Shown here one piece after another: positions 1 to 64,000 of a stretch of DNA of 64,000 bases (the first letter of the stretch is position 1; each line of letters begins with the position of its first letter). The stretch is from positions 1,898 through 65,897 of the forward strand of contig DDSC01000004.1 of NCBI GenBank assembly GCA_002343265.1. The letters run 5' to 3'. The notes beneath the pieces were generated by a model. The model searched no databases. It was not told where the DNA came from and saw only the letters and a program-made list of their open reading frames with translations. The DNA is from Micavibrio sp. UBA2400. Lineage in GTDB: Bacteria; Pseudomonadota; Alphaproteobacteria; UBA2400. The position numbers and the translations under genes were made by a program.

Positions 1-635
1 TGACCATGGGCTGGTCGGATATCGGCACCTGGCATTCGCTGTGGCAAACACTCCCGCAGGATGAGCGGGGGAATGTGCTGGTGGGCGATGTTGAGGCGCT
101 GGACTGCTCGGGCTGCCTGATCCGCAGTGACCATAAACTCACCGCCGTCGTCGGTGCCAAGGATCTGGTCGTGGTAGTGACCAAGGATGCCGTCATGGTA
201 GCGCCACGCGAGCGGACCAGCGAGCTGGGCAAGCTGGTCGATACCCTCAAGAGCAAAGGCCGCAGCGAGACCAAGCTGCATGATGTTGTCCATCGCCCGT
301 GGGGTAACTATGCCACCCTCACGCTGGGCGAGCGGTTTCAGGTCAAGCGCATTACCGTGAAGCCGGGGGGGCGCCTCTCGCTGCAAAAACACATGCACCG
401 TGCCGAACATTGGACCGTGGTCGAAGGCACGGCGCAGGTGACAGTAGGCAGTACCGTCACGTTGTTAGGCGAGAACGAGTCGATCTACGTGCCGCTGGGT
501 GAGGTGCATCGCCTTGAAAACCTTGGCAAGATTCCACTGATCTTGATCGAAGTGCAATCTGGTGGTTATCTGGGCGAAGATGACATTATCCGGTTGGAGG
601 ATGTCTATGCCCGGGCAACCGGCACCACCAGCTGA
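1..635 (+). CDS. manC: Mannose-1-phosphate guanylyltransferase / mannose-6-phosphate isomerase, C-terminal cupin part. The gene begins upstream of the window.
   Basis: The ORF runs from the window edge. The cupin region HRPWG..YxxL..G..F.VKRI.V.PG..LSLQ.H.HR.EHW.VV.GTA is typical of ManC/AlgA/XanB C-termini. Stop TGA at 633-635. Confidence 0.8.
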   Translation, partial: TMGWSDIGTWHSLWQTLPQDERGNVLVGDVEALDCSGCLIRSDHKLTAVVGAKDLVVVVTKDAVMVAPRERTSELGKLVDTLKSKGRSETKLHDVVHRPWGNYATLTLGERFQVKRITVKPGGRLSLQKHMHRAEHWTVVEGTAQVTVGSTVTLLGENESIYVPLGEVHRLENLGKIPLILIEVQSGGYLGEDDIIRLEDVYARATGTTS

Positions 636-660
636 CCGCGCGGCCGTTAGGAGGACACCT

Positions 661-1104
661 ATGTTCGCACCCTTTACCACCCGCTCGCGTCTACTGCTGG
701 GCGACCTGCTGTTGCGTCAGCGTCAGCTCTCGCCCTATCAGCTGGGAGTCGCATTGGATGTGCAGCGACGGACGCGCCTGCCGATCGGTGAAATTCTGGT
801 ACAAGCTGCTGTCGTCTCACGCCCGCGCCTGTGGCTGGCGCTATTTACCCAGAAGCTGCTCCGCCGCGTCACACGCCCGCTCCGCCCTTTGCCCGCCAGT
901 TATTACGGTCAGGACCTGCCGCACTTAGCCAAAGCCCGACTGGAACAGCATATGGCCACCTTCCCCAAGGTTCCGGTCGTCTCTTTCGAGGTGGCGGAAG
1001 CGATGAAGCTGCGCCGTGAACGCGCCCAGCTTGACCGGGCGACAGCGCGGATCGTGGAAGACAACGATATCCTCAAAGAGCGCCTGCTGAGTGGTAACTT
1101 CTAG
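661..1104 (+). CDS. Small protein with a T2SS-E N-terminal (MshEN-like) domain; possible c-di-GMP-binding module.
   Basis: ATG at 661 follows a strong SD (aggagg). The sequence LLLGDLLLRQRQLSPYQLGVALDVQ plus a second copy RLPIGEILVQAAVV matches the bipartite MshEN/GSPII_E_N motif. No ATPase domain follows. Confidence 0.5.
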   Translation: MFAPFTTRSRLLLGDLLLRQRQLSPYQLGVALDVQRRTRLPIGEILVQAAVVSRPRLWLALFTQKLLRRVTRPLRPLPASYYGQDLPHLAKARLEQHMATFPKVPVVSFEVAEAMKLRRERAQLDRATARIVEDNDILKERLLSGNF

Positions 1105-1110
1105 GGTCCC

Positions 1111-1794
1111 TCAACGCGGCGCGTGCGCCGAGCGATCAATCATCTTCTCGAGATCATTACGCGAGCTGTCACGATAACCGGGGTCCGTAGCTTGACCTTC
1201 GATCACTGGCTTTTTCTCTGGCTGCGGCTGCATGAGATCGCGGATCGGCGCAGCCTTGGTAAGATCGTCCAGCGAGAGTCCCTGATCCGGGGCGAAAGAC
1301 GCAATCACGCGTGCCCCAGCGGCGAGGGCCGGCCCGGTGCGGGCCGTGGCCAGATAGGCCTGTACACTACCCGCCTTGATCTCCTCGCCGGCCTTGGGGG
1401 GAGGAAAAATGAACGTAATACAGATATGCAGAAGACATAGGAGCAGACTGCCGCGCAGCAGACCGAACAGAAACCCCAGCGAGCGGTCAATCGCGCTCAA
1501 ATGTGTCTTGCGCAGCTTGAGGGAAATCACGAAGGTCAGCACCGAGGTAACCGCAATGGTGCCCATGAATAGCGCACCACCCGCAGCCGCCTTGGCCACC
1601 AGCCCTTGGCCCAGATAATCCTGTGCCACCGGCAAGGCATAGGGCATACCATAAAGTACCGCCGCGGCCGCGGCCACCAAACCGGCGAGCGTAAGCACTT
1701 CCGCCACAAAGCCGCGCAAGGCGGCCAGCACTGCGCTGGCCAGCAGCACAACCAGCACGACGACATCAACCGGATTGGCCCCCAGAATATCCAT
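1111..1794 (-). CDS. cvpA: CvpA family membrane protein (colicin V production protein)
   Basis: N-terminal 4-TM CvpA-like region with an acidic/proline-rich C-terminal tail. SD ggagcg before ATG. Lies beside radA, as is common. Confidence 0.8.
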   Translation of the reverse strand: MDILGANPVDVVVLVVLLASAVLAALRGFVAEVLTLAGLVAAAAAVLYGMPYALPVAQDYLGQGLVAKAAAGGALFMGTIAVTSVLTFVISLKLRKTHLSAIDRSLGFLFGLLRGSLLLCLLHICITFIFPPPKAGEEIKAGSVQAYLATARTGPALAAGARVIASFAPDQGLSLDDLTKAAPIRDLMQPQPEKKPVIEGQATDPGYRDSSRNDLEKMIDRSAHAPR

Positions 1795-1841
1795 TATCGC
1801 TCCTTACACCTGAAGAGTGTCGGGAATGGTAACATGTAAGC

Positions 1842-1873
1842 AAAAAAATACCAGCTCACACACAGTGAGCTGG
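1842..1873 (-). terminator. Rho-independent terminator on the minus strand.
   Basis: 9-bp stem CCAGCTCAC/GTGAGCTGG (1851-1859 and 1865-1873) with a 5-nt loop. Followed on the minus strand by a 7-T tract (plus-strand A7 at 1842-1848). Sits 18 nt after the stop of the 1891..2232 ORF. Confidence 0.6.
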
Positions 1874-1890
1874 TATTGGGATTGGATGCG

Positions 1891-2232
1891 TTAGCGCGAC
1901 AGAATACCCGTTGCGGTGCGCGGCGAATGATAACGGCGGCCATTGCCCCAGTCATCCGAAGGCTTGTAGGTCTTCGGCCCGGTAAACCGCGGGGACATGC
2001 CGGTGTTGGCGATCGCGACAGAGAGGCGGGCAAAGGCACTTGCAACCAGTTGCTGCTGGGCGATGGCCACAAACTCGGTCTTGGTGCCACGCGGCAGCTT
2101 GAGCGGCTTCAGCACCTTGGCCATCTGCTGCGGGGTTAGGGGTTGGATGAGACACAGTCGCTTGTACAGGCCGACTGAATCAGCGGAAGTCGCGGCGGCT
2201 AGGCCAGCCGCAGGTGAGGTTGAGCGAATCAT
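1891..2232 (-). CDS. Hypothetical small protein (113 aa) between radA and cvpA
   Basis: Longest ORF in the radA–cvpA gap, co-oriented with both. An intrinsic terminator follows immediately. No family recognised and no obvious SD. Confidence 0.4.
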   Translation of the reverse strand: MIRSTSPAAGLAAATSADSVGLYKRLCLIQPLTPQQMAKVLKPLKLPRGTKTEFVAIAQQQLVASAFARLSVAIANTGMSPRFTGPKTYKPSDDWGNGRRYHSPRTATGILSR

Positions 2233-2301
2233 GGGCGCTGTTCTAGCGAATCCGGTCCGATCATTTCAAGAGAAATCAGCGTGAATTTTAGACAGTCAGA
2301 A

Positions 2302-3696
2302 CTAGGCCCGTTTGCGAGGGCGGTCTTCATCAACAAACAGTGGCAGCAGGTTGGCGAGCTGGTCAATCTCGACCTGCTTCAACGCGGCGCTGCTCTTGGC
2401 TTTGCCGCGCGACGGTGGCGTAAAGGCGCGGGTAAACCCAAGCTTGGCGGCTTCCTTCAAGCGAGGTTCGCTCTGGCTGACCGAGCGCACTTCGCCCGCC
2501 AGACCAACCTCGCCAAAAAACACCGCTTCCTGTGGCGCGGGTTGGCCTGAGAGTGCTGAGATAAGCGCTGCCGCTACAGCTAAATCCGCTGCTGGCTCAG
2601 TAATACGCAGGCCACCCGCGACGTTAAGGTAAATATCGTTATTGCCAAAGGCCACACCACAGCGTGCCTCCAGTACCGCCAGAATCATCGACAAGCGGGC
2701 GCTGTCCCAGCCCACCACGGCACGGCGCGGCGTACCAAGGGCCGAGGGCGCAACCAGTGCCTGAATCTCGACCAGCACCGGGCGGGTGCCCTCAATCCCG
2801 GCATAGACCACTGCGCCCGATACATCGCCTTTGCGTTCGGCCAAGAACAGCGCTGACGGATTAGTGACTTCTTCCAGCCCCAACTCGGTCATCTCGAACA
2901 CACCGATTTCGTCCGTCGCGCCAAAGCGGTTCTTCACCGCACGCAGGATGCGGAAATGATGGCCGCGCTCGCCCTCAAAATACAGCACCGCGTCGACCAT
3001 ATGCTCAAGCACGCGCGGGCCGGCAATGGTGCCCTCCTTGGTGACATGACCCACCAGCACCACGGCAATGCCACGCGTTTTGGCAAAGCGGATGAACTCA
3101 TGCGCACAGGCCCGCACCTGCGCTACCGTGCCGGGCGCACTATCGAGCGTATCGACATACATGGTCTGGATGGAATCGATTACCACCAGATCAACCGGAT
3201 TCTGTTGCAAGCTGCCGATGATATCCCGCACCGAGGTAGCGGAGGCGAGCTGCACGGGCGCCGTCGACAGGCCAAGTCGCGCGGCACGAAGGCGCACCTG
3301 ATCGATTGCTTCTTCACCGCTGATATACGCCACCTTGTTCGAGGGAGCCAACTTGCAGCACACCTGCAGTAGCAACGTGGACTTGCCGATACCGGGATCA
3401 CCACCCACCAGCAGCACCGAGCCGGGCACCAGCCCGCCGCCGGTGACGCGGTCAAACTCGCCAATGCCGCTCACGCGCCGGGGTAAAGGTTTCTCCTGCC
3501 CGGTCAGGCCGGTAAAATCAATCTTGCCCGCTTTGGTGTTGGCCTTGGCAAGGCCATAGCCCTTAGGCCCATCGCTGGTGGCAATCGCCTCCTCCACCAG
3601 CGTATTCCAACCGCCGCAGCCCTCGCACTTGCCCGCCCATTTGGGGTACGCTGCGCCGCAGGATTGACAGACATAATGAGAGGTAGCTTTGGCCAT
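2302..3696 (-). CDS. radA: DNA repair protein RadA/Sms
   Basis: N-terminal C4 zinc finger (CxxC...CxxC), RecA-like Walker A GDPGIGKST, KNRFG motif and a Lon-like C-terminal domain. Confidence 0.95.
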   Translation of the reverse strand: MAKATSHYVCQSCGAAYPKWAGKCEGCGGWNTLVEEAIATSDGPKGYGLAKANTKAGKIDFTGLTGQEKPLPRRVSGIGEFDRVTGGGLVPGSVLLVGGDPGIGKSTLLLQVCCKLAPSNKVAYISGEEAIDQVRLRAARLGLSTAPVQLASATSVRDIIGSLQQNPVDLVVIDSIQTMYVDTLDSAPGTVAQVRACAHEFIRFAKTRGIAVVLVGHVTKEGTIAGPRVLEHMVDAVLYFEGERGHHFRILRAVKNRFGATDEIGVFEMTELGLEEVTNPSALFLAERKGDVSGAVVYAGIEGTRPVLVEIQALVAPSALGTPRRAVVGWDSARLSMILAVLEARCGVAFGNNDIYLNVAGGLRITEPAADLAVAAALISALSGQPAPQEAVFFGEVGLAGEVRSVSQSEPRLKEAAKLGFTRAFTPPSRGKAKSSAALKQVEIDQLANLLPLFVDEDRPRKRA

Positions 3697-3738
3697 AGTG
3701 CTTCAAGATTAATGTATGTTCTTGTTTTGTTCAATATC

Positions 3739-4593
3739 CTAGTTTACCGCCTTCCACACCGCCTCGGCTTTTTTGCCAAGCGGATGCTGCGCGCGCACCA
3801 GCACGAGGGTGGCCGGTACCGGTTTGATAGCGGGAAGCGCGGGTATCAACACGCCAGTTTTGAGTTCGGCGCTCACCAGTGCCTCGGGCAACAGCGCCGT
3901 GCCAAAACCCGCCAGCACCATGCCGCGGGCAAACTCGGTGGCCGGGCTTTCGAACACCACCGTCATTTTATCGCGCGCCGCCTGCCCCAGCATCGCCTCG
4001 GTGAGGGCATTCATGTAGCTGCCGGGGCGATACATCATCAGGGCATTGATTGGCGCACTGGGCGCTTTGACAAACAACAGCCGCTCTCGCCCGATGATGG
4101 TTTGCTGCAAGCCCGCATAATCATCATTGCGCTTCACCTTCTCCACCATCAGCTGCAAGACAAAATCGCACAGGCCTGCCCGCAGCTCGTTCAAACTGCG
4201 CACCGTGCCCTGCGCGTGCGAGAGACGCATGGTCAGGCCCTTCACGCGCTTTTGCATGTCCTTATACCAGGGCGGGAAATAGGTGTTGGCCATTGAACGA
4301 CCGGTCTGGATATGCACGGCATCGGGCATATTGGTGGAGAGCGCGCGCATATCCACCGCCGCCTGCTCGACCAGCTTGGCGATGCCCTGCGCGTGACGCA
4401 AAAACTGCTCGCCTGCGGGGGTAAGAGCCAATGGCGTACGCGAGCGATCGACCAGTTCCAGCTTCATGCCCAACTCCAGCGCTTTCACCCGGCGCGAGAA
4501 AGCGGGCTGGGTCACGTGCCGCTGCTCTGCCGCCTTGCTGAAGGAGCGGGTTTGCGCCAGTGCGATGAAGTCAAGGGCGTCCTGAAGTTCCAT
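3739..4593 (-). CDS. LysR-family transcriptional regulator
   Basis: N-terminal wHTH (LQDALDFIALAQTRSFSKAAEQRHVTQPAFSRRVKALE) plus a LysR substrate-binding domain. Likely start MELQ at 4593. Confidence 0.85.
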   Translation of the reverse strand: MELQDALDFIALAQTRSFSKAAEQRHVTQPAFSRRVKALELGMKLELVDRSRTPLALTPAGEQFLRHAQGIAKLVEQAAVDMRALSTNMPDAVHIQTGRSMANTYFPPWYKDMQKRVKGLTMRLSHAQGTVRSLNELRAGLCDFVLQLMVEKVKRNDDYAGLQQTIIGRERLLFVKAPSAPINALMMYRPGSYMNALTEAMLGQAARDKMTVVFESPATEFARGMVLAGFGTALLPEALVSAELKTGVLIPALPAIKPVPATLVLVRAQHPLGKKAEAVWKAVN

Positions 4594-4601
4594 GCGGCTA
4601 C

Positions 4602-5267
4602 TCAAGCACACATTGCCCTTGCTTTCCAGCTCGCCTGTTTCCAGTCACTGGCGATGCGCAGTTCACCCAACCGCTCGCTGACCAACCGCAGACGCCCGAC
4701 ATTGGGCACGGGCTGCTGGTCCTGACAAGCACGCACCGCCTGCATCAGCGCCCTGCCCTTCAGATCGGGACGGGTGAGCAGCACCCACATGACCTGCATG
4801 GTAAAGCCATGATTAACCGCCACATGATAGCCGGACGGCAGGTCGGCAAACGCGGCCAGTGTGGTGCGGATGCGCTGCACCATCTGGTTAAAGCTCTCCG
4901 CTCCGGTGCCGTGCACCGCATCGGGATCCATCTGCTCCCAATAGGCTTTCACGGCCGGGCGGCGGTCCGCGCGGGTGAGGCCGTCATATTTGGTGACGTC
5001 CAGATAAGTAAACTCATGTGCGCCGCACACGCGATACTCAGCTGCCGGGAAACGCTCGAGCGTAGGGGCCGCCGTGGCTCCGGTGCGGTGATAAGCCGTA
5101 ACGGTAATGCTCTGCGGCGGGGTATTTGCATTAAAGCTGGCGGCTAGCTCGCGCGCCTGCTGCTCACCAAGCGGGGTGAGGCACACGGTAACCGGATGCG
5201 CGGTGGGCAGGCCAGCATTGCTCTCGCTCTGTGCGTGGCGGAAGATGTCGATGGTGATGAGGCTCAT
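4602..5267 (-). CDS. Histidine phosphatase family protein (phosphoglycerate-mutase-like)
   Basis: RHAQSESN catalytic motif (the RHG-type histidine phosphatase signature). Start chosen at MSLITID (5267), which follows SD aaggagag. Confidence 0.7.
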   Translation of the reverse strand: MSLITIDIFRHAQSESNAGLPTAHPVTVCLTPLGEQQARELAASFNANTPPQSITVTAYHRTGATAAPTLERFPAAEYRVCGAHEFTYLDVTKYDGLTRADRRPAVKAYWEQMDPDAVHGTGAESFNQMVQRIRTTLAAFADLPSGYHVAVNHGFTMQVMWVLLTRPDLKGRALMQAVRACQDQQPVPNVGRLRLVSERLGELRIASDWKQASWKARAMCA

Positions 5268-5367
5268 GGCGCTCTCCTTGGTTGCCGAGAGCAGCATGAA
5301 CAATGGATCTAAGAAGCGCCAATGCCGTGTGGGCTGGGGTTATGCAGCGAGGACATGGCCATAAGGG

Positions 5368-5637
5368 CTAACGGGAGTAGACTTCTCGGCGATGACCAAC
5401 CTTGAGTAACTTTATTGACTTATCCCGATAGTCAATCTTGGCAATTATCCGATAATCCCCAACTCTAAAGCGATGCAATCCTGACAAACTATGCGTAAGA
5501 GACTCAGCCTTCTGTTCAGGATGTGGTGAGGGTAATATATCTTGCTCAAACTTCTTAAAGATGCGCGATTGTATCGATGAGCTAAGCTCGCCGAGTTCTT
5601 TTAGAGCCTTTGGCTCGATGTGAAGTTTCCAAACCAA
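5368..5637 (-). CDS. Type II toxin, RelE/ParE family
   Basis: ...ALKELGEL..IQSRIFKKFE...GDYRIIAKIDYRDKSIKLLKVGHRREVY is the RelE/ParE fold signature. The only possible start is TTG at 5637. Lies in a low-GC region. Confidence 0.75.
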   Translation of the reverse strand: MVWKLHIEPKALKELGELSSSIQSRIFKKFEQDILPSPHPEQKAESLTHSLSGLHRFRVGDYRIIAKIDYRDKSIKLLKVGHRREVYSR

Positions 5638-5833
5638 GTTGAGCCTTTGCGTCTTCGAGACTTACCCATTTTGTCGCCTTTGCCAACCGCTGCTCAGCAA
5701 CAAAAATATCTTCCATATCTTCAAGATGCCGCAATATCGCCTCGCGCGCATAGAATGACTTAGTCCGACCCGTTAACTTAGCTAAGCCGTCTAAGCGGCG
5801 ATCAATGTCTGGTGGCAATCTCAGGGCGAGCAT
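5582..5833 (-). CDS. Ribbon-helix-helix (CopG/ParD-like) antitoxin
   Basis: LRLPPDIDRRLDGLAKLTGRTKSFYAREAILRHLEDMED is an RHH motif. Upstream of, and overlapping, the toxin ORF by 56 nt. Confidence 0.75.
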   Translation of the reverse strand: MLALRLPPDIDRRLDGLAKLTGRTKSFYAREAILRHLEDMEDIFVAEQRLAKATKWVSLEDAKAQLGLETSHRAKGSKRTRRA

Positions 5834-5853
5834 ATCACAATCCTTTGTTTGTT

Positions 5854-5869
5854 GCTATACATGTATAGC
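5854..5869. promoter_or_regulatory. Perfect 16-bp palindrome GCTATACATGTATAGC; candidate operator of the toxin–antitoxin (TA) operon
   Basis: Exact inverted repeat about 20 bp upstream of the antitoxin start, within an AT-rich promoter region. Confidence 0.5.
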
Positions 5870-5985
5870 ATAGCAAAATTGCTACCGCAACAGCTACCGC
5901 GAGGCTTCGCTTTTATTATTAATTTTCAATTAGTTAATTGTACTGATTAAACGCCTCCACCTTCGCGGGGATGACTAAAATAGGA

Positions 5986-6411
5986 TCATCGCGCCATCAA
6001 AAAGAAACCGACAGCAGCACAGGCGAAGCCCAGTAGCTTGGTCGCAGTCATGGTCTCGGTAAAATAAAACACCCCGATGAGAGTGATCAGTGTCAGGCCA
6101 ACTGTCGTAAATAGTGGCGTATAGATACTGATGGGTGCACCAAGAGCGAGGCCTTTGACAAAAAAGAAATCCACGAGACCAATGGTGACGCCCGCCATGA
6201 TGAGCGCCAGAACCAGACGCGGCTGAGCGGCAATAGCGGTAAAATCTATCCGCTGGCGTGAGGCGAACAAGATAATGCCAGTTGTCAGCAAGGCGCACAG
6301 ATAAAACAGGAAGACGATCTGCGCGGCGGGCAATCGGTCGCCCATGTACTTAAGCGCCCCGACATGCAGCGCCCACGCTGTGGCTGAAAGCGTCAGATAT
6401 AAATACCACAT
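5986..6411 (-). CDS. Small membrane protein, DMT/EamA-like (4 TM)
   Basis: Four hydrophobic helices of about 140 aa total, resembling half-size EamA/SMR-like transporters. Confidence 0.5.
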   Translation of the reverse strand: MWYLYLTLSATAWALHVGALKYMGDRLPAAQIVFLFYLCALLTTGIILFASRQRIDFTAIAAQPRLVLALIMAGVTIGLVDFFFVKGLALGAPISIYTPLFTTVGLTLITLIGVFYFTETMTATKLLGFACAAVGFFLMAR

Positions 6412-6554
6412 AGCTTACTCACCGCGATTTAAGAGTAGACCACAGGTTTAGCGCACGGCTCGCCTTCCACCCGACACTGATACGTTATCATGATTCATAA
6501 AAGCAGACAGCCGGGGATATACCCCCCGGCTGCCCAGAGACACGGATATAATAA

Positions 6555-8029
6555 TCAGGCTAAAGCGTGCTTGATCTGCCCATGCAGGCCGGTACTGTCC
6601 GCAGCGACACTTTCCGCCGAAGATTTGATGGCTTGCAGATTATTCTCGATATCCCGCACGGCGGTGGCGGTCAGCTGCATGTTGGAGGAAATTTCATTGG
6701 TCACCGCCGTCTGTTCCTCCACGGCCCCGGCCACTCCGGTCACGCTCTGCTCGACGCCTGTGACGGCCCCGCGGATCGAGTTCAGGGCGCGCACAACGTC
6801 CGTCGAGATAGTCTGCATGGATTCAATCTCTTTGCCGATTTTTTCAGTGGCCTGCGCGACCTGACTGGCCAGATTTTTTACTTCGCTGGCCACCACCGCA
6901 ATCCCTTACCCGCCTCACCCGCACGGGCTGATTCGATGGTCGCATTGAGCGCGAGCAGATTGATGTTGCTGGCGATATCCTGAATAAACTCAATAATACT
7001 GGTCATCGAGCGGGCGCCCTCGGCCAGTTTACCTGTATTCTTGTCAGCCAGTTCAACCTCGCGCACGACATCGCCCACCGCCGATTTGGTACGGGCAACA
7101 CTGCTGGAGATTTCCTGGATCGAGCTGCTCAACTCTTCAGCGGCGCTGGCCACGGTCTGCACGCTGGCTGCCGTTTGCGTGGCAGCCGTTGCCGCCATAG
7201 CGGTCTGCTGCGTGACGCCGCCCAATGCTCCGACCATAGACGAAAACTTCTGGTCGACGACAGCACCGATCTGCCGCTTCTGTACCTGCTCGGTTATATC
7301 GGTGGCGTACTTCACGACCTTGGTCAGGCGACCACTAGGATCATAGATCGGGTTGTAGGAGGCCTGAATCCAGATTTCCTTGCCGCCTTTGCCAAGACGG
7401 CGAAACACTCCAGCCTGATATTTGCCCGCGCGCAGCTCATCCCAGAGCTGGCGATACTCGGGGGTTTTGACATAGTCAGGGTCACAGAACATACGATGGT
7501 GCTGACCCACGACTTCTGACGCGCTATAGCCCAGCGTTGCCAGAAAATTTTCGTTCGCCTTGATGACGGTGCCATCGGGTTTGAATTCGATGACGGCCTG
7601 CGACTTGCTGATCGCCGCGAGCTGACCTTCATAATCCGCATTGCGCAGTTTGGCCTCAGTAATATCGGTGGCAAATTTGACCACCTTGTAGACACGCCCA
7701 CGCTTGTCGAACAGAGGGTTGTAGGATGCCTGAATCCAGATTTCCCTGCCGCCCTTGCCAAACCGCTTGTACTCGGCGGCCTGAAAGCGACCCGACTTCA
7801 GATTATCCCAAAGCTGCTGATACGCAGGGCCCCGCGCCTCCTCGGGATCAACAAACATGCGGTGATGCTGCCCCTTGATCTCGGCCAAGCTATAACCGAC
7901 GGCCTTACAAAAATTTTCATTGGCATCAAGTATCACACCATCGGGCGTGAATTCGATAACGGCCTGTGATTTGGATAGAGCCTCAACCTTGGCTTTATCA
8001 TCTTTTTGACGCGCGAAGAGCGAGAACAT
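6555..8029 (-). pseudogene. Methyl-accepting chemotaxis protein with tandem PAS domains and no TM region (soluble chemoreceptor). Interrupted by a -1 frameshift at about 6900.
   Basis: ORF 6878-8029 encodes two PAS repeats (..QAVIEF.PDG.I..ANENF....GYS..E..GQHHRMF.DP) and the start of the MCP signalling domain, ending ...ARAGEAGKG. ORF 6555-6896 continues ..AVVASEVKNLA.. in another frame. The junction reads gggatt-gcg where MCP consensus G-F-A requires gggatttgcg. Confidence 0.7.
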
Positions 8030-8085
8030 TTATGACCCCCTTTTTTTGTTTTCTGCGACAGGACCTGATGCTTTTACGAATACGA

Positions 8086-8102
8086 GGATATGCTAATAAG
8101 TT
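8086..8102. promoter_or_regulatory. Direct repeat TTAAC-N7-TTAAC in the AT-rich region upstream of the chemoreceptor gene
   Basis: TTAACaggttagTTAAC lies ~60-75 bp upstream of the chemoreceptor start. It resembles a CtrA-type half-site pair, but the spacing is off by one. Confidence 0.25.
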
Positions 8103-8296
8103 AACAGGTTAGTTAACAGCTGTCTTGATTGGTATCAGTTTTGTCCGAATTATTATTGTGTATATCATTCAAATGTTTGTTATATAAACAATAACTATAG
8201 TGACGGTGCTAAAAAGTAAAAATTGATTTGGCCTGAGCGGCCAAAATTAATACATGGCGCACCGCCTCATGCAGACCCGCCGATGCTGCTACGGAG

Positions 8297-9805
8297 CTAT
8301 TTCACCGGCTTAAGCGTGGGGAACAAGATCACATCGCGGATGGTTTCGGTGCCGGTCAGCAGCATAATGGCGCGGTCGATGCCGATGCCAAGGCCGCCCG
8401 TGGGGGGCAGGCCATACTCGAGCGCGGTGACATAGTCGGCATCGATCATCTGCGCTTCATCATCGCCGCTTTCGCGCTGTTTCATCTGATCGACAAAGCG
8501 AGCCATCTGGTCCTGCGGGTCGGTGAGTTCGGAAAACGCGTTGGCGATTTCGCGGCCCACGCAGAAGGATTCATAACGCTCGGTTAAACGGCTGTCCTTG
8601 GGATCGGCCTTGGCAAAGGGTGAGATATCGCGCGGATGGTGGGTGATATGCGTGGGCTGGACGATGGTCGGCTCAATCAGATCGCCGAACACTTTCTCCA
8701 CACACTGGCCCCACAGCTCTTTACCCGTAATCTCAGCCCCGGCCTTCTTGGCAGCGGCGCGGGCCTCTTTGACATCGCTGATGGCAAGGAAGTCGATGCC
8801 CGTACGCTCTTTGACGATATCGACCATGCGCACACGCGCCCATGGGCCTTTGAAATTCAGGCGATGTTCGCCAAACTGGGCTTCCACACCGCCATTCACG
8901 GCGGTACAGGCAGCTTCAAAAATGGCCTCGGTCAGCTCCATCATGCCTTCCATATCGGTATAGGCCTGATAGCACTCCATCATGGTGAATTCGGGGTTGT
9001 GCTTGGGGCTGAGGCCCTCATTACGGAAGTTACGACCCACTTCAAATACGCGCTCGGAAAGGCCACCGACAATCAGGCGCTTGAGGTACAGCTCCGGCGC
9101 AATGCGCATATAGAGGTCGATATCGAGCGCGTTATGATGGGTGATGAACGGCTTGGCTGCAGCGCCGCCGGGGATGACCTGCATCATCGGCGTTTCCACC
9201 TCGATAAAGCCTCGACCCTGTAGCGTTTCGCGCACGGCCCGCAAGATGGCCGAGCGGGCGCGGAAGGTATTGCGACTTTCCTCATTCATGATGAGGTCGA
9301 GATAACGCTGGCGATAACGTGCTTCGGTATCGCTCAGGCCATGAAATTTATCGGGCAGTGGCAACAGGGTTTTGGCCAGCACCGTGATGGTGGTGGCATT
9401 CACTGTCAATTCGCCGCGCTTGGTGCGGCGCACCGTCCCCGCAACACCAATGAGATCGCCAATATCAAGGCAGGCGAGAATGTCGGCCATACCCGGGGCC
9501 AACGTCTCCTTGTGACTGAAGATCTGCACTTTGCCAGTAACATCCTGCAGGTCGATGAACATACCGTCATTCCGATAGGCACGGATGCGCCCGGCCACCA
9601 CGACATCATCGGTGGTCTGCGTATCCACCGCGAGATCCTTATATGTGTCATGCAGCTGCTGTGCCTTGGCCGTAGTGGTGAACTTGTAGGGATAGGCATT
9701 GACCCCAAGGGCTTTGAGTTTTTCCAGCTTGGCCAAGCGCACCTCGCGCAGACGGTCCTGCGCTTCCGTGGTTTCGGGTGTAATGAGGGCGGGCGTGGCA
9801 GTCAT
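8297..9805 (-). CDS. lysS: Lysine--tRNA ligase (class II)
   Basis: OB-fold anticodon-binding N-domain plus class II core motifs (..FRNEG.S..HNPEFT..E.Y.AY..). Confidence 0.95.
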   Translation of the reverse strand: MTATPALITPETTEAQDRLREVRLAKLEKLKALGVNAYPYKFTTTAKAQQLHDTYKDLAVDTQTTDDVVVAGRIRAYRNDGMFIDLQDVTGKVQIFSHKETLAPGMADILACLDIGDLIGVAGTVRRTKRGELTVNATTITVLAKTLLPLPDKFHGLSDTEARYRQRYLDLIMNEESRNTFRARSAILRAVRETLQGRGFIEVETPMMQVIPGGAAAKPFITHHNALDIDLYMRIAPELYLKRLIVGGLSERVFEVGRNFRNEGLSPKHNPEFTMMECYQAYTDMEGMMELTEAIFEAACTAVNGGVEAQFGEHRLNFKGPWARVRMVDIVKERTGIDFLAISDVKEARAAAKKAGAEITGKELWGQCVEKVFGDLIEPTIVQPTHITHHPRDISPFAKADPKDSRLTERYESFCVGREIANAFSELTDPQDQMARFVDQMKQRESGDDEAQMIDADYVTALEYGLPPTGGLGIGIDRAIMLLTGTETIRDVILFPTLKPVK

Positions 9806-9872
9806 GGCAGATGTCCTTGTAAAAACTGCCGTAAAATCGCGTTAAAGCCCTAAAAAAGCAAGCGAAAAACGC

Positions 9873-10400
9873 TTACGGCAGCAGAGCGATGGTCGCGCGA
9901 TCGCGACTATCCTGCGCCCAGTCGCGCGCGGTGCGGCCGGAATAGTCAGACAGCTCCGCTTTCGCTCCGGCGGAGAGCAGATGCGCGACTACCTCACGCT
10001 GCCCCTTGCGGGCACCTATCATAAGGGCGGTCAGGCCCTGCTTGTTGGGTGCGTTAACATCGGCCCCAGCCGCAATCAGCGCGTCGAGCACCTCAACATG
10101 CCCGGCCTCTGCTGCCACCATCAGCGCGGTCATACCCAGACGGTCAGCCCGGTTTACATCGGCCTTGTGGCGCACCAACAGCTCGACCATCGCCAGCTGC
10201 CCCTTCTCGGCCGCCAACTGCAATAGCGGCGTGCCATTGCTGGTCATGTTGGCTTTGGGCTCGGCCAGCAGGGCGGCTTTGGCACTGTCGAGATCGCCCG
10301 CACGCACGGCTTTGACCAGCGGCGCATCCGAGAACAGGCGGGTTTCAGCGGCAGCGGGGAGGGCAAGCACAAGAAGACACAGAACGACGAGTTTTTTCAT
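9873..10400 (-). CDS. Secreted ankyrin-repeat protein
   Basis: Signal peptide MKKLVVLCLLVLALPAAA, followed by ~4 ankyrin repeats (G.TPL..AA..G....V..LL..GADVN). Confidence 0.8.
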   Translation of the reverse strand: MKKLVVLCLLVLALPAAAETRLFSDAPLVKAVRAGDLDSAKAALLAEPKANMTSNGTPLLQLAAEKGQLAMVELLVRHKADVNRADRLGMTALMVAAEAGHVEVLDALIAAGADVNAPNKQGLTALMIGARKGQREVVAHLLSAGAKAELSDYSGRTARDWAQDSRDRATIALLP

Positions 10401-10459
10401 GACGCACTCACTTTCTGTGCGCCAGACTACGCCAGATCGGCCCGTTATAAAGGGGATTT

Positions 10460-11464
10460 TTAAGGCTGCGGCGAATCGCTGGTAATCACCAGTTCGACCC
10501 GGCGATTGCTGGCGCGGCCCTCGGTGGTGCTGTTGGGCGCAACCGGCTTGGTCTCGGCATAACCGATCGCGCGCAACCGGTTAGCAGGCAGCCCCATCGC
10601 CACCAGCTCGCGCACCACCATGGCGGCCCGCGCCGCCGATAACTCCCAGTTGGAGGGGAAGATGGCCGTCTTGATCGGGATATTGTCGGTGTGTCCTTCA
10701 ATCGAGATGACGCCGCCGGTTTGAGCGAGAATGGCCGATAGCCGCTGCACCAGTGCCTTGCCACCATCCTCCAGCAGGGCCTTGCCGCTGGCGAACAGGA
10801 TTTTATCAGAAATCCGAACCGTGACCGACTGCGCGGTACTGAGGACCTGCACCTGCCCAGCCAGATCATTTTGCTGCACCATCTGCTGCAACTGCTCGGC
10901 GAGTTTGTTTTCGGCCGGCTCAGGTGAAACTGGCTCCAGCGCGGGATCACGGTCGCCCGCTGTTGGCTCCGCTGCTGTTACTGTCTCGGGCACAGGCGGG
11001 TCTGGATAGGCCGTATAGGCCTCACCGCTCGGGGCCGGGTCGGTGGTGGCGCCATTAGCCTCGGGATCATCATAGCGGGAGATGACATCATCCTGATTTG
11101 CGGGCACACCAAGCTCGGCAATGGTAATACCCTGACCGTCAAATGGTGAGGGCGGCCCGGCAATTTCATGCTGGGCATCCGGCCGCAGGCCAACCGTTGT
11201 CTTGGGGTTGTTAACGGTGGACGCCGTTAGAATGACAAAAAACGCCATCAGCAGCGTCACCATATCGGCATAGGAGACCGCCCAGTCATTCTCGCCCAGA
11301 TCTTCCTCATCGCGATGCTCAACCTCACGGGCGGCGCGGTGTTCGAGCCGCGCCCGCTGCTGGTCCATCGGCTCGGGCTCGTGATGACCGAAGCCCGCCA
11401 CATAGCCACCGCCGGGCAAGTGGTCGCCATGCGCACTATACGGATGCGGCGTGTTAATCGACAC
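10460..11464 (-). CDS. motB: MotB/OmpA-family flagellar stator protein with an extended His/Gly-rich N-terminus
   Basis: N-terminal WAVSYADMVTLLMAFFVIL plug/TM motif. C-terminal OmpA-like peptidoglycan-binding domain (...NRRVELVI). Overlaps motA. Confidence 0.85.
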   Translation of the reverse strand: MSINTPHPYSAHGDHLPGGGYVAGFGHHEPEPMDQQRARLEHRAAREVEHRDEEDLGENDWAVSYADMVTLLMAFFVILTASTVNNPKTTVGLRPDAQHEIAGPPSPFDGQGITIAELGVPANQDDVISRYDDPEANGATTDPAPSGEAYTAYPDPPVPETVTAAEPTAGDRDPALEPVSPEPAENKLAEQLQQMVQQNDLAGQVQVLSTAQSVTVRISDKILFASGKALLEDGGKALVQRLSAILAQTGGVISIEGHTDNIPIKTAIFPSNWELSAARAAMVVRELVAMGLPANRLRAIGYAETKPVAPNSTTEGRASNRRVELVITSDSPQP

Positions 11465-12224
11465 CGCGGACCTCGTCGCGGTTTTCCATCAACAGATGGC
11501 GCAGATTGTCCTCAATCATCGCCGGACCACGGCCAAGGCGGATCAGCACCAATCCGTCCATCAGCACATGCAGCATGAAGACCCGGCGATAGGTGCGTTG
11601 TTCCAGCTTGAGGGAAATCGGCCGGAACACCACATAGGCCATGAGCAGACCATAGACGGTTGTCGTCAAGGCCAGAGCCAGACCGGCACCGATGATTTTG
11701 ATATCGGCGGTGGTCAGCTCGGAGAGCATCCCGATCAAACCGGCCAGAGTGCCGAGCATACCAAACGACGGCGAATAGCCAGCTAGCGCACGAAAGCACC
11801 GGGCGGTGGAGCTTTCCCCCTCACGCACCTGCTTGATGCGCCATTCCAGCAGGCGCATGAGATCATCGAGTGGAGTATTATCCAACACCAGCTGAAAGCC
11901 GAGTTTCAGATAGGGGCTGGAGGTCTGGGCGATGGTCTGCTCGGCAGCGCGGATGTCCTTGCGTAAATACTCACCGGCAAACTTGACGATCAGGTTGATT
12001 TCAGAGTCGATCGACTCATTCTCACGAAACAGCGAAGGCACCGCTGCCAGCATCGCTTTGAGCTGGGCGGTGCGGAACGACACCAGCGCGGAGGCCACTA
12101 GTCCGCCGAGGACGATGGCAATCCCGATCGGCTCAAAAAAGCGGCCCGCATGGCCGCCCGCACCGATCACCATGAAGGTGAACAGCACAAGAATTGCACC
12201 CACACCATAAATCGTGCTGTTCAT
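11454..12224 (-). CDS. motA: MotA/TolQ/ExbB-family proton channel (stator)
   Basis: 4-TM MotA topology with the conserved C-terminal GAGLALALTTTVYGL motif. Immediately upstream of motB. Confidence 0.85.
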   Translation of the reverse strand: MNSTIYGVGAILVLFTFMVIGAGGHAGRFFEPIGIAIVLGGLVASALVSFRTAQLKAMLAAVPSLFRENESIDSEINLIVKFAGEYLRKDIRAAEQTIAQTSSPYLKLGFQLVLDNTPLDDLMRLLEWRIKQVREGESSTARCFRALAGYSPSFGMLGTLAGLIGMLSELTTADIKIIGAGLALALTTTVYGLLMAYVVFRPISLKLEQRTYRRVFMLHVLMDGLVLIRLGRGPAMIEDNLRHLLMENRDEVRGVD

Positions 12225-12338
12225 GACCCGCCTTCCGCCGCAACTGCCTGTGTACAGGCTAGCGCCAGAATAGTTAACATTTGTTCACCAAGGTTAGCGA
12301 ATTTTATGCCATGTTAGCAGTATCAAAGACTTAGCGGC

Positions 12339-12623
12339 TCACTCGCTTTTCATGTTGCGCACAGCCCGCAAGGCGCGCGCAAGAGCCGACTCGTCATATG
12401 CAGCACCAGCTTCACTTAGCTCATCCCCAGTCATTTTATAATTTTCGGCCAGATAGCGCCGGGCTTTGGTCGCCACATCGGCCTCGCCCGGCTGGGAGAG
12501 AACCACGGTCAGCAGGGCGGACTCGGAAATATCGAGCTGAATACGCAACTGCTCTAGCGCGCGCACATACTCCGGCGCCAATCCGGCAATACTGCCTAAC
12601 TGAGTAGGTATATGTTTGGACAT
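12339..12623 (-). CDS. Hypothetical 94-aa protein upstream of motA
   Basis: ORF co-oriented with motAB. No recognisable family and no SD. The palindrome TTACATTGTAA abuts the start codon. Confidence 0.35.
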   Translation of the reverse strand: MSKHIPTQLGSIAGLAPEYVRALEQLRIQLDISESALLTVVLSQPGEADVATKARRYLAENYKMTGDELSEAGAAYDESALARALRAVRNMKSE

Positions 12624-12695
12624 GCTTACATTGTAACATCAAACTGACAGGTTGGGCTACTAGCAGCCCGTACAAAACAGCATTAGAACAATGGC

Positions 12696-14831
12696 ATGGC
12701 TAAACAGAATCAATCTGAATCAGTAGTTACCTGGCAGAAACTTGCTGAGGCAGAGTGCGCCTCGCTCGCCAAGCCGCGTACTGACGGGGTGGAGATCAAG
12801 CCGCTCTATACAAAGGCTGACCTGCCCACGGACCCTGAAGGTATGCCGGGGCTGCCGCCGTTTACCCGCGGTGTACGCGCAAGTATGTATGTGGGCAAGC
12901 CCTGGACCATCCGGCAATATGCCGGGTTCTCGACGGTTGAAGAGACCAATGCCTTTTTCCGTCGCGCCTTGGCCTCAGGCCAGACCGGGCTGTCGGTAGC
13001 GTTCGATCTGGCCACCCACCGCGGCTATGACAGCGACCATCCCCGCGTGGCGGCCGATGTCGGCAAGGCGGGCGTAGCGGTGTGCAGTGTGGAGGATATG
13101 AAGCGCCTGTTTGCGGGCATTGATCTGGGCGCGGTGAGCGTTTCGATGACCATGAACGGCGCGGTACTGCCCATCATGGCGGCCTATATACTCGCCACCG
13201 AGGAACAAGGTGTAAGCGCCGGGCAACTTACCGGCACCTTGCAAAACGATATCCTGAAGGAATTTCTGGTCCGCAACACCTACATCTACCCGCCCGAAGC
13301 CAGCTTGCGCATCACCACCGATATCATCGCCTATTGCAATGCCAATCTGCCCAAGTTCAACCCGATCTCCATCAGCGGCTACCATCTGCACGAGGCGGGG
13401 GCGAGTGCCGTGCAGGAGCTGGCCTTTACCTTGGCCGACGGAATTGAGTATGTGCGCGCCGCACTCAGCCACGGTCTGAGCGCCGAAACATTCGCCCCGC
13501 GCCTGTCCTTCTTTTTTGGCATCGGGATGGATTTTTTCACCGAAATCGCCAAGCTGCGGGCAGCACGCCAACTGTGGGCAACGCTGCTGACTGACTATTT
13601 TAACGTCACCGAGCCGAAAGCGCTGGCGCTGCGTATGCACTGCCAGACCAGCGGCGTTTCGTTAGCCGAGCAGGACCCGCTCAACAACATCACCCGCACC
13701 GCCTATGAAGCGCTGGCGGCGATCCTGGGCGGCACGCAATCACTGCACACCAACAGCTATGATGAGGCACTGGCCCTGCCCAGCGATACCGCTGCCCGGA
13801 TCGCCCGCAACACCCAGCTGATTCTGGCTGAGGAAACCAACATCACCAAGGTGATCGACCCGCTGGGTGGTAGCTACTATATCGAAAGTCTGACGGCCCA
13901 ACTGGTGCAGCAAGCCCGCGCCCTGATTGAGAAAATTGAAACCGAAGGCGGCATGCTCAAAGCCATCGAAAATGGCTGGATCCAGGACGCCATCCAGACC
14001 AGCGCGGCGCAGCGGCAGGCTCGGCTGGACAATGGCACCGATGTAGTTATTGGTGTCAATAAATATCGGCTTGACGCTGAGCAGCGTGTAGAGACCCGGG
14101 AGGTCGATAACGCCGCCGTCCGCGCTCAACAGATCGCACGGCTGGCCGAGCTGAGGAAAACACGGAACGAGAAAGAAGTGACCGCAGCCCTTGCGGCACT
14201 AAGCGCCGGAGCCAAGGGTAAGGAGAACCTGCTGGATCTTGCCATCCGTGCCATGCGGGCACGGGCAACCGTGGGTGAAGTCAGCGCGGCACTGGAAACA
14301 ATTTTTAGCCGCTATCAGGCCCCGGTACGTACGCTGCGTGGTATTTATGCGGCGGCGCGGCGCGATGACGCCCGCTTTGCGCAGGTGAAAGACCAAGTGA
14401 GCGCCAAAGCCCCACGCCTGCTGATCCTCAAGCTTGGGCAGGACGGGCATGACCGCGGCGCCAAGGTGGTGGCCGCTGCCTTTCATGATCTGGGTTTTCA
14501 GGTGGAGCTTGGCCCGCTGTTTGAGACACCGGCCGAGGGCGCGATCCGCGTACGCGAACAGGGCGCCCGCATCGTGGGCCTGTCAAGTCTTGCGGGCGCG
14601 CACAAAGACCTCGTGCCGCAATTCATGACCGAGTTGAATCGGCTTGATCTGACAGATGTTATTGTTGTGGTGGGTGGCGTGATCCCCCCGCAGGACTATG
14701 CCGCGTTGTTTGAAGCGGGTGTAGCCGCCATCTATGGCCCCGGCACCGATCTGCTGACAGCGGCGGAAGAGCTGCTGGGCCTGCTCGATAAACGCAATGA
14801 GCCGCCTGCGTCGCGGAGCAAGAAAATATGA
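12696..14831 (+). CDS. Methylmalonyl-CoA mutase family protein (large subunit with C-terminal B12-binding domain)
   Basis: Mutase barrel motifs ([33 protein letters not shown]). C-terminal cobalamin-binding DGHDRG..V motif. Cannot distinguish Mcm, Ecm or Hcm from the sequence. Confidence 0.9.
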
Positions 14832-15325
14832 GCGAAAAAGTTTTACTTCCCCGCGAAGATTGGCTGAAGACATTGCCCCGTAAGCGCATGGCGGCGGCCT
14901 GCCTGCTGGAGCTGGATGGTAAGTTTCTTATCGTTAAGCCAAACTATAGGGACTGGTGGCTGCTCCCCGGTGGGGGGATGGACGAACTAGAATCACCCTT
15001 AGGCACTATGCAACGTGAATTGAAAGAAGAGCTGGGGCTGGAAATTAGACCAACACGACTCTTGGTGGTGGACTACCGACAGGAACCGAATGCAAAAACC
15101 GCAGCAGATGAGAAAGTTGATTTCCTCTTTTATGCGCCACTAACCCCTGCCCAATTTAATGCCATCGTTCTTCAAGCCGACGAACTCACCGGAATGAAAC
15201 TGGTTATGGCTACTGAACTAGATTCTTTGCTTTCACTCTGGCAGGCGCGACGCGTGCAAACCGGGCTGGTGGCGCTCCGCGAAAACCGCACAATCTATGC
15301 CCAAGAGGGTGTAGGAATGATCTGA
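14828..15325 (+). CDS. NUDIX hydrolase
   Basis: Nudix box [24 protein letters not shown]. Start ATG overlaps the mutase stop (ATGA). Noticeably lower GC than its neighbours. Confidence 0.8.
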
Positions 15326-15370
15326 GCCTCCCCAACCTACTTGGGGGAAGGAAAACTAGAGAAATCAGCT

Positions 15371-17170
15371 ATGGCACATATTATGAACAACTCCTCTACG
15401 CTCGCCTCTCGGCCACTACGCACGCTATTTCGCTACCTCTGGCAGCCGGACTGGAATACACGTAGCCGCATCCTGCTCGGTCTTGCCCTGCTGCTGGCGG
15501 CCAAGCTGGCCAATGTCTACGCGCCGATATTCTATAAGCAGGCCGTGGATGCCCTTACCGTAACCACCACGCATCTGAGTGCCGTCATCCCTATTGGCCT
15601 GATCGTGGCCTACGGCCTTGCCCGCATCGGCACCATGGCTTTTTCGGAATTACGTGAAGCTCTCTTCGGTCGCGTGCTCTTCAGCTCCATGCGGCGGGCG
15701 GCGATGGATGTTTTTCGGCATCTGCACCACCTTTCGCTGCGCTTTCATCTGGAGCGGCGCACCGGCGGCTTATCGCGTGTCATTGAGCGGGGCATCGCCG
15801 GGATTGAGCGTTTCCTGAACCTCACCACATGGTTTCTCGGCCCGACCCTGCTGGAAATCATCCTCACCTCTGGCGTGCTGTTCTACTTTTTCGGTTGGCC
15901 GATCGTGCTGGTAACGCTCACCACCATTATTGTTTATATGGCCTATACGCTTTCCGTAACTGAGTGGCGGTTGCGGTTGCGCCGCGAGGTAAACGCGCAC
16001 AACACCACCTCCAACAGCAAGGCGGTGGACAGCCTGCTGAACTATGAAACAGTCAAGTACTTCGGCAACGAAGCGCACGAAGCGCAGCGCTATGAAACCA
16101 CCATGCGGGCCTACGAAGATGCGTTGGTGCAAAGCCGGGTATCGCTCTCGTTGTTGAATGTCGGGCAGTCGGTAATTATTGCGGTAGGGTTAGCGCTGGT
16201 CATGTATCTGGCCGCGCGAGATATTGTGGCTGGCACCATGAGCGTGGGCGATTTCGTGCTGGTCAATACCTATCTGCTGCAACTGTATATGCCGCTCAAC
16301 TTTCTTGGCTCGGCCTACCGCGAAACACGTGAGGCCGTCATTGACATGGAAAAGATGTTTGAACTGCTCAGCGTCAACCGCGAAGTGGCCGATGCACCAA
16401 GCGCGACACCGCTACAGGTGACGCAAGGCCGCATCGTGTTTGAGAATATAAACTTTGGCTATGACGAGCGCCGCCCGATTTTGCAGGGCGTGAGCTTTGT
16501 GGCCGAGCCGGGGCAAACAGTAGCGGTGGTGGGGGCAAGTGGAGCGGGCAAATCCACTCTCTCCCGGCTGTTGTTCCGGTTTTATGATATTCAAAGTGGG
16601 TGCATCAGCATTGATGGACAGGATATCCGCACCGTCACGCAGGCCAGTTTGCGCGCGGCGCTGGGCATTGTACCGCAGGATACTGTGCTATTTAACGACA
16701 CGATTGAATACAACATCGGCTATGGTAACCCATCAGCCAGTCACGAAGAGATTGTGGCCGCGGCCAAGCTGGCGCAAATTCATGATTTTTGTATGAGCCT
16801 GCCCGATGGCTATAAAACCGTGGTGGGTGAGCGCGGCCTGAAGCTTTCGGGCGGCGAGAAGCAACGCGTGGCCATTGCCCGCACCATCCTGAAAAATCCG
16901 CCGCTGCTGGTGTTTGATGAAGCCACCTCGGCACTTGATACGCATACCGAAAAGGAGATACAAGCCAGCTTGAAAGCGGTGAGCCGGGGTCGCACCACGC
17001 TGATGATCGCGCATCGTCTGTCCACCGTGGCCGAGGCTGACCTGATTTTAGTGCTCGATAATGGTAAAGTGGCCGAACGCGGCACCCACAGCGAACTGCT
17101 TGATAAAAACGGGCTTTATGCGGCATTGTGGCGCCGTCAGCTGGAATCCGGCGAAAGCAGTCCGGTTTGA
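15371..17170 (+). CDS. ABC transporter ATP-binding/permease protein, Atm1/HMT1-like exporter
   Basis: 6-TM exporter domain plus NBD with Walker A GASGAGKST, signature LSGGEKQRVAIAR and Walker B LLVFDEATSALD. The ORF extends to a TTG at 15341; the ATG at 15371 is more likely. Confidence 0.9.
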   Translation: MAHIMNNSSTLASRPLRTLFRYLWQPDWNTRSRILLGLALLLAAKLANVYAPIFYKQAVDALTVTTTHLSAVIPIGLIVAYGLARIGTMAFSELREALFGRVLFSSMRRAAMDVFRHLHHLSLRFHLERRTGGLSRVIERGIAGIERFLNLTTWFLGPTLLEIILTSGVLFYFFGWPIVLVTLTTIIVYMAYTLSVTEWRLRLRREVNAHNTTSNSKAVDSLLNYETVKYFGNEAHEAQRYETTMRAYEDALVQSRVSLSLLNVGQSVIIAVGLALVMYLAARDIVAGTMSVGDFVLVNTYLLQLYMPLNFLGSAYRETREAVIDMEKMFELLSVNREVADAPSATPLQVTQGRIVFENINFGYDERRPILQGVSFVAEPGQTVAVVGASGAGKSTLSRLLFRFYDIQSGCISIDGQDIRTVTQASLRAALGIVPQDTVLFNDTIEYNIGYGNPSASHEEIVAAAKLAQIHDFCMSLPDGYKTVVGERGLKLSGGEKQRVAIARTILKNPPLLVFDEATSALDTHTEKEIQASLKAVSRGRTTLMIAHRLSTVAEADLILVLDNGKVAERGTHSELLDKNGLYAALWRRQLESGESSPV

Positions 17171-17218
17171 CTTGACCACCGGGCCGGGCGGAGTATGTGT
17201 AGGGCAAGGAGTTTTGCC

Positions 17219-17662
17219 ATGTCCGCTCACGCCACCGCCCCCCGCCCCGTTGCCAGCGCCGTTCCGGCCCAGCATGCCCTGATTTACATCATGGTGATGA
17301 TGAGTGCCGCGGACGGTGACATGACCGATAACGAACTGGGCGTGATCGGCGATCTGGTGCGTCATCTGCCGGTGTTTCGTCACTTCGAGCTGGATACGCT
17401 GCCGGATGTGGCCCGCGAATGCACCTCGCACCTCAATCACCCGGATGGCATGCGCCATACGCTGCACGTTATTAAAGCGTCACTGCCCGAGCGTCTGCAC
17501 GAGACAGGCTATGCTATTGCCTGTGATATTGCGGCGGCCGATGCCGGTGTGTCACCGGAAGAGCGGCGCCTGCTGGAGTTGTTGCGCCTTGAGCTGGAGA
17601 TCGACCACCTGCATGCCAGCGCGATTGAGTGGGGGGCGCGCGCCCGCTATCTCGTCGCCTGA
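17219..17662 (+). CDS. TerB-like (tellurite-resistance TerB / DjlA-N-like) family protein
   Basis: Paired amphipathic helices with conserved acidic residues (..SAADGDMTDNEL..., ..AAADAGVSPEERRLLE..). SD aaggag before ATG 17219. Confidence 0.55.
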   Translation: MSAHATAPRPVASAVPAQHALIYIMVMMSAADGDMTDNELGVIGDLVRHLPVFRHFELDTLPDVARECTSHLNHPDGMRHTLHVIKASLPERLHETGYAIACDIAAADAGVSPEERRLLELLRLELEIDHLHASAIEWGARARYLVA

Positions 17663-17666
17663 GTTA

Positions 17667-17879
17667 TTATTTACCGCTCTCATCGCTCCAAGCCAGCACC
17701 ATGGCGTGATAGGCCGCGCGCAACTGCTCGGGAGTCAGGCCGGTGGTCTCGCCGGCGGCCACCAGCATTTCCGGCGTTGGCTCGACCGGCAGGGTCAGAT
17801 AGTCGGGATGGCTGATGTCGGCCACCGCTTGCAGTGCCTCTTTTAATTTATCGCTGTACGGATTTTTCTTGATGACCAT
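17667..17879 (-). CDS. Hypothetical 70-aa protein
   Basis: Small ORF convergent with the TerB-like gene. No family recognised. Confidence 0.3.
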   Translation of the reverse strand: MVIKKNPYSDKLKEALQAVADISHPDYLTLPVEPTPEMLVAAGETTGLTPEQLRAAYHAMVLAWSDESGK

Positions 17880-18120
17880 GCGTTCCTCCTTGCTGTTCTG
17901 ATCCTTTCATCGCAAGGGGTGGGCCATGCCGTTCAGATATAAAGAATAGTTTTATATCAATAAGATAAGCGTTGAACGTTCGCGATAAATTCGTATCGGT
18001 TACAATTCCCTTTGCATTTTGCAAAGCAGACTGCGGCGCTGGTCAGGAATGTGTTTAGAGAGTGTTAAAGAACCGGGTGCATAGAGAGAACATGCCGATC
18101 AAATTGATATAGGTCAAACC

Positions 18121-19089
18121 TTGACATACGTATCTTGGCTTCAACCCGGTGAGGGGGTAAGCCGCCCCCTCCGCCTGAAGACCCGCCTCCGCGCGTGGTG
18201 GGAAGGTTATGATCTGTCGGTGCTCAAGCCGTTGGCGGGCAATGAGGCGGCCGCCGCCGCCGAGGCGATGGCCACACCCCCTGCCCCCTTGCCGCCAGCA
18301 GGCGCAGAGCAGCTGGACCAGAATGGCCGACCGATCTGGACCGCCAATCGCGTTAAAGTTGCAGAGACTTTGTGGGGTGAGGACTTCACCTCACCGGGCG
18401 GGGTTGAGCACACTACTTATCTGGTCAAACCCTTTGGCATCAACTCCTCAATGAGCATTCTGGATATGGCAGCCGGACTGGGTGGCGTGGCTCGCACCAT
18501 CGCCAAAGAGTACAAGGCGTGGGTCACGGGCATGGAGGCCTCACCTTTGCTGGCGCAGTTGGGACAGGAGCGCTCGCTTAAAGGTGGCTTTGCCAAGAGC
18601 GCCCCGGTGGAGGCCTATAATCCCGAGCAGATTAACCTGACGCGTCGCTATGACGGCATCTTTGCCAAAGAGGCATTCTTTACTGTGCAAAACAAAGAAG
18701 GCCTATTTGACTCGATTGCCAAAGGGCTCAAAGATGGCGGCCAACTGGTCTTTACCGATTACTGTCTGGCCCATAAGAGCGACATGACGCCCACTCTGGC
18801 CGGCTGGATTAAAAAAGAACCGATCCCACCCACTCTATGGACAGTGGAACAGGTCATAACCGCCCTACGCAAGCGCAAGCTGGATGTGCGCACCAACGAG
18901 GATATCACACAGGTGCAAAAACAGCTGATTCTGCGCTCACTCGGCCATTTTTTGCAGCACCTCAACACCCACGCGCTGGATGCGCAAACGAAAATGGCGG
19001 TGCTCGACGAGGTGGAGCTGTGGGCCCGGCGCATGAAAGCCTTTGACGACGGTCTGAAAGTCTATCGCTTCTATTGCATGAAGCATTAA
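18121..19089 (+). CDS. Class I SAM-dependent methyltransferase
   Basis: Motif I ILDMAAGLGGVARTIA and a downstream acidic motif. The ORF opens with TTG at 18121; an internal ATG start is possible. Confidence 0.6.
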   Translation: MTYVSWLQPGEGVSRPLRLKTRLRAWWEGYDLSVLKPLAGNEAAAAAEAMATPPAPLPPAGAEQLDQNGRPIWTANRVKVAETLWGEDFTSPGGVEHTTYLVKPFGINSSMSILDMAAGLGGVARTIAKEYKAWVTGMEASPLLAQLGQERSLKGGFAKSAPVEAYNPEQINLTRRYDGIFAKEAFFTVQNKEGLFDSIAKGLKDGGQLVFTDYCLAHKSDMTPTLAGWIKKEPIPPTLWTVEQVITALRKRKLDVRTNEDITQVQKQLILRSLGHFLQHLNTHALDAQTKMAVLDEVELWARRMKAFDDGLKVYRFYCMKH

Positions 19090-19107
19090 ATTCCCTATGC
19101 TGCGCTG

Positions 19108-19683
19108 ATGACACGCAAAATTGCTTTCTTTGATTTCGACGGAACCTTGGTCAAAGGCGACAGCCTGTTGCCCTTTCTGGGCTTTGCCGCGGGTTGGGGA
19201 GCGCTAAGCCTTGGCTTTGCTCGTGCGCTGCTGCTGCCGGAGGCTGGCCACCCCGACCGCCGCACCGGGATTAAAGCTGCACTGCTGCGTCATACCTTGG
19301 CCGGACTGTCGGTTGATCATGCCCATGCGGCGGCCCAACTGCTTGCACCACTGCGGCACTGGAAAGAGCCGGCTCATAGCGCCTTGCTACGCTTGAAGGA
19401 ACAGGGGGCCGAGATTGTGGTGGCCACCGGTGCGCTGGAACTTTATATCGGGCGACTGCTGGAAGGCCTGCCCGTGGATAAAATCATCGCCACTGAAATG
19501 GAAAGCCACAACGGCATTTTAACCGGGCGTATGCTTGGCGGAAATTGCGTACGGGCCGAGAAAGCACGGCGGGTGGATGCCTATATCAAAACCCACGGGC
19601 CTTATGCGGAAATTCATGGCTATGGCAACGCGCCGCATGATCTGGCCATGCTGGAGCTGTGCACCCATAAAACCGTGGTATGA
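19108..19683 (+). CDS. HAD-IB family hydrolase (phosphoserine-phosphatase-like)
   Basis: Motif I FFDFDGTL, plus the HAD-IB cap architecture and a C-terminal GD..D-type motif (GYGNAPHDLAM). Confidence 0.8.
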   Translation: MTRKIAFFDFDGTLVKGDSLLPFLGFAAGWGALSLGFARALLLPEAGHPDRRTGIKAALLRHTLAGLSVDHAHAAAQLLAPLRHWKEPAHSALLRLKEQGAEIVVATGALELYIGRLLEGLPVDKIIATEMESHNGILTGRMLGGNCVRAEKARRVDAYIKTHGPYAEIHGYGNAPHDLAMLELCTHKTVV

Positions 19684-19878
19684 TTAATGCCCGTGGCTGC
19701 CCGCGCCCGCCTTGAGCTGATAGCGGCGGTCGCAATAAGTACAATCGACAAAACCCTCCGCCCCGATGGTGAGGTACACACGCGGATGGCCCAGCCCGGC
19801 CTTGCCGCCGTCACAGGCGATACGGCGCTCTGAGACTTCATACACTTCCGGGGCAGCGCGATTAAGGGCGTTTGTCAT
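19684..19878 (-). CDS. Zinc-finger (zf-CHCC-like) domain protein
   Basis: ..RIACDGG.....HPRVYL......VDCTYCDRRY is a CHCC zinc-ribbon common in alphaproteobacteria. Confidence 0.55.
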   Translation of the reverse strand: MTNALNRAAPEVYEVSERRIACDGGKAGLGHPRVYLTIGAEGFVDCTYCDRRYQLKAGAGSHGH

Positions 19879-19902
19879 GCAATCAGACTAGGCCATTTTT
19901 AT

Positions 19903-20742
19903 CTAACGGGCAAGCCGGGGTTGGCGGTTGTGTGAGCGGGCGAGCATTTCGGTCGGCTCAACAATTAGTGTTACACGCGCCTGCTCGGCTGTCAGCACAT
20001 CCGGCTCGCTGTGAGCGCGCGGTGTTTCTGTGGCCCACCCCTTCCACAACAGAACTCGCCCGACGGGTGCCTGACGCACCAAATGCTCAAACCCTGCTGT
20101 TGGGGAGCCAAACGAATTTCTCCCGTTGATGCTCCGCACACCGTCCATACGGGCGCGGGCCGGCATAGGGCTGGTAAGGACGCGGTCATCCATAATCCAT
20201 GTCGATAGCGCCTCTTTCGTGGGTAAAGTAATGAGTGCGCGATGCTCGGTGTCCGTGTCGGCATGAGTAGTTCCGCATGCCCCACGCGGGCCAACGATAG
20301 TTGTGAAACACAAATCACCCGAGCAGCCCGCGCGCCCCCTATGGGCGTCAGACAGTAGCCCGAACATGTGTGAGAGCTCGCTATATACCAGCCCCGCAGC
20401 GGAAGTCGGCGGGATGAGCCAGGCAAGCAAATTTTTTGCGGCCTCATAAAAATCGTTTTGTTTTACTCTATGTTCGCTCCTAACGACGAAGCGGCTGGTA
20501 TCACCATGCGCATAAGGCTCCGACGCATCCATAACGTTGAGATCACGCAGGACACGCTGCGCAGCGGGTGAAAACCCAAAATCGCTCACCACCATGTTCG
20601 TCTGTGCATCCCAAATCTGCTCAAGCGGACCAAAGCGCACACCCGGCAACGGGGAGTTGGTGAGATTTTCAAAACGCGTTTGAATCAGCACGTCGGTAGA
20701 CATGCCCCACGATATCAAATCCAGCTTGGTTAATTCAACCAC
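19903..20742 (-). CDS. Hypothetical protein (279 aa) with lower GC
   Basis: Long ORF co-oriented with its neighbours. A possible H-x-D ... H metal-binding pattern (YAHGDTS ... LSDAH) is only suggestive. No family recognised. Confidence 0.4.
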   Translation of the reverse strand: MVELTKLDLISWGMSTDVLIQTRFENLTNSPLPGVRFGPLEQIWDAQTNMVVSDFGFSPAAQRVLRDLNVMDASEPYAHGDTSRFVVRSEHRVKQNDFYEAAKNLLAWLIPPTSAAGLVYSELSHMFGLLSDAHRGRAGCSGDLCFTTIVGPRGACGTTHADTDTEHRALITLPTKEALSTWIMDDRVLTSPMPARARMDGVRSINGRNSFGSPTAGFEHLVRQAPVGRVLLWKGWATETPRAHSEPDVLTAEQARVTLIVEPTEMLARSHNRQPRLAR

Positions 20743-20766
20743 GATCAGGGTTAACGCGGACGCGCG

Positions 20767-21468
20767 TTAACCTTCCTGTGCCTTTTCATCCAGCGCATAG
20801 CCCGCCGCGCGGACCGTGCGGATCAGGTCCGGCTCGCCAAGGTTTTTGCGCAGGCGGCGGATATGCACATCTACCGTGCGGGCTTCGACATAAATATCGT
20901 TACCCCACACCTGATCGAGCAGCTGTTCGCGGCTATACACGCGGGTGGGATTTTGCAGGAAGTGGCGCAGCAAGCGGAACTCGGTGGGGCCAAGATCTAG
21001 CTCACGTCCGGCGCGGGTGGCCTTGTGCGTGACCAAGTCCATATGAATATCGGCGTAGCTGATTTCATCCTTTTGCGGGCCGGTGTCGGCACGGCGCAGC
21101 ACGGCATTGATACGCGCCACCAGTTCGGCGGGTGAGAACGGCTTGGTGACATAGTCATCGGCCCCGGCATTGAGGCCGCGCACTTTATCTGGCTCCTCGC
21201 CACGCGCGGTGAGCATAATGACCGGGGTTTTGCTCAGCAGGTTGCTCTTGCGCAGGTCGCGGCACAGCTCCAGTCCGGTCCGGTCAGGTAGCATCCAGTC
21301 GAGCAGGATGAGATCCGGGCGCTCGCGCTCGGCTTTGGCCTGCCCGGCAGCGGCATCATCGGCGCTGATGACGCGAAAACCGTTTTTCTCAAGATTATAG
21401 GTCACCAGAGTGACGATATCGGCCTCATCCTCAACAATCAGGATCAGGGGTTTAGCGGCTGGGGGCAT
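20767..21468 (-). CDS. phoB: OmpR-family response regulator, PhoB-like
   Basis: REC domain (DD, D at LLDWMLPD, K) plus a winged-helix trans_reg_C domain. Overlaps the upstream kinase gene. Confidence 0.85.
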   Translation of the reverse strand: MPPAAKPLILIVEDEADIVTLVTYNLEKNGFRVISADDAAAGQAKAERERPDLILLDWMLPDRTGLELCRDLRKSNLLSKTPVIMLTARGEEPDKVRGLNAGADDYVTKPFSPAELVARINAVLRRADTGPQKDEISYADIHMDLVTHKATRAGRELDLGPTEFRLLRHFLQNPTRVYSREQLLDQVWGNDIYVEARTVDVHIRRLRKNLGEPDLIRTVRAAGYALDEKAQEG

Positions 21469-22513
21469 GAGTCACCTCTTCGTCTGGGATGGGCAAGATT
21501 ACCTCAAAGCGGCTACCGTGGCCAAGCTCGCTTTCAATCTGCAATTGGCCACGGTGGCGATTGATGATGTGTTTGACGATTGACAGGCCCAGCCCGGTAC
21601 CGCCCATATGGCGGGAGCGACCAGCATCGATCCGGTAAAACCGCTCCGTCAGGCGCGGGATGTGCTCGCGCGCAATGCCAGGGCCGTGGTCGCGGATCGA
21701 CAGGCAAATCTGCCCCTGCTCCTGCGTGAGGGTGATCTCGATCGGCGTATTCTCGTGTGTATACTTGATGGCGTTTTCGATGAGATTTTGACACACCTGC
21801 ATGATCTGGTCAGGATCGCCACGCAGTGTGGGCACATGCGCAGGCGCACTCAGCTGGAGCACCACCTTACGACTGGTGGCACGGTGCTGGAGCTGCTCCA
21901 CGGCCTGCTTGACCGTCAACAGAAGGTCAACGGTACCTGTGGGGGCAACATGCTCATTAAACTCAATACGAGCCAGACTTAACAAATCCTGTACCAGACG
22001 GGTCATGCGGCTGGCCTGGGCGTGCATGATCTCAAGAAACCGCTCCCGCGCCTCGGCATCATCTTTCGCCGGACCTTGCAGGGTTTCGATAAAGCCGAGC
22101 AGACTGGCGAGCGGTGTACGCAGCTCATGACTAGCATTGGCCAGAAACTCGACTCCCAGTTGCTCCGAGCGGCGCAGGGTAGTGATATCATGCAAGGTCA
22201 CCAGCGCCCGCGGCGAACCTGGCCGCGCGGAAAAATATAGGGGCTGAACGTTTACATTATAGGTATGATCGATATTATCCGGCAGCACCAGTTCCACCGA
22301 CTGCGGAGTTTCACCACGCAGGGCCGCATCAACAGAATTAAGGATTTGGGGCGAGCTGATGACAGAACTCATTTTGGCCCCCGCAACATCCCCCAGGACG
22401 CGCCGCGCTGAACTGTTCTGCCGCAGAACGGTACCCACCGCGTCGAGCAGCAGCAGCGGGTCGCTGAAAGCATCGAAGATAGCGCGAATAGTGGAGAGAT
22501 CGGCGCGGTTCAT
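21452..22513 (-). CDS. phoR: Cytoplasmic PAS-domain sensor histidine kinase, PhoR-like
   Basis: PAS domain, H-box FLANASHELRTPL, then N/G1/G2 boxes (QNLIENAIKYT, IRDHGPGI, GGTGLGLSIV). No TM segment. Confidence 0.8.
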   Translation of the reverse strand: MNRADLSTIRAIFDAFSDPLLLLDAVGTVLRQNSSARRVLGDVAGAKMSSVISSPQILNSVDAALRGETPQSVELVLPDNIDHTYNVNVQPLYFSARPGSPRALVTLHDITTLRRSEQLGVEFLANASHELRTPLASLLGFIETLQGPAKDDAEARERFLEIMHAQASRMTRLVQDLLSLARIEFNEHVAPTGTVDLLLTVKQAVEQLQHRATSRKVVLQLSAPAHVPTLRGDPDQIMQVCQNLIENAIKYTHENTPIEITLTQEQGQICLSIRDHGPGIAREHIPRLTERFYRIDAGRSRHMGGTGLGLSIVKHIINRHRGQLQIESELGHGSRFEVILPIPDEEVTHAPSR

Positions 22514-22540
22514 GCGGGCCAGCTTACAGGAACACGCGCT

Positions 22541-23314
22541 CTAGAAGTAGCGGAAATCATCAGCCTGACCCGCCGCGGCGCGGGCATCGGTCCGCGTTCC
22601 GTTCAGGATGGCGACGGCACGAGGGTCCAGTGAGCGGAATACCACGGCATTTCCAGTCAGCGCTGGAACCGCGCGGGGGCAGTCAAGTCGCGCGAGATAA
22701 TGCATCACCTCCAGCAGGTCGTGACTGGTGTGTACGCCCCCCACCGCTAACGGGTGTTCGTGCAGTCGCTCCAGCAGCCCCTGGGTCGTCAATGAAATTT
22801 CTTCAGCCAGTTCGCGCGCGGCCTCGTTCGAGCGCATCACGCGGCGGCCATCAAATGCACAACCTGATTCCGGCGTGGCATAAGCATTGAAGACATCGGC
22901 CGCCTTCTCCCGACTGTGTAGGCTTCCCCCCGGCAGAAAGACCAGACTCTCCTGACTGGGGCTGATGGCAACATATGGGTTACTGCGAACATCCAGCCCC
23001 TGCTGAGCCAAGACCCGGTGGGACTGCTGCGCCGCGCCTTCAATAGTCCGATCATACTGGAGTGTCGTGGCAGGCGGCCACCCCACCCGCAGCACCTCAC
23101 CATACAATGTACTGATGCCCGGCCGTAGCGTTGCCATAACGGCGCGGGGTGGCGCGCTCGAATTCAGCCGCTCACGGGCGGGATAGAAGACGATGCGCCC
23201 TAGCCCGGCCGCTACTCCTGCAGAGCCGATATGACGAAAAGCCTCAAGCAGAAAGCGATAGGGTAAAATGTAAGCACTGTGGACAACTGACATTATATAA
23301 TCCTGAAATTTCAT
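22541..23314 (-). CDS. Hypothetical protein (257 aa)
   Basis: Long ORF co-oriented with phoR. His-rich segment HEHPLAVGGVHTSHDLLEVMH. No family recognised. Confidence 0.4.
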   Translation of the reverse strand: MKFQDYIMSVVHSAYILPYRFLLEAFRHIGSAGVAAGLGRIVFYPARERLNSSAPPRAVMATLRPGISTLYGEVLRVGWPPATTLQYDRTIEGAAQQSHRVLAQQGLDVRSNPYVAISPSQESLVFLPGGSLHSREKAADVFNAYATPESGCAFDGRRVMRSNEAARELAEEISLTTQGLLERLHEHPLAVGGVHTSHDLLEVMHYLARLDCPRAVPALTGNAVVFRSLDPRAVAILNGTRTDARAAAGQADDFRYF

Positions 23315-23424
23315 AGCGGGAATGCGGCCGATATAAGCAGATCAGACCCCGCCATTGCAACCGAAATCAGGTTAGGCGAAGTTTGGCCTATTTTTACAGG
23401 CATTCCTATGGTTAAGACGCCCTC

Positions 23425-24201
23425 TTATGCGGGGGCCAGTCCACCCACGGGGCGGCCGGGAACACCGCTCGGGGGTTCGGGCAGCGGCGTGGGCGGAAAA
23501 ACCGCACCCCACTGGAGGCATTCACACTCATCCTCTTCACCCGCGCCGGGGTCCTGATGACGAACCAGCTGTGCAGCCCGATAGATAACAAGGTCGGCTG
23601 ATTGCGGGTTCGTCCGGCACAAGTGCGTGAACTGTTCAGCCAGACGATCGCGCTGGCCAAGCTTGGTTTCCAGAGTCTGGATATCCTCGGCCAGAAACTC
23701 GGCCAGCGGGAACGGCTCCCCATCATCCGCGCTATCAGCTTCCCACTCACGTATATCGGATGCATAGTGTGCTCGCGCTGGCTGACTATTGCCGTGCGCG
23801 AGCTGGGTTTGCAACGTCTGCAACAACTCTAGGCGTGCTGCCTTGGGCGCAAAGCGCTGATCCAGCAGGGCCTGTTGATTAAAAATGGTGACTTTCTCCT
23901 GACGCACCAGCAGCCCCTCACTCGCCAATGACTCAAGACGGGTTCGAACCTCGGATTCACTCAAGACAGGTGGGAAGTGTGAGAAACGCGAGCCTTCATC
24001 CATGAGTGGCAAGGCCAGTCGGGTCAGCCATGAGCAGGCCTGACGCTGCTGGCGGGCAAATTCCGTACTCACCTCATGCACCTCGCGGGCAGTTAGCCAT
24101 GGCGGGTAGAACCCCAACACCGTCCACAGGTGATGTTCGACCAGATTATTACGCAGGCTCATCAGCAATTCTCCTGGCGGGCACTTTAGCGCCCCCCACA
24201 C
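23425..24201 (-). CDS. Hypothetical protein (about 245-258 aa) with a possible winged-helix segment
   Basis: Long ORF. An alternative start MSLRNN lies at 24162. LSESEVRTRLESLASEGLLVRQEKV resembles a wHTH. Acidic C-terminal half. Confidence 0.4.
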   Translation of the reverse strand: MWGALKCPPGELLMSLRNNLVEHHLWTVLGFYPPWLTAREVHEVSTEFARQQRQACSWLTRLALPLMDEGSRFSHFPPVLSESEVRTRLESLASEGLLVRQEKVTIFNQQALLDQRFAPKAARLELLQTLQTQLAHGNSQPARAHYASDIREWEADSADDGEPFPLAEFLAEDIQTLETKLGQRDRLAEQFTHLCRTNPQSADLVIYRAAQLVRHQDPGAGEEDECECLQWGAVFPPTPLPEPPSGVPGRPVGGLAPA

Positions 24202-24268
24202 CGCTCCGGCAAGAAAAACCCCTCCCGGACAGCCCGGAAGGGGTCGACTCTATAATGAATTCAGAGGC

Positions 24269-26560
24269 TTACCACTGCGCTGCGTCATGCGCGGCCAGTG
24301 CGGCCACCGTGACCAGATCAGAGACCCCGGCATCCATCGGTGCAATCTGCACCGGTTTACCCAGACCGATCATGAGCGGGCCAATCACGGTGCCGCCCAT
24401 CTTCTGCAGCAGTTTGCTGCCGATATTAGCCGCATGCAGAGCTGGCATCACCAACACATTGGCCGGGCCGGACAGACGGCAGAACGGATAGTGCTTTTTC
24501 ATCAGCTCATAATCGAGGGCGACATCAGCCGACATCTCGCCATCATACTCAAAGTCCACCGGGCGACGGTCGAGCAACGCGACGGCCTCACGAATGCGCT
24601 TGGCCTTTTCGCGCATCGGCTGGCCGAAGTTGCTGAAGGAGAGCAGCGCCACGCGCGGCTCGTGCCCGAGCTGGCGGGCCTTGGCCGCGGCCTTCAGGGT
24701 AATTTCGACCAGCACCTCAGGATCCGGCAGTTCATGCACGGCGGTATCGGCGATAAACACCGTGCGTCCGCGCATAACCGCAATGGACAGGCCAAACGGC
24801 ACCGTGTTCTCCTCATAGGGAATGATCCGCGTGACTTCCTCAAGCGAGCGCGAAAAGGAGCGCGTCACACCCGTGACCATACCGTCGGCATCGCCCATCT
24901 CGACCATCAGCGAGGCGAAGGTGTTGCGGTCATTGTTCACCAGCCGCTCACAATCGCGATACAGAAAGCCCTTGCGCTGCAGACGGCGGTACATGGCGTC
25001 AGTATAGCGCTTGTTGTGTACCGACAGGCGGGCGTTATGGACTTCAAGGCCGTGGTCCTCCGGTAGACCCGCTGCCTTCACCACCGCCGCGACCCGATCT
25101 TCACGACCGATCAGCACCGGATCGCCATACCCGGCCTGACGGTAGGCCAGCGCAGCGCGAATAACACGCTCTTCCTCGCCTTCGGCGAAGACGATACGCT
25201 TTTTCTTGGCACGAACGCGCTCGAAAATCAGCTGCAAGCTGTCGGCGGTCGGGTCAAGACGCGCGCGCAGCTCATGCTTGTACGCCGTCATGTCGGTGAT
25301 GGGGCGGCGCGCCACGCCGCTATCCATCGCTGCTTTGGCCACCGCAAGCGGAATGGTGGTGATCAGACGCGGGTCAAACGGCACCGGCACAATATACTCC
25401 GGCCCAAACCGCAGGCGACGGCCCGCATAAGCCCGATCAACCTCATCGGGCACATCCTGCCGAGCGAGATCAGCCAGCGCTTGAGCCGCTGCAATCTTCA
25501 TCGCATCATTAATGGTACTGGCGCGCACATCCAGCGCACCGCGGAAGATATAGGGAAAGCCCAACACATTGTTGATCTGGTTGGCATAGTCGGAACGGCC
25601 AGTGGCCACAATGGCGTCACCGCGCACCGCCTTCACCTCCTCCGGTGTAATTTCGGGATCGGGGTTAGCCATGGCCATAATGATGGGCTTGGGACCCATG
25701 GCCGCTACCATCTCGGGCGTCACCGCGCCTTTAGCCGAGAGGCCGCAGAAAATATCCGCCCCCTTCATAGCCTCTTTCAGGGTGCGCAGATCGGTCTTAA
25801 TCGCATGAGCGGATTTCCACTGATTCATGCCCTCGGTGCGGCCCTGATAGACCACGCCCTTGGTATCGCACAGGATGACATTATCATGCGGCAGCCCCAT
25901 GGCCTTGAACAGCTCGACACAGGCAATCGCCGCAGCCCCCGCACCATTAACCACCATCTTGGCAGTTTTGATATCGCGGCCGGTAACATGCAGCGCATTA
26001 ATCAACCCGGCGGCGGCAACAATCGCCGTGCCATGCTGATCATCATGAAACACCGGAATATCCATCAACTCCTTGAGGCGATCCTCGATGATGAAGCACT
26101 CCGGCGCCTTGATATCCTCAAGGTTGATGCCGCCAAAGCTGGGGCCAAGGAACTTCACACAATTCACAAATTCATCAACGTCTTTGGTGTCGACCTCAAG
26201 GTCGATCGAATCCACATCGGCAAAGCGCTTGAACAGCACCGCCTTGCCTTCCATCACCGGCTTGCCGGCCAGCGCACCCAAATCGCCCAAGCCCAGAACG
26301 GCAGTCCCATTGGAGATAACCGCGACGAGATTACCCTTGGCGGTATAGTCATAGGCGGTGCTGGGATCCTCGGCGATCTTGAGGCAGGGTGCGGCCACGC
26401 CGGGCGAGTAGGCGAGCGACAGATCGCGCTGGGTGGCCATTGGCTTGGTCGGCACCACCTCCAGCTTACCGGGGCGACCCATGCTGTGTAGTGTCAGCGC
26501 ATCGGCGTCGGTCACCTTGCGTTCATTCTCAGGGGCGTGGGGGCCAAGTTCTTCGGACAT
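24269..26560 (-). CDS. maeB: NADP-dependent malic enzyme (malic enzyme fused to a phosphotransacetylase-like domain)
   Basis: Malic enzyme motifs (..YSPGVA.., GAGAA) plus a C-terminal PTA-like domain. Length 763 aa is typical for MaeB. Confidence 0.95.
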
Positions 26561-26665
26561 AGTCGGACACTTTCTTCAAAAGCAGGAAGTGAGCCGTTTT
26601 AGACCATCTTGGCCCGAGGGGGAATAGCAGCGCCTGCGATTTGCTGCACTGCGACATGCCGTCAG

Positions 26666-27583
26666 CTAACCCCACGGCCCACGCGGATGGCCTTCGGTTC
26701 CTGCCAACCGGGCGGGAGCCACTGCAACAGGCGTAAGCTCGCCTGCCATGGCCTGCAGGCGGCGGATGCGCTCCTCCATCGGCGGGTGCGTGGAAAACAG
26801 CGCACCCATCCGGCGCAGATGTAGCGGATTTACGATGAACATATGCGCGGTGGCCGGATTGTTCTCGGCCCGGTTGAAATCGATGCGCTGCGCGGTGGTG
26901 TGCAGGTTCGCCAGCGCCGAGGCCAGCGCGAGCGGATTACCACAGATCATCGCGCCGAGGCGGTCGGCCTCATACTCACGCGTGCGCGAAATAGCAAACT
27001 GCACCACGCTGGCAGCAAGGGGGGCTAGGACCATGGCGGCGAGCAGCGCAAGCGGATTGGCCGGGCCGTCCTGCCGGTCGCTGCGCGGGCGCCCCATCAG
27101 CATGGCCATGTTGCTCAGCATGCCCAGCGCCCCGGCCAGAGTGGCGGTGATGGTCATGGTCAGCGTGTCGCGGTTTTTGATATGCGCCAGCTCGTGGGCA
27201 ATTACCCCGGCAATTTCATCGCGCGAGAGGCGCTGCAGCAGGCCGCTGGTTACAGCGACCGCGCCGTTGTGCGGGTTGCGTCCGGTGGCGAAAGCATTGG
27301 GCTGCGGGCTTTCGATCAGATAGACCCGCGGCATCGGTACAGCCGCGCGGATGGCAAGCTCGCGCACGATCTGCACCAGATTGGGGGCGCTGCGTTCGTC
27401 CACTGGCTGAGCGCGGTAAGCGGCCAGCGCCAGTTTATCGCTATTCCACCACGCGATCAGATTCATGATCGCGGCCAAAGCAAAGGCCATCACCATGCCC
27501 TGTTGCCCGCCCAGCAACCCACCGACGCCAACAAAGAGCGCCGTCATGAACGCCAGCAGGAGCGCAGTCCGAAAATAAGCCAT
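26666..27583 (-). CDS. htpX: Zinc metalloprotease HtpX (peptidase M48)
   Basis: HELAH zinc motif, 4-TM topology, and a distal glutamate ligand in the TREYEAD region. Start chosen at MAYFRT (27583). Confidence 0.85.
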   Translation of the reverse strand: MAYFRTALLLAFMTALFVGVGGLLGGQQGMVMAFALAAIMNLIAWWNSDKLALAAYRAQPVDERSAPNLVQIVRELAIRAAVPMPRVYLIESPQPNAFATGRNPHNGAVAVTSGLLQRLSRDEIAGVIAHELAHIKNRDTLTMTITATLAGALGMLSNMAMLMGRPRSDRQDGPANPLALLAAMVLAPLAASVVQFAISRTREYEADRLGAMICGNPLALASALANLHTTAQRIDFNRAENNPATAHMFIVNPLHLRRMGALFSTHPPMEERIRRLQAMAGELTPVAVAPARLAGTEGHPRGPWG

Positions 27584-27798
27584 GAGCGAATATGGCGACA
27601 AGAAAGGCTTGCGGCAACCCCGCTCCACCGCTATTTCATGGCCATGACCCCAAAGCCTGACCGCACACCCCAGCCCGAGTCCGCGCCACTGAATGAGCGC
27701 CCCCTCATTCAGCAGCCCGAGGGTGAGCGCGGCGGCCCCAAAGGGCCGGAGCCGACCCGCTATGGTGATTGGGAAACCAACGGGCGCTGCACGGATTT

Positions 27799-28848
27799 TT
27801 AGGCCTCCGCCGCGATCGCAAAGCTTTCCTGCTCCAGCTTATCCAGATCCAGCGCCGCGATCGCCGGACGCATGATCTGCGCCATTTTTATTGTCCACTC
27901 GACCAGCCAGCTGACTTGCCGCTCGCGGGCAGCCTCATTGCGAGCAGACTGGTTATCCAGATAAACGGCAATCCGGGCGGACTTACGCTGCAAATCGTTT
28001 TCATAACACAGGGGGAGCCCCGCAGCACTGTCGAGAACAGCGCGTTGCTGTTCAAGGGCGGCAAAGGCAGCCTTTGCCAGAGGCCCTGATATATAAACTT
28101 CGATCCGCAGTTTCTGATCGCGGATGGAAACTGCGGCGAGATGAAAGCGCACACGGCGATCGCCACCGAGCTGATCGACAGTCTGCCAGCCATCCTTGTA
28201 GGGTGTCCGGCCAGCCGCATTTGCATAAAGCGGTGTGAGCTTGGCCAGATAGTGCTGCCAGTAGCCCATCCAGAACTTTTGGGTGTCATTGGCGGGGGTT
28301 TGGGCGCTGGCTTTGCTGGCGCGGGCCATGGCCCGCGACCAGTTATTCGGACTGCACACCAGCGTGAAATTAGGGGCGCATTCCGATGCTTTTATCGGTC
28401 CCTCTCCCGCCAAACGGCACACACTGACTTCAATGGCGAAAAAATTTATTTCTTCTGGCGTATGCGCGTTCAACCAGTCAACCGCCGCGCGGTGCTCTTC
28501 CCGAAATTCTGGCGCAATCCAGATAATGTCCTTAACCTTGCGATCATCAATCTGGATCCCGGCGGTATAAGTCAGAATCTGACCCAGATGATTGTGGTCA
28601 CTGGGCTCGAGCTGATTTTCAATCAGCATGAGCCGACCATCGGCATCCTGCACCAGAATATCCGCTGCGTAGCGTCCCACGGCCTGCTCAACGGCCAAAG
28701 CTTCCAGAGTGCTGCATCCAAGCAGGTCAGCCAGCAATTCCAGATTATCAGATTGTGCCAACCAGGGCGTGAAATCGCGCGCTTCGTCAGGCCAGATCGC
28801 CCTTAAGGGGACAGGCGCAAGACGACCAAGAGTGACTGGAAGTGACAT
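27799..28848 (-). CDS. Nuclease-fold (PD-(D/E)xK-like) N-domain protein resembling the DUF4268 family
   Basis: ADILVQDADGRLMLIENQLEPSDHNHLGQILTYTAG...IWIAPEFREEH fits an endonuclease-like D...E.Q....DH.HLGQ.L.Y core. This is recalled from memory, not searched. Confidence 0.5.
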   Translation of the reverse strand: MSLPVTLGRLAPVPLRAIWPDEARDFTPWLAQSDNLELLADLLGCSTLEALAVEQAVGRYAADILVQDADGRLMLIENQLEPSDHNHLGQILTYTAGIQIDDRKVKDIIWIAPEFREEHRAAVDWLNAHTPEEINFFAIEVSVCRLAGEGPIKASECAPNFTLVCSPNNWSRAMARASKASAQTPANDTQKFWMGYWQHYLAKLTPLYANAAGRTPYKDGWQTVDQLGGDRRVRFHLAAVSIRDQKLRIEVYISGPLAKAAFAALEQQRAVLDSAAGLPLCYENDLQRKSARIAVYLDNQSARNEAARERQVSWLVEWTIKMAQIMRPAIAALDLDKLEQESFAIAAEA

Positions 28849-29165
28849 AAAACGCTCTCCTCGCTAGGCAATTTCTCGGGGTATAGACCTGAGTGTCAAT
28901 GCTATATCATGTCAGCCGCCTAATAAACTCGCGCGTCAGCTGCGCCGGGTTAGCGCGCAATGACTGCAGCTGGGTATGAAAGCGGGCATGGTAAAGTCGA
29001 GGGGAATCGGCCACGTAACAGGTAATTCGAAAAATTATTAATAATCAAGATATTAGCCTAGTTTCCGGATTTTGGTACGACTCTGTTTACCCTTTAACCA
29101 TTATGATAATGTTGGATTGCTGCGCCGCACCAAGACGGACGGCGGGTCCGGAAGGTTGGGGGATT

Positions 29166-30512
29166 ATGATTTATCACTGGTATGAATGGCACCGCCGCGC
29201 GTTGCAGCCCTTGAACGCCATGGCCGGGGCCACCCGCGCCGCGTTGCAGCACCCCCTGCTGCCAGCGTCCTACACCCATATGGGCCGCGCCATTGCCGCT
29301 AGTGCCGAACTGATGGAGCGCGTTACCCGCCGCTATGAAAAACCCGAGTTCGGCCTGACCCACACCGTGGTCGATGGTAAGAAGGTTGAGGTGGTGGAAG
29401 AGGTCTTGGGCGAGAAGCCGTTCTGTCGTCTGATTCACTTTGCCCGCGATGTGCCGGCCCACCGCCCGCGCGATCCGCAGATTCTGGTGGTGGCCCCCAT
29501 GAGCGGCCACCACGCCACTCTCTTACGCGGCACGGTAGAAGCGCTGCTGCCCGAGCATGATGTATATATCACCGACTGGCTGGATGCCCGGCTGGTGCCC
29601 CCCAGTGCGGGGGATTTCGGTCTGGACGACTATGTCGACTATCTGATCGATTTTCTGCAGGGTCTGGGGCCGGAAACCAATATCGTTGCCGTCTGTCAGC
29701 CCTCGGTGCCGGTGATGTGCGCGGTGGCGCTGATGGCCGCCGCAGACGATCCCGCCCAGCCGCGCTCGATGGCGCTGATGGGTGGCCCGATTGATGTGCG
29801 CAAAGCCCCTACGGCGGTCACCGAATTTGGCCGCAAGCACACGATTGACTGGTTCAAGCGCAATGTGGTGGCCGAAGTGCCGCCGCCCTACCCCGGCGCG
29901 TTTCGCAAGGTTTATCCCGGTTTTCTGCAGCTGATGGGCTTCATGAGCATGAATGCGGGTAATCATGTGAAGGAGCATCTCAATCTTTTCAAACACCTGA
30001 TTGAAGGTGATGGCGACAGCGCCGCCCGGCACCGCAAATTTTATGATGAGTATCTCGCCGTGATGGACATTCCCGGCCGGTTCTATCTCGATACGGTTGA
30101 ACATGTGTTCCAGAAGGCCAGCCTGCCCAAAGGCGAACTGATTATCCGTGGCAAGCGCGTTGACCCCAGCAAAATCAAACGCACCGCGCTGTTTACCATT
30201 GAAGGCGAGTTTGATGATATCTCGGCCCCCGGCCAGACCAAAGCGGCACACGATATCTGCAAGAACATTCCCAAGCATATGCGCGAGCACCATGTGCAAA
30301 AGGGCGTGGGCCACTACGGTATTTTCAACGGTCGCAAATGGCGCGAAGAGATCATGCCGCAGGTGCGCGATTTCATCCGCAATTTTGACAAGCCCGCCAA
30401 GCTGGGGCCGATCAGCAAGAAGCATCACGCGGCCCCGCTCCCGCCCAAGACCGCCCATGCGCGGCGCCTGGCTAACGCGGCAGCCCTGAAAGCCCGAACC
30501 AAAAAGAGATAG
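29166..30512 (+). CDS. phaZ: Intracellular polyhydroxyalkanoate (PHB) depolymerase
   Basis: N-terminal MIYHWYEWHRRAL and overall similarity to the intracellular PhaZ family. The ORF extends to 29103; the start at 29166 is more likely. Confidence 0.8.
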   Translation: MIYHWYEWHRRALQPLNAMAGATRAALQHPLLPASYTHMGRAIAASAELMERVTRRYEKPEFGLTHTVVDGKKVEVVEEVLGEKPFCRLIHFARDVPAHRPRDPQILVVAPMSGHHATLLRGTVEALLPEHDVYITDWLDARLVPPSAGDFGLDDYVDYLIDFLQGLGPETNIVAVCQPSVPVMCAVALMAAADDPAQPRSMALMGGPIDVRKAPTAVTEFGRKHTIDWFKRNVVAEVPPPYPGAFRKVYPGFLQLMGFMSMNAGNHVKEHLNLFKHLIEGDGDSAARHRKFYDEYLAVMDIPGRFYLDTVEHVFQKASLPKGELIIRGKRVDPSKIKRTALFTIEGEFDDISAPGQTKAAHDICKNIPKHMREHHVQKGVGHYGIFNGRKWREEIMPQVRDFIRNFDKPAKLGPISKKHHAAPLPPKTAHARRLANAAALKARTKKR

Positions 30513-30518
30513 CTGGCG

Positions 30519-31709
30519 TTAGCGCGGTAACAACCGCCGCACCGTCACAGGCGCGAGCTGTGCTAGACGCCGTACAGTGGGTGGGAGGCCTGCCAATTGA
30601 GTGGCGGAAAAACGGGTCCTCGCCGATTTGCCGCTCGTAGGTGGCAACGCCCCGCCTTCCGCACTACGTCCTACACTGGCATCGGCCTCTATGATCGCCC
30701 GGACACTAGCCGCTGTGAGTTCGCCATGGCCAACCGCCAGCGGGTCCGGCTCGCTCAGGTCCAGATCCAGCTCGGTCTGCCGGTCATCGACCGCGCCAGC
30801 GATCATTAAGTCATCCAGCCACTGCCAGCTGGCATCAAGACCAAACAATTTGTGCCGCCCAGCCAGAAGCATGCCAGCATAATGCGCGGGCTTAGCCGGG
30901 ATGCGGCGGCGCCCCAGTGCATCAATCGCCCCTTCGATTGCGGCATCGTCATAGCCGCGCGCATCCTGCAAGGTCAACAAACGCTCGCGGGTAACCTGAT
31001 CGCTATGCACGTCGATCGGATTAAGCTGCGTTAGGCTGTGCCAGACATCGTTCATGTCCGGACTTGGATAGTGATCGCGCACGGCCACGGCTGGCCAGCG
31101 AAAATTGCCAATCTTACGCGCCGGGATAAACTCACCACCGCTAAGCATATAATCAAGCAACAGCTCTTTGGCCCCCGGCGCGACCGGCCACGGCGCTGGG
31201 TTAGCTTTATGGCTGGCCAGATGCCTGAACCACGCGGTGGCCGGCTTGCGAACTGGCGTCTTGAGTGCAATCAGGGTTGAGTTGCTCGGGAAGTATCTGA
31301 CGTGGGGCCGCAGATTCGTGCGCTGAGACAGCAACAAAAAGACATCAACCGGAGGATGCCGGGGCGACCTGACTCGCATGGCACTGGCGAGAGATCCAAG
31401 ATACTGGGCCGGATTGTTATAAAAAGGCGCGGTGCGCAGAGGCTGGCGAATTTGCCGGTTCATGCCCAGCATACGCCCATCGAGTACCATCACAATCAGG
31501 CTCCGGCCCGCGGCCGGGTGCGCGATTTCGCTGAACATCTCCTTCACATCATCCGGTTCGGGCGCGGCCAAGCCATCCCCCACCTGCCACACCATGCTGG
31601 TTTCAGGGCCGCTGAAGGCTTGGCTAAGATCCCGCAGGTCATAGCCAGGCTGGGTGTTGGTGCCCTCGCCCCAAAGAATGCCAACCGACTGAACCGGGCG
31701 TGTTTCCAT
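30519..31709 (-). CDS. Hypothetical protein, paralog A of a tandem pair (396 aa)
   Basis: Shares with paralog B: V(G/A)I(L/I)WGEGT(N/S).Q, L(I/L)V.(V/I).DG, SLASA....PPVDVFLL(L/V) and colinear W-rich blocks. No family recognised. Confidence 0.6.
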   Translation of the reverse strand: METRPVQSVGILWGEGTNTQPGYDLRDLSQAFSGPETSMVWQVGDGLAAPEPDDVKEMFSEIAHPAAGRSLIVMVLDGRMLGMNRQIRQPLRTAPFYNNPAQYLGSLASAMRVRSPRHPPVDVFLLLSQRTNLRPHVRYFPSNSTLIALKTPVRKPATAWFRHLASHKANPAPWPVAPGAKELLLDYMLSGGEFIPARKIGNFRWPAVAVRDHYPSPDMNDVWHSLTQLNPIDVHSDQVTRERLLTLQDARGYDDAAIEGAIDALGRRRIPAKPAHYAGMLLAGRHKLFGLDASWQWLDDLMIAGAVDDRQTELDLDLSEPDPLAVGHGELTAASVRAIIEADASVGRSAEGGALPPTSGKSARTRFSATQLAGLPPTVRRLAQLAPVTVRRLLPR

Positions 31710-31715
31710 GACTAA

Positions 31716-32876
31716 CTATCCTTTTTGTAAACGACGGCGGGTGGAGGCAGGCAGGGCGTGTGCAAAGGGCTGTAATCTTTTTGGTAAAGCGGTGATCTCT
31801 GCGCCAGTCAGGCGGCGCACGGGCGCGCGCTGAGCCGGTGGGCGGGGTTGTTCCGTAACAGTGGCTACTACGACTCGTTCGATTGGCGGCGCACTCGCCT
31901 GAACCACCGGAACGGAGGTCACCACCCCAACGTCAACCGGATTATCGTTGGCGGCGACGAGAGTAAACATATTGCGCAGACGACTGGCAGTTTCATGACG
32001 ATCAAAACATTCGGCGGCGAGGGCGAGATAGAGCCGTTCCTTGATCTCAACTCGTTCATGACTCAAAACCGGCCGGCCGACGATGGGGTAGCGGGCAGCC
32101 AGATAGTTAAGTCGCCCGCGGTTGGCGTGGCGCTGCGACCATCCGTGCAGAGAGATGGTATCGACCAGTTGGCGCTGGCTGGCATACTCATGCCACAGCT
32201 CATTAAGGTGAATACGCTTGCAGCCCGACACCGCAATGTCGGGTACACCCCAATAGCCCCGTTTGCCCGAGGCCATCAGGTCGATCAGCAGATCTTTTGC
32301 GGCGGGCGGCGTAGCCCAGTGCATGGCCCGGTTGCCCGCGGCATCAAGCCCATAGACACTGCTGTGCACCCAGCTATCGGTTACAGTGTTGGGGCGCATG
32401 CGTACCGCCACCACAGTAGAGCCGCGCGGTAACTGGCGGGCGAGAGCATGAATAAAATCGGTTTTACGGGCCACCAGCAGAAAAACATCGACCGGTGGGC
32501 TGGCTTTGGGCAGCGCTGACGCCAATGAACGCAAGAGCCATGGCGCGTCCCGTCCGCTATGCCACAGATGAGCGGGCTGCACTTTATCGCGGCGCCAGCC
32601 ATCCATGATTCCCACCAACAGGCGGCGGTTGAAGGCGGCAGCCGTAAAGTCTTTCAACAGCTGCTGCACGTCCCTAGCCGCGGGTACAGAATCGCCATCA
32701 CCGCACACCCGCAAGGGTGTATTGGGATTGCCGCTAAACGCCGTATAAGATGCGCCGTAGGAAACGGGCAGTTGATGCTGATTGGACGTGCCCTCACCCC
32801 AGATGACGGCAACGGAATCAATCTCTTGAGAAACAACCTGCGCAGGCATGGCAGGCAACCTAGCGGCGCTCGCCAC
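31716..32876 (-). CDS. Hypothetical protein, paralog B of a tandem pair (386 aa)
   Basis: See paralog A. The pair is colinear and co-oriented, 6 nt apart, with a divergent Pro/Arg-rich C-terminal tail. Confidence 0.6.
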   Translation of the reverse strand: MASAARLPAMPAQVVSQEIDSVAVIWGEGTSNQHQLPVSYGASYTAFSGNPNTPLRVCGDGDSVPAARDVQQLLKDFTAAAFNRRLLVGIMDGWRRDKVQPAHLWHSGRDAPWLLRSLASALPKASPPVDVFLLVARKTDFIHALARQLPRGSTVVAVRMRPNTVTDSWVHSSVYGLDAAGNRAMHWATPPAAKDLLIDLMASGKRGYWGVPDIAVSGCKRIHLNELWHEYASQRQLVDTISLHGWSQRHANRGRLNYLAARYPIVGRPVLSHERVEIKERLYLALAAECFDRHETASRLRNMFTLVAANDNPVDVGVVTSVPVVQASAPPIERVVVATVTEQPRPPAQRAPVRRLTGAEITALPKRLQPFAHALPASTRRRLQKG

Positions 32877-32897
32877 CCCAGCGCAACAGAAAAAGGG

Positions 32898-34391
32898 TTA
32901 AGATTGACTGCGCACCCGGTTAACGGCGTCTTTCCATTGGCTCTGCCAACGCTGCGGCAGGTTGCTGGGCTGGGGCAGAAAGCTCTTGTCGCACTGCCAA
33001 CCCGCCGCAAGCACCGGCAAGGACGGGATAAAGCCACCCCCGAGCAGAGCGAGATAAGCGGCGCCAAGCGCGGTGGTTTCCGTTAGCACCGGGCGATCAA
33101 CCCGCAGACCTGTAATATCGGCCAGCTCCTGCATCAGGGCGTTGTTGCGGCTCATACCGCCATCAACTTTTATGGTTGTCAGGGCCTGACCTTGCCGATC
33201 GCGAGTCAGGCAATCAATCAAATCCATGCTTTGAAAGGCCATGCTATCGATAGTGGCTCGCGCAATATGCCCCAGATGGCTATCGCGGGTGAGGCCCAAA
33301 ATGGCGCCACGGGCATTCGCATCCCAATAGGGTGCACCAAGACCTGTGAACGCGGGCACCATAACCACGCCGCCACTGTCGGGCACACTCGCCGCCAGTG
33401 CCTCAACTTCCTTGCTGGCGGTAATGGCATGCAGCCCATCGCGCAGCCATTGCACCGCGGCACCAGCGACAAAAATACTGCCTTCCAGCGCGTAGGTTAC
33501 TTCGCCTTGCAGGCGCAGCGCAACGGTAGTGAGCAGCCGATGGGTGGAGGTAACCGCCTGCTTACCCGTGTTGAGCAAAACAAAGCAGCCGGTGCCATAG
33601 GTGCTCTTGAGGCTGCCGGGCTCCAGACACAACTGACCAACTGCTGCCGCCTGTTGATCGCCCGCCACGCCGCGAATGGGTATGGCGGCACCAAACAGGG
33701 CTGCATCGCATAAGCCGAAATCGCCAGCACTGTCCAGCACCTGCGGCAGTACCTCGGGCGGGATAGTAAAATATGCCAGCAGTTCGGCGTCCCAGTGCTG
33801 GGTGCGAATGTTAAACAGCAAAGTCCGGCTGGCGTTCGTGGCATCGGTAGCATGCACCTTGCCCCCGGTGAGCTTGTAGATCAGCCAGCTGTCGATGGTG
33901 CCAAAGGCCAGCTCACCGGCCTCGGCGCGCGCGCGGATACCCTGCCCCTTATCGATCAGCCAGAATAGTTTGGTAGCCGAAAAATACGGATCGGCCAGCA
34001 GACCGGTTTTTTCACGCAGCCACTCTTCGGTACCATTGTTCTTGAGCGCATTACAGCTGCTGGCCGTGCGGCGGTCCTGCCAGACAATGGCATTGTAAAC
34101 CGGCTCGCCGGTCTTGCGATCCCACAGCACTGTGGTCTCACGCTGATTGGTAATGCCGATAGCTTTGACCTGCGCGGCCTTAAGATTGGCTTTCTCGAGC
34201 GCTTGCTTGATAACCTGCTGCGTATGCTGCCAGATCTCGCGCGCATCATGCTCAACCCAGCCATCTTGCGGGTAATGCTGGGTCAGCTCGATCTGTGCAC
34301 TCGCCAGTTCGCGCGGCACATTGTTCTCAAACTGATAGAGAATGGCACGGGTCGAGGTGGTGCCCTGGTCAAGCGCAAGGATGATGGTCAT
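32898..34391 (-). CDS. glpK: Glycerol kinase
   Basis: ALDQGTTSTRA N-terminal sugar-kinase motif and a full-length FGGY-family match. Confidence 0.95.
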   Translation of the reverse strand: MTIILALDQGTTSTRAILYQFENNVPRELASAQIELTQHYPQDGWVEHDAREIWQHTQQVIKQALEKANLKAAQVKAIGITNQRETTVLWDRKTGEPVYNAIVWQDRRTASSCNALKNNGTEEWLREKTGLLADPYFSATKLFWLIDKGQGIRARAEAGELAFGTIDSWLIYKLTGGKVHATDATNASRTLLFNIRTQHWDAELLAYFTIPPEVLPQVLDSAGDFGLCDAALFGAAIPIRGVAGDQQAAAVGQLCLEPGSLKSTYGTGCFVLLNTGKQAVTSTHRLLTTVALRLQGEVTYALEGSIFVAGAAVQWLRDGLHAITASKEVEALAASVPDSGGVVMVPAFTGLGAPYWDANARGAILGLTRDSHLGHIARATIDSMAFQSMDLIDCLTRDRQGQALTTIKVDGGMSRNNALMQELADITGLRVDRPVLTETTALGAAYLALLGGGFIPSLPVLAAGWQCDKSFLPQPSNLPQRWQSQWKDAVNRVRSQS

Positions 34392-34630
34392 GATGATGTC
34401 CAGTGTAGAAAATCAGATATCAGGTAACAAATCAGGACCAAAGCGGGTACGCTGAACCCCGCCGCCCACCAGCGCGTGGCGGGGTGGCACAACCCGCCGA
34501 TAAGTGTCAGGCACAAAGCCAGACCCAGCGCAGCATAACTGCGCAGTTCGGGCAGATAAAAATGCGCCCCTACTAATCCTGCGCCCCATAGCGCCAACAG
34601 GCCGAAAAAGATCAGCCGGGCGCAGCTCAT
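34388..34630 (-). CDS. Hypothetical small membrane protein (80 aa, 2-3 TM)
   Basis: Hydrophobic ORF whose stop overlaps the glpK start (ATGA). Could be a shadow ORF. Confidence 0.3.
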   Translation of the reverse strand: MSCARLIFFGLLALWGAGLVGAHFYLPELRSYAALGLALCLTLIGGLCHPATRWWAAGFSVPALVLICYLISDFLHWTSS

Positions 34631-36138
34631 TGAAAGGCCGGCTCCTGAAAACTGCGCAGTTTACGTGAATGAATGCGCTCGAGCGTCTGTTCGGCCAGAA
34701 GATCCAGCGCCAGCATGCCAATGCGCAGATGCTGGTTCACCTGCTGGCGATAGAAGTTCTGCGCCATGCCGGGCAACTTCAGCTCGCCATGCATCGGCTT
34801 ATCCGACACGCACAGCAAGGTGCCATAGGGCACCCGGAAGCGATAACCGTTGGCGGCGATGGTCGCGCTTTCCATATCCAGCGCAATGGCGCGGCTCTGA
34901 CTGAAGCGCTCGAACATCTGGGCGGTGTCGCGCAACTCCCAGTTGCGATCATCAATGGTAGCCACTGTGCCGGTGCGCATTACACTCTTGAGCGCGTACC
35001 CGGACAGCCCGGTAACACGACTAACCGCCTGCTCAAGGGCCACCTGCACTTCGGCCAGTGCCGGGATGGGTACGCTGATGGGGAGGTCGTGATCAAGCAC
35101 ATGGTCCTCACGCACATAAGCGTGCGCCAGTACATAATCGCCCAACCGCTGGGTACTGCGCAGACCCGCACAATGCCCGAGCATGAGCCACGCGTGCGGA
35201 CGCAGCACCGCCACATGGTCGGTGATGGTTTTGGCGTTACTCGGCCCCACGCCGATGTTGATGATGGTAATGCCGATATGCCCCGGCCGCTTGAGGTGGT
35301 AGGCGGGCATCTGCGGCATGCGATCCGGTGCCTTGCCCGAGCTGGGGCCAGCCGGGCCGCCAAAATTCTGGTTCATCGTCAGCACATCGCCGGGCTCGAC
35401 AAAGGCCTCGTATTTCTGGCGGGCTGTGCGCTCGGCGAGGTCGGTGGCCTCGATCATCTGCTCCTGCCCATAGCGGATAAACTCGTCGATATAAAACCCG
35501 TAGTTGGTAAACAGAATGAAGTTCTGGAAATGCTCCGGGCCGGTGCCGGTATAGTGGCGCAGGCGATGCAACGAATAATCCACTCGCGGCGCGGTAAAGG
35601 GCGCCAGCGGCAACGGCTCGCCCGGCGTGGGACGGTAGGTGCCATTGACGATACTGTCATCCATGAAGTTGAGATCCGGCAGATCAAAATGCTCGCGGAT
35701 GGCCGTGACACGGCCGGGGTCAAGCTCGGATTCCAGATGCATGCCGCTGGTGAAAGCAAAATGCAACGGGATAGGGGTGTCGGACACACCCACTTCGAGC
35801 GGTTCGCCGTGATTGCGGATGAGCTGGCGGAACTGTTCGAGATAATAGGCAGCAAAAATATCCGGCCGGGTAAGTGTGCTCATATACACACCCGGCGCGG
35901 GCACAAAGCCATAGGCCAAGCGCGTATCGCCCCGGCTGGTGCTGGTGGTGGTGAGCTTGATGTAGGGATAACAGGCGCGCACCTTACCCTTAATCCGCTC
36001 GCCCTTGGTGAAAGCCAGAAACCGCTCGCGCAGATAGCCGGTATTAGCCTCATAGATTTCGCGCACGCGGGTCACGGCGTCTTCCGGCTGGGTGAAACTG
36101 CGCGGGGCAAATTTGGGGGTGGGGTCGAATATCATCAC
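34627..36138 (-). CDS. amn: AMP nucleosidase
   Basis: Conserved blocks LHRLRHYTGT, NIGVGPSNAKTITDH.AVLRP..WLMLGHC.GLR and GTLLCVSDKP.HGE.KLPG match E. coli Amn. Confidence 0.9.
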   Translation of the reverse strand: MMIFDPTPKFAPRSFTQPEDAVTRVREIYEANTGYLRERFLAFTKGERIKGKVRACYPYIKLTTTSTSRGDTRLAYGFVPAPGVYMSTLTRPDIFAAYYLEQFRQLIRNHGEPLEVGVSDTPIPLHFAFTSGMHLESELDPGRVTAIREHFDLPDLNFMDDSIVNGTYRPTPGEPLPLAPFTAPRVDYSLHRLRHYTGTGPEHFQNFILFTNYGFYIDEFIRYGQEQMIEATDLAERTARQKYEAFVEPGDVLTMNQNFGGPAGPSSGKAPDRMPQMPAYHLKRPGHIGITIINIGVGPSNAKTITDHVAVLRPHAWLMLGHCAGLRSTQRLGDYVLAHAYVREDHVLDHDLPISVPIPALAEVQVALEQAVSRVTGLSGYALKSVMRTGTVATIDDRNWELRDTAQMFERFSQSRAIALDMESATIAANGYRFRVPYGTLLCVSDKPMHGELKLPGMAQNFYRQQVNQHLRIGMLALDLLAEQTLERIHSRKLRSFQEPAFQ

Positions 36139-37086
36139 TTATCCTTCTACTCCCATCAGGGCGCGGGCATATTCGCGTGGATCAAACGGCTTGAGATCGT
36201 CAATCGTTTCGCCCACGCCCACCGCCACAATAGGCAATTTATACTGTTCGGCCAGCCCAACCACCACCCCGCCACGGGCCGAGCCATCGAGCTTGGTGAC
36301 GATCAGGCCATCCACCGCCACCATCTCACGAAACGCCTTGACCTGACTATGGGCATTCTGCCCGCCGGTGGCGTCGAGCACCAACAGCGTGGCATGCGGC
36401 GCACTGGCATCAATTTTTTGCAACACCCGCTTGATCTTGGCCAACTCGTCCATCAGACCTTGTTTATTCTGCAGCCGTCCGGCGGTATCAATCAGCAGCA
36501 GATCAGCCCCCTGCGCCTTGGCATGTTCGAGTGCCTTATAGGCCAGCGCAGCCGCATCTGATCCCTCGGGGGCTGTGAACACCGGGCAACCCGCCCGCTC
36601 GCCCCACACCCTGAGCTGCGCCACCGCGGCGGCGCGAAAGGTATCACCCGCCGCCAGCACCACTTTTTTACCCTGATCGGCCCAGCCCGCCGCCATTTTA
36701 CCGAGCGTTGTAGTTTTACCCGCGCCATTGACGCCCACCAGCAATACCACAAACGGCTGTTTGCTCTCGTCAACCACCAACGGTCTGGCAGCAGGTTGCA
36801 AGAGCTGCTCAATCTGGCCAGCCAGAGCGTCTTTCACTTCACTGTCGGTGACATCTTTGCCAAAGCGGTTTTCGGCAAAGTCAGCCACCAGCTTGGCCGC
36901 TGTCGCCGGACCAAGATCGGCGGCAATCAGGATGTCTTCCAGCTCATCCAGCGCCGCTTGGTCAAGTTTGCGATGGGTGAAGAGCTGGGTAATGTTTTGC
37001 GTGAGCGCCGACGTGCTCTTACTGAGGCCCTGCTTGAGCCGCTGCCACCAGCTGGTTGTTTCGGTTATCTCGGTCATCCTACCCAC
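36139..37086 (-). CDS. ftsY: Signal recognition particle receptor FtsY
   Basis: SRP-GTPase NG domain with LLVGVNGAGKTTT, DTAGR and TKLDG. Short N-terminal acidic region. Confidence 0.9.
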   Translation of the reverse strand: MGRMTEITETTSWWQRLKQGLSKSTSALTQNITQLFTHRKLDQAALDELEDILIAADLGPATAAKLVADFAENRFGKDVTDSEVKDALAGQIEQLLQPAARPLVVDESKQPFVVLLVGVNGAGKTTTLGKMAAGWADQGKKVVLAAGDTFRAAAVAQLRVWGERAGCPVFTAPEGSDAAALAYKALEHAKAQGADLLLIDTAGRLQNKQGLMDELAKIKRVLQKIDASAPHATLLVLDATGGQNAHSQVKAFREMVAVDGLIVTKLDGSARGGVVVGLAEQYKLPIVAVGVGETIDDLKPFDPREYARALMGVEG

Positions 37087-37889
37087 TCGCCCCGGAATGT
37101 TTCAACCCACGCCCCGGTCATCCAGACGGAATCATCGGCCTTCCATTCTATCTGCAAGCTGCCACCTTCAAGCTGAACTGTCGCGTTGCGAGCCGACAGG
37201 CCGCGTCGTGCTGCTGCCACCAGCGCCGCGCACGCACCGCTACCACAGGCCAGCGTAATGCCTGCCCCGCGCTCCCACACCCGCATGCGCAGGGTGTGGC
37301 GATCAATCACCTGCACAATTTCAACGTTGGTGCGCTCGGGAAACAGCGGGTGATGTTCCAGCCGGGGGCCGAGATGGATCAGATCAATCGAGGCTGTATC
37401 CTCAACAAAAAACACACAGTGCGGATTACCCATATTCACCGCAACCGGATCGACCAGCGGACCAAGCTCCAGCGGCAGATGAAGCGTGTCCTGCTCATCC
37501 ACCAGCGGAATTTCACTCCATTTCACACGGGGCTTACCCATGTTGACCCCCACCGCATTGCCCGCGGCCAAGGCGGGCAGAATACCGCTGATGGTTTCGA
37601 TCACTGCCGCGCTCTTGCCACTTTCGCGCATCAGGGTGGCGGCGACACAGCGGGTGGCATTACCACACGCGCCGGCCTCGCTGCCATCGGGATTATAAAT
37701 CGCCATAAACGCATCGGCCTTGCTGTGGCGCGGCGGCTCAATCACGATGATCTGGTCACAGCCGATGCCAAAGCGGCGGTCCGCCAGACGCTCCAGCTGT
37801 GAGCGCGAGAGCTGCACCGGACGCACACGACCATCAATCACGACAAAGTCGTTGCCAAGGCCATGCATTTTGCGAAAGGGCAATGTCAT
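37074..37889 (-). CDS. dapF: Diaminopimelate epimerase
   Basis: KMHGLGNDFVVID N-terminal motif and paired catalytic Cys regions (..GNATRC.. and ..CGSGA..). Overlaps the ftsY start. Confidence 0.9.
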   Translation of the reverse strand: MTLPFRKMHGLGNDFVVIDGRVRPVQLSRSQLERLADRRFGIGCDQIIVIEPPRHSKADAFMAIYNPDGSEAGACGNATRCVAATLMRESGKSAAVIETISGILPALAAGNAVGVNMGKPRVKWSEIPLVDEQDTLHLPLELGPLVDPVAVNMGNPHCVFFVEDTASIDLIHLGPRLEHHPLFPERTNVEIVQVIDRHTLRMRVWERGAGITLACGSGACAALVAAARRGLSARNATVQLEGGSLQIEWKADDSVWMTGAWVETFRGEWVG

Positions 37890-37984
37890 AACTCTATATA
37901 AGCCATGGCAAAACAAATTGTCAAAAAACTGTCACATGACTCTCCACCAAGGTCCATTTAGCCTGCGTGCAGGAGGACCTACAC

Positions 37985-38395
37985 ATGAGTATTTTACTTG
38001 AAGCCGCGGGTGACGCCGCTATCTGGAGCTCGGGCCGTGGCACTTTGGCTGTCGTTTTCGGCTTGCTGGCCGCCGCTGCAGCTTTTAATAACCCGCTGTG
38101 GAAAGAGCCGGAAACGGCCAAAATTGCGGCCACAGCTGCGCAGATTACGGTTAAAGATGCCAGCGCATGCGCTTGGTTTGGCTGCATGGATGTGAACGCA
38201 TTCAGTCTTTACCAGACCAAGGTCAGAGGCGTGGACAGCACCGGTCGTGAGGTTGAGGTCACCATTTGCCGAACAGCATTCTCCAGTGACAACCAGGTTA
38301 TTCAGCGCAAGAAAGTCACTGATCAGGGTATGAAAAAGCACGAACGCAGCGTCACTCATGTGCGTGTCGTCAACGGTACGGCAGTCCTAAACTAA
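37985..38395 (+). CDS. Hypothetical protein (137 aa)
   Basis: ATG follows a strong SD (aggagg). N-terminal hydrophobic segment. No family recognised. Confidence 0.45.
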   Translation: MSILLEAAGDAAIWSSGRGTLAVVFGLLAAAAAFNNPLWKEPETAKIAATAAQITVKDASACAWFGCMDVNAFSLYQTKVRGVDSTGREVEVTICRTAFSSDNQVIQRKKVTDQGMKKHERSVTHVRVVNGTAVLN

Positions 38396-38402
38396 GCCGC
38401 AC

Positions 38403-38741
38403 TTATAATTTGGGCGCAGTGACTTGGGCTGGCTTTTGCGGCGAGGTTGGCTCAAGCGGCTGGGCAACATAGTCCAAGCTAAGCTGAGCCAGACAGAGCA
38501 TAACGGCAAGATTGGTCACCGAACCCATCATCCAAGGATAAATCCGCGGCGAGACTCTTGCGTCTGGGGTACCGGAATCGGCGGCGTTCATCAGGCTCTC
38601 CGCCAATCGGTCAGAATGCTCTGCAATCTGGCGGCGGGCGGTTCTGTGAAAGGCAAGGGGGACTCGCAGCATAATGTTGCCGAATGCCGTTGTCGCAGAA
38701 AAGCCAGAGCCAAAAGCGCGCGCGTAAGCGGATAAGCCCAT
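38403..38741 (-). CDS. Hypothetical protein (112 aa) downstream of tRNA-Gly
   Basis: ORF co-oriented with the tRNA. Weak coding signal. Confidence 0.25.
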   Translation of the reverse strand: MGLSAYARAFGSGFSATTAFGNIMLRVPLAFHRTARRQIAEHSDRLAESLMNAADSGTPDARVSPRIYPWMMGSVTNLAVMLCLAQLSLDYVAQPLEPTSPQKPAQVTAPKL

Positions 38742-38757
38742 CTACTCCCCCTGTTAT

Positions 38758-38831
38758 TGGAGCGGGTGAGGGGAATCGAACCCCCGTATGCAGCTTGGGA
38801 AGCTGCCGTTCTACCATTGAACTACACCCGC
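38758..38831 (-). tRNA. tRNA-Gly (anticodon CCC)
   Basis: Reverse complement GCGGGTGTAGTTCAATGGTAGAACGGCAGCTTCCCAAGCTGCATACGGGGGTTCGATTCCCCTCACCCGCTCCA folds as a cloverleaf. Acceptor 7 bp, D-arm GTTC/GAAC, anticodon loop TTCCCAA, T-arm GGGGG/CCCCT, CCA encoded. Confidence 0.9.
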
Positions 38832-38958
38832 TTTTCTCGCTGTTATGACCCCGGCGCGGCGGAAAATCAAGATTAACTATTCCTTTCCGGCCCCGGCAGC
38901 GGCATTATTGCGCCGCCTGCCCCCTTGCTGTGGGCATCCACAACCCCATATTACCGCT

Positions 38959-39891
38959 ATGGACACTGCTATGACCCTGCTGCCCGAAGTCCCCGCCCTT
39001 GCTCCGACTCCCTCGACCATCAAGGATATCAGCACCAAAGAGTTTGCGGCCGAGGTGATCAAGGCCAGCCTTGAGCAGCCGGTGCTGGTGGATTTCTGGG
39101 CCCCGTGGTGCGGCCCGTGCAAGCAGCTGGCCCCGGTGCTGGAAAAAGTGGTGGCGGCTACCCGCGGCAAGGTCAAACTGGTCAAACTCAATGTTGATGA
39201 GAACCAGCAACTGGCAGCGCAGCTGGGCATCCAGTCGATCCCGGCGGTATTTGCCTTCTACAAGGGCCAGCCGATCGATGGATTTATGGGCGGACAACCG
39301 GAAAGCGCCCTCAAGGCCTTTATTGATAAGCTTGTCAAACTCAGCGGCGGCGGTGCAGCGGGCGCCGCGCTGGCGCAGATGCTGGAACAAGCCAACACCG
39401 CGCTGGCGCAAATGGATATTGAAACCGCCAACACCCTCTATGCTGATATTCTGGCCACCGACCCCACACATGCCGCGGCCTATGCCGGGCTGATCAAGGT
39501 AGCCCTCGCTGTGGGCCAACCCGACGAAGCCAAAGCAATGCTGAACGAGGCTCCGCCCGAGATAGCGAGTAGCAAAGAGCTTGATGGGGTGCGCGCGCAC
39601 TTGGCGCTGGCTGAGCAAGCCCAGCAAGCCGGGCCGCTGGAGGAGCTGGCCGCAGCCGTAACAGCGCAGCCCGATAACCATGCCAAGCGCTATGATTATG
39701 CGGTTGCCCTGCATGCGGCGGGGCGCAGCGAAGAGGCGATTGACCAGCTCCTTGAGATTATCAAGCGCGAGCGGGGCTGGAATGAAGACGCCGCGCGCAA
39801 ACAGCTGGTCACCATTTTCGAGGCGCTGGGCCTGATGCATGATCTCACCGTTGCCGGGCGCCGCAAGCTCTCAGCTATTCTGTTCACATGA
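38959..39891 (+). CDS. Thioredoxin-domain co-chaperone with C-terminal TPR-like domain (YbbN/CnoX-like)
   Basis: Trx fold with WAPWCGPCK, followed by a helical TPR-like domain. The ORF extends to 38845; the start near 38959-38971 is more likely. Confidence 0.85.
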   Translation: MDTAMTLLPEVPALAPTPSTIKDISTKEFAAEVIKASLEQPVLVDFWAPWCGPCKQLAPVLEKVVAATRGKVKLVKLNVDENQQLAAQLGIQSIPAVFAFYKGQPIDGFMGGQPESALKAFIDKLVKLSGGGAAGAALAQMLEQANTALAQMDIETANTLYADILATDPTHAAAYAGLIKVALAVGQPDEAKAMLNEAPPEIASSKELDGVRAHLALAEQAQQAGPLEELAAAVTAQPDNHAKRYDYAVALHAAGRSEEAIDQLLEIIKRERGWNEDAARKQLVTIFEALGLMHDLTVAGRRKLSAILFT

Positions 39892-40502
39892 GCGCACCTA
39901 AAACCGACACTGACATCCTGCCGATTTTTCCTCTTGCCGGGGCCTTGCTGCTACCCGGCGGGGTGCTGCCGCTCAACATCTTCGAGCCACGTTATCTGGC
40001 CATGACGCAGGATGCCCTGCTGAGCCACCGCCTGATCGGCATGGTGCAGCCCAATGGTGAGACAATGCCCTGTGGTACGCCGTGTGTGCACAAAATTGGC
40101 TGCGCCGGGAAAATCAGTGAAGCGATCCCAACACAAGACGGCCGCTTTTTGATCGAGCTTACCGGAACGCGCCGCTTTGCCATCGAGGAGGAGCTGTCTG
40201 CCCCGCGCGGGTATCGCCGCGTGCAGGTGCGCTGGCTGGACGAGCCAGAGGTGCCGGTCAGGCTGGACCGCGCCCGGTTGATCCCCGCACTGAAAACTTA
40301 TCTGGAAAAACGCAAGCTGGAGTGCGCGTGGGAGAAACTGACCTGTTGTCAGGATGCGAATGTCCTGACCCTGCTGGCCATGCTCTGTCCCTTCACCGCC
40401 GCTGAACAGCAAGCGCTACTGGAAGCGCCCGACGCAGCCCGACGCGCCGATCTTCTGCTGACCCTGATTGAACTGGATGGGGCCGGTGGCCCGCCGAACT
40501 AG
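39888..40502 (+). CDS. LON peptidase N-terminal (substrate-binding) domain protein
   Basis: LPIFPL.GALLLPGGVLPLNIFEPRY is the LON N-domain signature. Start overlaps the ybbN-like stop. Confidence 0.8.
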   Translation: MSAPKTDTDILPIFPLAGALLLPGGVLPLNIFEPRYLAMTQDALLSHRLIGMVQPNGETMPCGTPCVHKIGCAGKISEAIPTQDGRFLIELTGTRRFAIEEELSAPRGYRRVQVRWLDEPEVPVRLDRARLIPALKTYLEKRKLECAWEKLTCCQDANVLTLLAMLCPFTAAEQQALLEAPDAARRADLLLTLIELDGAGGPPN

Positions 40503-40539
40503 GCCTTGCCGCTTGGCGCGGGCATGCTAAGAGCGGAGC

Positions 40540-40716
40540 ATGTCTACCCCCGATCGCAAAATGCTGGAGCTGCTGGTCTGCCCACTCACCAAGGGTCCGC
40601 TGGACTATGATGCGCAGACGCAGGAACTAATATCGCGGCAAGCCAAGCTGGCCTACCCCATCCGCGACGGCGTACCGGTACTGTTAATAGATGAGGCGCG
40701 AGTCATCGAGCCCTGA
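40540..40716 (+). CDS. Trm112/YcaR-family small zinc-ribbon-like protein (58 aa). Not in the supplied ORF track.
   Basis: Translation [58 protein letters not shown] matches the Trm112 (UPF0434) consensus L..L.CP..KG.L.......L.........YPI.DGIP.LL..EA. Confidence 0.75.
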
Positions 40717-40804
40717 ATTCTTTATGGTTAATGCACGTTTTCTGGTTGCGTTTGACTTTTGTCTTTTGTTACCGTTACGGCAGATATAGCGAAAGGTGAT
40801 TTAA

Positions 40805-41194
40805 ATGCCTCTTGTCTTGAAATACACAAACATGATTACGCGCGATGGCCAGCCCCGCTATTTCAGCGGCCCCGCAGCCGGATTGGTGGAAACGGATAGG
40901 CTGGTTGCAACCCTTGGGGAAAGTCAGATAACGGCGCGCCAGCTGCTCGTATCGGCCAGCCTGATGCGACGCGCAATACCCAGAACTACAGACATTGATT
41001 GTGCAACCCGTTTCTGCCTGCTCTCTGGCAGTATGGCGATTTTAAGTGCGGCTGTTTTGAAAGCCAACGGGATTCAAACCGAGATCGTCTACGACCTGCC
41101 TCGCCCTCTCAAAGCCTTGCGCAAGGGCCTCAGTAGAATTGCACCGCAGCCCGTGCATAGGCCCTTGCCCCATCGCGGGACTGAGCTAAGCTGA
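40805..41194 (+). CDS. Hypothetical protein (129 aa)
   Basis: Only sizeable ORF in a 500-nt gap with slightly lower GC. Plausible SD aaaggtga. No family recognised. Confidence 0.3.
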
Positions 41195-41216
41195 CCTCCG
41201 ATTTCGGAGGAGAGGC

Positions 41217-41921
41217 ATGAACAAAATTTATCCCGACGCCAAGGCCGCACTGGCGGGTGTCCTGAAGGACAATATGACCATCATGGCCGGGGGCTTTGGC
41301 CTGTGCGGCATTCCAGAAACCCTGATTGAGGCTATTCGCGAAAGTGGCGTAAAGGGCCTCACCTTCATTTCCAACAATGCCGGGGTCGATGGTTTTGGCC
41401 TTGGTAAGCTGCTGGAAACCAAGCAGATCAAAAAAATGATCTCGTCCTATGTGGGCGAGAATAAGTTGTTTGAGCAGATGTTTCTCAGCGGTGAGCTGCA
41501 GCTGGAATTCAACCCGCAAGGGACGCTGGCCGAGCGCATTCGTGCCGGTGGCGCAGGGATTCCCGCCTTCTTCACCAAAACCGGCTATGGCACCATTGTC
41601 GCCGACGGTAAAGAGGTGCGTGAGTTTGACGGCGAAATGTATGTCATGGAGCGGGCGCTTAAAGCTGATCTCGCCATTGTGAAGGCGTGGAAGGCCGACC
41701 GCGAGGGTAATCTGGTCTACCGCAAGACCGCACGCAACTTCAACCCGATGATGGCCACGGCCGCCACGCTGTGTGTGGCCGAGGTCGAGCAGATTGTGGA
41801 CACGGGCGCACTGGACCCGGATGCCATCCACACTCCCGGTATCTTCGTCAAGCGCCTGCTGCACGGCGCGCGCTACGAAAAGCGCATCGAACAGCGCACC
41901 ACCCGCAAAAAAGCTGCCTAA
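41217..41921 (+). CDS. scoA: 3-oxoacid CoA-transferase subunit A
   Basis: CoA-transferase family I alpha subunit motifs (...[11 protein letters not shown]..., ...SENG...). Confidence 0.9.
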
Positions 41922-41931
41922 GGAGAGCACC

Positions 41932-42585
41932 ATGCCCTGGACCCGTGACCAACTGGCCGAACGCGCCGCCAAGGAGCTGCGCGATGGGTATTATGTCAAT
42001 CTTGGTATCGGCATCCCCACTCTTGTCGCCAACTACATTCCGGCGGGGATGGATGTGACCCTGCAAAGCGAGAACGGCATGCTGGGTATCGGCCCCTTCC
42101 CGTTTGAAGGGGAAGAAGACCCGGACCTCATCAATGCGGGCAAGCAGACCATTACCGCCTTGCCGCGCTCAAGTTATTTCAGCAGCGCCGAGAGCTTTGC
42201 CATGATCCGGGGCGGGCATATCGACCTGTCCATTCTGGGGGCCATGCAGGTTTCCGAATTTGGCGATCTGGCCAACTGGATGGTGCCCGGCAAGATGGTG
42301 AAAGGCATGGGCGGCGCGATGGATCTGGTCGCGGGCGTCAAAAATGTGGTGGTGGTGATGGAACACACCACCAAAGAGGGCGAAAGCAAGTTTCTGCCCA
42401 GCTGTAATCTGCCGCTGACCGGCAAGGGCGTGGTCGACCTGCTGATTACCGATCTGGCCGTTTTCCGCATTGACGCCAAAAGTGGTGCTCAACTTATTGA
42501 GCTGGCACCGGGCGTAACGCTGGAGGAGGTAAGAGCCAAGACGGCGGCCACGTTTACGGTTGCGGCGCAGCTGAAGGCGGCGTAA
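41932..42585 (+). CDS. scoB: 3-oxoacid CoA-transferase subunit B
   Basis: Beta subunit with catalytic-Glu region [12 protein letters not shown] aaggag before ATG 41932. Confidence 0.9.
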
Positions 42586-43279
42586 CCGGGGTAAGGGCTG
42601 CGTCGGGCTGGGGACGCCGGGCAATCCGGCCAATCAAGCTGGCAAATTGGTCGGCGATTCCAGCCGTATGCTGCTCGTCAGGACCAAGGGGCACCGCGGG
42701 AGTATAGCGGGTAAGAGCAATGCCGTTACCCGCAGGTGCCGTGTCGGCGGACCGCTCATGCTGTTGAGCCCGTTCAACCAGCCGGGTAAATTCTTCGGCA
42801 AACTGCTGTTCTGCGTGCGGCGCTTTTTTGATCTCACCGCCATCAGTGAGATGCCAGCGCACCAGAAACTGCACATCCTGCTGCATCACTTTCAACCGCT
42901 CATACTCGCGCCCGAAGGCCTCGGGGGAGAGGCCATTATTCTCGAGATTGAGGCTGCCATAGCGTTTGCGGTTCAGCGAATCCCCCCAGCTGAACGTGGC
43001 CTGCACTGGTGGGCTTACGGCACCTAATACCAAACTGGCAAGTCCGGCAAAGGCCGAGAGCGGATTCTTGCCGGGCAGGTCGGGAATGACTTTGTCATCT
43101 ACCCGCGTGAGGCGCATCATCGCCAGCTCGGCGGAACTCCCTGCCGCCATTCGTTGTAAATTCGTGCTTTGCATAAGAGCTTCACTGTGCACCATGGCGG
43201 CAGCAATACGCGTATAGCGCTCTAGGCTCGCCGTGGGATGGGCCGGAGAAGCTGAGAGATCAACCGCAGGATCGGGCAT
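42554..43279 (-). CDS. Hypothetical protein (up to 241 aa)
   Basis: Protein-like composition. Convergent with scoB, overlapping it by 32 nt. An internal start is possible. No family recognised. Confidence 0.4.
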
Positions 43280-43529
43280 GAGCTGAGGTTAACAGAAAGC
43301 TCTGAATAAACCCTGAAATGATTAGCACGAATTTACCTAAAATGCGCACAACCTATTGATATATATTGCTTTTTAGGCGATATGGCTTGCTTTGACAGGG
43401 TGCTTTTCGATATCCTGTAAAAGAGTTGGGACGTTCCCCCTGTTTTGGCCCGGCTCGGTTTTCGGGGTTTGCTTCCCTTTGGGGAGTGGATCCCGACCAG
43501 TCTGCCCCGACTGGCATGGTTTCCTTAAC

Positions 43530-43559
43530 GGCTGCATCTGCGGATGCAGCCGTTTTTTT
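43530..43559 (+). terminator. Rho-independent terminator on the plus strand
   Basis: GGCTGCATC-TGCG-GATGCAGCC (9-bp stem, 4-nt loop) followed by G then T7. On the opposite strand the hairpin lies 8 nt after the cheR stop but lacks a trailing U-tract. Confidence 0.6.
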
Positions 43560-43566
43560 ATGAAGA

Positions 43567-44436
43567 TCAGCGAACGGCGGTCGCGGCTGGCGTTACGCCC
43601 GGCACAGCCGCCGACGTGCTGGCCGCACTGCCATGGACATAGAGTCCGCGCTGGCCATCCATCGGTTTGAAGGCTTGCGTTACGCCCAGCACCGTTTCGG
43701 CCCCGCCCAGATAGAGGATGCCGTCGGGCGGCATCTGGCGGCCAATGCCTTCGAGCACCTTGGCTTTGGTCGCGGGATCGAAATAGATCAGCACATTGCG
43801 GCAAAACACAATATCGAACTGGCCGAGCGCCGTCATCGGCTCCAGCAGATTGAACTGCTGGAACTTGATCTTGCCCTGCATCTGCTTGCTGATCTGCCAC
43901 TTGTCGCCGATCTGGGTGAAGTGCTTGACCAGCATGGTAATGGGCAGACCACGCTGCACCTCGAACTGGGTATAAAGCCCCTGCTTGGCTTTTTCGAGCA
44001 CTTCACGGCACAAATCAGTTGCCACGATCTCGATAGTCCAACCCGGCATCTTGCTGGCTTCTTCATCAAGAATCATTGCCAGCGAATATGGCTCCTGCCC
44101 GTTGGAACAGGCTGCCGACCAGATGCGCAGGCGGCGCGTGGCGGCCCGCGCCTGCAAGAAGCGCGGCAGCACCACCTGACGAAACTGGTCGAAGGGCTTT
44201 TGGTCACGAAAGAAGGATGACTCATTCGTCGTCATCGCATCGGTAATATCAGCCAGCAGAGCCTCATCAGACTTGCTGCGCAGGGCATTGGCCAGTTCGC
44301 CCAGATCCTTGAAGTTCCAGCGGCGGGCCACCGGCATCAGGCGGCTGTCCAGCAGATAGGCCTTTTCCTTGGTCAGTACGAGACCGGAGCGCTGATAGAC
44401 GAATTTGGCAAACAGATCAAAATCTTCAACTCTCAT
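43567..44436 (-). CDS. cheR: Chemotaxis protein methyltransferase CheR
   Basis: CheR N-terminal helical domain plus SAM-MTase domain (...TNESSFFRD..., IWSAACSNGQEPYSLAM). Start MRVEDF overlaps the cheB stop (ATGA). Confidence 0.9.
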   Translation of the reverse strand: MRVEDFDLFAKFVYQRSGLVLTKEKAYLLDSRLMPVARRWNFKDLGELANALRSKSDEALLADITDAMTTNESSFFRDQKPFDQFRQVVLPRFLQARAATRRLRIWSAACSNGQEPYSLAMILDEEASKMPGWTIEIVATDLCREVLEKAKQGLYTQFEVQRGLPITMLVKHFTQIGDKWQISKQMQGKIKFQQFNLLEPMTALGQFDIVFCRNVLIYFDPATKAKVLEGIGRQMPPDGILYLGGAETVLGVTQAFKPMDGQRGLYVHGSAASTSAAVPGVTPAATAVR

Positions 44437-45593
44437 GCCGCCCCCGCTTTCTTGCGCAGGTAAGGCCCAATCTCGGGCAGTGGTAACACGGCAGCACACA
44501 CACCCGCCGTGGCGACTGCCCCCGGCATTCCCCACACCACCGAGGTGGGCTGGTCCTGAGCGACGATCATGCCCCCGCCATTCACGACGATTTCGCTGCC
44601 CTTCAGGCCATCGGCCCCCATCCCGGTCAGGATAGCCACCAGCATACGGTTGGCACCATACATCTCAATCAGGCTGCGCAGCATCGGGTCTACTGCCGGG
44701 CGACAGAAATTCTCCTGCGGCCCGGAGTCAAGCCGCGCCACCACCCCACTGGCTGTCCGGGTAAAGAGCAGATGGAAATCGCCCGGCGCCAGCAGCGCCT
44801 TGCCGGGGGTCAGGACACTGCCGTCCTTGGCCTCTTCACACGGAACCCCGGTCTGACGCGTGATGTGGTCAGCCAGAATGGTGGTAAAAGTCTTGGGCAT
44901 ATGCTGGGTGATGACAATCGGCTGCTTGAGGTTTTTAAGGTGCGGTAGCACGGCGAACAAGGCCTGCGGCCCGCCGGTAGAGGAGCCGATGGCGATCACA
45001 TCCGGTACCAGCGCGGGTGCCGGACGCAAGGTAATCTTGCCCCCTTCATACAGGCGCGATTTGGTAACGATGGGCGGCGCGCTACTTGGCGCACCCGGAC
45101 TGACTGTACGAGCCACAACGCCCGCGGGCAGTGGGCCGACTTTGCCAAGGCGCTGACGCTCGCGCCAGGCACCGTTGCCCAGCTCCCGCACTTTCTCCAG
45201 CAGGTCGCGTTTCCAGTCCGCCGTAGCATCGACCTCACGGGTGGAGGTCGGCTTGCTGACATAATCGGCCGCCCCCAGCGCCATGGCGCGCAGGCTGATC
45301 TCGGCCCCCTGCAAGGTGAGGGTGGACGACATGATAATGCGGGCCCAGGGCTGCGCTTTCATCAGCAGGGGAATGGCGGTCAGGCCATCCATCACCGGCA
45401 TTTCGATATCAAGGATGATGACATCCGCCAGTTCGCGTTGGGCAAAGCTCACGCCGGCCTGCCCGTCCGCCATGGAGCCGACGATGAGGGCCTCGGGAAT
45501 ATCGGTCAGGGCGCGGGTGACAAAGCCGCGGATGACCGCAGAGTCGTCGACAATAAGCACCCGGATCGGGTCGGCAACAGTGGGTTCAGGCAT
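44433..45593 (-). CDS. cheB: Chemotaxis response regulator protein-glutamate methylesterase CheB
   Basis: REC domain (VLIVDDS...D) plus methylesterase domain with the GSSTGGP catalytic Ser and a His/Asp triad. Confidence 0.9.
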   Translation of the reverse strand: MPEPTVADPIRVLIVDDSAVIRGFVTRALTDIPEALIVGSMADGQAGVSFAQRELADVIILDIEMPVMDGLTAIPLLMKAQPWARIIMSSTLTLQGAEISLRAMALGAADYVSKPTSTREVDATADWKRDLLEKVRELGNGAWRERQRLGKVGPLPAGVVARTVSPGAPSSAPPIVTKSRLYEGGKITLRPAPALVPDVIAIGSSTGGPQALFAVLPHLKNLKQPIVITQHMPKTFTTILADHITRQTGVPCEEAKDGSVLTPGKALLAPGDFHLLFTRTASGVVARLDSGPQENFCRPAVDPMLRSLIEMYGANRMLVAILTGMGADGLKGSEIVVNGGGMIVAQDQPTSVVWGMPGAVATAGVCAAVLPLPEIGPYLRKKAGAA

Positions 45594-45602
45594 AGTCCTT
45601 GG

Positions 45603-45971
45603 TTATCCAATCAGGCCGACTTGTGAAAACTTGGTCTGGATGATGTCGCTGTCAAACGGCTTCATGATGTACTCATTGGCCCCAGCCGACAGCGCTTCCT
45701 TGATGTGATTGAGGTCCGCCTCGGTGGTGCAGAACAGAACTTTGGGCTTGTCGCCACCGGGCATCTTGCGCAGCTCGCGCAGAAACTCAATCCCGTTCAT
45801 CACCGGCATGTTCCAGTCGAGGAGAACGGCGTCCGGCATGGCCTTGCTGCAGGCTTCCTGTGCTTTCTTGCCGTCTTCGGCTTCCGTACAGGTGAATTTG
45901 AGATCTTCCAGAATCTTCCGGGCGATCTGCCGCACGACACGGCTGTCATCAACAATCAGACAGGTTGCCAT
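45603..45971 (-). CDS. cheY: Chemotaxis response regulator CheY
   Basis: Single-domain REC (LIVDDS, LLDWNMP phospho-Asp, conserved T and K) within the che operon. Confidence 0.9.
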   Translation of the reverse strand: MATCLIVDDSRVVRQIARKILEDLKFTCTEAEDGKKAQEACSKAMPDAVLLDWNMPVMNGIEFLRELRKMPGGDKPKVLFCTTEADLNHIKEALSAGANEYIMKPFDSDIIQTKFSQVGLIG

Positions 45972-46006
45972 TCTCGTTCCCCTTACCCCATCACGATCAT
46001 CTGCGC

Positions 46007-46492
46007 TCAGGCGGCGGACGCCGCGGAGAGATTCAACAGAGCCGCAATATCAATCACGACCATCAACTGACCTTGTAACCGGTATATCCCACGCGAGACA
46101 TCCCGCCAACGGGGATCCAGTGTCGGTGGATTGGCTTCAAAATCAGCCGCATCCAGCGACATGACTTCGCCCACCTGGTCGATCAGCAGGCTGTACTGCT
46201 CGCCATTAAGATCAACCACGACGCTCATGCCCTTCATCTCAGCCGGGCGCGGCGGCAGACCCAGCCGGGTACGGACATCGATCGCCGTTACGATGCGCCC
46301 ACGCAAATTGAGCGAGCCCGCGACCTCGACCGGGGCCAGCGGAATACGGGTGAGCCGCTGCGGCCCGAGCACATCGCGAACCTGCAGCACCGGAATGCCA
46401 AACAACTGTCCGGCAATCGTCATCGTCACATACCCATTGGCCACCGACGGCTCGGCCGCACTGGCGGCGTGAAGAGGGGTAACATTACTCAT
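46007..46492 (-). CDS. cheW: Chemotaxis coupling protein CheW
   Basis: Single CheW-like domain (...FGIPV..V.......P.....G..NLRG..V..ID...). Confidence 0.9.
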   Translation of the reverse strand: MSNVTPLHAASAAEPSVANGYVTMTIAGQLFGIPVLQVRDVLGPQRLTRIPLAPVEVAGSLNLRGRIVTAIDVRTRLGLPPRPAEMKGMSVVVDLNGEQYSLLIDQVGEVMSLDAADFEANPPTLDPRWRDVSRGIYRLQGQLMVVIDIAALLNLSAASAA

Positions 46493-49200
46493 GCGGCACC
46501 TCGCTGGGCTTGCAGGGTTTGGGACAGGGTCGAGAGCAGCGCCTCACGATCGAACTTGGCGACGTGATTGGCAAAACCGGCACGGCGACCGCGATCCTGA
46601 TCGATATTGGTCGCGTGGCTCGACAAAGCAATCACCGGTACGGCCTGCCAGCGGGCATCCTTCTTGAGCGCCTCCACAAACTCGAACCCGCTCATCCCCG
46701 GCATTTCGATATCGCTGACGATGATGTCAAACTCCACGTCACCCTGACAGAGCTGGAGCGCATCAATCGCGCTTTCTACCGTGGTGACCTGATAGCCCGA
46801 GACGTTCAGCAGCGGGGTCAGCATATTACGGAAGAAGGAGCTGTCATCAACCAGCAGGATGCGCTGGGCCCGGCCTTCCTCTTTGCCCTGAAACGCAGTC
46901 GTCGCGCCGAAGAAGTCCTTGAAGGTACGGGTCAGATAGAACCCGGCATCAATGACTTCGGTGCTGCGTCCGGCGATAATGGCTGAGCCCATCAGACCTT
47001 GCGAGTCACTGCCAAGCTGCACGTTGAGGTGTTCTTCAACGATATCGACAATCTCGTCGACCACCAGACCTACCGAGCGCTCGCGATCCGCAAAGACCAG
47101 CACCGGCTGATTGCCCTCGCTGCGCAGCTTGACGCGCTCGTTGAGCGGGATCAGCGGCATCAGGCTGCCGCGGTACTGCACCACCGCCTGACCACCGGAC
47201 TGCTCGATGGTGGCGACGTCGATATCCTCGAGGCGGGCAACCAGCGACAGCGGCACCGCCTTGGGTGCCGTATCACCCGCACGGAACAGGAGCATGGCCA
47301 GTTTGTCGCCACGCTGGGTCGCAGGATTACGCGCTTCCTCAGTGGTCTTCTGCTCGTCCTCACCTGCCGCCTTACCGGTGGCGGCGGCGATGCCGTTGGG
47401 ATCGAGAATCATGATGACGCTGCCGTCGCCCAAAATGGTATTCCCCGAGAACATGTCGATATGGCGCAGGATTGGCGCGACCGGCTTGACCACGATTTCC
47501 TCGGTGTCAAAGACGCGATCCACAATGATGCCGAACGTCTGGCTACCGACTTGTGAGACAACGATGGTCGCCTCGGCAGTCGGCGCGGCCACAGAGGGCA
47601 GCTTGAGCAACGCTGAGAGCGTGACCAGCGGCAGCAGGCGATTGCGCAGACGCAGAACCGGCGCGTTATTGATATGCTCAATCGAATTGTCGCTGTTCTT
47701 GCCACCAGCACGCACCAATTCAAGCACACTGATCTGGGGGATAGCAAACCGCTCGCCCGCGCTTTCCACGATCAGGGCCGACACAATAGCCAGTGTCAGC
47801 GGGATCTTGATGGTAAAGGTACTGCCCTTGCCTTCCACCGACTTCATGTCGATGGTGCCGCCGATCTTTTCGATATTGGTGCGCACGACATCCATGCCCA
47901 CTCCGCGGCCGGATACGGCGGTCACCTGTGCTGCGGTAGAGAACCCCGCCTTGAAGATGTACATATGCACCTGGGCATCGGACATGACCTTGACTTCAGC
48001 TTCGGTCGCCATGCCGTTCTTGATGATCTTTTCGCGGATTTTCTGGGTCGGGAGACCACGGCCATCGTCGGAAATCTGGATGATGATATGCCCGCCCTCG
48101 TGGAAAGCGTTCAGAGTGACACGGCCGGTTTCCTTCTTACCCGCCTTGATGCGGTCGGCTGGGGTCTCAAGACCATGGTCGGCTGAGTTGCGCACCATAT
48201 GGGTGAGCGGGTCCTTGATCATCTCCAGGACCTGACGGTCGAGTTCCGTTTCGGCGCCGAGCATCTGCAGATCAATTTTCTTGCCCAGTTCGCTCGACAG
48301 ATCGCGAATGATGCGCGGCAGCTTGCTCCAGGCATTGCCAATCGGCTGCATGCGCGTCTTCATGACCTGCTCCTGCAGGTCGCTGGTCACATGATTAAGC
48401 CGCTGCAGCGGCGCGGCAAACTCGGTGTCTTTTTGCGTGCGCAGGATCTGCAGCATCTGATTGCGGATCAGCACCAGTTCGCTGACCATGGTCATCAGAC
48501 CTTCCAGCACATCAACATTGACACGCAAGGACTGGTTGGCCAGCGCGGACTCTGCCGCTGGCGCGCTTTCCTTGACGGGCGCGGTTGAGGCGGCAGTCGG
48601 CGCACTGGCGGGGGGTGGCGTCAGCTCAGCCGTCTTATGGGCGGGCACAGGGACAAACCCATGCTCATCGGGAGCCGGGCTGGTAACGGCCGCGGCCACA
48701 TCGGCGGTCTTGTGGGCGGGCACCGGCACAAAGCCATGCTCGTCCGGCACCGGTTCGCTGCTGACCGGAGCCGAAGCTGCGGCCAACGGGGGCGCAGCAG
48801 CAGCAGGGACGCCGCCGCCATCCTTGCCATCGGCATGATCGTTGAGCTGGGCAATCAGCTCGGTATCGGCCCCTTCCGGTTCGGTCCCGGCTTCTTCCAG
48901 CGCGGCCAACAGGGTTTTGATCCGGTCAAGCGCAGCCAGAATGAGGGTGACGGAATAGGGCGTAACCGGCAGTTTGCCATCACGGAATTTGCCAAGAATG
49001 TTTTCGCCAGCATGAGCGACCTGCTCCAGACGGGGCAAGCCAAGAAAGCCGCAGGTGCCCTTGATGGTATGCACCGTCCGGAAAATTGTGTTGAGCAGCG
49101 CCGGGTCGTTGGGGTTCTGCTCGAGCTTGATGAGCTCGTTATCGAGCACCGCGAGATTCTCGTTCGTCTCGGTCAAAAATTCGCGCAGCAGATCATCCAT
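46489..49200 (-). CDS. cheA: Chemotaxis histidine kinase CheA. Hybrid: Hpt, dimerisation domain, HATPase, two CheW-like domains, C-terminal receiver.
   Basis: Hpt with H in TVHTIKG. CheA dimerisation/HATPase blocks (DHGLE, ISDDGRGL, GRGVGMDVV, GKGSTF). Two CheW-like domains. C-terminal REC (ILLVDDS...D in SDIEMPGMSG...K). Confidence 0.9.
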   Translation of the reverse strand: MDDLLREFLTETNENLAVLDNELIKLEQNPNDPALLNTIFRTVHTIKGTCGFLGLPRLEQVAHAGENILGKFRDGKLPVTPYSVTLILAALDRIKTLLAALEEAGTEPEGADTELIAQLNDHADGKDGGGVPAAAAPPLAAASAPVSSEPVPDEHGFVPVPAHKTADVAAAVTSPAPDEHGFVPVPAHKTAELTPPPASAPTAASTAPVKESAPAAESALANQSLRVNVDVLEGLMTMVSELVLIRNQMLQILRTQKDTEFAAPLQRLNHVTSDLQEQVMKTRMQPIGNAWSKLPRIIRDLSSELGKKIDLQMLGAETELDRQVLEMIKDPLTHMVRNSADHGLETPADRIKAGKKETGRVTLNAFHEGGHIIIQISDDGRGLPTQKIREKIIKNGMATEAEVKVMSDAQVHMYIFKAGFSTAAQVTAVSGRGVGMDVVRTNIEKIGGTIDMKSVEGKGSTFTIKIPLTLAIVSALIVESAGERFAIPQISVLELVRAGGKNSDNSIEHINNAPVLRLRNRLLPLVTLSALLKLPSVAAPTAEATIVVSQVGSQTFGIIVDRVFDTEEIVVKPVAPILRHIDMFSGNTILGDGSVIMILDPNGIAAATGKAAGEDEQKTTEEARNPATQRGDKLAMLLFRAGDTAPKAVPLSLVARLEDIDVATIEQSGGQAVVQYRGSLMPLIPLNERVKLRSEGNQPVLVFADRERSVGLVVDEIVDIVEEHLNVQLGSDSQGLMGSAIIAGRSTEVIDAGFYLTRTFKDFFGATTAFQGKEEGRAQRILLVDDSSFFRNMLTPLLNVSGYQVTTVESAIDALQLCQGDVEFDIIVSDIEMPGMSGFEFVEALKKDARWQAVPVIALSSHATNIDQDRGRRAGFANHVAKFDREALLSTLSQTLQAQRGAA
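48632..48781. repeat. Imperfect 75-bp tandem duplication inside the cheA Hpt–kinase linker
   Basis: Units start at 48632 and 48707 (gtctt(a/g)tgggcgggcac...). Encodes the duplicated peptide PDEHGFVPVPAHKTA. Confidence 0.6.
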
Positions 49201-49332
49201 GAACGTTCCCCCTACATGCCCATTCGGGTCAGGTTATCGCTCTATTTCGCGCAGAAAGACCTTAACAAGCCGTTACCCGAACAGCTGATCGTTAAAATTA
49301 CAACTTATTGATAGGTCTTGACCTTTTGCTGA

Positions 49333-49989
49333 TCAGGCAGCGACCGGGACAGGCGTATAAACAAGGCTCATGTCCAAACGATCCTCGCCGCTCTGGCTCC
49401 ACCCCAGCTTGACCCCATAATGCTCGGCAAACCGGGCTGTGATATAGGGGTGAATGCTACGTGCCGTAAGGTCATCTATCGCTACGTCACCCTTAAGTGC
49501 GGGCCAGGCTTCCTCCCGGGTTCCTGCGCCACGACCTTGGGCGAGGATGGTAAGGCGGCCCGGTTCAGGCCGCGCCACCTCAATCGTGCCGCCGTGGACC
49601 AGATTTTCTACAGCCACGATCAACAGGTTAAGCAATACCTTGGGCACTCCGCGCGGCTGCCCGGTGATATCTTTCATAACCGCCGCATCCCAGCTGATGG
49701 CGGCCCGACTGCCGGCCAGATAATCGCGCAGAGTTGTCAAAATATCATCGCAGGACAGATTGGCATCGGCCCCGGCTGCCCCATAGCCCACGCGAAACAA
49801 CCGCAGACGCCGCGCGGCCTGCTCGGAAGAATGGCCGATCAGCTTGGCGGCCTCTTCCCCCACCTGTGCGCCCATTTCTTCAAGTAATTCAACACCGTTA
49901 CTGATGGCCCCCACCGGACTGATGAGGTCGTGGCAGATGCGCGAGGCCAGTAATTCCATCACGCGCAGATTTTCCAGCACCGGCGGCAT
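49333..49989 (-). CDS. ChpT-family histidine phosphotransferase-like protein (DUF2328-type)
   Basis: ELLASRICHDLISPVGAISNGVELLEE is the ChpT-type HisKA-like helix with conserved His. Followed by a degenerate ATPase-like domain. SD aaggag is best placed for ATG 49989. Confidence 0.6.
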   Translation of the reverse strand: MPPVLENLRVMELLASRICHDLISPVGAISNGVELLEEMGAQVGEEAAKLIGHSSEQAARRLRLFRVGYGAAGADANLSCDDILTTLRDYLAGSRAAISWDAAVMKDITGQPRGVPKVLLNLLIVAVENLVHGGTIEVARPEPGRLTILAQGRGAGTREEAWPALKGDVAIDDLTARSIHPYITARFAEHYGVKLGWSQSGEDRLDMSLVYTPVPVAA

Positions 49990-50112
49990 GGTCATCTCCT
50001 TAAATTCTGTCGCGGGCGCACCTGTGTGGCCCGAAGACACCATCGCTGGTTTACCTTATTTTGGCAACATCCTCACTAGGGATTGTTTACTTTTCACCCG
50101 GCACACTCGGGC

Positions 50113-52095
50113 ATGGCCTCGCGCTCCCTTTTTCAGTCCGACACCGCCGCCCACGACCTCGGGCTCTCCCTGCTTGGGCAGCTCGGGACGGGCGATGGCC
50201 TGCTGAGCAGTGTTGTCCCTCTGCGCGCCGTATTGATGCAGATGCTCACGCTCTACAGCTCGGCGGTGCTGGTGATCGCCGGGTTCATCGTGTTGTATTA
50301 TTTTACGCTGGTCATTGTCGATGCCGCCAAAACCGGTCAGGCCTTCCGGCGGATCGACCCGGTATGGGGGCCGCTGCGGCTAGTGATCGCCATTGGCATT
50401 CTGGTGCCTCTGGGCGGCGGCCTGAACAGCGGCCAGCTGATGGTGCTACAGCTCTCGCAGTGGGGTTCCGGTCTGGCGTCCCAGCTCTGGCAGCAGGTGG
50501 GCGAAGATAGCCAGTTGGTACAGCCCATGATCGCGCGGCCTGGCCCGGTACCGGCGCTAGCGCTAGTGCGCGCACTGGTGCTGCGCGATGCCTGCGTGGC
50601 CTACACTACTCGCTTGGCCTATGAGCAGCAGACCGCCTATCGCCGCGCTCGCGAAGCAATCAAATCCGACAAACCCGCCAATGATGCCCCGGTTCTAACG
50701 CCACCAACGCTCTATCCGGTTCTCGCCCAGCCGGTCGCTACCAACGCCGATGGCTCGCAGACGACACCCTATGGCTGGACCGAGCGGCCTTATTTTTGCG
50801 GCTCCACCACTATTTTTCCGCCCACTCCGCGCACCGAAGAAACCCTGTTCAACCTGCTCAAGCAGGCCCATGTTGATGGCCTGCGCCGACTAGAAGGACG
50901 TACACAGGAATACGCGCAGGACTATCTGCAGCTGGCCATGGGGCAGCGATTGCTTAACAACCGCTCGCCTCTGACACTGGCCGAAATCTATGAGACGGAG
51001 TTGCGCTTTGCCAATTCACCCGGCTTCAACAGTGCGCTGGGCCAGCACCTGTCGATCCTGCACAACCAGCTCCGACCGCTCGGCTGGGTGGGGGCGCCCG
51101 CTTATCTGGATTCGATTCTACGCTTGAATCTGCGTTTGATCAGCTTGAACGCCTCCCTGCCCCAGATTGACCCACCTGAGGTTCTGATTGCGCCGCCGCC
51201 ACTGGCGACTGCGACGGCTGCGGAAACCAAAATCTACGAACTGTTACACCGCATTGACCGCTCATGGGGCGATGTAGCGCGCGTCCCCCCGCTCAGTGCG
51301 GCGGGATTGGGTGGCTTATCTACCTTGCTCAGCCATGCGGTCGCGCTGTCGCGCGAAGTGCCCGGTACAGGCGCGGCCGGTCACCAGTTGCGGGTGGCAC
51401 GCGATCTGATGCAAACCAGCGATTATGACTGGGCGACCTTTGCCCGACAAAATCCACTGGTGGGTCTGGCTGAACTTGGCACCTATCTGACCGGCAAAGC
51501 CGCCGGACTGCTGGCCGGAGCGGGGGTGCTGGATAGCGTGGGTCCGGTCACCGGGCCAATGGTGGTGATGATTACCGCTTTGGGTCTGATGGCATTCGTT
51601 GTCAGCATTGCCCTGCTGCTGGTCCTGCCGCTGATCCCCTTGGTCCGGTTTTTTCTCGGCGTCGCGGTCTGGCTGGTGGAAGTGTTTGAAGCGCTCATCG
51701 CTATTCCGCTGGTCGCGCTGGCCCATCTGCGCGCCGACGAGCATGGGCTGGCCGGACAAAGTGCCATTTTGTGCTATCTGATGATCCTCAAGATCATGCT
51801 GCGTCCGGCCCTGATGGTTCTGGGTCTGCTTGGCGGCTTCATCCTGTTCCTGATCCTGCTCGGGGCGCTAAACAGCCTGTTGGCCGGCAGTATGCCCGGC
51901 GTTATTAACAGTGGCCAGATCTCCAGCCTGTGGTTTGTGCTGGTGAGCGGGGTTTATGCCCTGCTGCTGCTGGGAATTGCCAATGCCTGCTTCAAGCTGA
52001 TCGACTGGCTGCCCCAGCGCACTTTAACCTGGCTGCAAGGCCTGCTGCAGCCGGGGCGCAACCACGGCCAAACAGCCCCGGAACCGACCGCTTGA
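50113..52095 (+). CDS. Large polytopic membrane protein (about 660 aa), unassigned. Topology vaguely TrbL/VirB6- or DotA/TraY-like.
   Basis: N-terminal pair of TM helices, an approx. 330-aa non-hydrophobic central domain, and a C-terminal cluster of 5-6 TM helices. The ORF opens at TTG 50083; first ATG at 50113. Confidence 0.5.
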   Translation: MASRSLFQSDTAAHDLGLSLLGQLGTGDGLLSSVVPLRAVLMQMLTLYSSAVLVIAGFIVLYYFTLVIVDAAKTGQAFRRIDPVWGPLRLVIAIGILVPLGGGLNSGQLMVLQLSQWGSGLASQLWQQVGEDSQLVQPMIARPGPVPALALVRALVLRDACVAYTTRLAYEQQTAYRRAREAIKSDKPANDAPVLTPPTLYPVLAQPVATNADGSQTTPYGWTERPYFCGSTTIFPPTPRTEETLFNLLKQAHVDGLRRLEGRTQEYAQDYLQLAMGQRLLNNRSPLTLAEIYETELRFANSPGFNSALGQHLSILHNQLRPLGWVGAPAYLDSILRLNLRLISLNASLPQIDPPEVLIAPPPLATATAAETKIYELLHRIDRSWGDVARVPPLSAAGLGGLSTLLSHAVALSREVPGTGAAGHQLRVARDLMQTSDYDWATFARQNPLVGLAELGTYLTGKAAGLLAGAGVLDSVGPVTGPMVVMITALGLMAFVVSIALLLVLPLIPLVRFFLGVAVWLVEVFEALIAIPLVALAHLRADEHGLAGQSAILCYLMILKIMLRPALMVLGLLGGFILFLILLGALNSLLAGSMPGVINSGQISSLWFVLVSGVYALLLLGIANACFKLIDWLPQRTLTWLQGLLQPGRNHGQTAPEPTA

Positions 52096-52160
52096 GGATA
52101 CGACCTGCGGCACTGCAGCTTCCTTGACCGTTGGGGGCGGGTCTGCTACCCCAAATACCC

Positions 52161-52802
52161 ATGAGCACCGACATTTTCAGCGAAATCGACGAAGACCTGC
52201 GCCGCCAGAAGCTGGAGCGCATCTGGAAAACCCATGGCCGTACCATTCTGGTCGTGGGCGCCCTGCTGCTGCTGGCCAGCGGCGCCTATGCCTACTGGCA
52301 GGGGCGGCAGATGACCAGACTGGAGGCAGCGACCGCTACTCTGACCACCAGCTTGCAAAAGCTGAAAGACGACAACCGCGAAGCGATTCTGGGCGAGCTG
52401 TCAGCCTTTGCGCCCACCGCACCGGAAGGGCAGGCCCGACTGGCCAAGCTGTACGCCAGTACACTGGCCGACAAACTGGACAAAGACGAGCAGGCCAAAA
52501 CCGAGCTGACCACCCTTGCCGAGGACAGCCGCCAACCGGCGCTGTATCGCGACTTTGCCCGTCTGCTGCTGGTCTATCGCGAGCTGGATACAGGCGATCC
52601 GATTGCCCTACAGAACAGACTGTCTCCCCTCAAAGGTAAAGACAAGCCTTGGCGCTTTGCTGCCGAGGAGCTGTCGGCGCTGCTCAGCCTGAAACAGGGG
52701 GACAGCGCCAGTGCCAAAGCCGCGCTGGAACGCCTGCAAGCCGACAAGGATGCTCCGCAAGGTGTGCGGGAACGCGCCACCCGCATTCTCTCGACCCTCT
52801 AA
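52161..52802 (+). CDS. Membrane-anchored TPR-like protein, YfgM family
   Basis: Acidic N-terminus, single TM (ILVVGALLLLASGAYAYW), helical TPR-like periplasmic domain. Conserved position upstream of bamB–der. Confidence 0.65.
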   Translation: MSTDIFSEIDEDLRRQKLERIWKTHGRTILVVGALLLLASGAYAYWQGRQMTRLEAATATLTTSLQKLKDDNREAILGELSAFAPTAPEGQARLAKLYASTLADKLDKDEQAKTELTTLAEDSRQPALYRDFARLLLVYRELDTGDPIALQNRLSPLKGKDKPWRFAAEELSALLSLKQGDSASAKAALERLQADKDAPQGVRERATRILSTL

Positions 52803-52826
52803 GCCTGTTCTGACCGGGAGGTTGCC

Positions 52827-54164
52827 ATGATCCGAAATCTGAGTGGCCACGGCTCCGGCCTGATGCTTATCCTGCTGCTGGCGGGCTGCACCGACAGCTG
52901 GCTGGGTGAGGCCGAGCCGCCCCCCTTGCCGGGTGAACGTATTCCGGTGCTGGCGTTTGACCAAAAACTGCAGGCCGACGCATCCCTTGTCGGCCAACCC
53001 ATGCAACTACCTGCGGCGGTGACCAACACCAGCTGGTTGAGCGCAGGCGGCAATCCCACCCATGGCGGTGGGGCCTTCGAACTGGCCGGACAGCCACGCG
53101 ATGTCTGGCAAACCGATATCGGTGAAGGCGTCGATGATGCACGCCCGCTTCTCTCGGTGCCAGTAGTACAAGGCGATCAGGTATTTGCGCTGGATACGGA
53201 GGGGCTGCTCTCGGCCGTCAACCTGACCAGCGGCAAAGCTATGTGGCAACGCCATGCCGCTCCGCGCGAACTGCGACACAAAGCCGATGGCGGTGGACTG
53301 GCCCTGAGTGGAGATGGCCTGGTGATCGCCAGCCTTGGGTATGGCGAGATGGTTGCCTTTGCCGTGACCGATGGCAAGGAGCTCTGGCGCACCCCCACCC
53401 GTAGCCCGCTGCGCAGCGCTCCAACGGTGGCCAATGGCCAAGCCTACGTGGTGACGATTGATAATCAGCTGCTCGCCTTTGATGCCCGTACCGGCCGCCT
53501 CTTGTGGAGCCATGCCGGACTGATGGAAGCCGCCGGACTGCTTGGTGCTCCCAGCCCGGCCGTCTCGGGTGATGTGGTCCTAGTGGCCTACTCCTCGGGC
53601 GAACTTTATGCACTGCGAACCCTCAATGGCGGTGAACTGTGGAGTGACAACCTTACCGCCACCCGCCGCGAGGGTGGGGTCCTGACACTGGCGGCTATCC
53701 GCGGTCTGCCGGTACTGGCCGCGGGCGGGGCAGCGGCTATTGCTGTCAGCAACTCCGGACGACTGGTCGCAATTGACAACCGTAGCGGCCAGCGGGTGTG
53801 GGAACAGCGCCTGTCGAGCCAGCAGACACCTTGGGTAGCGGGCGACAGCCTGTTTGTTGTCACCACGGATGCCGAGCTGGTGGCCCTGACCTTGCGCGAA
53901 GGCAAACCGCGCTGGGTGCAGCAGCTGGCGCAGTGGGAGAATGCGAAGGATAAACGCGGCGTTATCAGCTGGTATGGGCCGGTGCTGGCGGGCGATCGCC
54001 TGTGGCTGACCAACAGCGAGGGCGAAATGCTCAGCTTTGATCCCCATAGCGGTCAGGCACTGGAGCGGCAGGATCTGGGCACACCGATCAAGCGCCCGCC
54101 GATTGTTGCCAACAACACGTTGCTGGTCCTGAACGACAACGGCCGTCTGCTGGCGTGGCGCTGA
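52827..54164 (+). CDS. bamB: Outer-membrane protein assembly factor BamB (PQQ-repeat beta-propeller lipoprotein)
   Basis: Lipobox LLAGC, and repeated PQQ-type W-motifs (..LWR.., ..LWS.., ..VWEQ.., ..RLWL..). Confidence 0.8.
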   Translation: MIRNLSGHGSGLMLILLLAGCTDSWLGEAEPPPLPGERIPVLAFDQKLQADASLVGQPMQLPAAVTNTSWLSAGGNPTHGGGAFELAGQPRDVWQTDIGEGVDDARPLLSVPVVQGDQVFALDTEGLLSAVNLTSGKAMWQRHAAPRELRHKADGGGLALSGDGLVIASLGYGEMVAFAVTDGKELWRTPTRSPLRSAPTVANGQAYVVTIDNQLLAFDARTGRLLWSHAGLMEAAGLLGAPSPAVSGDVVLVAYSSGELYALRTLNGGELWSDNLTATRREGGVLTLAAIRGLPVLAAGGAAAIAVSNSGRLVAIDNRSGQRVWEQRLSSQQTPWVAGDSLFVVTTDAELVALTLREGKPRWVQQLAQWENAKDKRGVISWYGPVLAGDRLWLTNSEGEMLSFDPHSGQALERQDLGTPIKRPPIVANNTLLVLNDNGRLLAWR

Positions 54165-54165
54165 G

Positions 54166-55524
54166 ATGGCCCTGCGTGTTGCTCTGGTCGGCCGCCCCAA
54201 CGTTGGCAAGTCCACCCTGTTCAATCGGCTGTGTGGCAAGCCGCTGGCGATTGTGCATGACGAGCCGGGGGTTACCCGCGACTGGAAGGAAGCGCCGGCG
54301 CGCCTGTCCGATCTGAACTTCATTGCGATTGATACAGCGGGTCTGGAAGATGTCGCTGGCCGCCCGAGCAGCGATCCGATTGCCGCCGGTATGCGCGCGC
54401 AAACCGAGGCGGCACTGGCGCGGGCCGATCTTATCCTGTTCGTGATCGACGGTAAGGAAGGGGTTACCGCCACCGACCGCACGCTGGCCAAATGGCTGCG
54501 CAAGCAGGGTCGCCCGCTGATTCTGGCCGCCAATAAATGCGAGAGCCGCACCGATTTAAGCGACGCCTATGCGCTGGGTCTCGGCACTCCGCTGCCCATC
54601 TCGGCAGCGCATGGAGACGGACTGGCTGATCTCTACCAGCAGCTGCGCCCACATGTAGACGCACATGCGGAAGATGGCGAAGATCCGGAAGCGGGCGACA
54701 AACCGATCCGCCTTGCTCTGGTTGGCCGCCCCAATGCTGGCAAGTCCACCCTGTTCAACGCCCTGATTGGCGAGGATCGCGCCATGGTCAGCCCGATTGC
54801 GGGCACCACACGTGATACCGTAAGCGAAGACTGGACGCATGAGGGCCAGGCCTTCCGCTTGGTCGATACCGCCGGGCTGCGCAAAAAGTCCAAGGTCGAC
54901 AAGGGCGTCGAAAAACTGGCGGTGGATGAATCGCTGCGCATCATCCGCCTCGCGGAGATTGTCATTCTGGTGTGCGATGCCACCATGGCGCTGGAACAGC
55001 AGGACCTGACCATTGCCGATCTGGTGCTGCGCGAAGGCCGGGCCCTGATTATTGCTCTCAACAAGTGGGATCTGGTCAAATCGCCGGCCGCCGTACTCAA
55101 AGAGCTGAATGCCCAGTTGGAAGAGACCCTCAGTCAGGCCGCCGGGATCACCGTCATTCCCATCAGCGCGCTCAAGGGCCGCAAGCTTGATAGTCTGATG
55201 CAGGGCGTGCGCGATGTCTATCGCCGCTGGGATACGCGCGTGACCACCGGCCAGCTTAACCGCTGGCTGGAAGCGATGCTGGAGGCGCACACGCCACCAC
55301 TGGTGAAGGGGCGGCGCGTGAAAATCCGCTACATGACTCAGCGCAAGGGCCGCCCGCCAACCTTTGTGCTGTTCTGCGGCACCCATGCCGAGCCACCAGA
55401 CAGCTATATCCGCTATCTGCAAAACGGTCTGCGCGAACGCTTTGATCTGCCCGGAGTGCCGATCCGCATTGAAATCAAAAAGGGTCGCAATCCCTACGCC
55501 GAGGGCGACGGCAAGAAAGAATAA
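54166..55524 (+). CDS. der: Ribosome-associated GTPase Der (EngA)
   Basis: Two tandem GTPase domains (GRPNVGKST.. and GRPNAGKST..) plus a KH-like C-domain. Confidence 0.95.
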   Translation: MALRVALVGRPNVGKSTLFNRLCGKPLAIVHDEPGVTRDWKEAPARLSDLNFIAIDTAGLEDVAGRPSSDPIAAGMRAQTEAALARADLILFVIDGKEGVTATDRTLAKWLRKQGRPLILAANKCESRTDLSDAYALGLGTPLPISAAHGDGLADLYQQLRPHVDAHAEDGEDPEAGDKPIRLALVGRPNAGKSTLFNALIGEDRAMVSPIAGTTRDTVSEDWTHEGQAFRLVDTAGLRKKSKVDKGVEKLAVDESLRIIRLAEIVILVCDATMALEQQDLTIADLVLREGRALIIALNKWDLVKSPAAVLKELNAQLEETLSQAAGITVIPISALKGRKLDSLMQGVRDVYRRWDTRVTTGQLNRWLEAMLEAHTPPLVKGRRVKIRYMTQRKGRPPTFVLFCGTHAEPPDSYIRYLQNGLRERFDLPGVPIRIEIKKGRNPYAEGDGKKE

Positions 55525-55601
55525 GGCCTCACGGCAATTGCATTGGTGGCAAACTCTCTGCTAATTCCCAGTGATCACGTTATCCAACTAAGAGGTGCTT
55601 T

Positions 55602-55928
55602 ATGTCCGCCCCCTCCCCTGCCAACGCTTTTCGAGCCGGAGTTTTGATCGGTACGGCACCGGTGGCCATGCTGGCCGTATGCCTGACGGATGCCCTGTAT
55701 CAGGACCGGATGACCAACCGGCTCTTGCGCCCTTATACCAATCTGTCGCGGTACAGACCTGTGCCGACCTATACACGCACCGAAACGCTCAGTTGTGTCG
55801 CGGGTCTGTTCTGTGCACTGGCCGCGCAGACCGCGCTCGTCGCAGGGCTGATCGTTGGTGGAGTGTCGGCTACCACATCGGCGCAGGTGAGCACAGCCAC
55901 CCCATCACATCCTTCCGCCCACCCTTAA
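55602..55928 (+). CDS. Hypothetical small membrane protein (108 aa)
   Basis: SD aagaggtg 5 nt before the ATG. Two hydrophobic segments. Overlaps the convergent MTase gene end by 4 nt. Confidence 0.4.
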   Translation: MSAPSPANAFRAGVLIGTAPVAMLAVCLTDALYQDRMTNRLLRPYTNLSRYRPVPTYTRTETLSCVAGLFCALAAQTALVAGLIVGGVSATTSAQVSTATPSHPSAHP

Positions 55929-56914
55929 CCTCTGGTCGCTTTAAGCACCCAGAAGCTGCGGGTATCGGCCAGCACCTGCGTGGGGCCGATGCACTTTTCC
56001 ATCGGCGCACGATAGGGCAGGAAACGGTTGCCGACAATGTAGAGCGCCCCACGGGGCGCAAGTTTTTTGGCCGCGCTGCTAAACAGCTCTTCGGTAATCG
56101 AATAATCGGTGTTCTGTCCGCTATGAAACGGCGGGTTACTGACAATCACATCCAGCGGGCCGGGGATGGCGGCCAAACCAGCTGCCACATGCACGGTCAC
56201 CCCGCTGATTTTGTTTTCGCGCAACGTGGTTTTGGTGGCGGCATAGGCCAGCGCGCTGACATCTGACGCACTCACCACCAGATCGGGCTGACGTAACTTG
56301 AGCCACGCTGCGATGATGCCGCAGCCACAGCCAAAATCATGCACGCGGGCACCCTTGGGCAGTAGCGGTGTATGCTCAAGCAACAGGCGGGTGCCGTCAT
56401 CGACCTCGCCGTGGCTGAACACACCGGGCAAACTGACCAGCACCACATCCTGCCCGGCCACATGCGTCAGGCTGCGCTCCTCCCAGGCGGCTAAGCCGTG
56501 CGCTGGCGCGCTCTCGCGCAGCACCGCATGCCACAATTCAGCATGGCCACCATAGGCCACCTTCTCGACCTTCATCCAGTGCTCATTCAACAGCGAGGGG
56601 GCGGAGGAGATACCGGAGCGACCAGCCCCAAACAACCAGAGCTTGGTTCCCGCGCCCACCTGCTCGGCCAGCATACGCAGCAACATACGGGTGAGGGATT
56701 TGGCCGGATTCCAACCCATGCACACACCGGCCAGATCGGCAGGACACTCCTCCAGCCAGTTTTGGCGGCGGGTGGAAAACGTCACCGGCCGGATATCGGG
56801 GCGTTCGCGCACAATATCGGCCGCCACGCCATCGGCATCAATAAACAGCACCCGTCCGGCGGGCAGCTTGGCCACCGCCTGTGACAGCACCCAGCGGGCG
56901 TCGGCGGTACTCAT
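55925..56914 (-). CDS. rRNA (guanine-N2)-methyltransferase, RsmC/RlmG-like
   Basis: C-terminal MTS domain with DFGCGCGII motif I and NPPFH (N2-G MTase catalytic motif). Degenerate N-terminal MTase-like domain. Confidence 0.75.
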   Translation of the reverse strand: MSTADARWVLSQAVAKLPAGRVLFIDADGVAADIVRERPDIRPVTFSTRRQNWLEECPADLAGVCMGWNPAKSLTRMLLRMLAEQVGAGTKLWLFGAGRSGISSAPSLLNEHWMKVEKVAYGGHAELWHAVLRESAPAHGLAAWEERSLTHVAGQDVVLVSLPGVFSHGEVDDGTRLLLEHTPLLPKGARVHDFGCGCGIIAAWLKLRQPDLVVSASDVSALAYAATKTTLRENKISGVTVHVAAGLAAIPGPLDVIVSNPPFHSGQNTDYSITEELFSSAAKKLAPRGALYIVGNRFLPYRAPMEKCIGPTQVLADTRSFWVLKATRG

Positions 56915-56926
56915 AAAGGCTTAGCC

Positions 56927-57382
56927 TTAGGCCACAGCGGATTCAGTCGCGCCGGGCGGCTCACCCTGATCGCTGCCGGGCTGTGGCATCTGTGCAGGGT
57001 CTTGCACTACTACGGCAGCGGCATCGGTTCCCTCTTCACCGCCCTCTGGGGTACGCGCGCGGTACAGCTCACCGGTAGCTTCCTGAATGGCGAGGATGAT
57101 ACGGTAATAATGCTCGGCGTGCTGAAGATAGTTCTCGGCCTTCACACGGTCGCCCGCGCTCTGTGCATCGCGCGCCAAGGCCTGATACTTGTCGAACACC
57201 TGAAAGACGTTGCCGCGAATGCGCACATCCGGGCCATTGCTGTCATACATCTGGTGACGATTGGGGACGCCACCACTGTTAGCGGTGTTACCGCTCATCG
57301 AGCTGCCCCCACCACCCCGGCGATGTCCGCCGCCATTGTTGCTGCCACCCCGACCACCACGCGTCCGACGCATCATCATCAT
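56927..57382 (-). CDS. DUF4167 domain protein (Gly/Arg-rich N-terminus)
   Basis: RGNVFQVFDKYQALARDAQSAGDRVKAENYLQHAEHYYR is the DUF4167 core. Conserved position next to prmC/prfA in alphaproteobacteria. Confidence 0.7.
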   Translation of the reverse strand: MMMMRRTRGGRGGSNNGGGHRRGGGGSSMSGNTANSGGVPNRHQMYDSNGPDVRIRGNVFQVFDKYQALARDAQSAGDRVKAENYLQHAEHYYRIILAIQEATGELYRARTPEGGEEGTDAAAVVVQDPAQMPQPGSDQGEPPGATESAVA

Positions 57383-57522
57383 TACTCACTTTCGTTGTTT
57401 GAACCGTGGTCTCAGGCTTAGCAACTAAACCGACTACGGAGAGTGTGGCCGGGCGCAGAAGGCGCAAACCGCACGACACCGCTCCAGCCTAGCCTTTTGC
57501 GCGGCCCAATCCAAGCCTTTTT

Positions 57523-58362
57523 TCAGCTCTTAACCACAACCAAGGCGCGCGGCACCCCGCCAAGATCATTTTTTATCGATTTGACGGTTAAATTCTGTGC
57601 TTTGGCCAAGGCACTCACGCCTGCCCCCTGCCCGAGGCCCAGCTCCAGAACGGCCACCCCACCAGGTGCAAGATGGCCGGATAAGCCAGCCAGAATGGCC
57701 CGGTAGGCCTCCAGTCCATCTGCCCCACTCACCAGCGCCGTGAGCGGGTCAAACTGGCGGACCTCGGGTTGCACCTGCTCCAGCTCGTGCCGGGCCAAAT
57801 AGGGTGGATTACTGATGACCAGATCGAACAGCCCCTCAACCTTCTCCCACCAGTTGCTCTGCAGGCACTGCACGCGGTCTGCCAAACCAAGTGCACTAAA
57901 ATTCTCTTGCGCCGTGGCAAGGGCCGCCGCGCTGCAATCAACGGCCACGCCCGTCGCCTGCGGATACTCCGTGAGCAGTGCGGCAAGCAGACAGCCGGTG
58001 CCAGTGCCAAGATCAAGTATCCGGCGCGGAGCCAAGCCGCAGTCCAGTGCGGCCTCAATCAGCGTCTCACTATCCGGGCGCGGCTCCAGCGTAGCGGGGG
58101 ACAGCTTGAAGGGCAGACCCCAGAACTCGCGCTGACCGAGAATGCGCGCCACCGGCTCATGCGCCGCGCGTCGCTCAATCAGGCTGTGATAGATGGCAAG
58201 CTGCTCCGGGGATAGCTCCTGCTGAGCCTGCATCACCAGCGTGGTGCGTGACAGGCCCGTGGCCGCTTCGAGCAGCCAGCGGGCATCCAGATCAGGGGTA
58301 GCGATCCCGACCCGGGCCAGATAGACCTGCGCCTGCGCCTGTGCCTGCGCTAGCGTACTCAC
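57523..58362 (-). CDS. prmC: Release-factor glutamine methyltransferase PrmC (HemK)
   Basis: NPPY catalytic motif (VISNPPY) and SAM motif I DLGTGTGC. Overlaps the prfA stop. Confidence 0.85.
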
Positions 58363-59435
58363 TCGGCGGCACCCAGCTCGGCCAGACGGGCGGCCTCATC
58401 GGCCTCGATCAGCTTGTCGATAAACTCATCCACCGCTCCGGCCATGACATTATCAATCTGGTGGCTGGTGTGATTGATGCGATGGTCGGTGACGCGTGAT
58501 TGCGGAAAATTGTAGGTGCGGATGCGCTCGGAGCGATCGCCAGTACCGACCTGGTCCTTGCGCAGACTGGCCCGCTCGGTAGCGAGGCGCTCGCGCTCCA
58601 TCTCGTAAAGCTTGGTGCGGATGATCTTAAGCGCCTTGGCGCGGTTCTTGATCTGCGATTTTTCTTCCTGCATGTGCACCGTGATACCAGTAGGCAAATG
58701 CGTCATGCGCACAGCGGATTCGGTTTTGTTGACGTGCTGGCCGCCCGCACCCCCCGAGCGCATGGTTTCGATCTTGAGGTCTTTTTCATCAAGCTGGACG
58801 TCCACCTCTTCCGCTTCCGGCATCACCGCCACTGTAACAGTCGAGGTATGCACCCGGCCCGAGGCTTCGGTTTTGGGTACGCGCTGCACACGATGCACGC
58901 CGCTCTCAAATTTCAGCCGGGCGAATACCCCTGCGCCGGTAATCTCGGCACTGGCCTCCTTAAAGCCGCCGATGCCGGTTTCAGAAATTTCCAGTGTCTC
59001 AAACGTCCAGCCCCGCTTGGCGGCATAAAGGCGGTAGACATCGAACAGCTGTGCGGCAAACAGGGCAGCCTCATCTCCACCGGCTCCGGCGCGAATTTCC
59101 AGAATAGCGTTGCGCTCGTCCGCGGCATCCTTGGGCAGCAACATGCGTTGCACCTGCAGCTTGAGCGCGGGGAGCTGCTCCTTGTGCGCCAGCCAGTCGG
59201 CCTCGGCCATCCGGCGCAGTTCCACATCGCTCTCGGTCTTCATCATGCCTTCGCACTCAGCGATCTGCTGCTCGCACGAGCGCAGAGCATTGACCGCGTC
59301 GACCACCGGGGTCAGCTCGGCATATTCCTTGGACGCTTTCATGAAGGCTTCGGCCGCCAAGGACCCGGTGGCCAGCTGGTCGCGCAATTCGTCATGGCGC
59401 ATGAGAACGCGATCGAGGCTGTGTTGCAGCGACAT
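58359..59435 (-). CDS. prfA: Peptide chain release factor 1
   Basis: GGQ motif ([12 protein letters not shown]) and P-x-T tripeptide region (RVQRVPKTE). Full-length RF1. Confidence 0.95.
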
Positions 59436-59453
59436 CGTTAAAAAGTCCGTTTG

Positions 59454-60065
59454 CTAGAGGTGAGGATGAGTCGAGTGGAGCCAGAGCAACGCGGGGGTTA
59501 CCCCTGCCGGCGGCCGGGTGAGGTCTTCCAGTAGCGGTTCCTGAGCAAACACCTGCCCGAGATCGCGTAGCCGCGCGTGGTTGGCATTAAAGCAGACTTG
59601 TAGATGATAGCCGTTATACTCCGGCGCATCCGACAGCAGGCCCGTGGTCACCAGACCCCGGCGTTGGGCCGCTTGCGCAAAGGCCAGCGCATTGGCGCTG
59701 TAGGCGAGGGCGATACTGGTTTGCTGCTTGAGCACGCTTTCGGGCACAAACACATAATGCTGTTCCGGCCGGGCGGCATTGCCCTCATGCTCAAGGCGGG
59801 GGGGAGCCACCGCACCGCGCAAAGCGCCCGCCAGCTGCTGAAAACTGTCACTGACCTCCAGCACGCACTCGCGCTCAGCCGCAGCGGTCGGCTGCTGTTT
59901 GCCGAGCGGCCCCCGCCGGGTGCGATAGACCGCCTCCTGCGCATTGGCAAAGATCACTGCATCCTGATACGCCGCGCGCAAAACCTGCCAATACAAATGA
60001 TACAGGCGATGCGACGGCTCGGTCACGGGCTGATAGGGCGAAACGGATTGACCAAAACGGGCCAT
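59454..60065 (-). CDS. Hypothetical protein (about 203 aa) between the rodZ-like gene and prfA
   Basis: The ORF extends to 60104; MARFGQ at 60065 is the more likely start. No family recognised. Confidence 0.4.
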   Translation of the reverse strand: MARFGQSVSPYQPVTEPSHRLYHLYWQVLRAAYQDAVIFANAQEAVYRTRRGPLGKQQPTAAAERECVLEVSDSFQQLAGALRGAVAPPRLEHEGNAARPEQHYVFVPESVLKQQTSIALAYSANALAFAQAAQRRGLVTTGLLSDAPEYNGYHLQVCFNANHARLRDLGQVFAQEPLLEDLTRPPAGVTPALLWLHSTHPHL

Positions 60066-60141
60066 GCTTGATCTTCTGAAGAAATTTATTAAAAAGCAAG
60101 TCAATTCACAGTAGCATAAATAACTCTGTATTTACAAAACT

Positions 60142-61011
60142 CTAGTTCAAAACTGCCGAACCATCCAGCAAGCGGGCGGGATCAAGCAGAACTTCGGTGC
60201 GCGAGCGCCCTACCGGGGTGGCCAGCGGTGCAACGCGATCATCGACCAGAATCGCCAGCATGGCCAGATTACCGGTCGAAAGCTTGAGCACACGACCCTT
60301 GGGAATTTCGTAGATCTGGCCGGGCTTGAGAACCAGACTGGCCACACGCACTCCATTAAGGTCATGCAGCTGCATCCAGCCCTCGCCATAAGCCCGCACC
60401 CGGACGGTGGGTGGTGCCACGACCACCGGTGCCGCGGGCTGGGCATAAACGGTGCCAGAATGCCCCTCGCTTGCCACCGGCGCGGGAGCTTCGGCAAAGC
60501 GGCTGGGCAGCGGGGGAACTTCCAGCGCCCGCGCCCGCTCGGTTGAACTGCCCGGCTGCCACACACTGTAAATACTCAGCAGCATGATGAATCCAGCCAG
60601 AAGCGCGACCAGACCGGGGCGGCGGCGTACTTCCATATCGACTGCTGCCTTGAAGGGCAGGGCGGGGAGCGTCGGCAGCTCGGCGAGGGCGCGATTATCG
60701 TTCGTGGCCTCGGCTTCAAAGCGGGTGAGCAGCTCGGCGCGGTTGAGCTGCAGGAAGCCGGCATAAGCGGCGACGAACCCCTTGGCATAGACCAGCGGTG
60801 GCAGATCGCGAAAGCGACCCTCTTCCAGCGCTTCCAGATGACCTTCGCGGATATTAAGGGCACTGGCAACTTCGCTCAGCCGGTAGCCTTGCAACAGGCG
60901 GGCATTACGCAGCTCGCTAGCGATGGATTCCGGCGTATGCGCTGCCGCCAATGCCGCGCGGGCAGGGCTGGCATCACGCCAATAGGTCTTGAAACGTCCG
61001 AGTTCGCCCAT
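60142..61011 (-). CDS. RodZ-like protein (HTH_XRE, TM, C-terminal DUF4115 domain)
   Basis: N-terminal HTH (LRNARLLQGYRLSEVASALNIREGHLEALEEGRF..LP..VYAKGFV.AYA), one TM (LLAGFIMLLSIY), and a C-terminal beta-rich domain. Confidence 0.7.
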   Translation of the reverse strand: MGELGRFKTYWRDASPARAALAAAHTPESIASELRNARLLQGYRLSEVASALNIREGHLEALEEGRFRDLPPLVYAKGFVAAYAGFLQLNRAELLTRFEAEATNDNRALAELPTLPALPFKAAVDMEVRRRPGLVALLAGFIMLLSIYSVWQPGSSTERARALEVPPLPSRFAEAPAPVASEGHSGTVYAQPAAPVVVAPPTVRVRAYGEGWMQLHDLNGVRVASLVLKPGQIYEIPKGRVLKLSTGNLAMLAILVDDRVAPLATPVGRSRTEVLLDPARLLDGSAVLN

Positions 61012-61083
61012 TTATTAACGATCCGTTAAGAAACTCTGATGGAGCGAGTCATAACAGACACTTAGCCGAATCGGCAACGGTTA

Positions 61084-63375
61084 TTATCTCGAATTGTCGA
61101 GAAATACCCCATGGTCCTGCGCATAGCCCCAGATTTTGGGGCGAAGTGAGTGATCGGCCGCTCCTTGCAGACTCTCCAGAAAGGCCGAAAACGGCCCAAG
61201 CCGAAGCGAGCGCAGCATCAGCTTGACCCCGTCCATCGCTCCCGCCGTCACCGACAGGCTGCGAAAGCCAAGACCGAGGAGCACCATTGCCTCAAGTGGT
61301 GCGCTGGCCATCTCGCCGCACAAGGTCAATGGCTTACCGGCCTGCTGACACGTCTGCGCGACGTGGCGCAGCATATTGAGAATGGCCGGGGCCAGCGGGT
61401 CATACCGCCCGGTAATGGCGGGATTCCCCCGATCGGCCGCAAAGGCAAACTGTAGCAGGTCGTTACTGCCAACCGAAAGGAAATCCACCTCCGCGAGCAG
61501 AGCGGGCAACTGGAACAGCAGGGCGGGCACTTCCAGCATGGCCCCCACTTCAAGCCGGGCCGGCGGTGGCTCCCCGCGTGCGGCAGCACGCTGCACTTCG
61601 ATCTGCAACAGTTTTTTCGCGGCGCGCAGCTCGGCAACATCAGCCACCATGGGAAACATCAAGCGCAGGGACTGCCCCGCCCCGGCCCGCAACAGAGCGC
61701 GCAGCTGGGTGCGCAGCCAGGCCGGCCGATCCAGTCCGATGCGAATGGCCCGCCAGCCCAGCGCCGGGTTTTCCTCAGCCGGATGGTTGAAATAGGGCAG
61801 GAATTTATCGCCCCCGATATCAAGGGTGCGGAAGGTTACCGGCTTGCCCGCTGCACCAGCCAGCACCTTGCGGTAGATATCGGCCTGCACCTCAACATCC
61901 GGGAAGTCGCCGCGCGAGAGGAACGGGATTTCGGTCCGATACAGCCCGATGCCCTCAGCGCGGGTTGGCTCCAGCTGGGCAATGTCGAGCAGCAGGCCGC
62001 AGTTGAGCAGCAAGGAAACAGGCACACCATCGGCGGTGACTGAAGGCAGAGCACGTACCTCGCTGTTGCGCCGCGTCTGATCGGCGCGCAGGGCCATGCC
62101 GCGGGCAAACTCGGCCCGAATTTCCTCCGAGGGGCGGATCATGACCTGTGCATTATCGGCATCGATCAGCAGGTCATCTCCGCTTTCGATGCGACTGAGA
62201 GCCTGCGCGCATTGCCCGATCACCGGCAGGCCCAGCGCCCGTGCCACAATCACCACATGGCTGGTGGCGGCCCCCTCCTCCAGAACAATGGCGCGCAGGT
62301 GTTCGCTGGGCACCTCGAGCAACTCGGCCGGGCCAAGCGAGCGCGCCACCAGCACCGCATTCTCGGGCAGCGGCGCGGCGCGGAAGGCATCGGCCGGACG
62401 CAGCAGATGCTGCAGCAGGCGACGCGACAGATCTTCAAAGTCAGCTACCCGCTCGCGCAGATACTCGTCGGGCTGGGTGGTTAGATGGGTTTTGATCTGC
62501 TCGAGTACGCGCAGCACCGCCCCCTCGGCCGAGAGGCCGGTGCGGATGGCCTCGTGCAACCGCGCAATCCAGCCCCGGTCCGCCGCAATCAGCCGATAGG
62601 TACCCAGTACCTCATCGCGCGTCGAATTTCCGCTGGGCGCAAACAGGGCATCGAGCGCGGCATGCATGGAGGACAGGGCCGTCTGCAAGCGCTTGATCTC
62701 ATGCGCCGGGTTATCGGAGACCAGATGTTCGGGCACCACTTCAGGCGCCCGCAGCACCGCCTGCCCGATCGCCAGCCCGGCGTTCAGGGTCACCCCCGTC
62801 AAACGACCTGGTAAAAACGCCACCGCCACATCGGTACCCGCTTCGGTGCGGGCGATATACTCGCCGCTCGCTACCAGCTCGGCCAGCACCATGGCCACGG
62901 TTTCAAGTGCCTCAATGGTCTCGGCCGTATAGCTGAGTGCGTCGCGGTGCTGAATGGCCAGCACGCCGCGCACCTTACCCGCCCGAATGAGCGGGACCGC
63001 GCAGAACGAGCGATATGGCTCTTCCCCGGTTTCCGGACGGTAGGCAAACTGCGGATGCTCGGGCGCGTTACTGGTAGTAAAGGGTGCCAGCGAGGCAGCC
63101 GTCGCACCAATCAGGCCCTCCCCCACCCGCAAGCGGGTTTGGTGCACGGCGGACTCTTTCAGACCAACGGTCGCAAACAGTTCCAGCACTTCGCCGGCCC
63201 GCTGCAGATACAGCGAGCAGACATCCGCACCACTGGTGCGGGCAATCAGCCGGACCGCCAGATCAAGCTTGTCCTGCGCGGGGGTATCGGCGGCCATGGC
63301 GGTGCGCAAACTGGATAGCAGTGTACGGGTATCCAGCAGTGACGGAGCCGGTGTTTCCGACAACTCCCGGCTCAT
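61084..63375 (-). CDS. ptsP: Phosphoenolpyruvate–protein phosphotransferase PtsP (EI-Ntr, N-terminal GAF)
   Basis: GAF domain plus enzyme I PEP-utilising domains (phospho-His region, and C-terminal PEP-binding ..LSVGSNDL.QF...DR). Confidence 0.9.
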   Translation of the reverse strand: MSRELSETPAPSLLDTRTLLSSLRTAMAADTPAQDKLDLAVRLIARTSGADVCSLYLQRAGEVLELFATVGLKESAVHQTRLRVGEGLIGATAASLAPFTTSNAPEHPQFAYRPETGEEPYRSFCAVPLIRAGKVRGVLAIQHRDALSYTAETIEALETVAMVLAELVASGEYIARTEAGTDVAVAFLPGRLTGVTLNAGLAIGQAVLRAPEVVPEHLVSDNPAHEIKRLQTALSSMHAALDALFAPSGNSTRDEVLGTYRLIAADRGWIARLHEAIRTGLSAEGAVLRVLEQIKTHLTTQPDEYLRERVADFEDLSRRLLQHLLRPADAFRAAPLPENAVLVARSLGPAELLEVPSEHLRAIVLEEGAATSHVVIVARALGLPVIGQCAQALSRIESGDDLLIDADNAQVMIRPSEEIRAEFARGMALRADQTRRNSEVRALPSVTADGVPVSLLLNCGLLLDIAQLEPTRAEGIGLYRTEIPFLSRGDFPDVEVQADIYRKVLAGAAGKPVTFRTLDIGGDKFLPYFNHPAEENPALGWRAIRIGLDRPAWLRTQLRALLRAGAGQSLRLMFPMVADVAELRAAKKLLQIEVQRAAARGEPPPARLEVGAMLEVPALLFQLPALLAEVDFLSVGSNDLLQFAFAADRGNPAITGRYDPLAPAILNMLRHVAQTCQQAGKPLTLCGEMASAPLEAMVLLGLGFRSLSVTAGAMDGVKLMLRSLRLGPFSAFLESLQGAADHSLRPKIWGYAQDHGVFLDNSR

Positions 63376-64000
63376 GACCCGCCTGCGGGATGGCGCTGCG
63401 TCAGCGCGGCGCAGGCCTGTGTGACCAACTCATCGAGAATATCCTTGGCGGGCTGAATGGTGGTGACCATGCCTACACTTTGCCCAGCCATCACCGAGCC
63501 GGTGTCGACATCCCCCTCCACCACCGCACGGCGCAGGGCACCAGCCCAGAAATGCTCAATCTCCAGCTGGGCAGCCTTCTGATCCAGCTCGCCCCGATCA
63601 AACCGCGCGATCACCTCGCGCTGCTTGTCCATGAATTTCCGGGTACCTTCATTGGCAAGCGCGCGCACCGGGATGACTGGAAAGCGCGGATCGATCTGGG
63701 CCGAGGGCACCGCATCGCGCGCGGCCGCCTTGATGAACGCCTGTTTGAAATTGGGATGCGCCACACATTCACTTGCGCAAACAAAACGGGTCCCCATCTG
63801 CACCCCGGCAGCGCCCATCTCAAGGAAGCTGACGATAGCCTCGCCCCGACCAATACCCCCGGCCACAAACACCGGAACCTCATCGATATGCGGGAGAATC
63901 TCCTGTGCCAGCACGGTTAGCGTCACCGGGCCGATATGCCCACCTGCTTCCATGCCCTCAAGGACCAGCGCATCGGCCCCGAGCTTGATCAGGCGGCGCG
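63372..64000 (-). CDS. Nitronate monooxygenase / enoyl-ACP reductase FabK-like (NMO family). Partial; the 5' end lies beyond the window.
   Basis: C-terminal TIM-barrel FMN-binding block ...GMEAGGHIG....L......VPV.AAGGI..G...... The ORF is open to the window edge. Confidence 0.75.
   Translation of the reverse strand, partial: RRLIKLGADALVLEGMEAGGHIGPVTLTVLAQEILPHIDEVPVFVAGGIGRGEAIVSFLEMGAAGVQMGTRFVCASECVAHPNFKQAFIKAAARDAVPSAQIDPRFPVIPVRALANEGTRKFMDKQREVIARFDRGELDQKAAQLEIEHFWAGALRRAVVEGDVDTGSVMAGQSVGMVTTIQPAKDILDELVTQACAALTQRHPAGGS

Follow-up and report, generated by a model that had tools for sequence, protein, structure and literature searches.

Does the only chemoreceptor locus in this stretch of DNA from an uncultured alphaproteobacterium hold a broken gene, an intact gene misread by sequencing, or a gene whose separated parts still have a role? 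The window, meaning the whole 64-kb stretch that was analysed, contains a receptor gene divided between two minus-strand reading frames at a single missing base. The explanation preferred here, and considered likely, is that a recent, genuine deletion has knocked out an accessory gene, one that encoded a cytoplasmic PAS-PAS MCP of the AerC/McpS/McpY type.

The split gene and its missing base

The gene occupies positions 8029..6555 of the minus strand, and its 1475 nt are not divisible by 3. It is made up of the following parts:

6878..8029, minus strand: ORF A, 383 aa, found as the exact protein P0071 in public assemblies
6555..6896, minus strand: ORF B, 113 aa, with a GTG start in the -1 frame, a separate gene call in public assemblies
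6900..6901, minus strand: frameshift site, TT left over from the Phe codon of G-K-G-F-A-V-V-A, with one base missing

ORF A encodes both PAS domains, PAS1 (about 7969..7649) and PAS2 (about 7603..7280), together with the first, N-terminal helix of the hairpin in the MCP signalling domain. Its in-frame part stops at ...ARAGEAGKG and is followed by seven out-of-frame residues (LRWWPAK) and a TAA codon at 6880..6878, the C-terminal end reading ...GEAGKGLRWWPAK before the stop (also written ...NATIESARAGEAGKGLRWWPAK). ORF B encodes the C-terminal helix of the same hairpin, VVASEVKNLASQ...HALA; its open frame, taken from stop to stop, begins at 6905, and the two ORFs overlap by 19 nt. Across the site the minus strand reads GGT AAG GGA TTG CGG TGG TGG CCA GCG AAG TAA, with GGATTGCG corresponding to plus 6904..6897. 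The tandem duplication of the PAS domains is visible in the DNA itself as direct repeats on the minus strand (7280-7969), spaced by 366 nt and up to 72% identical over 65 nt.

Addition of one base after GGA TT yields a 491-aa PAS-PAS-MCP protein with two PAS domains and the MCPsignal domain of Pfam, and restores an alignment with homologues from end to end. The division into ORFs 6878–8029 and 6555–6896 made by the first-pass annotation, and the break that it placed at G-K-G-F-A-V-V-A, are thus borne out in coordinates and in sequence. An HMM of the signalling domain built from the homologues matches with its positions 1-96 in ORF A and 97-212 in the frame of ORF B (E 1e-50), and gives no further match in the six frames of the 64-kb window. 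The split gene is accordingly the only chemoreceptor there, as had been claimed before.

The base was lost from the most conserved part of the protein. In the alignment of the repaired protein with intact homologues the stretch A-R-A-G-E-A-G-x-G-F-A-V-V-A is invariant, and both sides of the MCP tip motif E-x-A-R-A-G-E-x-G-x-G-F-A-V-V-A are present in the window, the continuous frame being broken at the Phe codon. Against Tsr the numbering is offset by 19 throughout the alignment, which has no net gaps over Tsr 294-502, and the affected Phe is therefore the equivalent of Tsr F396. This residue belongs to a phenylalanine pair that every known MCP has in the middle of its protein-interaction tip (PMC6681711).

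An ortholog comparison, proposed in the first-pass annotation, found the gene intact in the closest ortholog (L084), which has GGC TTT GCC at the site vs GGA TT- GCG in the window. The sole single-base gap in that gene alignment is the frameshift site; the other gap is a 3-nt indel at codon 9. The lost base is likeliest a T, since the ortholog has TTT and since TTT is the commoner Phe codon in the window (339 vs 248 TTC), the C of a TTC codon being less likely. The earlier description of a T missing from a TTT run holds to that extent, with the qualifications that the run is just TT (TTT when intact) and that the C of TTC is possible.

Genomic setting and age of the lesion

The receptor gene lies in a segment that differs from its surroundings in base composition and varies between relatives. 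The features of this segment, and the chemotaxis genes of the window, are:

5353..8296, no strand assigned: variable segment of about 2.94 kb, 51% GC vs 59.6% for the window
5368-5833, minus strand: ParE-toxin-like ORF (89 aa, PF05016) overlapping a ribbon-helix-helix antitoxin-like ORF (83 aa, TraY/DUF6290)
5986-6411, minus strand: EamA-like ORF, 141 aa, with a single sub-threshold EamA match (24.4 bits vs 28.2)
6504..6536, minus strand: intrinsic-terminator-like hairpin, a 14-bp stem followed by CTTTTATGAA, 19 nt past the ORF B stop
8030..8296, minus strand: upstream intergenic region, AT-rich (39% GC)
49200..43567, minus strand: cheA-W-Y-B-R operon, about 36 kb from the receptor gene
49333-50043, minus strand: gene for a ChpT-like histidine phosphotransferase, preceding the che operon

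The cargo of the segment consists of the receptor gene, the EamA-like ORF and the ParD/ParE-like ORFs, the last two forming a toxin-antitoxin pair of type II. At half the usual size of an EamA transporter, the EamA-like ORF could be what remains of a gene, or else a half-size transporter. On one side the receptor gene is neighboured by lysS, an ankyrin-repeat gene and motB/motA, and on the other by the EamA-like ORF and the toxin-antitoxin pair, then His_Phos_1 and LysR genes. The upstream region 8030..8296 contains a terminator-like hairpin of lysS (8245..8227) and a GGGGG Shine-Dalgarno sequence ahead of the ATG. With an AT-rich upstream region of its own and terminator-like hairpins at both ends, the receptor gene looks monocistronic.

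In a related genome whose LysRS is 87% identical (L089), about 11 nt (2139-2149) separate lysS from the His_Phos_1 and LysR genes, and two further relatives (L085, L086) have yet another arrangement at the lysS locus. The polarity of the insertion is read from the single syntenic comparator L089, the alternative being a deletion in the lineage of that contig. The flanks of the ~2.9-kb segment were searched for direct and inverted repeats indicative of a mobile element, with no convincing result. The receptor gene is thus part of the accessory cargo of a small variable segment, which was probably gained by horizontal transfer. Because it sits on a ~2.9-kb low-GC insertion beside a ParDE pair, it counts as dispensable cargo, of a kind that commonly decays.

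The first-pass annotation had also raised the case of a che operon without a local receptor, and within the window this is true: a six-frame HMM search found no receptor gene in or adjoining cheA-W-Y-B-R. The CheA protein (903 aa) has the order Hpt-dimerisation-ATPase-CheW-REC; there are two CheW-like stretches in it, and the receiver domain is C-terminal. As to the host, the best named relatives of the LysRS are just 60-64% identical and come from Azospirillaceae, Aliidongia, Inquilinaceae and Stellaceae MAGs.

The two parts of the gene have diverged from the ortholog to the same degree. Amino-acid identity is 76.8% upstream and 77.2% downstream of the shift, pN is 0.157 and 0.158, respectively, and synonymous sites are saturated in both parts. 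The ortholog alignment contains no further indel or stop in ORF B. On this evidence the inactivation is recent, because for nearly all its history ORF B was held to the constraint seen in the remainder of the gene; absence of downstream decay is equally expected from an artefact.

The same figures bear on a possible second life for the shortened product. A truncated 383-aa PAS-PAS protein might be kept for a receptor-independent role, for instance as a sensor in its own right or as a dominant-negative partner, given that the start of ORF A, its Shine-Dalgarno sequence and both PAS domains are intact and that no other allele was seen. Such retention is unlikely: ORF A ends in a lone helix of ~115 residues that normally needs an antiparallel partner, no homologue has an architecture truncated in this way, and ORF B carries the same signature of purifying selection as ORF A. 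Since the constraint on the two ORFs is equal, the shift is so recent that selection for a new role could not yet be seen.

A real deletion or an artefact

The first-pass annotation had set a pseudogene and a homopolymer sequencing error side by side. The former is favoured by the recurrence of the allele in several assemblies, by the Illumina origin of the reads, by the shortness of the run and by the lack of another split gene, and the error is disfavoured on the same grounds. The single-base deletion is very probably genuine.

The exact 383-aa product P0071 is on record from NCBI, JGI, ENA and Logan. The TT allele is found in ENA ERZ761603 (a SPAdes contig at 24x), JGI 3300030366, Logan SRR1506985 and a 96.8-kb NCBI contig. 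In addition, ENA ERZ761602 has a separate 863-nt contig (L092) at 1.8x that reads ggtaagggattgcggtgg, again the TT allele. The four contigs named first are 100% identical to the window, the ENA, JGI and Logan loci over 4.2-16.9 kb; the long contigs, identical over 7-17 kb, may all represent one population with partly shared reads, and the assemblies are not fully independent. A minor intact allele may be present in the sampled population.

The Logan contig of SRR1506985 (L083 / L091, positions 1-23) opens with an untrimmed piece of the Illumina TruSeq adapter, its 3' end cctacacgacgctcttccgatct, and the reads are therefore Illumina reads. Illumina sequencing has a very low indel error, and consensus indel errors at a run of two or three bases are very unlikely. 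The ~60 other ORFs in the window have full-length, unsplit Pfam matches, and Pfam scans of these ORFs revealed no second split gene in the 64 kb. A second frameshift was considered for scoA/scoB, whose ORFs overlap (41217-42585), and rejected, these being two normal CoA-transferase subunits.

An intact product would carry the junction stretch ...AGEAGKGFAVVASEVK. Among 5.8 billion protein clusters there was no intact allele of more than 77% identity. The exact pattern GGTAAGGGATT[N]GCGGTGGTGGCCAGCGAAGT, in either allele, had no match in the metagenome contigs, a collection that does not include these samples; the pattern does match the window.

An artefact would mean that the true genome has TTT (or TTC) at the site and that the receptor gene is intact. 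This would agree with the fully preserved downstream frame and its unchanged constraint, with the identity of the long contigs, whose reads were possibly shared, and with the location of the site in a short T run. Against these stand the Illumina reads and the 24x consensus coverage in SPAdes, the same allele in at least four assemblies from different assemblers and in the second ENA sample at 1.8x, a run of two or three bases that is no context for homopolymer errors, and the absence of any other frameshifted gene in 64 kb. Taken together, these points leave an error in the sequence quite improbable.

It is less probable still, indeed highly improbable, that the deletion is real and the fixed frameshifted allele nevertheless yields an active receptor. 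Two routes were considered. In the first, -1 slippage at G_GGA_TTG would give a full-length protein with G-K-G-(I/L)-A-V-V-A, i.e., Ile or Leu in place of the tip Phe; in the second, ORF B would be translated from its own GTG and the halves would reassemble by non-covalent association, which, if true, would mean a chemoreceptor that is split in nature, with the break at the U-turn of its hairpin. A -1 shift exactly here does restore the frame, an SD-like AAGGGA lies 5 nt upstream of the GTG of ORF B, the ORFs share a 19-nt overlap, and the allele appears to be fixed in the sampled population. However, the site is G GGA TTG and not a slippery heptamer of the type X XXY YYZ. The downstream RNA fold is insignificant (z = -1.25, with 26/200 shuffles folding as well), and its stem arises from conserved VAS/LAS codons that are also present in the intact ortholog. 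All homologues examined are unshifted, both routes lack or replace the invariant Phe (PMC6681711), and a split at the U-turn would break the tip that binds CheA/CheW.

Three specific mechanisms were rejected. Programmed -1 frameshifting lacks a slippery heptamer and a significant downstream structure, and the homologues are encoded in one frame. Transcriptional slippage in the A6 run would provide no bypass, as the TAA that ends ORF A already overlaps the first bases of the run. A phase-variable (contingency) locus does not fit a run of just TT (TTT when intact).

The preferred explanation, a recent loss by genuine deletion, can be put as a sequence of steps. Before the deletion, the 491-aa protein would have sensed an intracellular signal, probably redox or flavin-linked as judged from its family, via its two PAS domains, and the hairpin tip of its four-helix-bundle signalling domain would have controlled CheA/CheW. 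With one base lost from the codon of the invariant tip Phe, translation would stop seven codons on. The truncated product would end just past the U-turn, without the whole C-terminal hairpin helix. Because this helix is missing, the product would form no antiparallel four-helix bundle and would not bind CheA/CheW; the C-arm of the adaptation region would be lost with it.

The locus is an ordinary recent pseudogene of little importance beyond annotation. Its annotation should be that of one frameshifted (pseudo)gene encoding a soluble PAS-PAS chemoreceptor, in place of two hypothetical proteins, and it should not be counted as a working receptor in the chemosensory repertoire of this alphaproteobacterium. 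It neatly illustrates how an accessory sensor gene, acquired not long ago, is lost by a one-base deletion in the most conserved codon of its family.

Other coding regions were noted in passing. ORFs of 670, 396, 386, 257 and 258 aa have coding-like GC3 and no Pfam match at E ≤ 1e-3 to 1e-5, and just outside the window, where the public contig runs on beyond position 1 (L090, 17951-20342), there is a gene with a called product of 4213 aa and no recorded Pfam hit. The regions with Pfam-less ORFs are:

50083-52095, plus strand: Pfam-less ORF region
30519-32876, minus strand: Pfam-less ORF region
22541-24201, minus strand: Pfam-less ORF region

Architecture of the repaired protein and comparison with known receptors

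The signalling domain of the repaired protein is recognised by PF00015 at residues 323-476 (96.7 bits vs a cut-off of 34.6), and each of the Pfam models PAS_3, PAS_4 and PAS_9 matches two stretches. There is no match to HAMP (PF00672) at E ≤ 1e-3, and no transmembrane segment, the maximum Kyte-Doolittle mean over 19 residues being 1.08. The two PAS domains and the lack of a membrane span reported by the first-pass annotation are thereby confirmed; its label "Aer2-like" is not, as HAMP is absent and the NCBIfam Aer2 model scores 60.2 bits vs a cut-off of 1200, over the signalling domain alone. PAS2 runs almost straight into the signalling helix. The methylation consensus [ASTG][ASTG]xx[EQ][EQ]xx[ASTG][ASTG] occurs in the N-arm as ASAAEELSSS at 294 and SSSIQEISSS at 301, and the C-arm has GAVEEQTAVT, a near match.

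The closest intact homologue of the repaired protein is P0076 (492 aa, 77% identity, aligned end to end); a scan of genome contigs with the repaired protein gave a best match of 57%, and Rhizobiaceae loci are about 40-43% identical to the query over nearly its full length. The best PDB match of the PAS pair is the tandem-PAS sensor 3EWK, with DosP and Aer as further solved relatives. W74 in PAS1 aligns with the Trp of E. coli Aer, and both W74 and W196 (PAS2) are invariant among the homologues. The FAD-contact region of Aer around R57/H58/D60 is not conserved (HHRMFVDPE vs HNMVRHPDM).

Aer2 has a PAS-heme domain with HAMP domains on both sides, and in AerC a pair of N-terminal PAS domains precedes the MCP signalling domain, without TM or HAMP (PMC13401364). 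McpS and McpY are soluble receptors found in polar arrays, their localisation being aided by CheA (PMC8563088), and the two are of the same general kind as the repaired protein (PMC13401364, PMC8563088). The predicted architecture of the repaired protein matches the AerC/McpS/McpY type and not Aer2, the latter being rejected because there is no HAMP domain.

Among known systems, AerC of Azospirillum brasilense, a cytoplasmic energy-taxis receptor of the PAS_FAD2 type, has the same PAS-PAS-MCP layout when compared by description. The Trp that serves FAD association in AerC/Aer would correspond to W74 in PAS1, by alignment with Aer, and to its counterpart W196 in PAS2. The hosts are also alike, the present one belonging to the Rhodospirillales neighbourhood of the alphaproteobacteria and having a cheA(REC)-W-Y-B-R operon. 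Unlike AerC, the gene here is frameshifted, and the residues around the Aer FAD contacts R57/H58/D60 differ. McpS (Pseudomonas aeruginosa) and McpY (Sinorhizobium meliloti) are likewise soluble PAS-containing MCPs, but the relationship is distant and the gene here is interrupted. The heme-based O2 sensor Aer2/McpB (P. aeruginosa, Vibrio) is a soluble PAS-containing MCP too; its PAS-heme domain lies between HAMP domains, whereas the repaired protein is without HAMP and matches the Aer2 model weakly, over the signalling domain.

The locus as it now stands resembles ordinary frameshift pseudogenes, having the same single-base indel, a premature stop a few codons on, no more decay than that, and a location next to a toxin-antitoxin pair, on an insertion that is low in GC and specific to the strain. 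Unlike them, it carries its lesion in the single most conserved residue of its family.

Follow-up and report, generated by a model that had tools for sequence, protein, structure and literature searches.

The locus considered here lies in a 64-kb window (the whole stretch of DNA that was analysed) from a Micavibrio-like organism of bioreactor sludge. Seven co-oriented ORFs are present on its minus strand, and their existence, positions and strand are as the initial annotation described them. In transcription order, and with two further features, the block reads as follows.

24269 to 26560, minus strand: maeB, first in transcription order; NADP-malic enzyme with a PTA domain (Pfam malic, Malic_M, PTA_PTB)
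24217 to 24245, minus strand: maeB intrinsic terminator; 13-bp stem with 8 GC pairs, then TTTTCTT (terminator scan and sequence)
23425 to 24162, minus strand: hyp258, second; orphan ORF of 245 aa from ATG 24162, acidic (pI 5.1) with a Pro-rich tail; open frame 24201 to 23425
22541 to 23293, minus strand: hyp257, third; near-orphan ORF of 250 aa from ATG 23293, 27 nt 5' of phoR; open frame 23314 to 22541
21452 to 22513, minus strand: phoR, fourth; soluble PAS-HisKA-HATPase histidine kinase of 353 aa
20767 to 21468, minus strand: phoB, fifth; OmpR-family response regulator of 233 aa, overlapping the phoR stop by 17 nt
20749 to 20772, no strand: perfect 10-bp palindrome, GGTTAACGCG N4 CGCGTTAACC, overlapping the phoB stop codon
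19903 to 20703, minus strand: hyp279, sixth; DUF1826-related protein with a predicted Fe(II)/2-oxoglutarate dioxygenase fold, 266 aa from a conserved ATG; open frame 20742 to 19903
19684 to 19878, minus strand: zf-CHCC, last; small zinc-finger protein of 64 aa (PF10276 annotation on the identical contig L004)

For the three hypothetical proteins the open frame extends beyond the start that we consider likely. The frame of hyp279 reaches up to GTG 20742, and its likely start is ATG 20703, the conserved M14 of the family. That of hyp258 reaches GTG 24201, with a likely start at ATG 24162 (AGGAG 8 nt upstream), and hyp257 likely starts at the internal ATG 23293.

From hyp257 to zf-CHCC the gaps are, in order, 27, -17, 24-63 and 24 nt. 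Spacing this tight makes it likely that hyp257-phoR-phoB-hyp279-zfCHCC are co-transcribed. The maeB terminator stands between maeB and hyp258. A sigma-70-like TTGCAA-N17/18-TTATAT lies 5' of hyp257; it was spotted by eye only and the promoter scan did not call it. The palindrome at the phoB stop is the sole such one in the window, where none is expected by chance; it folds as RNA with -20.1 kcal/mol (z -2.75), and no T-tract follows it.

The PhoR/PhoB pair beside maeB

The initial annotation considered the "Pho" label to be a matter of motif only. By its sequence, however, the regulator is a genuine PhoB. It scores 318.0 bits against the TIGR02154 equivalog model (cutoff 296.2), with residues 8-227 aligned to model positions 4-226 of 226, and it contains the Pfam domains Response_reg (3.7e-31) and Trans_reg_C (1.2e-26), i.e., a receiver and an OmpR-type winged-helix DNA-binding domain. 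Its identity to the other PhoBs of the Micavibrio-like clade (the window and six other loci) is 75-78%. PhoR is a near miss to TIGR02966 (phoR_proteo), with 321.4 bits, 13 bits short of the cutoff of 334.2, in an alignment that spans model positions 4-332 of 333. Pfam finds HisKA (2.7e-19), HATPase_c (8.3e-32) and weak PAS_8 and PAS_4 matches at residues 9-115. No hydrophobic segment is found in PhoR (the maximum Kyte-Doolittle 19-residue mean is 1.43), and Pfam and Kyte-Doolittle thus agree with the earlier description of a cytoplasmic PAS-HisKA-HATPase kinase without a transmembrane segment. The N-terminal membrane anchor is missing, and the ORF opens just 27 nt before the start, which leaves no room for an extension.

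Identity of the window PhoR to its clade counterparts is 64-66%. With the other alphaproteobacterial PhoRs fetched, maeB-linked or not, it shares 42-52% identity and the PAS-HisKA-HATPase core. Most of the fetched non-clade PhoRs have an N-terminal extension of 80-180 aa that the window PhoR lacks; those of L001, L009 and L100 in the clade lack it as well, and the called gene of L094 adds 34 residues. An anchor-less PhoR like that of the window is also found in Paracoccaceae/Salipiger and some Rhodospirillales MAGs (L031, L033, L038, L046, L083, L085, L087), where the protein starts at the PAS domain or within about 30 residues of it and therefore has no transmembrane anchor. In these genomes phoB lies 5.7-8.4 kb downstream, the distance expected for a pst/phoU cluster (judged by spacing only), whereas in the window it follows directly. 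Since an anchor-less PhoR exists elsewhere with the phoR-phoB spacing intact, the missing anchor alone is not unusual.

We use maeB as a positional anchor for the orthology of phoR. The gene immediately 5' of phoR is maeB both in the clade loci L001, L009, L094 and L100 and in 13 alphaproteobacterial loci outside the clade. In the 13 non-clade loci phoB, where visible in the fetched locus, is about 5-7 kb downstream. The interval in L010 (Oleisolibacter albus) holds PBP_like_2 (pstS), two BPD_transp_1 (pstC, pstA), ABC_tran (pstB) and PhoU; this content was Pfam-checked in that one relative and judged by spacing in the others (Kiloniellaceae, Pelagibius and other Rhodospirillales-type genomes). 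The window locus resembles this canonical alphaproteobacterial pho locus in the maeB flank, in the order and orientation of phoR and phoB, and in the PhoB equivalog match. It differs in that pstSCAB-phoU is missing. As the initial annotation had noted for the vicinity of the pair, no pst or phoU gene is found in the parts of the 64-kb window that were covered, namely the called genes at 12.5-33.3 kb, the ORFs at 36.5-43.6 kb and ten long ORFs elsewhere. A phoR-phoB pair without intervening pst/phoU is seen in the Micavibrio-like clade only: the two genes are adjacent in the window, L001, L009, L094 and L100, overlapping by 17 nt in the window and standing 24 nt apart in L001 and 39 nt in L009.

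With maeB adjacent and phoB downstream on the same strand, PhoR is the positional orthologue of the canonical PhoR. The label is thus carried by more than motif: PhoB clears a curated equivalog cutoff, and the pair holds the canonical phoR...phoB position beside maeB. Presumably PhoR still passes a phosphoryl group to PhoB, with Pho boxes elsewhere as the targets. A search for Pho boxes upstream of the block had been suggested, and our pattern scan finds none in the block and none in five clade loci, unlike L010 and L047, the controls, in which the same pattern recovers an exact site before pstS. One exact core (TGTCA-N6-TGTCA) is present at 37919-37934, in a divergent intergenic region 14 kb from the block.

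The three hypothetical proteins

The initial annotation recognised no family for hyp279, hyp257 or hyp258, and direct scans of Pfam, NCBIfam, PHROGs and PADLOC leave all three without a match (for hyp279, Pfam also at E <= 1). For hyp279 a connection is obtained through its family. The family profile ties P0008, P0012 and P0007 to hyp279 (E 1e-15 to 1e-49; for P0008, 1.6e-33). P0008 in turn matches DUF1826 (PF08856) over its full length with 32.3 bits, against a gathering cutoff of 22; weak matches, also over the full length, come from P0012 (17.3 bits) and P0007 (12.9 bits). As hyp279 itself has no match to the Pfam model, its putative membership of DUF1826 rests on transitive homology. The hyp279 family proteins exceed the 202-position DUF1826 model in length by about 60-80 residues.

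The predicted model of hyp279 has the double-stranded beta-helix (jelly-roll) fold of the Fe(II)/2-oxoglutarate-dependent oxygenase superfamily, and the sequence contains the motif of its 2-His-1-carboxylate facial triad (H-x-D/E ... H). The metal-site-like H-x-D...H pattern suspected by the initial annotation proves real: H160, D162 and H244 are invariant in 14 family sequences that share just 18-40% identity with hyp279. Invariant in the same 14 sequences is R256, 12 residues past H244, where the last strand (E256-263) begins, and it may serve as the basic residue binding the C5-carboxylate of 2-oxoglutarate. A Foldseek search with the model returns as best PDB matches 2rg4 and 3bvc, uncharacterised Rhodobacterales proteins, which we take to be DUF1826 structures. 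Compared with Fe(II)/2-oxoglutarate dioxygenases (GA2ox3, 6ku3; HIF prolyl hydroxylase, 6f0w; P. putida P4H, 4iw3; KanJ, 7cl2), hyp279 has an identity of 8-14% and TM-scores of 0.3-0.45, and no sequence-level match to any solved structure is found. By its predicted fold and intact H-x-D...H...R site, hyp279 most likely acts as an Fe(II)/2-oxoglutarate-dependent oxygenase.

Within the clade, and only there, phoR-phoB-hyp279-zfCHCC forms a conserved set. The hyp279 family lies between phoB and zf-CHCC in all six clade loci with both sides visible. Copies of zf-CHCC, 71-76% identical, follow a hyp279 homologue in L001, L009, L089, L094, L096 and L100 (in L096, a short contig that begins inside the gene, the homologue is directly 5' of zf-CHCC). 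Family members outside the clade are found beside TetR, beside an SLT gene near a ribosomal-protein cluster, and in plasmid- or mobile-like neighbourhoods. DUF1826 (PF08856) has been reported in Zur-regulated clusters beside COG0523 zinc chaperones (PMC2770081, PMC5786701), whereas hyp279 has phoB and zf-CHCC as neighbours and neither COG0523 nor Zur. On our reading, hyp279 is a real, vertically inherited gene that encodes a divergent DUF1826-type protein. As it is the sole hypothetical conserved with the pair, a functional link between hyp279 and PhoRB is possible.

The two ORFs between maeB and phoR are of another kind. Among 5.8 billion protein clusters hyp257 and hyp258 each match only themselves. 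The features first described are seen in the sequences: hyp257 has its His-rich segment, and hyp258 an acidic half and a Pro-rich tail. No transmembrane segment is found in hyp257. The winged-helix-like stretch ascribed to hyp258 is not borne out, with no wHTH profile match (Pfam at E <= 1, NCBIfam at E <= 0.1) and no meaningful PDB match, the single one being at chance level (E 0.035). Plasmids and viral contigs likewise give no match to hyp258, and it is absent from all related loci. For hyp257 one relative is found: over its N-terminal approximately 75 aa it resembles the ORF of 219 aa that occupies the corresponding slot in L001 (Smith-Waterman score 60, z 4.8, 0/500 shuffles), and the two are reciprocal best matches, though weak. 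The slot is otherwise variable, being empty in L094, holding a 105-aa ORF and an EamA transporter in L009 and L100, and holding other ORFs in L001. The conservation of a six-gene arrangement, which had been proposed as a check, is therefore not observed, and neither hyp257 nor hyp258 is a conserved partner of PhoR/PhoB.

In a codon model trained on the window's own genes, all three hypothetical ORFs score best in their own frame. The preference is +0.136 per codon for hyp257 and +0.113 for hyp258, where accepted genes have 0.12-0.22 and phoR 0.113. On the sequence evidence hyp257 (one weak relative) and hyp258 (none) are probably expressed proteins and species-level novelties.

Origin of the arrangement

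We consider it probable that this is a canonical alphaproteobacterial pho locus that has been remodelled in the lineage and holds lineage-specific filler genes. The ancestral layout would have been maeB, a membrane-anchored phoR, pstS-pstC-pstA-pstB-phoU and phoB. In the lineage of the clade pst/phoU would have gone from the locus and PhoR would have lost its N-terminal anchor, leaving a soluble PAS-HisKA-HATPase kinase followed directly by PhoB. The junctions maeB/phoR and phoB/zf-CHCC would then be variable slots, made by the remodelling, for fast-evolving, lineage-restricted genes, with hyp279 filling the phoB/zf-CHCC slot and hyp257 and hyp258 the maeB/phoR slot. Several observations stand as counterpoints to remodelling. 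The constant place of the DUF1826-like gene by phoB in six clade loci could reflect function beyond inheritance, the absence of pst/phoU is a result for parts of the 64-kb window, PhoR falls below the TIGR02966 cutoff, and the GC3 and GC2 of hyp257/hyp258 deviate from those of their neighbours.

The initial annotation suggested instead a self-contained regulatory or accessory module. A related reading, a horizontally acquired island with its own two-component system, is exceedingly improbable. The GC of hyp279 (0.569) is slightly lower than the window mean of 0.596 and its absolute codon-model scores are below those of its neighbours; distant members of its family also occur in the plasmid- or mobile-like contexts mentioned above. 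Yet the "visibly lower" GC first ascribed to hyp279, correct as to direction, is marginal and inside the range of accepted window genes (0.563-0.647), and the GC profile of the whole block is within the window's range, with no clear composition anomaly. No integrase, transposase or tRNA is present among the block's ORFs and called genes, no flanking direct repeats are found around it, and plasmid and viral collections give no matches. PhoR and PhoB are positional orthologues between conserved housekeeping flanks; in L009 and L100 these are kept with maeB on one side and zf-CHCC, HAD, methyltransferase, ABC and methylmalonyl-CoA mutase on the other. These results do not support a self-contained module either, and hyp257 and hyp258 are not conserved in relatives. 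A functional reading without an island, which we rate as unlikely, takes hyp257-phoR-phoB-hyp279-zfCHCC as one transcription unit. The DUF1826-type oxygenase, with or without the zinc-finger protein, would be an output or accessory of PhoRB (e.g., a phosphate-starvation-induced oxygenase, or a protein hydroxylase modulating signalling), and the upstream orphan a new input to a PhoR bereft of its Pst/PhoU partners. It is consistent with the very short or negative intergenic distances, with the only terminator being the one that follows maeB, and with the hyp279 family directly 3' of phoB in six clade loci with phoB visible. A tandem duplicate of the family in L100, a divergent copy 5' of phoR in L001 (HMM E 1.4e-5), and the invariance of the predicted catalytic residues at an overall identity as low as 22-40% also point this way. 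However, extra small ORFs, one of them on the opposite strand, lie between phoB and the oxygenase gene in L001, L094 and L100, the gene directly 5' of phoR is not conserved (absent, EamA transporter, or a different ORF), and the contexts of the non-clade family members are unrelated. The lack of a Pho box also speaks against it, and expression of the genes beyond phoB could be decoupled by the perfect hairpin at its stop.

That hyp257 and/or hyp258 are non-functional, i.e., chance or decaying frames in inserted or non-coding DNA between maeB and phoR, we regard as unlikely. The absence of homologues, the empty slot of L094, a GC3 that is lower (0.63) and a GC2 that is higher than in neighbouring genes, and the 100% identity of all recovered copies would fit such frames, and one open frame of 245 codons or more occurs in 7.4% of random sequences of the slot's length and composition. 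Two such frames in the 1,755-nt slot, however, occur in just 10 of 5,000 Markov simulations, and here they are non-overlapping and on the same strand as the flanks. The own-frame preferences are at or just under the low end of accepted genes and not below that of phoR, while overlapping alternative frames are strongly negative in the codon model. Shine-Dalgarno-like motifs stand at the correct spacing before the internal ATGs, and the similarity of the hyp257 N-terminus to the L001 ORF is significant. A bolder proposal, which we hold to be decidedly improbable, is that in Micavibrio-like epibiotic predators the Pho system has been uncoupled from Pst/PhoU and rewired, so that the soluble PhoR would respond to a cue from the cytoplasm or from prey and the DUF1826-type oxygenase, with its invariant site and its constant place after phoB and beside the zinc-finger gene, would be a dedicated output or modifier (e.g., a protein or metabolite hydroxylase). 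If true, this would be the first functional context for DUF1826 outside zinc regulons.

Under the remodelling that we favour, the main value of the analysis is one of clarification. What appeared to be an unexplained regulatory module would be an ordinary PhoR/PhoB locus after the loss of pst/phoU, with an evolutionary hot-spot for young genes on either side. The orphans hyp257 and hyp258 could have arisen de novo or be evolving very fast, with nothing seen here to set them apart from the many orphans of MAGs. One of the three "unassignable" proteins, hyp279, gains a predicted fold, a probable active site and a link to DUF1826 and the 2-oxoglutarate oxygenases, which slightly extends a poorly understood family and gives rise to a catalytic hypothesis that can be tested. 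If the whole genome lacks Pst and PhoU, the clade would be a natural experiment in PhoR signalling without its usual partners.

The PhoR/PhoB pair and its probable ancestral arrangement

The minus-strand block contains the phoR and phoB genes and three genes of hypothetical proteins (hyp258, hyp257 and hyp279), which lie in two junctions or "slots", maeB|phoR and phoB|zf-CHCC.

Features of the block, in order of transcription
26560..24269, minus strand: maeB, first in transcription order
24245..24217, minus strand: strong intrinsic terminator after maeB
from 24201, minus strand: open frame of hyp258, probable ATG at 24162, preceded by AGGAG
23293, minus strand: probable ATG of hyp257, 110-130 nt gap from hyp258
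22513..21452, minus strand: phoR, 27-nt gap after hyp257
21468..20767, minus strand: phoB, 17-nt overlap with phoR
20749-20772: perfect 10-bp palindrome, GGTTAACGCG-N4-CGCGTTAACC, overlapping the phoB stop codon
from 20742, minus strand: open frame of hyp279, conserved ATG at 20703
19878..19684, minus strand: zf-CHCC, 24-nt gap after hyp279, convergent with a HAD hydrolase gene

The kinase has the Pfam domains PAS, HisKA and HATPase_c, and the regulator has Response_reg and Trans_reg_C. Against the NCBIfam models, PhoB scores 318 bits on TIGR02154 (cutoff 296.2), and PhoR, with 321 bits on TIGR02966, stays just below the cutoff of 334.2 in an alignment that spans the whole model. A scan for PhoR in 185,579 species genomes provides 80 loci, onto which the window proteins were then mapped. 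Outside the Micavibrio-like clade, phoR is located directly downstream of maeB in 13 alphaproteobacterial loci, with Oleisolibacter, Kiloniellaceae, Pelagibius and several unclassified alphaproteobacterial MAGs among them. In these loci an N-terminal extension of 80-180 residues is usual on PhoR, and phoB is found, where visible, about 5-7 kb downstream of phoR. For Oleisolibacter albus this interval holds pstS, pstC, pstA, pstB and phoU (Pfam), with an exact Pho box, TGTCATCGAACTGTCA, preceding pstS. From the TIGR scores, the maeB adjacency in the 13 loci and the pstSCAB-phoU interval of O. albus, the window pair is the positional orthologue of canonical PhoR/PhoB. The initial annotation, which took the "Pho" label to be by motif alone, was too cautious, given that PhoB is above its model cutoff and the maeB-linked position is that of canonical phoR/phoB.

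The nearest relatives of the window locus are L009, a MAG deposited as "Micavibrio sp." (85% identity to the window maeB, 64% to PhoR and 77% to PhoB), and the metagenome contigs L001, L089, L094, L096 and L100. In this clade phoB follows phoR without intervening genes, and PhoR begins at the PAS domain, the sole exception being L094, where the called gene is 34 residues longer. All the block proteins examined, PhoR included, are free of hydrophobic segments, and the PAS/HisKA/HATPase_c kinase is indeed cytoplasmic, as had been proposed. The pair also stands without pst or phoU company, as first described: none of these genes is found in the examined parts of the 64-kb window. In E. coli, phoBR and pst are likewise not linked. 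Pst and Pho go unmentioned in the published genome paper on M. aeruginosavorus. The anchor-less PhoR is not unique to the clade, because it also occurs in Paracoccaceae, Salipiger and several Rhodospirillales MAGs; in those genomes, however, phoB is 5.7-8.4 kb downstream, the distance to be expected if a pst/phoU cluster lies in between, while in the clade it is adjacent. In both slots, a tblastn search for PhoR anchor remnants, using relatives' ORFs up to 2.5 kb upstream of phoR (queries that cover the PhoR N-terminal extension), returns only noise, all below 26 bits. Micavibrio is placed under Bdellovibrionota in the NCBI taxonomy; the close PhoR and maeB relatives recovered are all alphaproteobacterial.

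Contents of the two slots

The content of the maeB|phoR slot differs among the clade members. The six-gene synteny, whose conservation was to be checked, does not hold: where the window has hyp258 and hyp257, the slot is empty in L094 (the called genes are ~66 nt apart), holds a 105-aa ORF and an EamA transporter in L009 and L100, and holds a 219-aa ORF and a 232-aa ORF in L001. The phoB|zf-CHCC slot is also variable: besides the hyp279 homologue that it always contains, it has additional ORFs of 70-114 aa, of which one is on the opposite strand. A DUF1826-type gene stands in tandem in L100 (5912-6736, 274 aa, and 6736-7587, 283 aa; a 4-nt overlap is reported), and the 232-aa ORF upstream of phoR in L001 (1002-1700) is a very divergent hyp279-family paralogue (HMM E 1.4e-5). 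Together, the tandem duplication and the divergent copy point to local birth and death of the DUF1826-type family around phoRB.

The three hypothetical proteins are nameless in the source annotation and have no match in Pfam, NCBIfam, PHROGs or PADLOC. These scans and the hydrophobicity results therefore bear out the initial description of the sequence, in its Pfam domains, its family-less hypotheticals (by direct scans) and its lack of hydrophobic segments. Sequence searches of the PDB with the single proteins and with family profiles give chance-level matches only (S100-A9, E 0.046; CFAP143, E 0.035). Among 5.8 billion protein clusters, hyp258 and hyp257 each match only themselves; hyp258 is without relatives among plasmids, viral contigs and the loci fetched, and hyp257 has none in the plasmid and viral collections. 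The N-terminal ~75 residues of hyp257 resemble the 219-aa ORF of L001 (Smith-Waterman score 60, z 4.8, 0 of 500 shuffles), and each is the other's best match, albeit a weak one. Both hyp257 and hyp258 are orphans, not conserved partners of PhoRB. We considered them as distant hyp279 paralogues and rejected this (family HMM nil at E <= 1; Smith-Waterman z <= 0). The two genes have in common a 29-nt direct repeat, 24/29 identical (22767-22795 and 23903-23931), which is translated in frame in each (SLTTQGLLER and SLASEGLLVR), at the differing positions of ~residue 174 and ~residue 91; by our own rough estimate it is expected by chance about once per 100 such regions. Otherwise the two are unrelated (Smith-Waterman z -0.9).

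We turn to hyp279, for which a word-indexed search finds one homologue, at 38% identity. The profile of these two sequences yields only 11 proteins in an exhaustive HMMER search of 1.84 billion representatives, and the two-sequence alignment only two short loci in a metagenome scan. In an alignment of 14 sequences, with identities to hyp279 of just 18-40%, H160, D162, H244 and R256 are invariant and G212, W233, G235, E246 and P247 nearly so; the H-x-D...H pattern suspected earlier is thereby upheld. While hyp279 itself does not match the DUF1826 model (PF08856), the family protein P0008 does (32.3 bits; gathering score 22), aligning over positions 5-199 of 202, and P0012 and P0007 give weaker, full-length matches. 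AlphaFold2 reaches a pLDDT of 84.9 and a pTM of 0.85 with 12 sequences (the two plus 10 representatives from the exhaustive search), and a pLDDT of 29 with two. Foldseek places the uncharacterised structures 2rg4 and 3bvc at the top, followed by the Fe(II)/2OG dioxygenase class. In the model, strand 167-172 is directly preceded by H-x-D, the short strand 243-244 contains the distal His, and the last strand, 256-263, begins with the Arg. This placement of H-x-D, distal His and Arg is canonical for iron and 2OG binding. Judging from the invariant residues, the DUF1826 link, the fold matches and the residue placement, we take hyp279 to be a divergent Fe(II)/2OG-dependent oxygenase of DUF1826 type that is probably active. 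The earlier view that none of the three belongs to a recognised family thus stands for hyp257 and hyp258, and falls for hyp279 by way of P0008 and the fold.

In the literature DUF1826 appears only in a zinc context, within clusters that are linked to COG0523 and regulated by Zur (PMC2770081, PMC5786701). Outside the clade, the neighbours of hyp279-family genes include TetR, an SLT gene near a ribosomal-protein cluster, and plasmid- or mobile-like settings. The most distant members, P0012 and P0013, occur in L090 (JGI 3300079084) and L093 (SRR940689) among ParA, CcdA/CcdB, integrase, SSB, resolvase and PIN-toxin genes, a plasmid- or mobile-element-like setting that differs from the chromosomal phoRB setting of the clade.

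Coding status, regulation and readings of the block

A codon model trained on 23 long window ORFs prefers the annotated frames of hyp279 (+0.185 per codon), hyp257 (+0.136) and hyp258 (+0.113), with phoR at 0.113 and alternative overlapping ORFs at -0.2 to -0.3. With leave-one-out, 22 of the 23 training ORFs fall at 0.12-0.22, and the outlier is a shadow ORF. In simulated sequences for the 1,755-nt maeB|phoR slot, two open frames of 245 codons or more turn up in 10 of 5,000 cases, and a single one in 7.4%. On these sequence statistics we conclude that all three genes are coding now or were until recently; hyp279 is certainly coding, because homologues exist.

Elsewhere in the window, the 630-aa plus-strand ORF 34669-36561 is a shadow frame, opposed by 34630-36138 (minus), a 503-codon open frame directly downstream of the FtsY-like gene 36139..37086 and clearly preferred by the codon model (-3.78 vs -4.01 per codon). 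Two adjoining genes without a recorded Pfam match, 31716-32876 (minus, 377/386 aa) and 30519-31709 (minus, 396 aa), are flanked by a glycerol-kinase-like (FGGY) gene and a PHB-depolymerase-like gene.

Pho boxes upstream of the block had been suggested as a check. Searching with the 18-mer consensus (<=3 mismatches) and the TGTCA-N6-TGTCA core (<=2 mismatches), we find none, neither in the block nor in the five clade loci searched; the same pattern recovers the sites before pstS in the control loci L010 (O. albus) and L047. The sole exact core in the 64-kb window, at 37919-37934 (plus), is TGTCAAAAAACTGTCA (18-mer TTGTCAAAAAACTGTCAC). It lies in the 50-nt divergent gap between dapF (37916..37074, minus) and a 142-aa ORF whose N-terminal part has a hydrophobic stretch (37967..38395, plus), and by its sequence is a candidate PhoB target. 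The palindrome at 20749-20772 is unique in the window and has no T-tract after it; its RNA hairpin is calculated at about -20 kcal/mol (z -2.75), and its possible roles are the stabilisation or processing of the transcript, or the binding of a protein.

How is the block to be read? The tight gene spacing suggests that hyp257, phoR, phoB, hyp279 and zf-CHCC could be one transcript, and a TTGCAA-N17/18-TTATAT upstream of hyp257 was seen by eye, without being called by the consensus scan. An operon that joins the oxygenase functionally to PhoRB would fit such a transcript and the constant presence of hyp279 next to phoB; with the family found in other settings and the block free of Pho boxes, we consider it unlikely. 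That the orphan ORFs are non-functional would suit their lack of relatives, and with the codon preferences on the other side we hold this to be quite improbable. An acquired island is scarcely credible: the "visibly lower GC" ascribed to hyp279 (0.569) is inside the range of accepted window genes (0.563-0.647), and a search for flanking direct repeats around the slots gives nothing convincing. GC3 of the three genes (0.60-0.63) is slightly under that of most neighbours (0.66-0.72).

The best-supported reading, which we think fairly probable, is that a canonical pho locus would have been remodelled in the Micavibrio-like clade, both junctions having since been filled by lineage-restricted, fast-evolving genes. 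The conserved one of these junction genes is hyp279, the putative DUF1826-type oxygenase. The self-contained module proposed initially gives way to this remodelled locus, as hyp257 and hyp258 are not conserved with phoRB. The finding is mostly explained in this manner, and what novelty is left concerns the small oxygenase family and the control of a soluble PhoR that is unlinked from Pst/PhoU.

Follow-up and report, generated by a model that had tools for sequence, protein, structure and literature searches.

A chpT gene upstream of a Che1-type chemotaxis operon in Micavibrio sp. UBA2400 and its probable regulatory link to the operon through CtrA

Gene content of the locus

In the window, by which we mean the whole 64-kb stretch of DNA analyzed, a histidine phosphotransferase gene of the ChpT family (chpT; 49333..49989, 218 aa, PF10090) is followed on the minus strand by a 132-nt spacer (49201..49332) and then by cheA-cheW-cheY-cheB-cheR. 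The codon of the predicted phospho-accepting residue of ChpT, His20, occupies 49930-49932. The che genes, all on the same strand, are a hybrid cheA (46489..49200, 903 aa); cheW (46007..46492, 161 aa; PF01584, 109 bits), whose first 4 nt overlap the end of cheA; cheY (45603..45971, 122 aa; PF00072, 102.6 bits), a single-domain response regulator; cheB (44433..45593, 386 aa; PF01339 and PF00072), a methylesterase with an N-terminal receiver that exceeds the NF001965 cutoff at 356 bits; and cheR (43567..44436, 289 aa; PF01739 and PF03705), a methyltransferase gene whose start overlaps the cheB stop and whose length is the same in the gene call on an identical JGI contig. Neither the Pfam search nor the ORF list places an MCP or CheD domain inside the operon. 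The operon composition given in the first-pass annotation is thus confirmed, as is its co-oriented ChpT-family gene 132 nt upstream of cheA.

CheA was described there as a hybrid with two CheW domains and a terminal receiver, and its domains bear this out. Pfam recognizes Hpt (amino acids 3-95, with His44), H-kinase_dim (222-282), HATPase_c (330-469), two CheW stretches (P5A, 475-605; P5B, about 636-752), and Response_reg (781-890); the second CheW domain, searched alone, reaches 43 bits (cutoff 23.5). The receiver (REC) has its catalytic residues (D785, D786, D830, S860, and K882), which are intact in 51 of 52 homologs. It is more similar to generic hybrid-kinase receivers (BarA, TorS, and RcsC, 69-82 bits) than to the CckA receiver (49 bits). 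Over its full length the protein is 64-65% identical to Azospirillum CheA1-type proteins.

The upstream gene encodes a ChpT

In the CtrA pathway, the hybrid kinase CckA hands phosphate from its receiver to ChpT, a histidine phosphotransferase, which delivers it to the transcription factor CtrA. The window protein matches PF10090 with 79.1 bits (cutoff 22.9) at residues 99-220 of a 236-aa ORF; the database protein of identical sequence (P0001) is 218 aa long and does not use this longer frame, which extends to 50043. Brucella ChpT (4QPJ) is matched across its full length in a phmmer search (E = 2e-25). The AF2 model is confident (pLDDT 93.9, pTM 0.90), and its top seven Foldseek matches in the PDB are all ChpT structures (4QPK, 4QPJ, 4FMT, and 4FPP; TM 0.73-0.79), followed by true histidine kinases with query-normalized TM of at most 0.58. 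Family membership proposed from the sequence therefore stands. The signature helix on which the proposal drew is indeed present (ELLASRICHDLISPVGAISNGVELL, with His20): His20 sits in ELLASRICHDLISPVGAI, is invariant in 33 homologs, and aligns with Brucella and Caulobacter ChpT. However, Brucella ChpT has the counterpart LLCSRICHDIISPIGAINNGLELL, so the helix is generic to ChpT and does not mark a special subfamily.

The window ChpT is 34% identical to the Brucella protein, 33% to that of Sinorhizobium, 32% to that of Caulobacter, and 30% to that of Sphingomonas; among the references, Brucella and Caulobacter ChpT share 39%, and Brucella and Sphingomonas ChpT 32%. By these values its divergence is typical of orthologs from different orders, and it is about as near to known ChpTs as most of these are to one another. 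One alternative is that the gene is a paralog dedicated to chemotaxis, a separate canonical chpT lying elsewhere in the genome. It falls below the cutoffs of the NCBIfam ChpT equivalog models (125 against 240 bits and 121 against 225), but these models are order-specific, built for Brucella/Rhizobiales and for Caulobacter, so scores below cutoff say little about orthology in other orders. No second copy occurs in any locus or window over the 2.1 Mb examined (the 64-kb window and loci with 10 kb on either side). In a plasmid collection, twelve Azospirillum records have one match each, on a single secondary replicon per matching strain. In Sphingomonas sp. WG, the only gene named as ChpT is the one five numbers from cheR (PMC8921679). 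In the ChpT tree, che-linked members and members without che genes are interleaved in one clade, with Brucella ChpT as sister to the group, and both kinds occupy one chromosomal slot. We consider a dedicated paralog very improbable; the gene at 49333-49989 is presumably the only ChpT of the source genome, where it would serve CckA and CtrA.

Conservation of the chpT-che neighborhood

The chpT-cheA adjacency is not due to chance: Distant alphaproteobacteria share it, whether one starts from chpT or from cheA. In about 60 of 80 genomes che genes follow chpT, and reciprocally chpT lies upstream in 52 of 58 metagenome cheA loci, so the adjacency noted in the first-pass annotation is not coincidental. 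The same galU-pgm-chpT slot is found whether the locus has a full set of che genes, a reduced one, or none, and chpT is kept in relatives that have lost the che operon. Among 55 informative genome loci, 23 have ctrA 0.1-2.7 kb downstream; where che genes are absent, ctrA directly adjoins chpT (L025, L035, and L082). The A. lipoferum annotation reads chpT-cheAWYBR-...-CtrA-fliI, and the order in S. meliloti is chpT-RR-ctrA-fliJ. Judged by position and phylogeny, the window chpT and the chpT next to ctrA in relatives are one and the same gene.

A CtrA-type box in the chpT-cheA spacer

At 50 genome loci the spacer ranges from 18 to 858 nt (median about 172 nt). A terminator scan predicts no intrinsic terminator in the window spacer, which probably holds the che operon's own promoter. 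The spacer carries a CtrA-type box, GTAACGGCTTGTTAA (49262..49276, minus strand), which starts 76 nt before the start codon (ATG) of cheA. We defined such boxes as TTAA-N7-TTAA with at most one mismatch and used dinucleotide shuffles as the control; the window box has a single mismatch (GTAA...TTAA), and three relatives (L003, L004, and L005) have the same box at the equivalent position. In the genome set, 35 of 51 spacers carry a total of 46 boxes, compared with 10.1 ± 3.4 (maximum 21) after shuffling, an enrichment of about 4.5-fold. In an independent metagenome set, 38 of 55 spacers carry 47 boxes between them, compared with 4.3 ± 2.2 (maximum 12), or about 11-fold. The boxes lie at -75 to -135 from cheA and are putative CtrA binding sites. 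Their conservation allows the linkage of chpT and cheA to be explained more simply, by regulation, and control of flagellar and chemotaxis genes by CtrA is established in several orders (PMC2877005; PMC8116508; PMC9430884).

Our preferred reading, which we hold to be probable, is that the gene is the lineage's ordinary chpT in an ancient chpT-che-ctrA neighborhood and that its link to the che operon is regulatory, through CtrA. On this account chpT would head a Che1-type operon because the two belong to an ancient alphaproteobacterial motility neighborhood (...chpT - che operon - ctrA - fli...). Transcription of the che genes would start from their own promoter within the box-bearing spacer, CckA would pass phosphate through ChpT to CtrA, and CtrA~P would act on che transcription. 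Control of the Che1-type operon by CckA-ChpT-CtrA is the most likely functional link, since a promoter of its own and a CtrA-type box would make that link regulatory; a phosphorelay through the CheA receiver would not be required. Several observations sit less easily with this. A purely regulatory link accounts poorly for adjacency in 52 of 58 cheA loci when ctrA is often elsewhere, and the window box, a putative CtrA site by its sequence, has one mismatch. Neither ctrA nor cckA nor a flagellar gene occurs within the 64-kb window, so the CtrA link is made by orthology.

Covariation of ChpT with the Che proteins

The first-pass annotation had proposed a relay from the CheA receiver through a ChpT-like protein to a downstream regulator. 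Read as a relay with a chemotaxis-dedicated paralog, most of that proposal finds no support. In an adapted form, phosphate would move from the CheA receiver to ChpT and then to CtrA or a different regulator, so that signals from chemoreceptors would feed the CtrA program, or else ChpT would drain the receiver. The strong two-way adjacency and the near-universal catalytic residues of the receiver are in keeping with this, ChpT is by nature a shuttle between receivers, and the far end of the operon is frequently flanked by ctrA. Yet the presence of chpT is not tied to a CheA receiver: Receiver-less CheAs, that of Sphingomonas among them (no REC domain by Pfam), adjoin it at loci L087, L008 (no REC), L056, and L074 (the last two with Hpt and HATPase only), and chpT outlives the che operon itself. 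In a mirror-tree analysis of 77 loci and nine partner domains, a crude method, the partial correlation of ChpT with the CheA receiver is 0.15, among the lowest of the nine, and the receiver resembles those of BarA, TorS, and RcsC more than that of CckA. The supposed paralog, moreover, shares the slot and clade of the ctrA-adjacent chpT.

One locus speaks for the relay and against a purely regulatory link. At L054 CheA has lost its kinase core, and Asp replaces the P1 histidine, but the receiver beside chpT is intact, with all catalytic residues and 52-54% identity to sister CheAs, which hints at an external phosphodonor. This is a single case, however, and other che clusters, as present in M. 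aeruginosavorus (at least one Micavibrio genome), could supply the donor. A. brasilense Che1 mutants are reported to be altered in cell length and clumping, phenotypes that a connection to the CtrA program might explain. Weighing these points, we regard the CheA relay as unlikely.

Another possible partner is CheY. Phosphoryl groups would here pass between ChpT and the CheY of the operon, with ChpT serving either as a second donor (CckA-ChpT to CheY to the motor) or as a sink for CheY~P; the system lacks CheZ, CheX, and CheC. The partial mirror-tree correlation of ChpT with CheY is the highest obtained (0.53, followed by the second CheW domain at 0.45) and exceeds the 0.21 between CheY and P1, the known donor of CheY, but the measure is sensitive to differences in rate and saturation, and mean distances differ (0.63 for ChpT against 0.31 for CheY). 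Six reduced loci retain exactly chpT-cheY-cheR (L021, L022, L027, L049, L052, and L068, the last being M. aeruginosavorus GMV_713-711), although genes may simply stay in place, without selection, when an operon decays in part. The S. meliloti regulator between chpT and ctrA (122 aa) is closest, among the receiver domains compared, to the che-operon CheY; its acid pocket is degenerate, however, and it may be something else. There is precedent in the single-domain regulator CpdR, which ChpT phosphorylates (PMC2877005). We rate CheY exchange as improbable, on a par with the CheA relay.

Direct phosphotransfer between ChpT and either partner may occur. More broadly, ChpT may be a shared phosphotransfer hub that serves CckA and CtrA and also trades phosphoryl groups with the Che1-type pathway, either at the CheA receiver or at CheY; we give this a low probability. 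Chemoreceptor activity would then tune the CtrA motility and cell-cycle program, or the state of CckA would tune motor control, and there would be a reason for chpT and cheA to stay neighbors across alphaproteobacterial orders.

Discussion

An ordinary chpT beside an ordinary Che1-type operon, as we prefer to read the locus, reveals no new signaling device. Its value lies partly in annotation: Only about one Rhodospirillales genome in three yields a chpT to orthology pipelines (PMC8116508), and synteny can locate the gene in early-branching alphaproteobacteria, upstream of cheAWYBR and often with ctrA downstream. The two-way adjacency and the spacer box also lead to the prediction that the CckA-ChpT-CtrA pathway controls expression of this Che1-type operon. 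If ChpT did trade phosphate with the CheA receiver or CheY, chemosensing would be connected directly to the CtrA program, and such exchange might explain the non-chemotaxis phenotypes reported for Che1 mutants.

Comparison with known systems

Like the known ChpT structures, the window protein has PF10090, a DHp-like hairpin with the phospho-His in a ...SRICHDLISP... helix, a degenerate kinase-like C-terminal domain, and a predicted fold at TM 0.73-0.79 to theirs; its orthologs adjoin ctrA. It differs in being only 32-34% identical, in scoring below the order-specific NCBIfam cutoffs, and in lacking a nearby ctrA, with a che operon directly after it.

Among CheA proteins, fusion to a C-terminal receiver occurs in FrzE, WspE, and ChpA, where the receiver is an internal sink, a regulator, or a relay step; none of these systems is known to use a ChpT-type (DHp-like) phosphotransferase.

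Che1, a system of chemotaxis class F5, is a close match to the operon. A. brasilense and A. lipoferum share the order cheA1-cheW1-cheY1-cheB1-cheR1, a CheA with two P5/CheW domains and a C-terminal receiver, and high identity (CheA 64-65%; CheY 79-80%, with 80% to A. lipoferum), and chpT lies upstream in every Azospirillum locus seen. In contrast, the chpT-cheA spacer is longer in Azospirillum (190-600 nt), ctrA follows cheR, and A. brasilense CheA1 has an N-terminal TMX membrane domain, whereas in the window CheA the Hpt domain comes first, from residue 3; several Azospirillum CheAs match this protein only from residue 217, so the N-terminal regions differ. Two P5 domains have been stated for A. 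brasilense CheA1 (PMC6759762), and che1 has been described as five genes, with chpT unmentioned (PMC8561660).

In Sphingomonas the CheA has one CheW domain and no recognizable receiver, and the spacer is only about 60 nt, but the arrangement is otherwise that of the window: In the S. parapaucimobilis annotation and in strain WG, chpT stands immediately upstream of, and co-oriented with, cheA-cheW-cheY-cheB-cheR. In Sphingomonas sp. WG, with chpT as Gene3285 and cheR as Gene3280, ChpT is treated as a component of CckA-ChpT-CtrA (PMC8921679).

The chpT gene and the che operon

Six genes share the minus-strand orientation in the window. The chpT gene (49333-49989, -; 218 aa) is separated by a spacer of 132 nt from cheA (46489-49200, -; 903 aa), which is followed by cheW (46007-46492, -), cheY (45603-45971, -), cheB (44433-45593, -), and cheR (43567-44436, -); the cheA-cheW and cheB-cheR junctions overlap. 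The chpT reading frame reaches 50043, and its third ATG is the start of the identical database protein, P0001. Pfam domains in CheA comprise Hpt, H-kinase_dim, HATPase_c, two CheW stretches, and a receiver. The second CheW region has no match to CheW by BLASTP, and the domain call was decided by HMM search (43 bits in a scan of the region alone). We found no MCP or CheD gene in the che operon. The genes, spacer, CheA domains, and operon content described in the first-pass annotation are borne out in every detail.

The assignment of the upstream protein to the ChpT family also holds: It scores 79 bits against PF10090, matches Brucella ChpT from end to end (E = 2e-25), and aligns with Caulobacter ChpT as well. 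His20, within the ...SRICHDLISPVGAI... helix, is invariant among homologs, and the seven best matches of the AF2 model (pLDDT 93.9) are the four ChpT crystal entries (TM 0.73-0.79). The window protein adds a new member to the family. The signature helix singled out earlier is present but bears no special mark, being a generic ChpT helix whose Brucella equivalent is LLCSRICHDIISPIGAINNGLELL. The window ChpT falls below the NCBIfam ChpT equivalog cutoffs (125 vs. 240 and 121 vs. 225) because these models are order-specific; it is 30%-34% identical to the ChpT proteins of Brucella, Sinorhizobium, Sphingomonas, and Caulobacter, among which between-order identity is 32%-39%.

Both flanks of this gene group carry further genes. 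Directly downstream of cheR is a 241-aa ORF (42554-43279, -) that matches nothing in Pfam or NCBIfam and whose conservation is limited to the closest relative, locus L003 (40% identity over the N-terminal 144 residues). Divergent from chpT, amid housekeeping genes (TPR_21/YfgM-like, BamB-like, Der), is the gene for a lone DotA/TraY-family membrane protein (50083-52095, +; 670 aa; 190.8 bits against TIGR04346, cutoff 100). It is kept at the same place in the related loci L003-L005, and no further type IVB secretion genes were seen near it.

Conservation of the chpT-cheA adjacency

The adjacency of chpT and cheA is meaningful rather than coincidental. Same-strand che genes, mostly the full cheA-cheW-cheY-cheB-cheR set, follow chpT in about 60 of 80 loci (one genome per species), including those of eight Azospirillum species, many Micavibrio-type MAGs, Rhodospirillaceae, and a Kiloniellales MAG. 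The reciprocal test started from CheA homologs (53%-70% identical) in metagenome contigs: Of the 58 loci whose sequence extends beyond 1.2 kb upstream of cheA, 52 have a same-strand chpT there, nearly always 100-430 nt away. Many of the ChpT proteins at these metagenome loci resemble that of S. meliloti more closely than they do the window ChpT, and ctrA lies downstream in more than 20 of the loci.

Judged from the domain content of the neighboring kinases, the adjacency is independent of the CheA receiver. The CheA beside chpT in locus L008 has two CheW domains and no receiver, and that of Sphingomonas parapaucimobilis (L087, 7675-9999; 774 aa) has one CheW domain and no Pfam receiver. The C-terminal tail of the latter can still be aligned to the receiver, with D, G, D, C, and K at the five catalytic positions, and looks like a decaying or pseudo-receiver. 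Two further loci encode a mini-CheA of 330-346 aa with Hpt and HATPase only (L056, 10642-11634; L074, 10661-11701), in which no dimerization domain, P5, or receiver is recognizable; a kinase of this makeup could not be coupled to receptors as CheA normally is. A gap of 18-26 nt separates each mini-CheA gene from chpT, and downstream there is only cheY-cheR.

Among the 80 loci, eleven with ample downstream sequence have no che genes after chpT. In a neighbor-joining tree of ChpT (209 columns), the che-less loci are scattered among the che-linked ones, with Brucella ChpT as sister to the whole group. Within the Micavibrio-type clade, chpT has galU and pgm on its upstream side whether the che locus is full, reduced, or missing. 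More than 30 Micavibrio-type loci (L004-L083) have these two genes (UTP-glucose-1-phosphate uridylyltransferase and phosphomannomutase/phosphoglucomutase) at a distance of some 2.4 kb upstream of chpT, a position held instead by the DotA-like gene in the window's own clade. In tree and gene order alike, chpT is a single ortholog occupying a single chromosomal slot, and the che operon next to it has been cut down or lost on repeated occasions. The first-pass annotation had proposed a dedicated chemosensory relay from the CheA receiver through a che-linked ChpT; its family call and the nonrandom adjacency stand, but the dedicated relay is not supported, the che-linked and che-less proteins forming one clade in one slot and the adjacency being independent of the receiver.

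Linkage to ctrA

We found no ctrA, cckA, or flagellar genes within the window. In relatives, the same neighborhood frequently includes ctrA. The annotated Azospirillum lipoferum 4B replicon reads rpoH ... chpT-family, cheA, cheW, response regulator, cheB, cheR, three small genes, CtrA (convergent), and fliI. The CtrA of this strain was searched against all loci. Of the 55 loci whose sequence runs on for 3.5 kb or more past the final che gene, 23 have ctrA (73%-99% identical) 0.1-2.7 kb beyond that gene. Three loci that lack che genes (L025, L035, and L082) have chpT and ctrA as direct convergent neighbors; locus L021 has the order chpT-cheY-cheR-ctrA. In Rhodospirillum centenum, ctrA is RC1_1752. 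The Sinorhizobium meliloti chromosome (in a record mislabelled plasmid) carries rpoH-rluA-...-chpT-RR-ctrA-fliJ, and Sphingomonas parapaucimobilis carries rpoH-rluA-M67-chpT-cheA-cheW-RR-cheB-cheR. Sphingomonas sp. WG has chpT as Gene3285 and cheR as Gene3280, and this ChpT is treated by the authors as a component of CckA-ChpT-CtrA (PMC8921679). From the ctrA linkage in relatives and the Sphingomonas and S. meliloti arrangements, we infer that the gene adjoining cheA is the ChpT that partners CtrA.

The response regulator between chpT and ctrA in S. meliloti (L086, 7858-8226; CP090106.1) is a 122-aa single-domain protein with a degenerate acid pocket (ADGSD), and its nearest compared receivers are those of che-operon CheY proteins (E = 1e-21 to 1e-23). 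In other orders, a che operon separates chpT and ctrA, and this regulator could be what is left of such an operon. Its identification as Osp, the CckA inhibitor of Rhodobacterales, was dropped, as Osp is reported only in that order.

A candidate CtrA-type box in the spacer

The chpT-cheA spacer is usually long (median about 172 nt across loci). Scans of the window spacer for sigma-70 promoters and terminators gave nothing informative. By the consensus TTAA-N7-TTAA quoted in PMC8921679, with at most one mismatch allowed, the window spacer contains the box GTAACGGCTTGTTAA (49276-49262, -), which has one mismatch and begins 76 nt upstream of the cheA ATG; the window's three closest relatives hold the same box at the equivalent spot. 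Across the genome set, there are 46 boxes in 35 out of 51 spacers, compared with 10.1 +/- 3.4 (maximum 21) in 300 dinucleotide-preserving shuffles, and most lie between -75 and -135. The independent metagenome set has 47 boxes in 38 out of 55 spacers, compared with 4.3 +/- 2.2 (maximum 12), many of them perfect TTAAC-N5-GTTAA near -130. The one-mismatch window box is convincing only because of this conservation across loci, which makes the motif match a candidate CtrA site.

The sole perfect TTAA-N7-TTAA in the window (61015-61029) is far from the che operon, 4 nt upstream of an ORF (60142-61011, -) that, by its position, may be the HTH_25/RodZ_C gene of L003. One such site can be put down to chance (0.14 expected per window; at least one in 13 out of 100 shuffles).

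In Caulobacter, Rhodobacter, and Rhodospirillales, flagellar and chemotaxis genes are under CtrA control, and the control of motility is thought to be the ancestral role of CtrA (PMC2877005; PMC8116508; PMC9430884). In the simplest model, the che operon would be driven by its own CtrA-dependent promoter inside the spacer, and chpT, the che operon, and ctrA would be parts of one old motility neighborhood. A canonical chpT in a CtrA-controlled motility neighborhood is the best explanation, and one that we consider fairly probable.

Possible direct phosphotransfer between ChpT and Che proteins

We keep alive a second explanation, although not as a strong one: ChpT may exchange phosphate directly with a Che protein, either the CheA receiver or CheY. 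The receiver is catalytically intact in 51 out of 52 CheA homologs. In a Micavibrio MAG (L054, 10856-13402), chpT is directly followed by an 848-aa CheA remnant that has Asp in place of the P1 His, no dimerization, kinase, or first CheW domain, and long low-complexity inserts; its receiver retains every catalytic residue and is 52%-54% identical to the receivers of sister CheA proteins. No cheW, cheY, cheB, or cheR follows the remnant. Its receiver must be fed from outside, and ChpT would be one candidate, but other che clusters in Micavibrio genomes are also possible donors.

Several genomes keep just chpT-cheY-cheR, which would suit an exchange with CheY. In a mirror-tree comparison of 77 loci with the CheA core controlled, the partial correlation of ChpT is highest with CheY (0.53), whereas that with the CheA receiver is one of the lowest (0.15); the test is crude and sensitive to rate differences, and about 77 paired sequences are too few for direct-coupling or mutual-information analysis. 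If ChpT talks to any Che protein, the case for CheY as its partner is no weaker than that for the CheA receiver.

The loci with chpT-cheY-cheR only are L021, L022, L027, L049, L052, and L068. The last is Micavibrio aeruginosavorus, with GMV_713-711 as its counterpart in strain ARL-13. In the ARL-13 RNA-seq table, the chpT homolog has values of 0 and 5.8 in two phases, and the first column, which we take to be the attack phase, with attachment second, has high values for the main che cluster (GMV_2027-2033). REC matches downstream of chpT in L052 and L068 proved to be CheY aligned to the CheA-REC query. A complete lack of CheA in M. aeruginosavorus, which would force transfer from ChpT to CheY, was ruled out, since the ARL-13 list contains two other che clusters.

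Comparison with known systems

The canonical chpT reading makes the specific, testable prediction that this che operon is under CtrA control, and the comparison has modest value in that synteny can serve to pick out chpT in early-branching alphaproteobacteria. We found no discussion of the chpT-cheA adjacency or of a chpT-cheA-ctrA arrangement in the open-access literature, the Sphingomonas and Magnetospirillum primary papers being outside the search. The window operon is the ortholog of the Azospirillum/Rhodospirillum-type Che1 operon. The two P5 domains of CheA1 in this type of operon have been noted before (PMC6759762), and the che1 operon has been described as five genes, with chpT unmentioned (PMC8561660). 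A new ChpT member beside a known Che1-type operon is therefore a largely ordinary finding.

Follow-up and report, generated by a model that had tools for sequence, protein, structure and literature searches.

Introduction

What is understood so far of DotA and IcmX concerns only their place in a machine of about 27 proteins, the Dot/Icm system of Legionella. In 2025, the two were reportedly shown to be the central gate of this machine. To our knowledge, every characterised member of the DotA/TraY family is encoded together with other genes of a type IV secretion system (T4SS), unlike the 660-aa protein described here. The "extended VirB6" paralogues of the Rickettsiales rvh T4SS are chromosomal, scattered, duplicated (sometimes in tandem), vertically inherited and enlarged by hydrophilic domains. 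They are of the type IVA lineage, and the genomes that have them also carry a complete T4SS gene set, though a scattered one.

The extended VirB6 proteins have been remarked on in the literature (PMC12857230). DotA is now seen as the VirB6 counterpart in type IVB systems (PMC12857230, PMC12595440), so that TrbL/VirB6 and DotA/TraY, the two candidate families named for our protein in an earlier note made from the DNA sequence, fall into one structural class. In Legionella, the hydrophobic helices HH1-HH5 of DotA build a pentameric chamber, a beta-hairpin of the extended domain plugs into IcmX, and when DotG or IcmX is missing, the DotA-IcmX protochannel does not assemble (PMC12501162).

A DotA-like gene between chemosensory and envelope genes

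The window is the whole stretch of DNA that was analysed, 64,000 nucleotides (positions 1-64000) of Micavibrio sp. UBA2400. The gene studied here and its neighbours are arranged in it as follows.

49333..49989, minus strand: ChpT-like histidine phosphotransferase (PF10090), first gene of the divergent chpT-cheA(REC)-cheW-cheY-cheB-cheR string (43567-49989)
49990..50112, no strand: 123-nt divergent intergenic region between the ChpT-like and DotA-like genes (gene limits)
50064..50090, plus strand: upstream motif GCAAC-N16-GTTTAC, candidate promoter or operator at -49..-23 of the ATG, conserved across loci
50113..52095, plus strand: coding sequence of the 660-aa DotA/TraY-family protein (ORF list, homologue alignment, HMM, PDB search and fold)
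52161-52802, plus strand: yfgM-like gene (TPR_21), 65 nt 3' of the DotA-like gene
52827-54164, plus strand: bamB
54166-55524, plus strand: der, closing the block 52161..55524

The mechanical ORF begins at a TTG at 50083 and ends at 52095 on the plus strand (670 aa). The true start is almost certainly the ATG at 50113, which would give 660 aa, because M1 and an MSSxSLF N-terminus are kept across 16 homologues.

The GCAAC-N16-GTTTAC motif has what we take to be the general shape of ECF-sigma promoters. It stands at an equal distance from the ATG in L007/L008/L020 and in L013 and occurs nowhere else in the window or in 26 loci. The 123-nt spacer has, by inspection, no CtrA box (TTAA-N7-TTAA) and no sigma-54 spacing, and a consensus scan returned no sigma-70-like site within it. 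Co-transcription of the DotA-like gene with yfgM-bamB-der is possible, since the genes share a strand, the gap is 65 nt and a consensus scan found no terminator-like site between the DotA-like gene and yfgM.

Family assignment

By profile, sequence and fold comparison, the 660-aa protein is a shortened relative of DotA/TraY, the family that supplies the central, VirB6-class channel subunit in type IVB secretion and IncI-type conjugation machines. It scores 191.4 bits with the NCBIfam profile TIGR04346 (DotA_TraY; cut-off 100), residues 37-641 aligning to positions 24-655 of 656. Legionella DotA was the only match at E <= 0.001 in a sequence search of the PDB (1.4e-13 with the single sequence, 5.7e-20 with the clade profile). 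A Foldseek search with the AF2 model of the protein also found DotA, at E 3.7e-10, and the model is thus alike in fold to the solved structure. Pfam gave 0 families at E <= 1, PF04610 (TrbL/VirB6) being absent, and for this reason the family call rests on NCBIfam, the PDB sequence search and the fold. The protein falls short of the DotA equivalog NF033886 (Legionella/Coxiella), with 120.1 bits against a cut-off of 500 and a match only at C-terminal residues 436-642. For the VirB6/TrwI stalk subunit (PDB 7o3v), Foldseek gave an E of only 0.36. An 83-aa "TraY" Pfam match at 5582-5833 of the window is an unrelated F-plasmid RHH domain.

Predicted architecture

The protein has the layout of the DotA/TraY family, two transmembrane (TM) helices, a large hydrophilic domain and five hydrophobic helices, which map to the DNA as follows.

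50242..50424, plus strand: N-terminal TM hairpin, residues ~44-104, equivalent to DotA TM1/TM2 and predicted inner-membrane anchor (hydropathy; aligned to DotA 29-145)
50515..51447, plus strand: extended domain, presumably periplasmic, residues ~135-445 (AF2 secondary structure; DotA limits from PMC12501162)
50743..50802, plus strand: most conserved stretch of the extended domain, residues 211-230 (invariant columns)
51454..52047, plus strand: C-terminal long hydrophobic helices, residues ~448-645, equivalent to DotA HH1-HH5 (aligned to DotA 683-947; hydropathy; AF2)

Hydropathy places hydrophobic segments at ~44-70 and 86-104 in the N-terminal part and at 475-540, 550-598 and 601-634 in the C-terminal part, separated by a hydrophilic stretch of ~310-340 residues. 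The AF2 monomer model from an alignment of 87 family members (pLDDT 92.5, pTM 0.88) has helices at 32-74 and 85-97, then at 448-474, 478-537, 549-598, 601-627 and 629-645. A model made from the 16 close homologues alone reached pLDDT 60.7 and gave no meaningful Foldseek match. Invariant over the 87 family members are 17 positions, among them A72, G75, P87, R89 and P99 in the hairpin region and C161, C229, G230, G324 and P350 in the extended domain. The extended domain is modelled as crossing long helices with a small beta-hairpin. This hairpin (strands 216-222 and 231-234) is formed by the region of residues 211-230, which read N-A-D-G-S-x-T-T-P-Y-G-W-x-E-R-P-Y-F-C-G, and C229 is probably joined to C161 by a disulfide.

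The likeness to DotA/TraY, which the earlier note raised and distrusted, has therefore proved real (TIGR04346, 191 bits; PDB match to DotA). Its outline of an N-terminal TM pair, a soluble domain and a C-terminal hydrophobic bundle also agrees with hydropathy, and its term "polytopic" may overstate the membrane topology. From the homology with DotA, one would expect only the two N-terminal helices to span the inner membrane, and the C-terminal bundle would form a periplasmic hydrophobic chamber.

Comparison with known systems

Legionella pneumophila DotA (PDB 9ngy/9nh0, the DotA-IcmX protochannel of the Dot/Icm T4BSS) shares the order of elements TM1-TM2, extended domain and five hydrophobic helices. 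The two proteins are homologous in sequence in their N- and C-terminal hydrophobic regions, and their middle domains have a GWxxAxxY motif in common. DotA is much longer, with 1048 aa and a middle domain of ~530 aa against 660 aa and ~310 aa in the Micavibrio-clade protein. Five disulfides are reported in DotA, whereas the protein described here has one family-invariant Cys pair. The DotA neck residues L719/I722/F725/M729 correspond, by manual mapping, to V479/P482/gap/M486. Unlike dotA, the gene for the 660-aa protein is not beside icmV/W/X or dotB/C/D.

TraY of IncI/MPF_I systems (R64-type; pND6-2 WP_009685665.1, 754 aa) has TIGR04346 in common with our protein. Its N-terminal hairpin region is detectable by tblastn at 32-35% identity over residues 40-143, but TraY is distant in the family tree and its own N-terminus is signal-peptide-like. 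TraY of pND6-2 is plasmid-borne, on a replicon typed MPF_I, alongside pilM (type IV pilus biogenesis). A tblastn search of 72,556 plasmids with our protein gave any match in only 26, and none exceeded 16% query coverage. The VirB6/TrbL/TrwI proteins (PF04610; type IVA stalk base, 7o3v) are without the large middle domain.

Closer relatives are the "DotA/TraY family proteins" of 800-1000 aa from uncultured Alphaproteobacteria (MDX2028703.1 = P0025; P0018, P0022/P0032, P0026, P0036). They are 24-31% identical to our protein over the full length and share the 17 invariant residues. They carry an N-terminal extension of ~130-170 aa and a longer middle domain. They too lie outside T4SS clusters, beside housekeeping genes, but are linked neither to che/chpT nor to yfgM-bamB-der, and some are tandem paralogues or are found on mobilisable elements.

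Conservation and inheritance

The DotA-like gene is real, strongly conserved and under purifying selection. The ORF is unbroken in 17/17 close homologues, which are 50-64% identical to the 660-aa protein. An alignment of 16 sequences in the same identity range has a mean column identity of 68% and ~130 invariant positions. The dN/dS ratio is 0.005 for L007 vs L020, the one unsaturated pair (dS 0.13), and 0.2-0.36 in other comparisons, where dS of 1.2-3.2 is at or near saturation. The GC content of the gene matches that of its surroundings. The earlier note's argument that this is no spurious high-GC ORF is borne out by the homologues, the invariant positions and the low dN/dS.

A scan of genome contigs with single-protein patterns found 0 loci and an alignment-based scan found 5; a metagenome scan found 3. 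The arrangement che-chpT / DotA-like gene / yfgM-bamB-der is kept in the window and in L003, L007, L011 and L022, across lineages down to 50% identity. The che-chpT side is kept down to 40% identity, in L014, where the downstream genes are replaced by rodA, an amidase gene and a BON-domain gene. Insertions are seen between the DotA-like gene and chpT in L011 (Band_7) and next to chpT in L007. From lineage to lineage, identity to the orthologues rises and falls with that of Der (65-77% identical), BamB and CheA, and the clade of 655-681-aa proteins is monophyletic in the family tree. The gene is vertically inherited in a small clade of Micavibrio-related alphaproteobacteria, as named in the titles of the MAG records. 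It is not universal in the group: M. aeruginosavorus ARL-13 seems to lack an orthologue at the syntenic site, where a 420-nt ORF and icd come after the der-bamB-yfgM block (GMV_347-349) and a gene of 2 kb is absent.

Absence of T4SS genes from the neighbourhood

No T4SS family was found among the called genes of the window, nor around the orthologous loci L003, L007, L011, L014 and L022 (17-22 kb each). Neither in the window nor at these loci does the gene lie inside a T4BSS/MPF_I cluster (DotB/TraJ, DotO/TraU, IcmX/TraW, DotG/TraO and the like). T4SS genes are absent within at least 10-50 kb of the DotA-like gene, and no IcmX- or DotG-like gene is near it. Seven sampled loci of the longer relatives (P0018, P0025, P0026, P0022/P0032, P0036, L015, L016) contain no T4BSS core genes. 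All-against-all BLASTP of the ORFs from 13 loci gave no partner gene common to the neighbourhoods. The sole shared neighbour was dut, a housekeeping gene, in L015/L016. No paper was found in literature searches for Micavibrio together with DotA or for the "DotA TraY family". For the one cultured relative with a sequenced genome, no type IV secretion system is reported in the genome paper (PMC3189940).

The placement given in the earlier note is upheld. The gene lies between a chemosensory operon and yfgM-bamB-der, it shares a 123-nt divergent spacer with the ChpT-like gene (bounded at 49989 on the minus strand), and there are no other type IV secretion genes across 1-64000. The orthologues, whose context the note had proposed to check, likewise stand beside che-chpT without T4SS genes nearby. 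The note's description of the gene as an orphan holds within the window, but other genomes carry the gene as well, and it is conserved in synteny within its clade.

Discussion

We favour, with moderate confidence, the explanation that the gene encodes a minimal pentameric chamber of the DotA/VirB6 class, functional and vertically inherited, in the inner membrane and periplasm and apart from any canonical T4BSS cluster. Judged by its homology to DotA of Legionella, the protein would be anchored in the inner membrane by its two N-terminal helices, with the middle domain of 310 aa and the five long hydrophobic helices of the C-terminal part on the periplasmic side. Five copies would then form a hollow, hydrophobically lined chamber, or "protochannel", able to open into a conduit. 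A fixed chromosomal position between chpT-che and yfgM-bamB-der, with no T4SS genes nearby, makes it appear that the protein has been co-opted as a channel or platform of the envelope, one that either stands alone or has partners encoded unlinked to it. That the protein forms pentamers, has the topology of a periplasmic chamber, acts as a channel or platform and does not depend on a T4BSS encoded elsewhere in the genome is inferred, as is the physiological role that such a protein might have. Because Legionella DotA needs DotG and IcmX, a lone DotA-like protein has no precedent for autonomous assembly. The conserved beta-hairpin of the middle domain hints that a partner still exists, although it may not be the equivalent of the DotA hairpin that docks into IcmX.

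The protein could instead be an ordinary DotA/TraY subunit of a complete type IVB or I-type conjugation system, with the other genes elsewhere and working as in Legionella or R64. We consider such a split locus possible but rather unlikely. The family membership and fold of the protein are canonical, DotA requires IcmX and DotG for assembly (PMC12501162), the conserved beta-hairpin could be an IcmX-type docking element, and the visible sequence, 64 kb of the source genome and ~20 kb per relative, is part of each genome. Known dotA and traY genes, however, sit among dot/icm or tra genes, as on the MPF_I plasmid pND6-2, whereas the 64 kb of the window and every orthologous locus hold only housekeeping genes. 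The clade also stands apart in length (655-681 aa vs 800-1100 aa in all other family members), in a score gap from 658 to 283 bits that separates it from those members, and in its low NF033886 score (120 bits vs the 500-bit cut-off). The absence of a reported T4SS in the cultured relative (PMC3189940) points the same way, though the gene is seemingly absent there too. That the protein is a non-functional or decaying leftover of an integrated IncI-like conjugative element, kept by chance, is very improbable. Among the longer relatives, P0036 does adjoin integrase, ArdA, primase and relaxase genes, and P0018 adjoins an LPD7-domain gene. The window neighbourhood, however, has no integrase, relaxase or tRNA-flank signatures, and a leftover is contradicted by the selection and synteny data: 17/17 intact close homologues, ~130 invariant residues, a dN/dS of 0.005, GC like the surroundings, and co-divergence with Der, BamB and CheA. 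The confident AF2 model also speaks against decay. Hardly credible at all is a housekeeping solute transporter, or another ordinary polytopic membrane protein, that is only superficially DotA-like. Seven hydrophobic helices and a location amid housekeeping envelope genes would suit it, but no Pfam or NCBIfam transporter family matches, the Foldseek matches to MATE, SLC and ABC structures all have E > 0.8, compared with 3.7e-10 for DotA, and the TIGR04346, PDB sequence and fold matches contradict it.

Two further proposals bear on what such a chamber might do. A wider one is that DotA-like proteins are a large class of T4SS-independent alphaproteobacterial envelope channels. The 660-aa version would then act as a self-sufficient pentameric conduit, or with type IV-filament-like partners, in contact-dependent exchange with other cells, such as when epibiotic predators attach to prey or feed, and might be controlled by the adjacent ChpT/Che phosphorelay. 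We regard this as speculative and improbable as it stands. A functional tie to the divergent ChpT-like/Che phosphorelay is compatible with the chamber that we favour and adds a claim about regulation. The protein might, for instance, be an input or output device in the envelope, with its expression or gating under the control of that pathway. We think such a tie improbable. All orthologous loci have the gene next to the chpT-cheA(REC)-cheW-cheY-cheB-cheR string, even L014, where identity is 40% and the downstream genes have changed, and the shared spacer contains the conserved motif. Against this, the clade has few members and gene order is generally well kept at such divergence (Der 65-77% identical), insertions have occurred between the genes in L011 (Band_7) and beside chpT in L007, the spacer shows no CtrA box by inspection or sigma-70-like site by scan, and the longer relatives have no che linkage.

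Significance

If a T4BSS is encoded elsewhere in the carrier genomes, the finding is reduced to an unusually split gene organisation. What is new is a short DotA relative that a lineage akin to the epibiotic predator Micavibrio has long kept as one lone chromosomal gene, along with a wider set of alphaproteobacterial DotA relatives that likewise lie outside T4SS clusters. Together they suggest that the DotA/VirB6 module may function outside type IV secretion. If so, the 660-aa protein would offer the smallest natural DotA scaffold on which to study assembly and opening of the pentameric chamber, and it could be a sign that alphaproteobacteria with a predatory or cell-associated life have an envelope apparatus not yet recognised.

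The DotA-Like Gene and Its Neighbors

The plus-strand open reading frame proposed in the earlier note is present on re-reading, and its start has been refined. The N-terminal sequence MSSxSLF is conserved in the alignment, and because 16 homologues begin at the equivalent methionine, the coding sequence is placed at 50113-52095. The surroundings are also as that note had described them.

50083-52095, plus strand: open reading frame
50113-52095, plus strand: DotA-like coding sequence, 660 aa, from the first in-frame ATG
50064-50090 (-49 to -23 of the ATG): motif GCAAC-N16-GTTTAC
Coding end 49989, minus strand: ChpT-like histidine phosphotransferase (PF10090), separated from the DotA-like gene by a 123-nt divergent spacer
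46489-49989, minus strand: CheA with a C-terminal receiver domain and, directly upstream, the ChpT-like gene
9873-10400, minus strand: 175-aa ankyrin-repeat protein between lysS and motB
5582-5833, minus strand: 83-aa ribbon-helix-helix protein

Past the ChpT-like gene lies cheA, with its C-terminal receiver domain, followed by cheW, cheY, cheB, and cheR. On the other side, a plus-strand block of a yfgM-like TPR_21 gene, bamB, and der starts 65 nt 3' of the DotA-like gene, and no terminator-like site was found between the latter and yfgM. Pfam annotation of the remaining window found no type IV secretion system (T4SS) families, as the earlier note had stated, and just housekeeping, motility, and signalling genes.

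The ChpT-like protein scores 125 bits, about half of the ChpT equivalog cut-offs (225-240). Its pairing with CheA suggests a phosphorelay from the CheA receiver domain to the phosphotransferase, instead of or beside a role in CckA-ChpT-CtrA signalling. Ankyrin repeats are uncommon in free-living bacteria, and the ankyrin-repeat protein may bear on a cell-associated lifestyle. The ribbon-helix-helix protein matches Pfam "TraY" (PF05509) and is probably an antitoxin or regulator. It was rejected as a relative of IncI TraY/DotA, since PF05509 is the DNA-binding TraY of the F plasmid; the names coincide and the families are unrelated.

Family Membership and Fold

The 660-aa protein matches no Pfam family. 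It scores 191.4 bits against the NCBIfam model TIGR04346 "DotA/TraY family protein" (cut-off 100), covering profile positions 24-655 of 656, and just 120 bits against NF033886, the Legionella/Coxiella DotA equivalog, which requires 500. Its sole match among all PDB sequences is Legionella DotA (9ngy/9nh0), with E-values of 1.4e-13 from the single sequence and 5.7e-20 from the clade profile. In this search the N-terminal hairpin (residues 12-128) aligns with DotA 29-145 and the C-terminal helices (446-644) with DotA 683-947. The middle domain adds a weak match at a GWxxAxxY motif. The DotA/TraY likeness, which the earlier note had raised and distrusted, is thus real, and the protein belongs to the DotA/TraY family and the VirB6 class. 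An ordinary transporter role is contradicted by these data.

In Legionella DotA, TM1 and TM2 are followed by an extended domain of 530 aa and by the five hydrophobic helices HH1-HH5. In the DotA pentamer the inner membrane is crossed by TM1/TM2 alone, while HH1-5 form a hollow chamber (PMC12501162). DotA is regarded as the VirB6 counterpart (PMC12595440, PMC12857230). This layout recurs in the window protein, where the middle domain spans ~310 aa instead of 530. A Kyte-Doolittle scan places hydrophobic segments at ~44-70, 86-104, 475-540, 550-598, and 601-634, with ~310-340 hydrophilic residues between the N- and C-terminal sets, matching the helix pair, soluble domain, and C-terminal bundle read earlier from the sequence.

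AlphaFold2 with an 87-sequence family alignment gave a confident model (pLDDT 92.5, pTM 0.88); from 16 close homologues alone the result was poor (pLDDT 60.7). Seventeen residues are invariant among the 87 family members, including C161 and C229. These cysteines flank the most conserved stretch, a middle-domain beta-hairpin at residues 211-230 (NADGSxTTPYGWxERPYFCG), and probably form a disulfide.

Constraint, Synteny, and Descent

The earlier note had argued against a spurious high-GC reading frame, and its argument holds. A search of 5.8 billion proteins returned 17 relatives at 50-64% identity and full coverage. The alignment of close homologues has a mean column identity of 68% and ~130 invariant positions. 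For L007 and L020, the only pair of homologous loci unsaturated at synonymous sites, dN/dS is 0.005 (dS 0.13); comparisons at or near saturation (dS 1.2-3.2) give 0.2-0.36. The gene is functional, and its decay is contradicted by the data.

The earlier note had asked whether orthologues sit in conjugation/T4SS clusters or always stand alone beside che genes. Close ones stand beside che-chpT, down to 40% identity. The conserved string is cheR-cheB-cheY-cheW-cheA-chpT, the divergent dotA-like gene, then yfgM-bamB-der. It is complete in the window, in L003 (58% identity), in L007/L008/L020 (59%), in L011 (54%; Band_7 gene inserted), and in L022/L023 (50%; 1.44-Mb contig). L014 (40%) retains the che-chpT side and has rodA, an AmiC-like amidase gene, and a BON-domain gene downstream. 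Across lineages, DotA-like identities of 59, 58, 54, and 50% parallel those of Der (77, 73, 65, and 66%), and BamB and CheA identities run likewise, in keeping with the vertical inheritance of the gene.

Not all Micavibrio-like bacteria carry it. The cultured relative M. aeruginosavorus ARL-13 keeps radA-cvpA-...-der-bamB-yfgM within GMV_341-351 (PMC3189940, supplementary file 4). A 420-nt ORF and icd follow der-bamB-yfgM (GMV_347-349) where the DotA-like gene and che-chpT were expected, so the gene seems absent from the syntenic site. Relatives occur in genome records titled "Micavibrio sp." (58% identity), "uncultured Pseudobdellovibrionaceae" (53%), "Bdellovibrionales bacterium" (40% and 25%), and "Alphaproteobacteria bacterium" (34%); NCBI taxonomy places Micavibrio within Pseudobdellovibrionaceae. 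Within the window, ChpT and DUF4167 indicate an alphaproteobacterium.

Searched with a profile, 1.84 billion representatives yielded 4,795 family members, of which just three exceed 650 bits. The next best, of 889 aa, scores 283 bits, which leaves a sharp gap around the close clade. Neighbour joining groups the 655-681-aa proteins as one monophyletic clade nested among proteins of 800-1000 aa, far from the TraY of an MPF_I plasmid. TraY of pND6-2 lies on an MPF_I-typed plasmid, unlike the chromosomal DotA-like gene set among non-T4SS genes. Only 26 of 72,556 plasmids had hits to the window protein, each covering at most 16% of the query.

Genomic Isolation and Possible Partners

More distant homologues lie in the following settings.

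P0025 (918 aa, MDX2028703.1): between ftsH and PPDK/ilvD
P0018: between flagellar genes, an LPD7 gene, and an oligopeptide ABC transporter
P0022 and P0032: tandem paralogues adjoining purC, a 125-aa fragment between them (L018 1078-7077)
P0026: 3' of a fragment of another DotA-like copy, 5' of rpsD and yhdP (L017 110-3706)
P0036 (933 aa): apparent integrative mobilisable element (L024 1-22802)
L015 homologue: adjoining dut-coaBC (region L015 13-4588)
L016 homologue (1037 aa): followed by dut (region L016 1453-11088)

The two DotA-like paralogue lineages form separate tree branches. The P0036 element carries genes for integrase, ArdA, a DnaG-type primase, NikA/MobC, relaxase, and DUF736, with no T4SS core genes within 10 kb on either side. 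Neighbouring ORFs compared all against all by BLASTP had no partner gene in common. No T4SS genes lie within tens of kilobases of the DotA-like gene. The main rival explanation is a split T4BSS locus, with the other T4BSS genes elsewhere in the genome.

The gene may also be tied, in regulation or function, to the ChpT/Che cluster. The case for this consists of the adjacency conserved within the small clade and the upstream GCAAC-N16-GTTTAC motif, which we take to resemble ECF-sigma-type promoters in shape. The motif stands at the same distance from the start in three lineages (window, L007/L008/L020, and L013) and has no further copy in the rest of the window or in 26 loci; of 100 shuffled versions of the window, 10 gave at least one match.

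Two independent family links to type IV-filament genes are leads, not evidence. The "Micavibrio sp." MAG lineage carries a three-gene insertion after the DotA-like gene and ahead of yfgM (L003 12204-16661, L004 6270-10676); it encodes a 157-aa prepilin-type protein, a repeat-rich, Cys-rich protein of 565-617 aa, and one of 719-735 aa whose N-terminus bears a prepilin methylation motif. In L016 the homologue follows genes for a PilB/GspE-like ATPase and a PilC/GspF-like platform protein together with three small bitopic/pilin-like ORFs, and L016/L015 may combine type IV-filament genes and a chromosomal DotA-like gene in a hybrid arrangement.

Implications

The family call is not new, because automated pipelines already use the name "DotA/TraY" for P0002 and P0016 (IMG) and P0025 (NCBI). 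No literature was found on stand-alone DotA-like genes or on DotA-like genes in Micavibrio-like bacteria. By analogy with DotA, the N-terminal hairpin would anchor the protein in the inner membrane, and pentamers would enclose a hydrophobically lined periplasmic chamber that may act as a gated conduit or assembly platform. The gene combines unusually clean structural homology with unusual genomic isolation.
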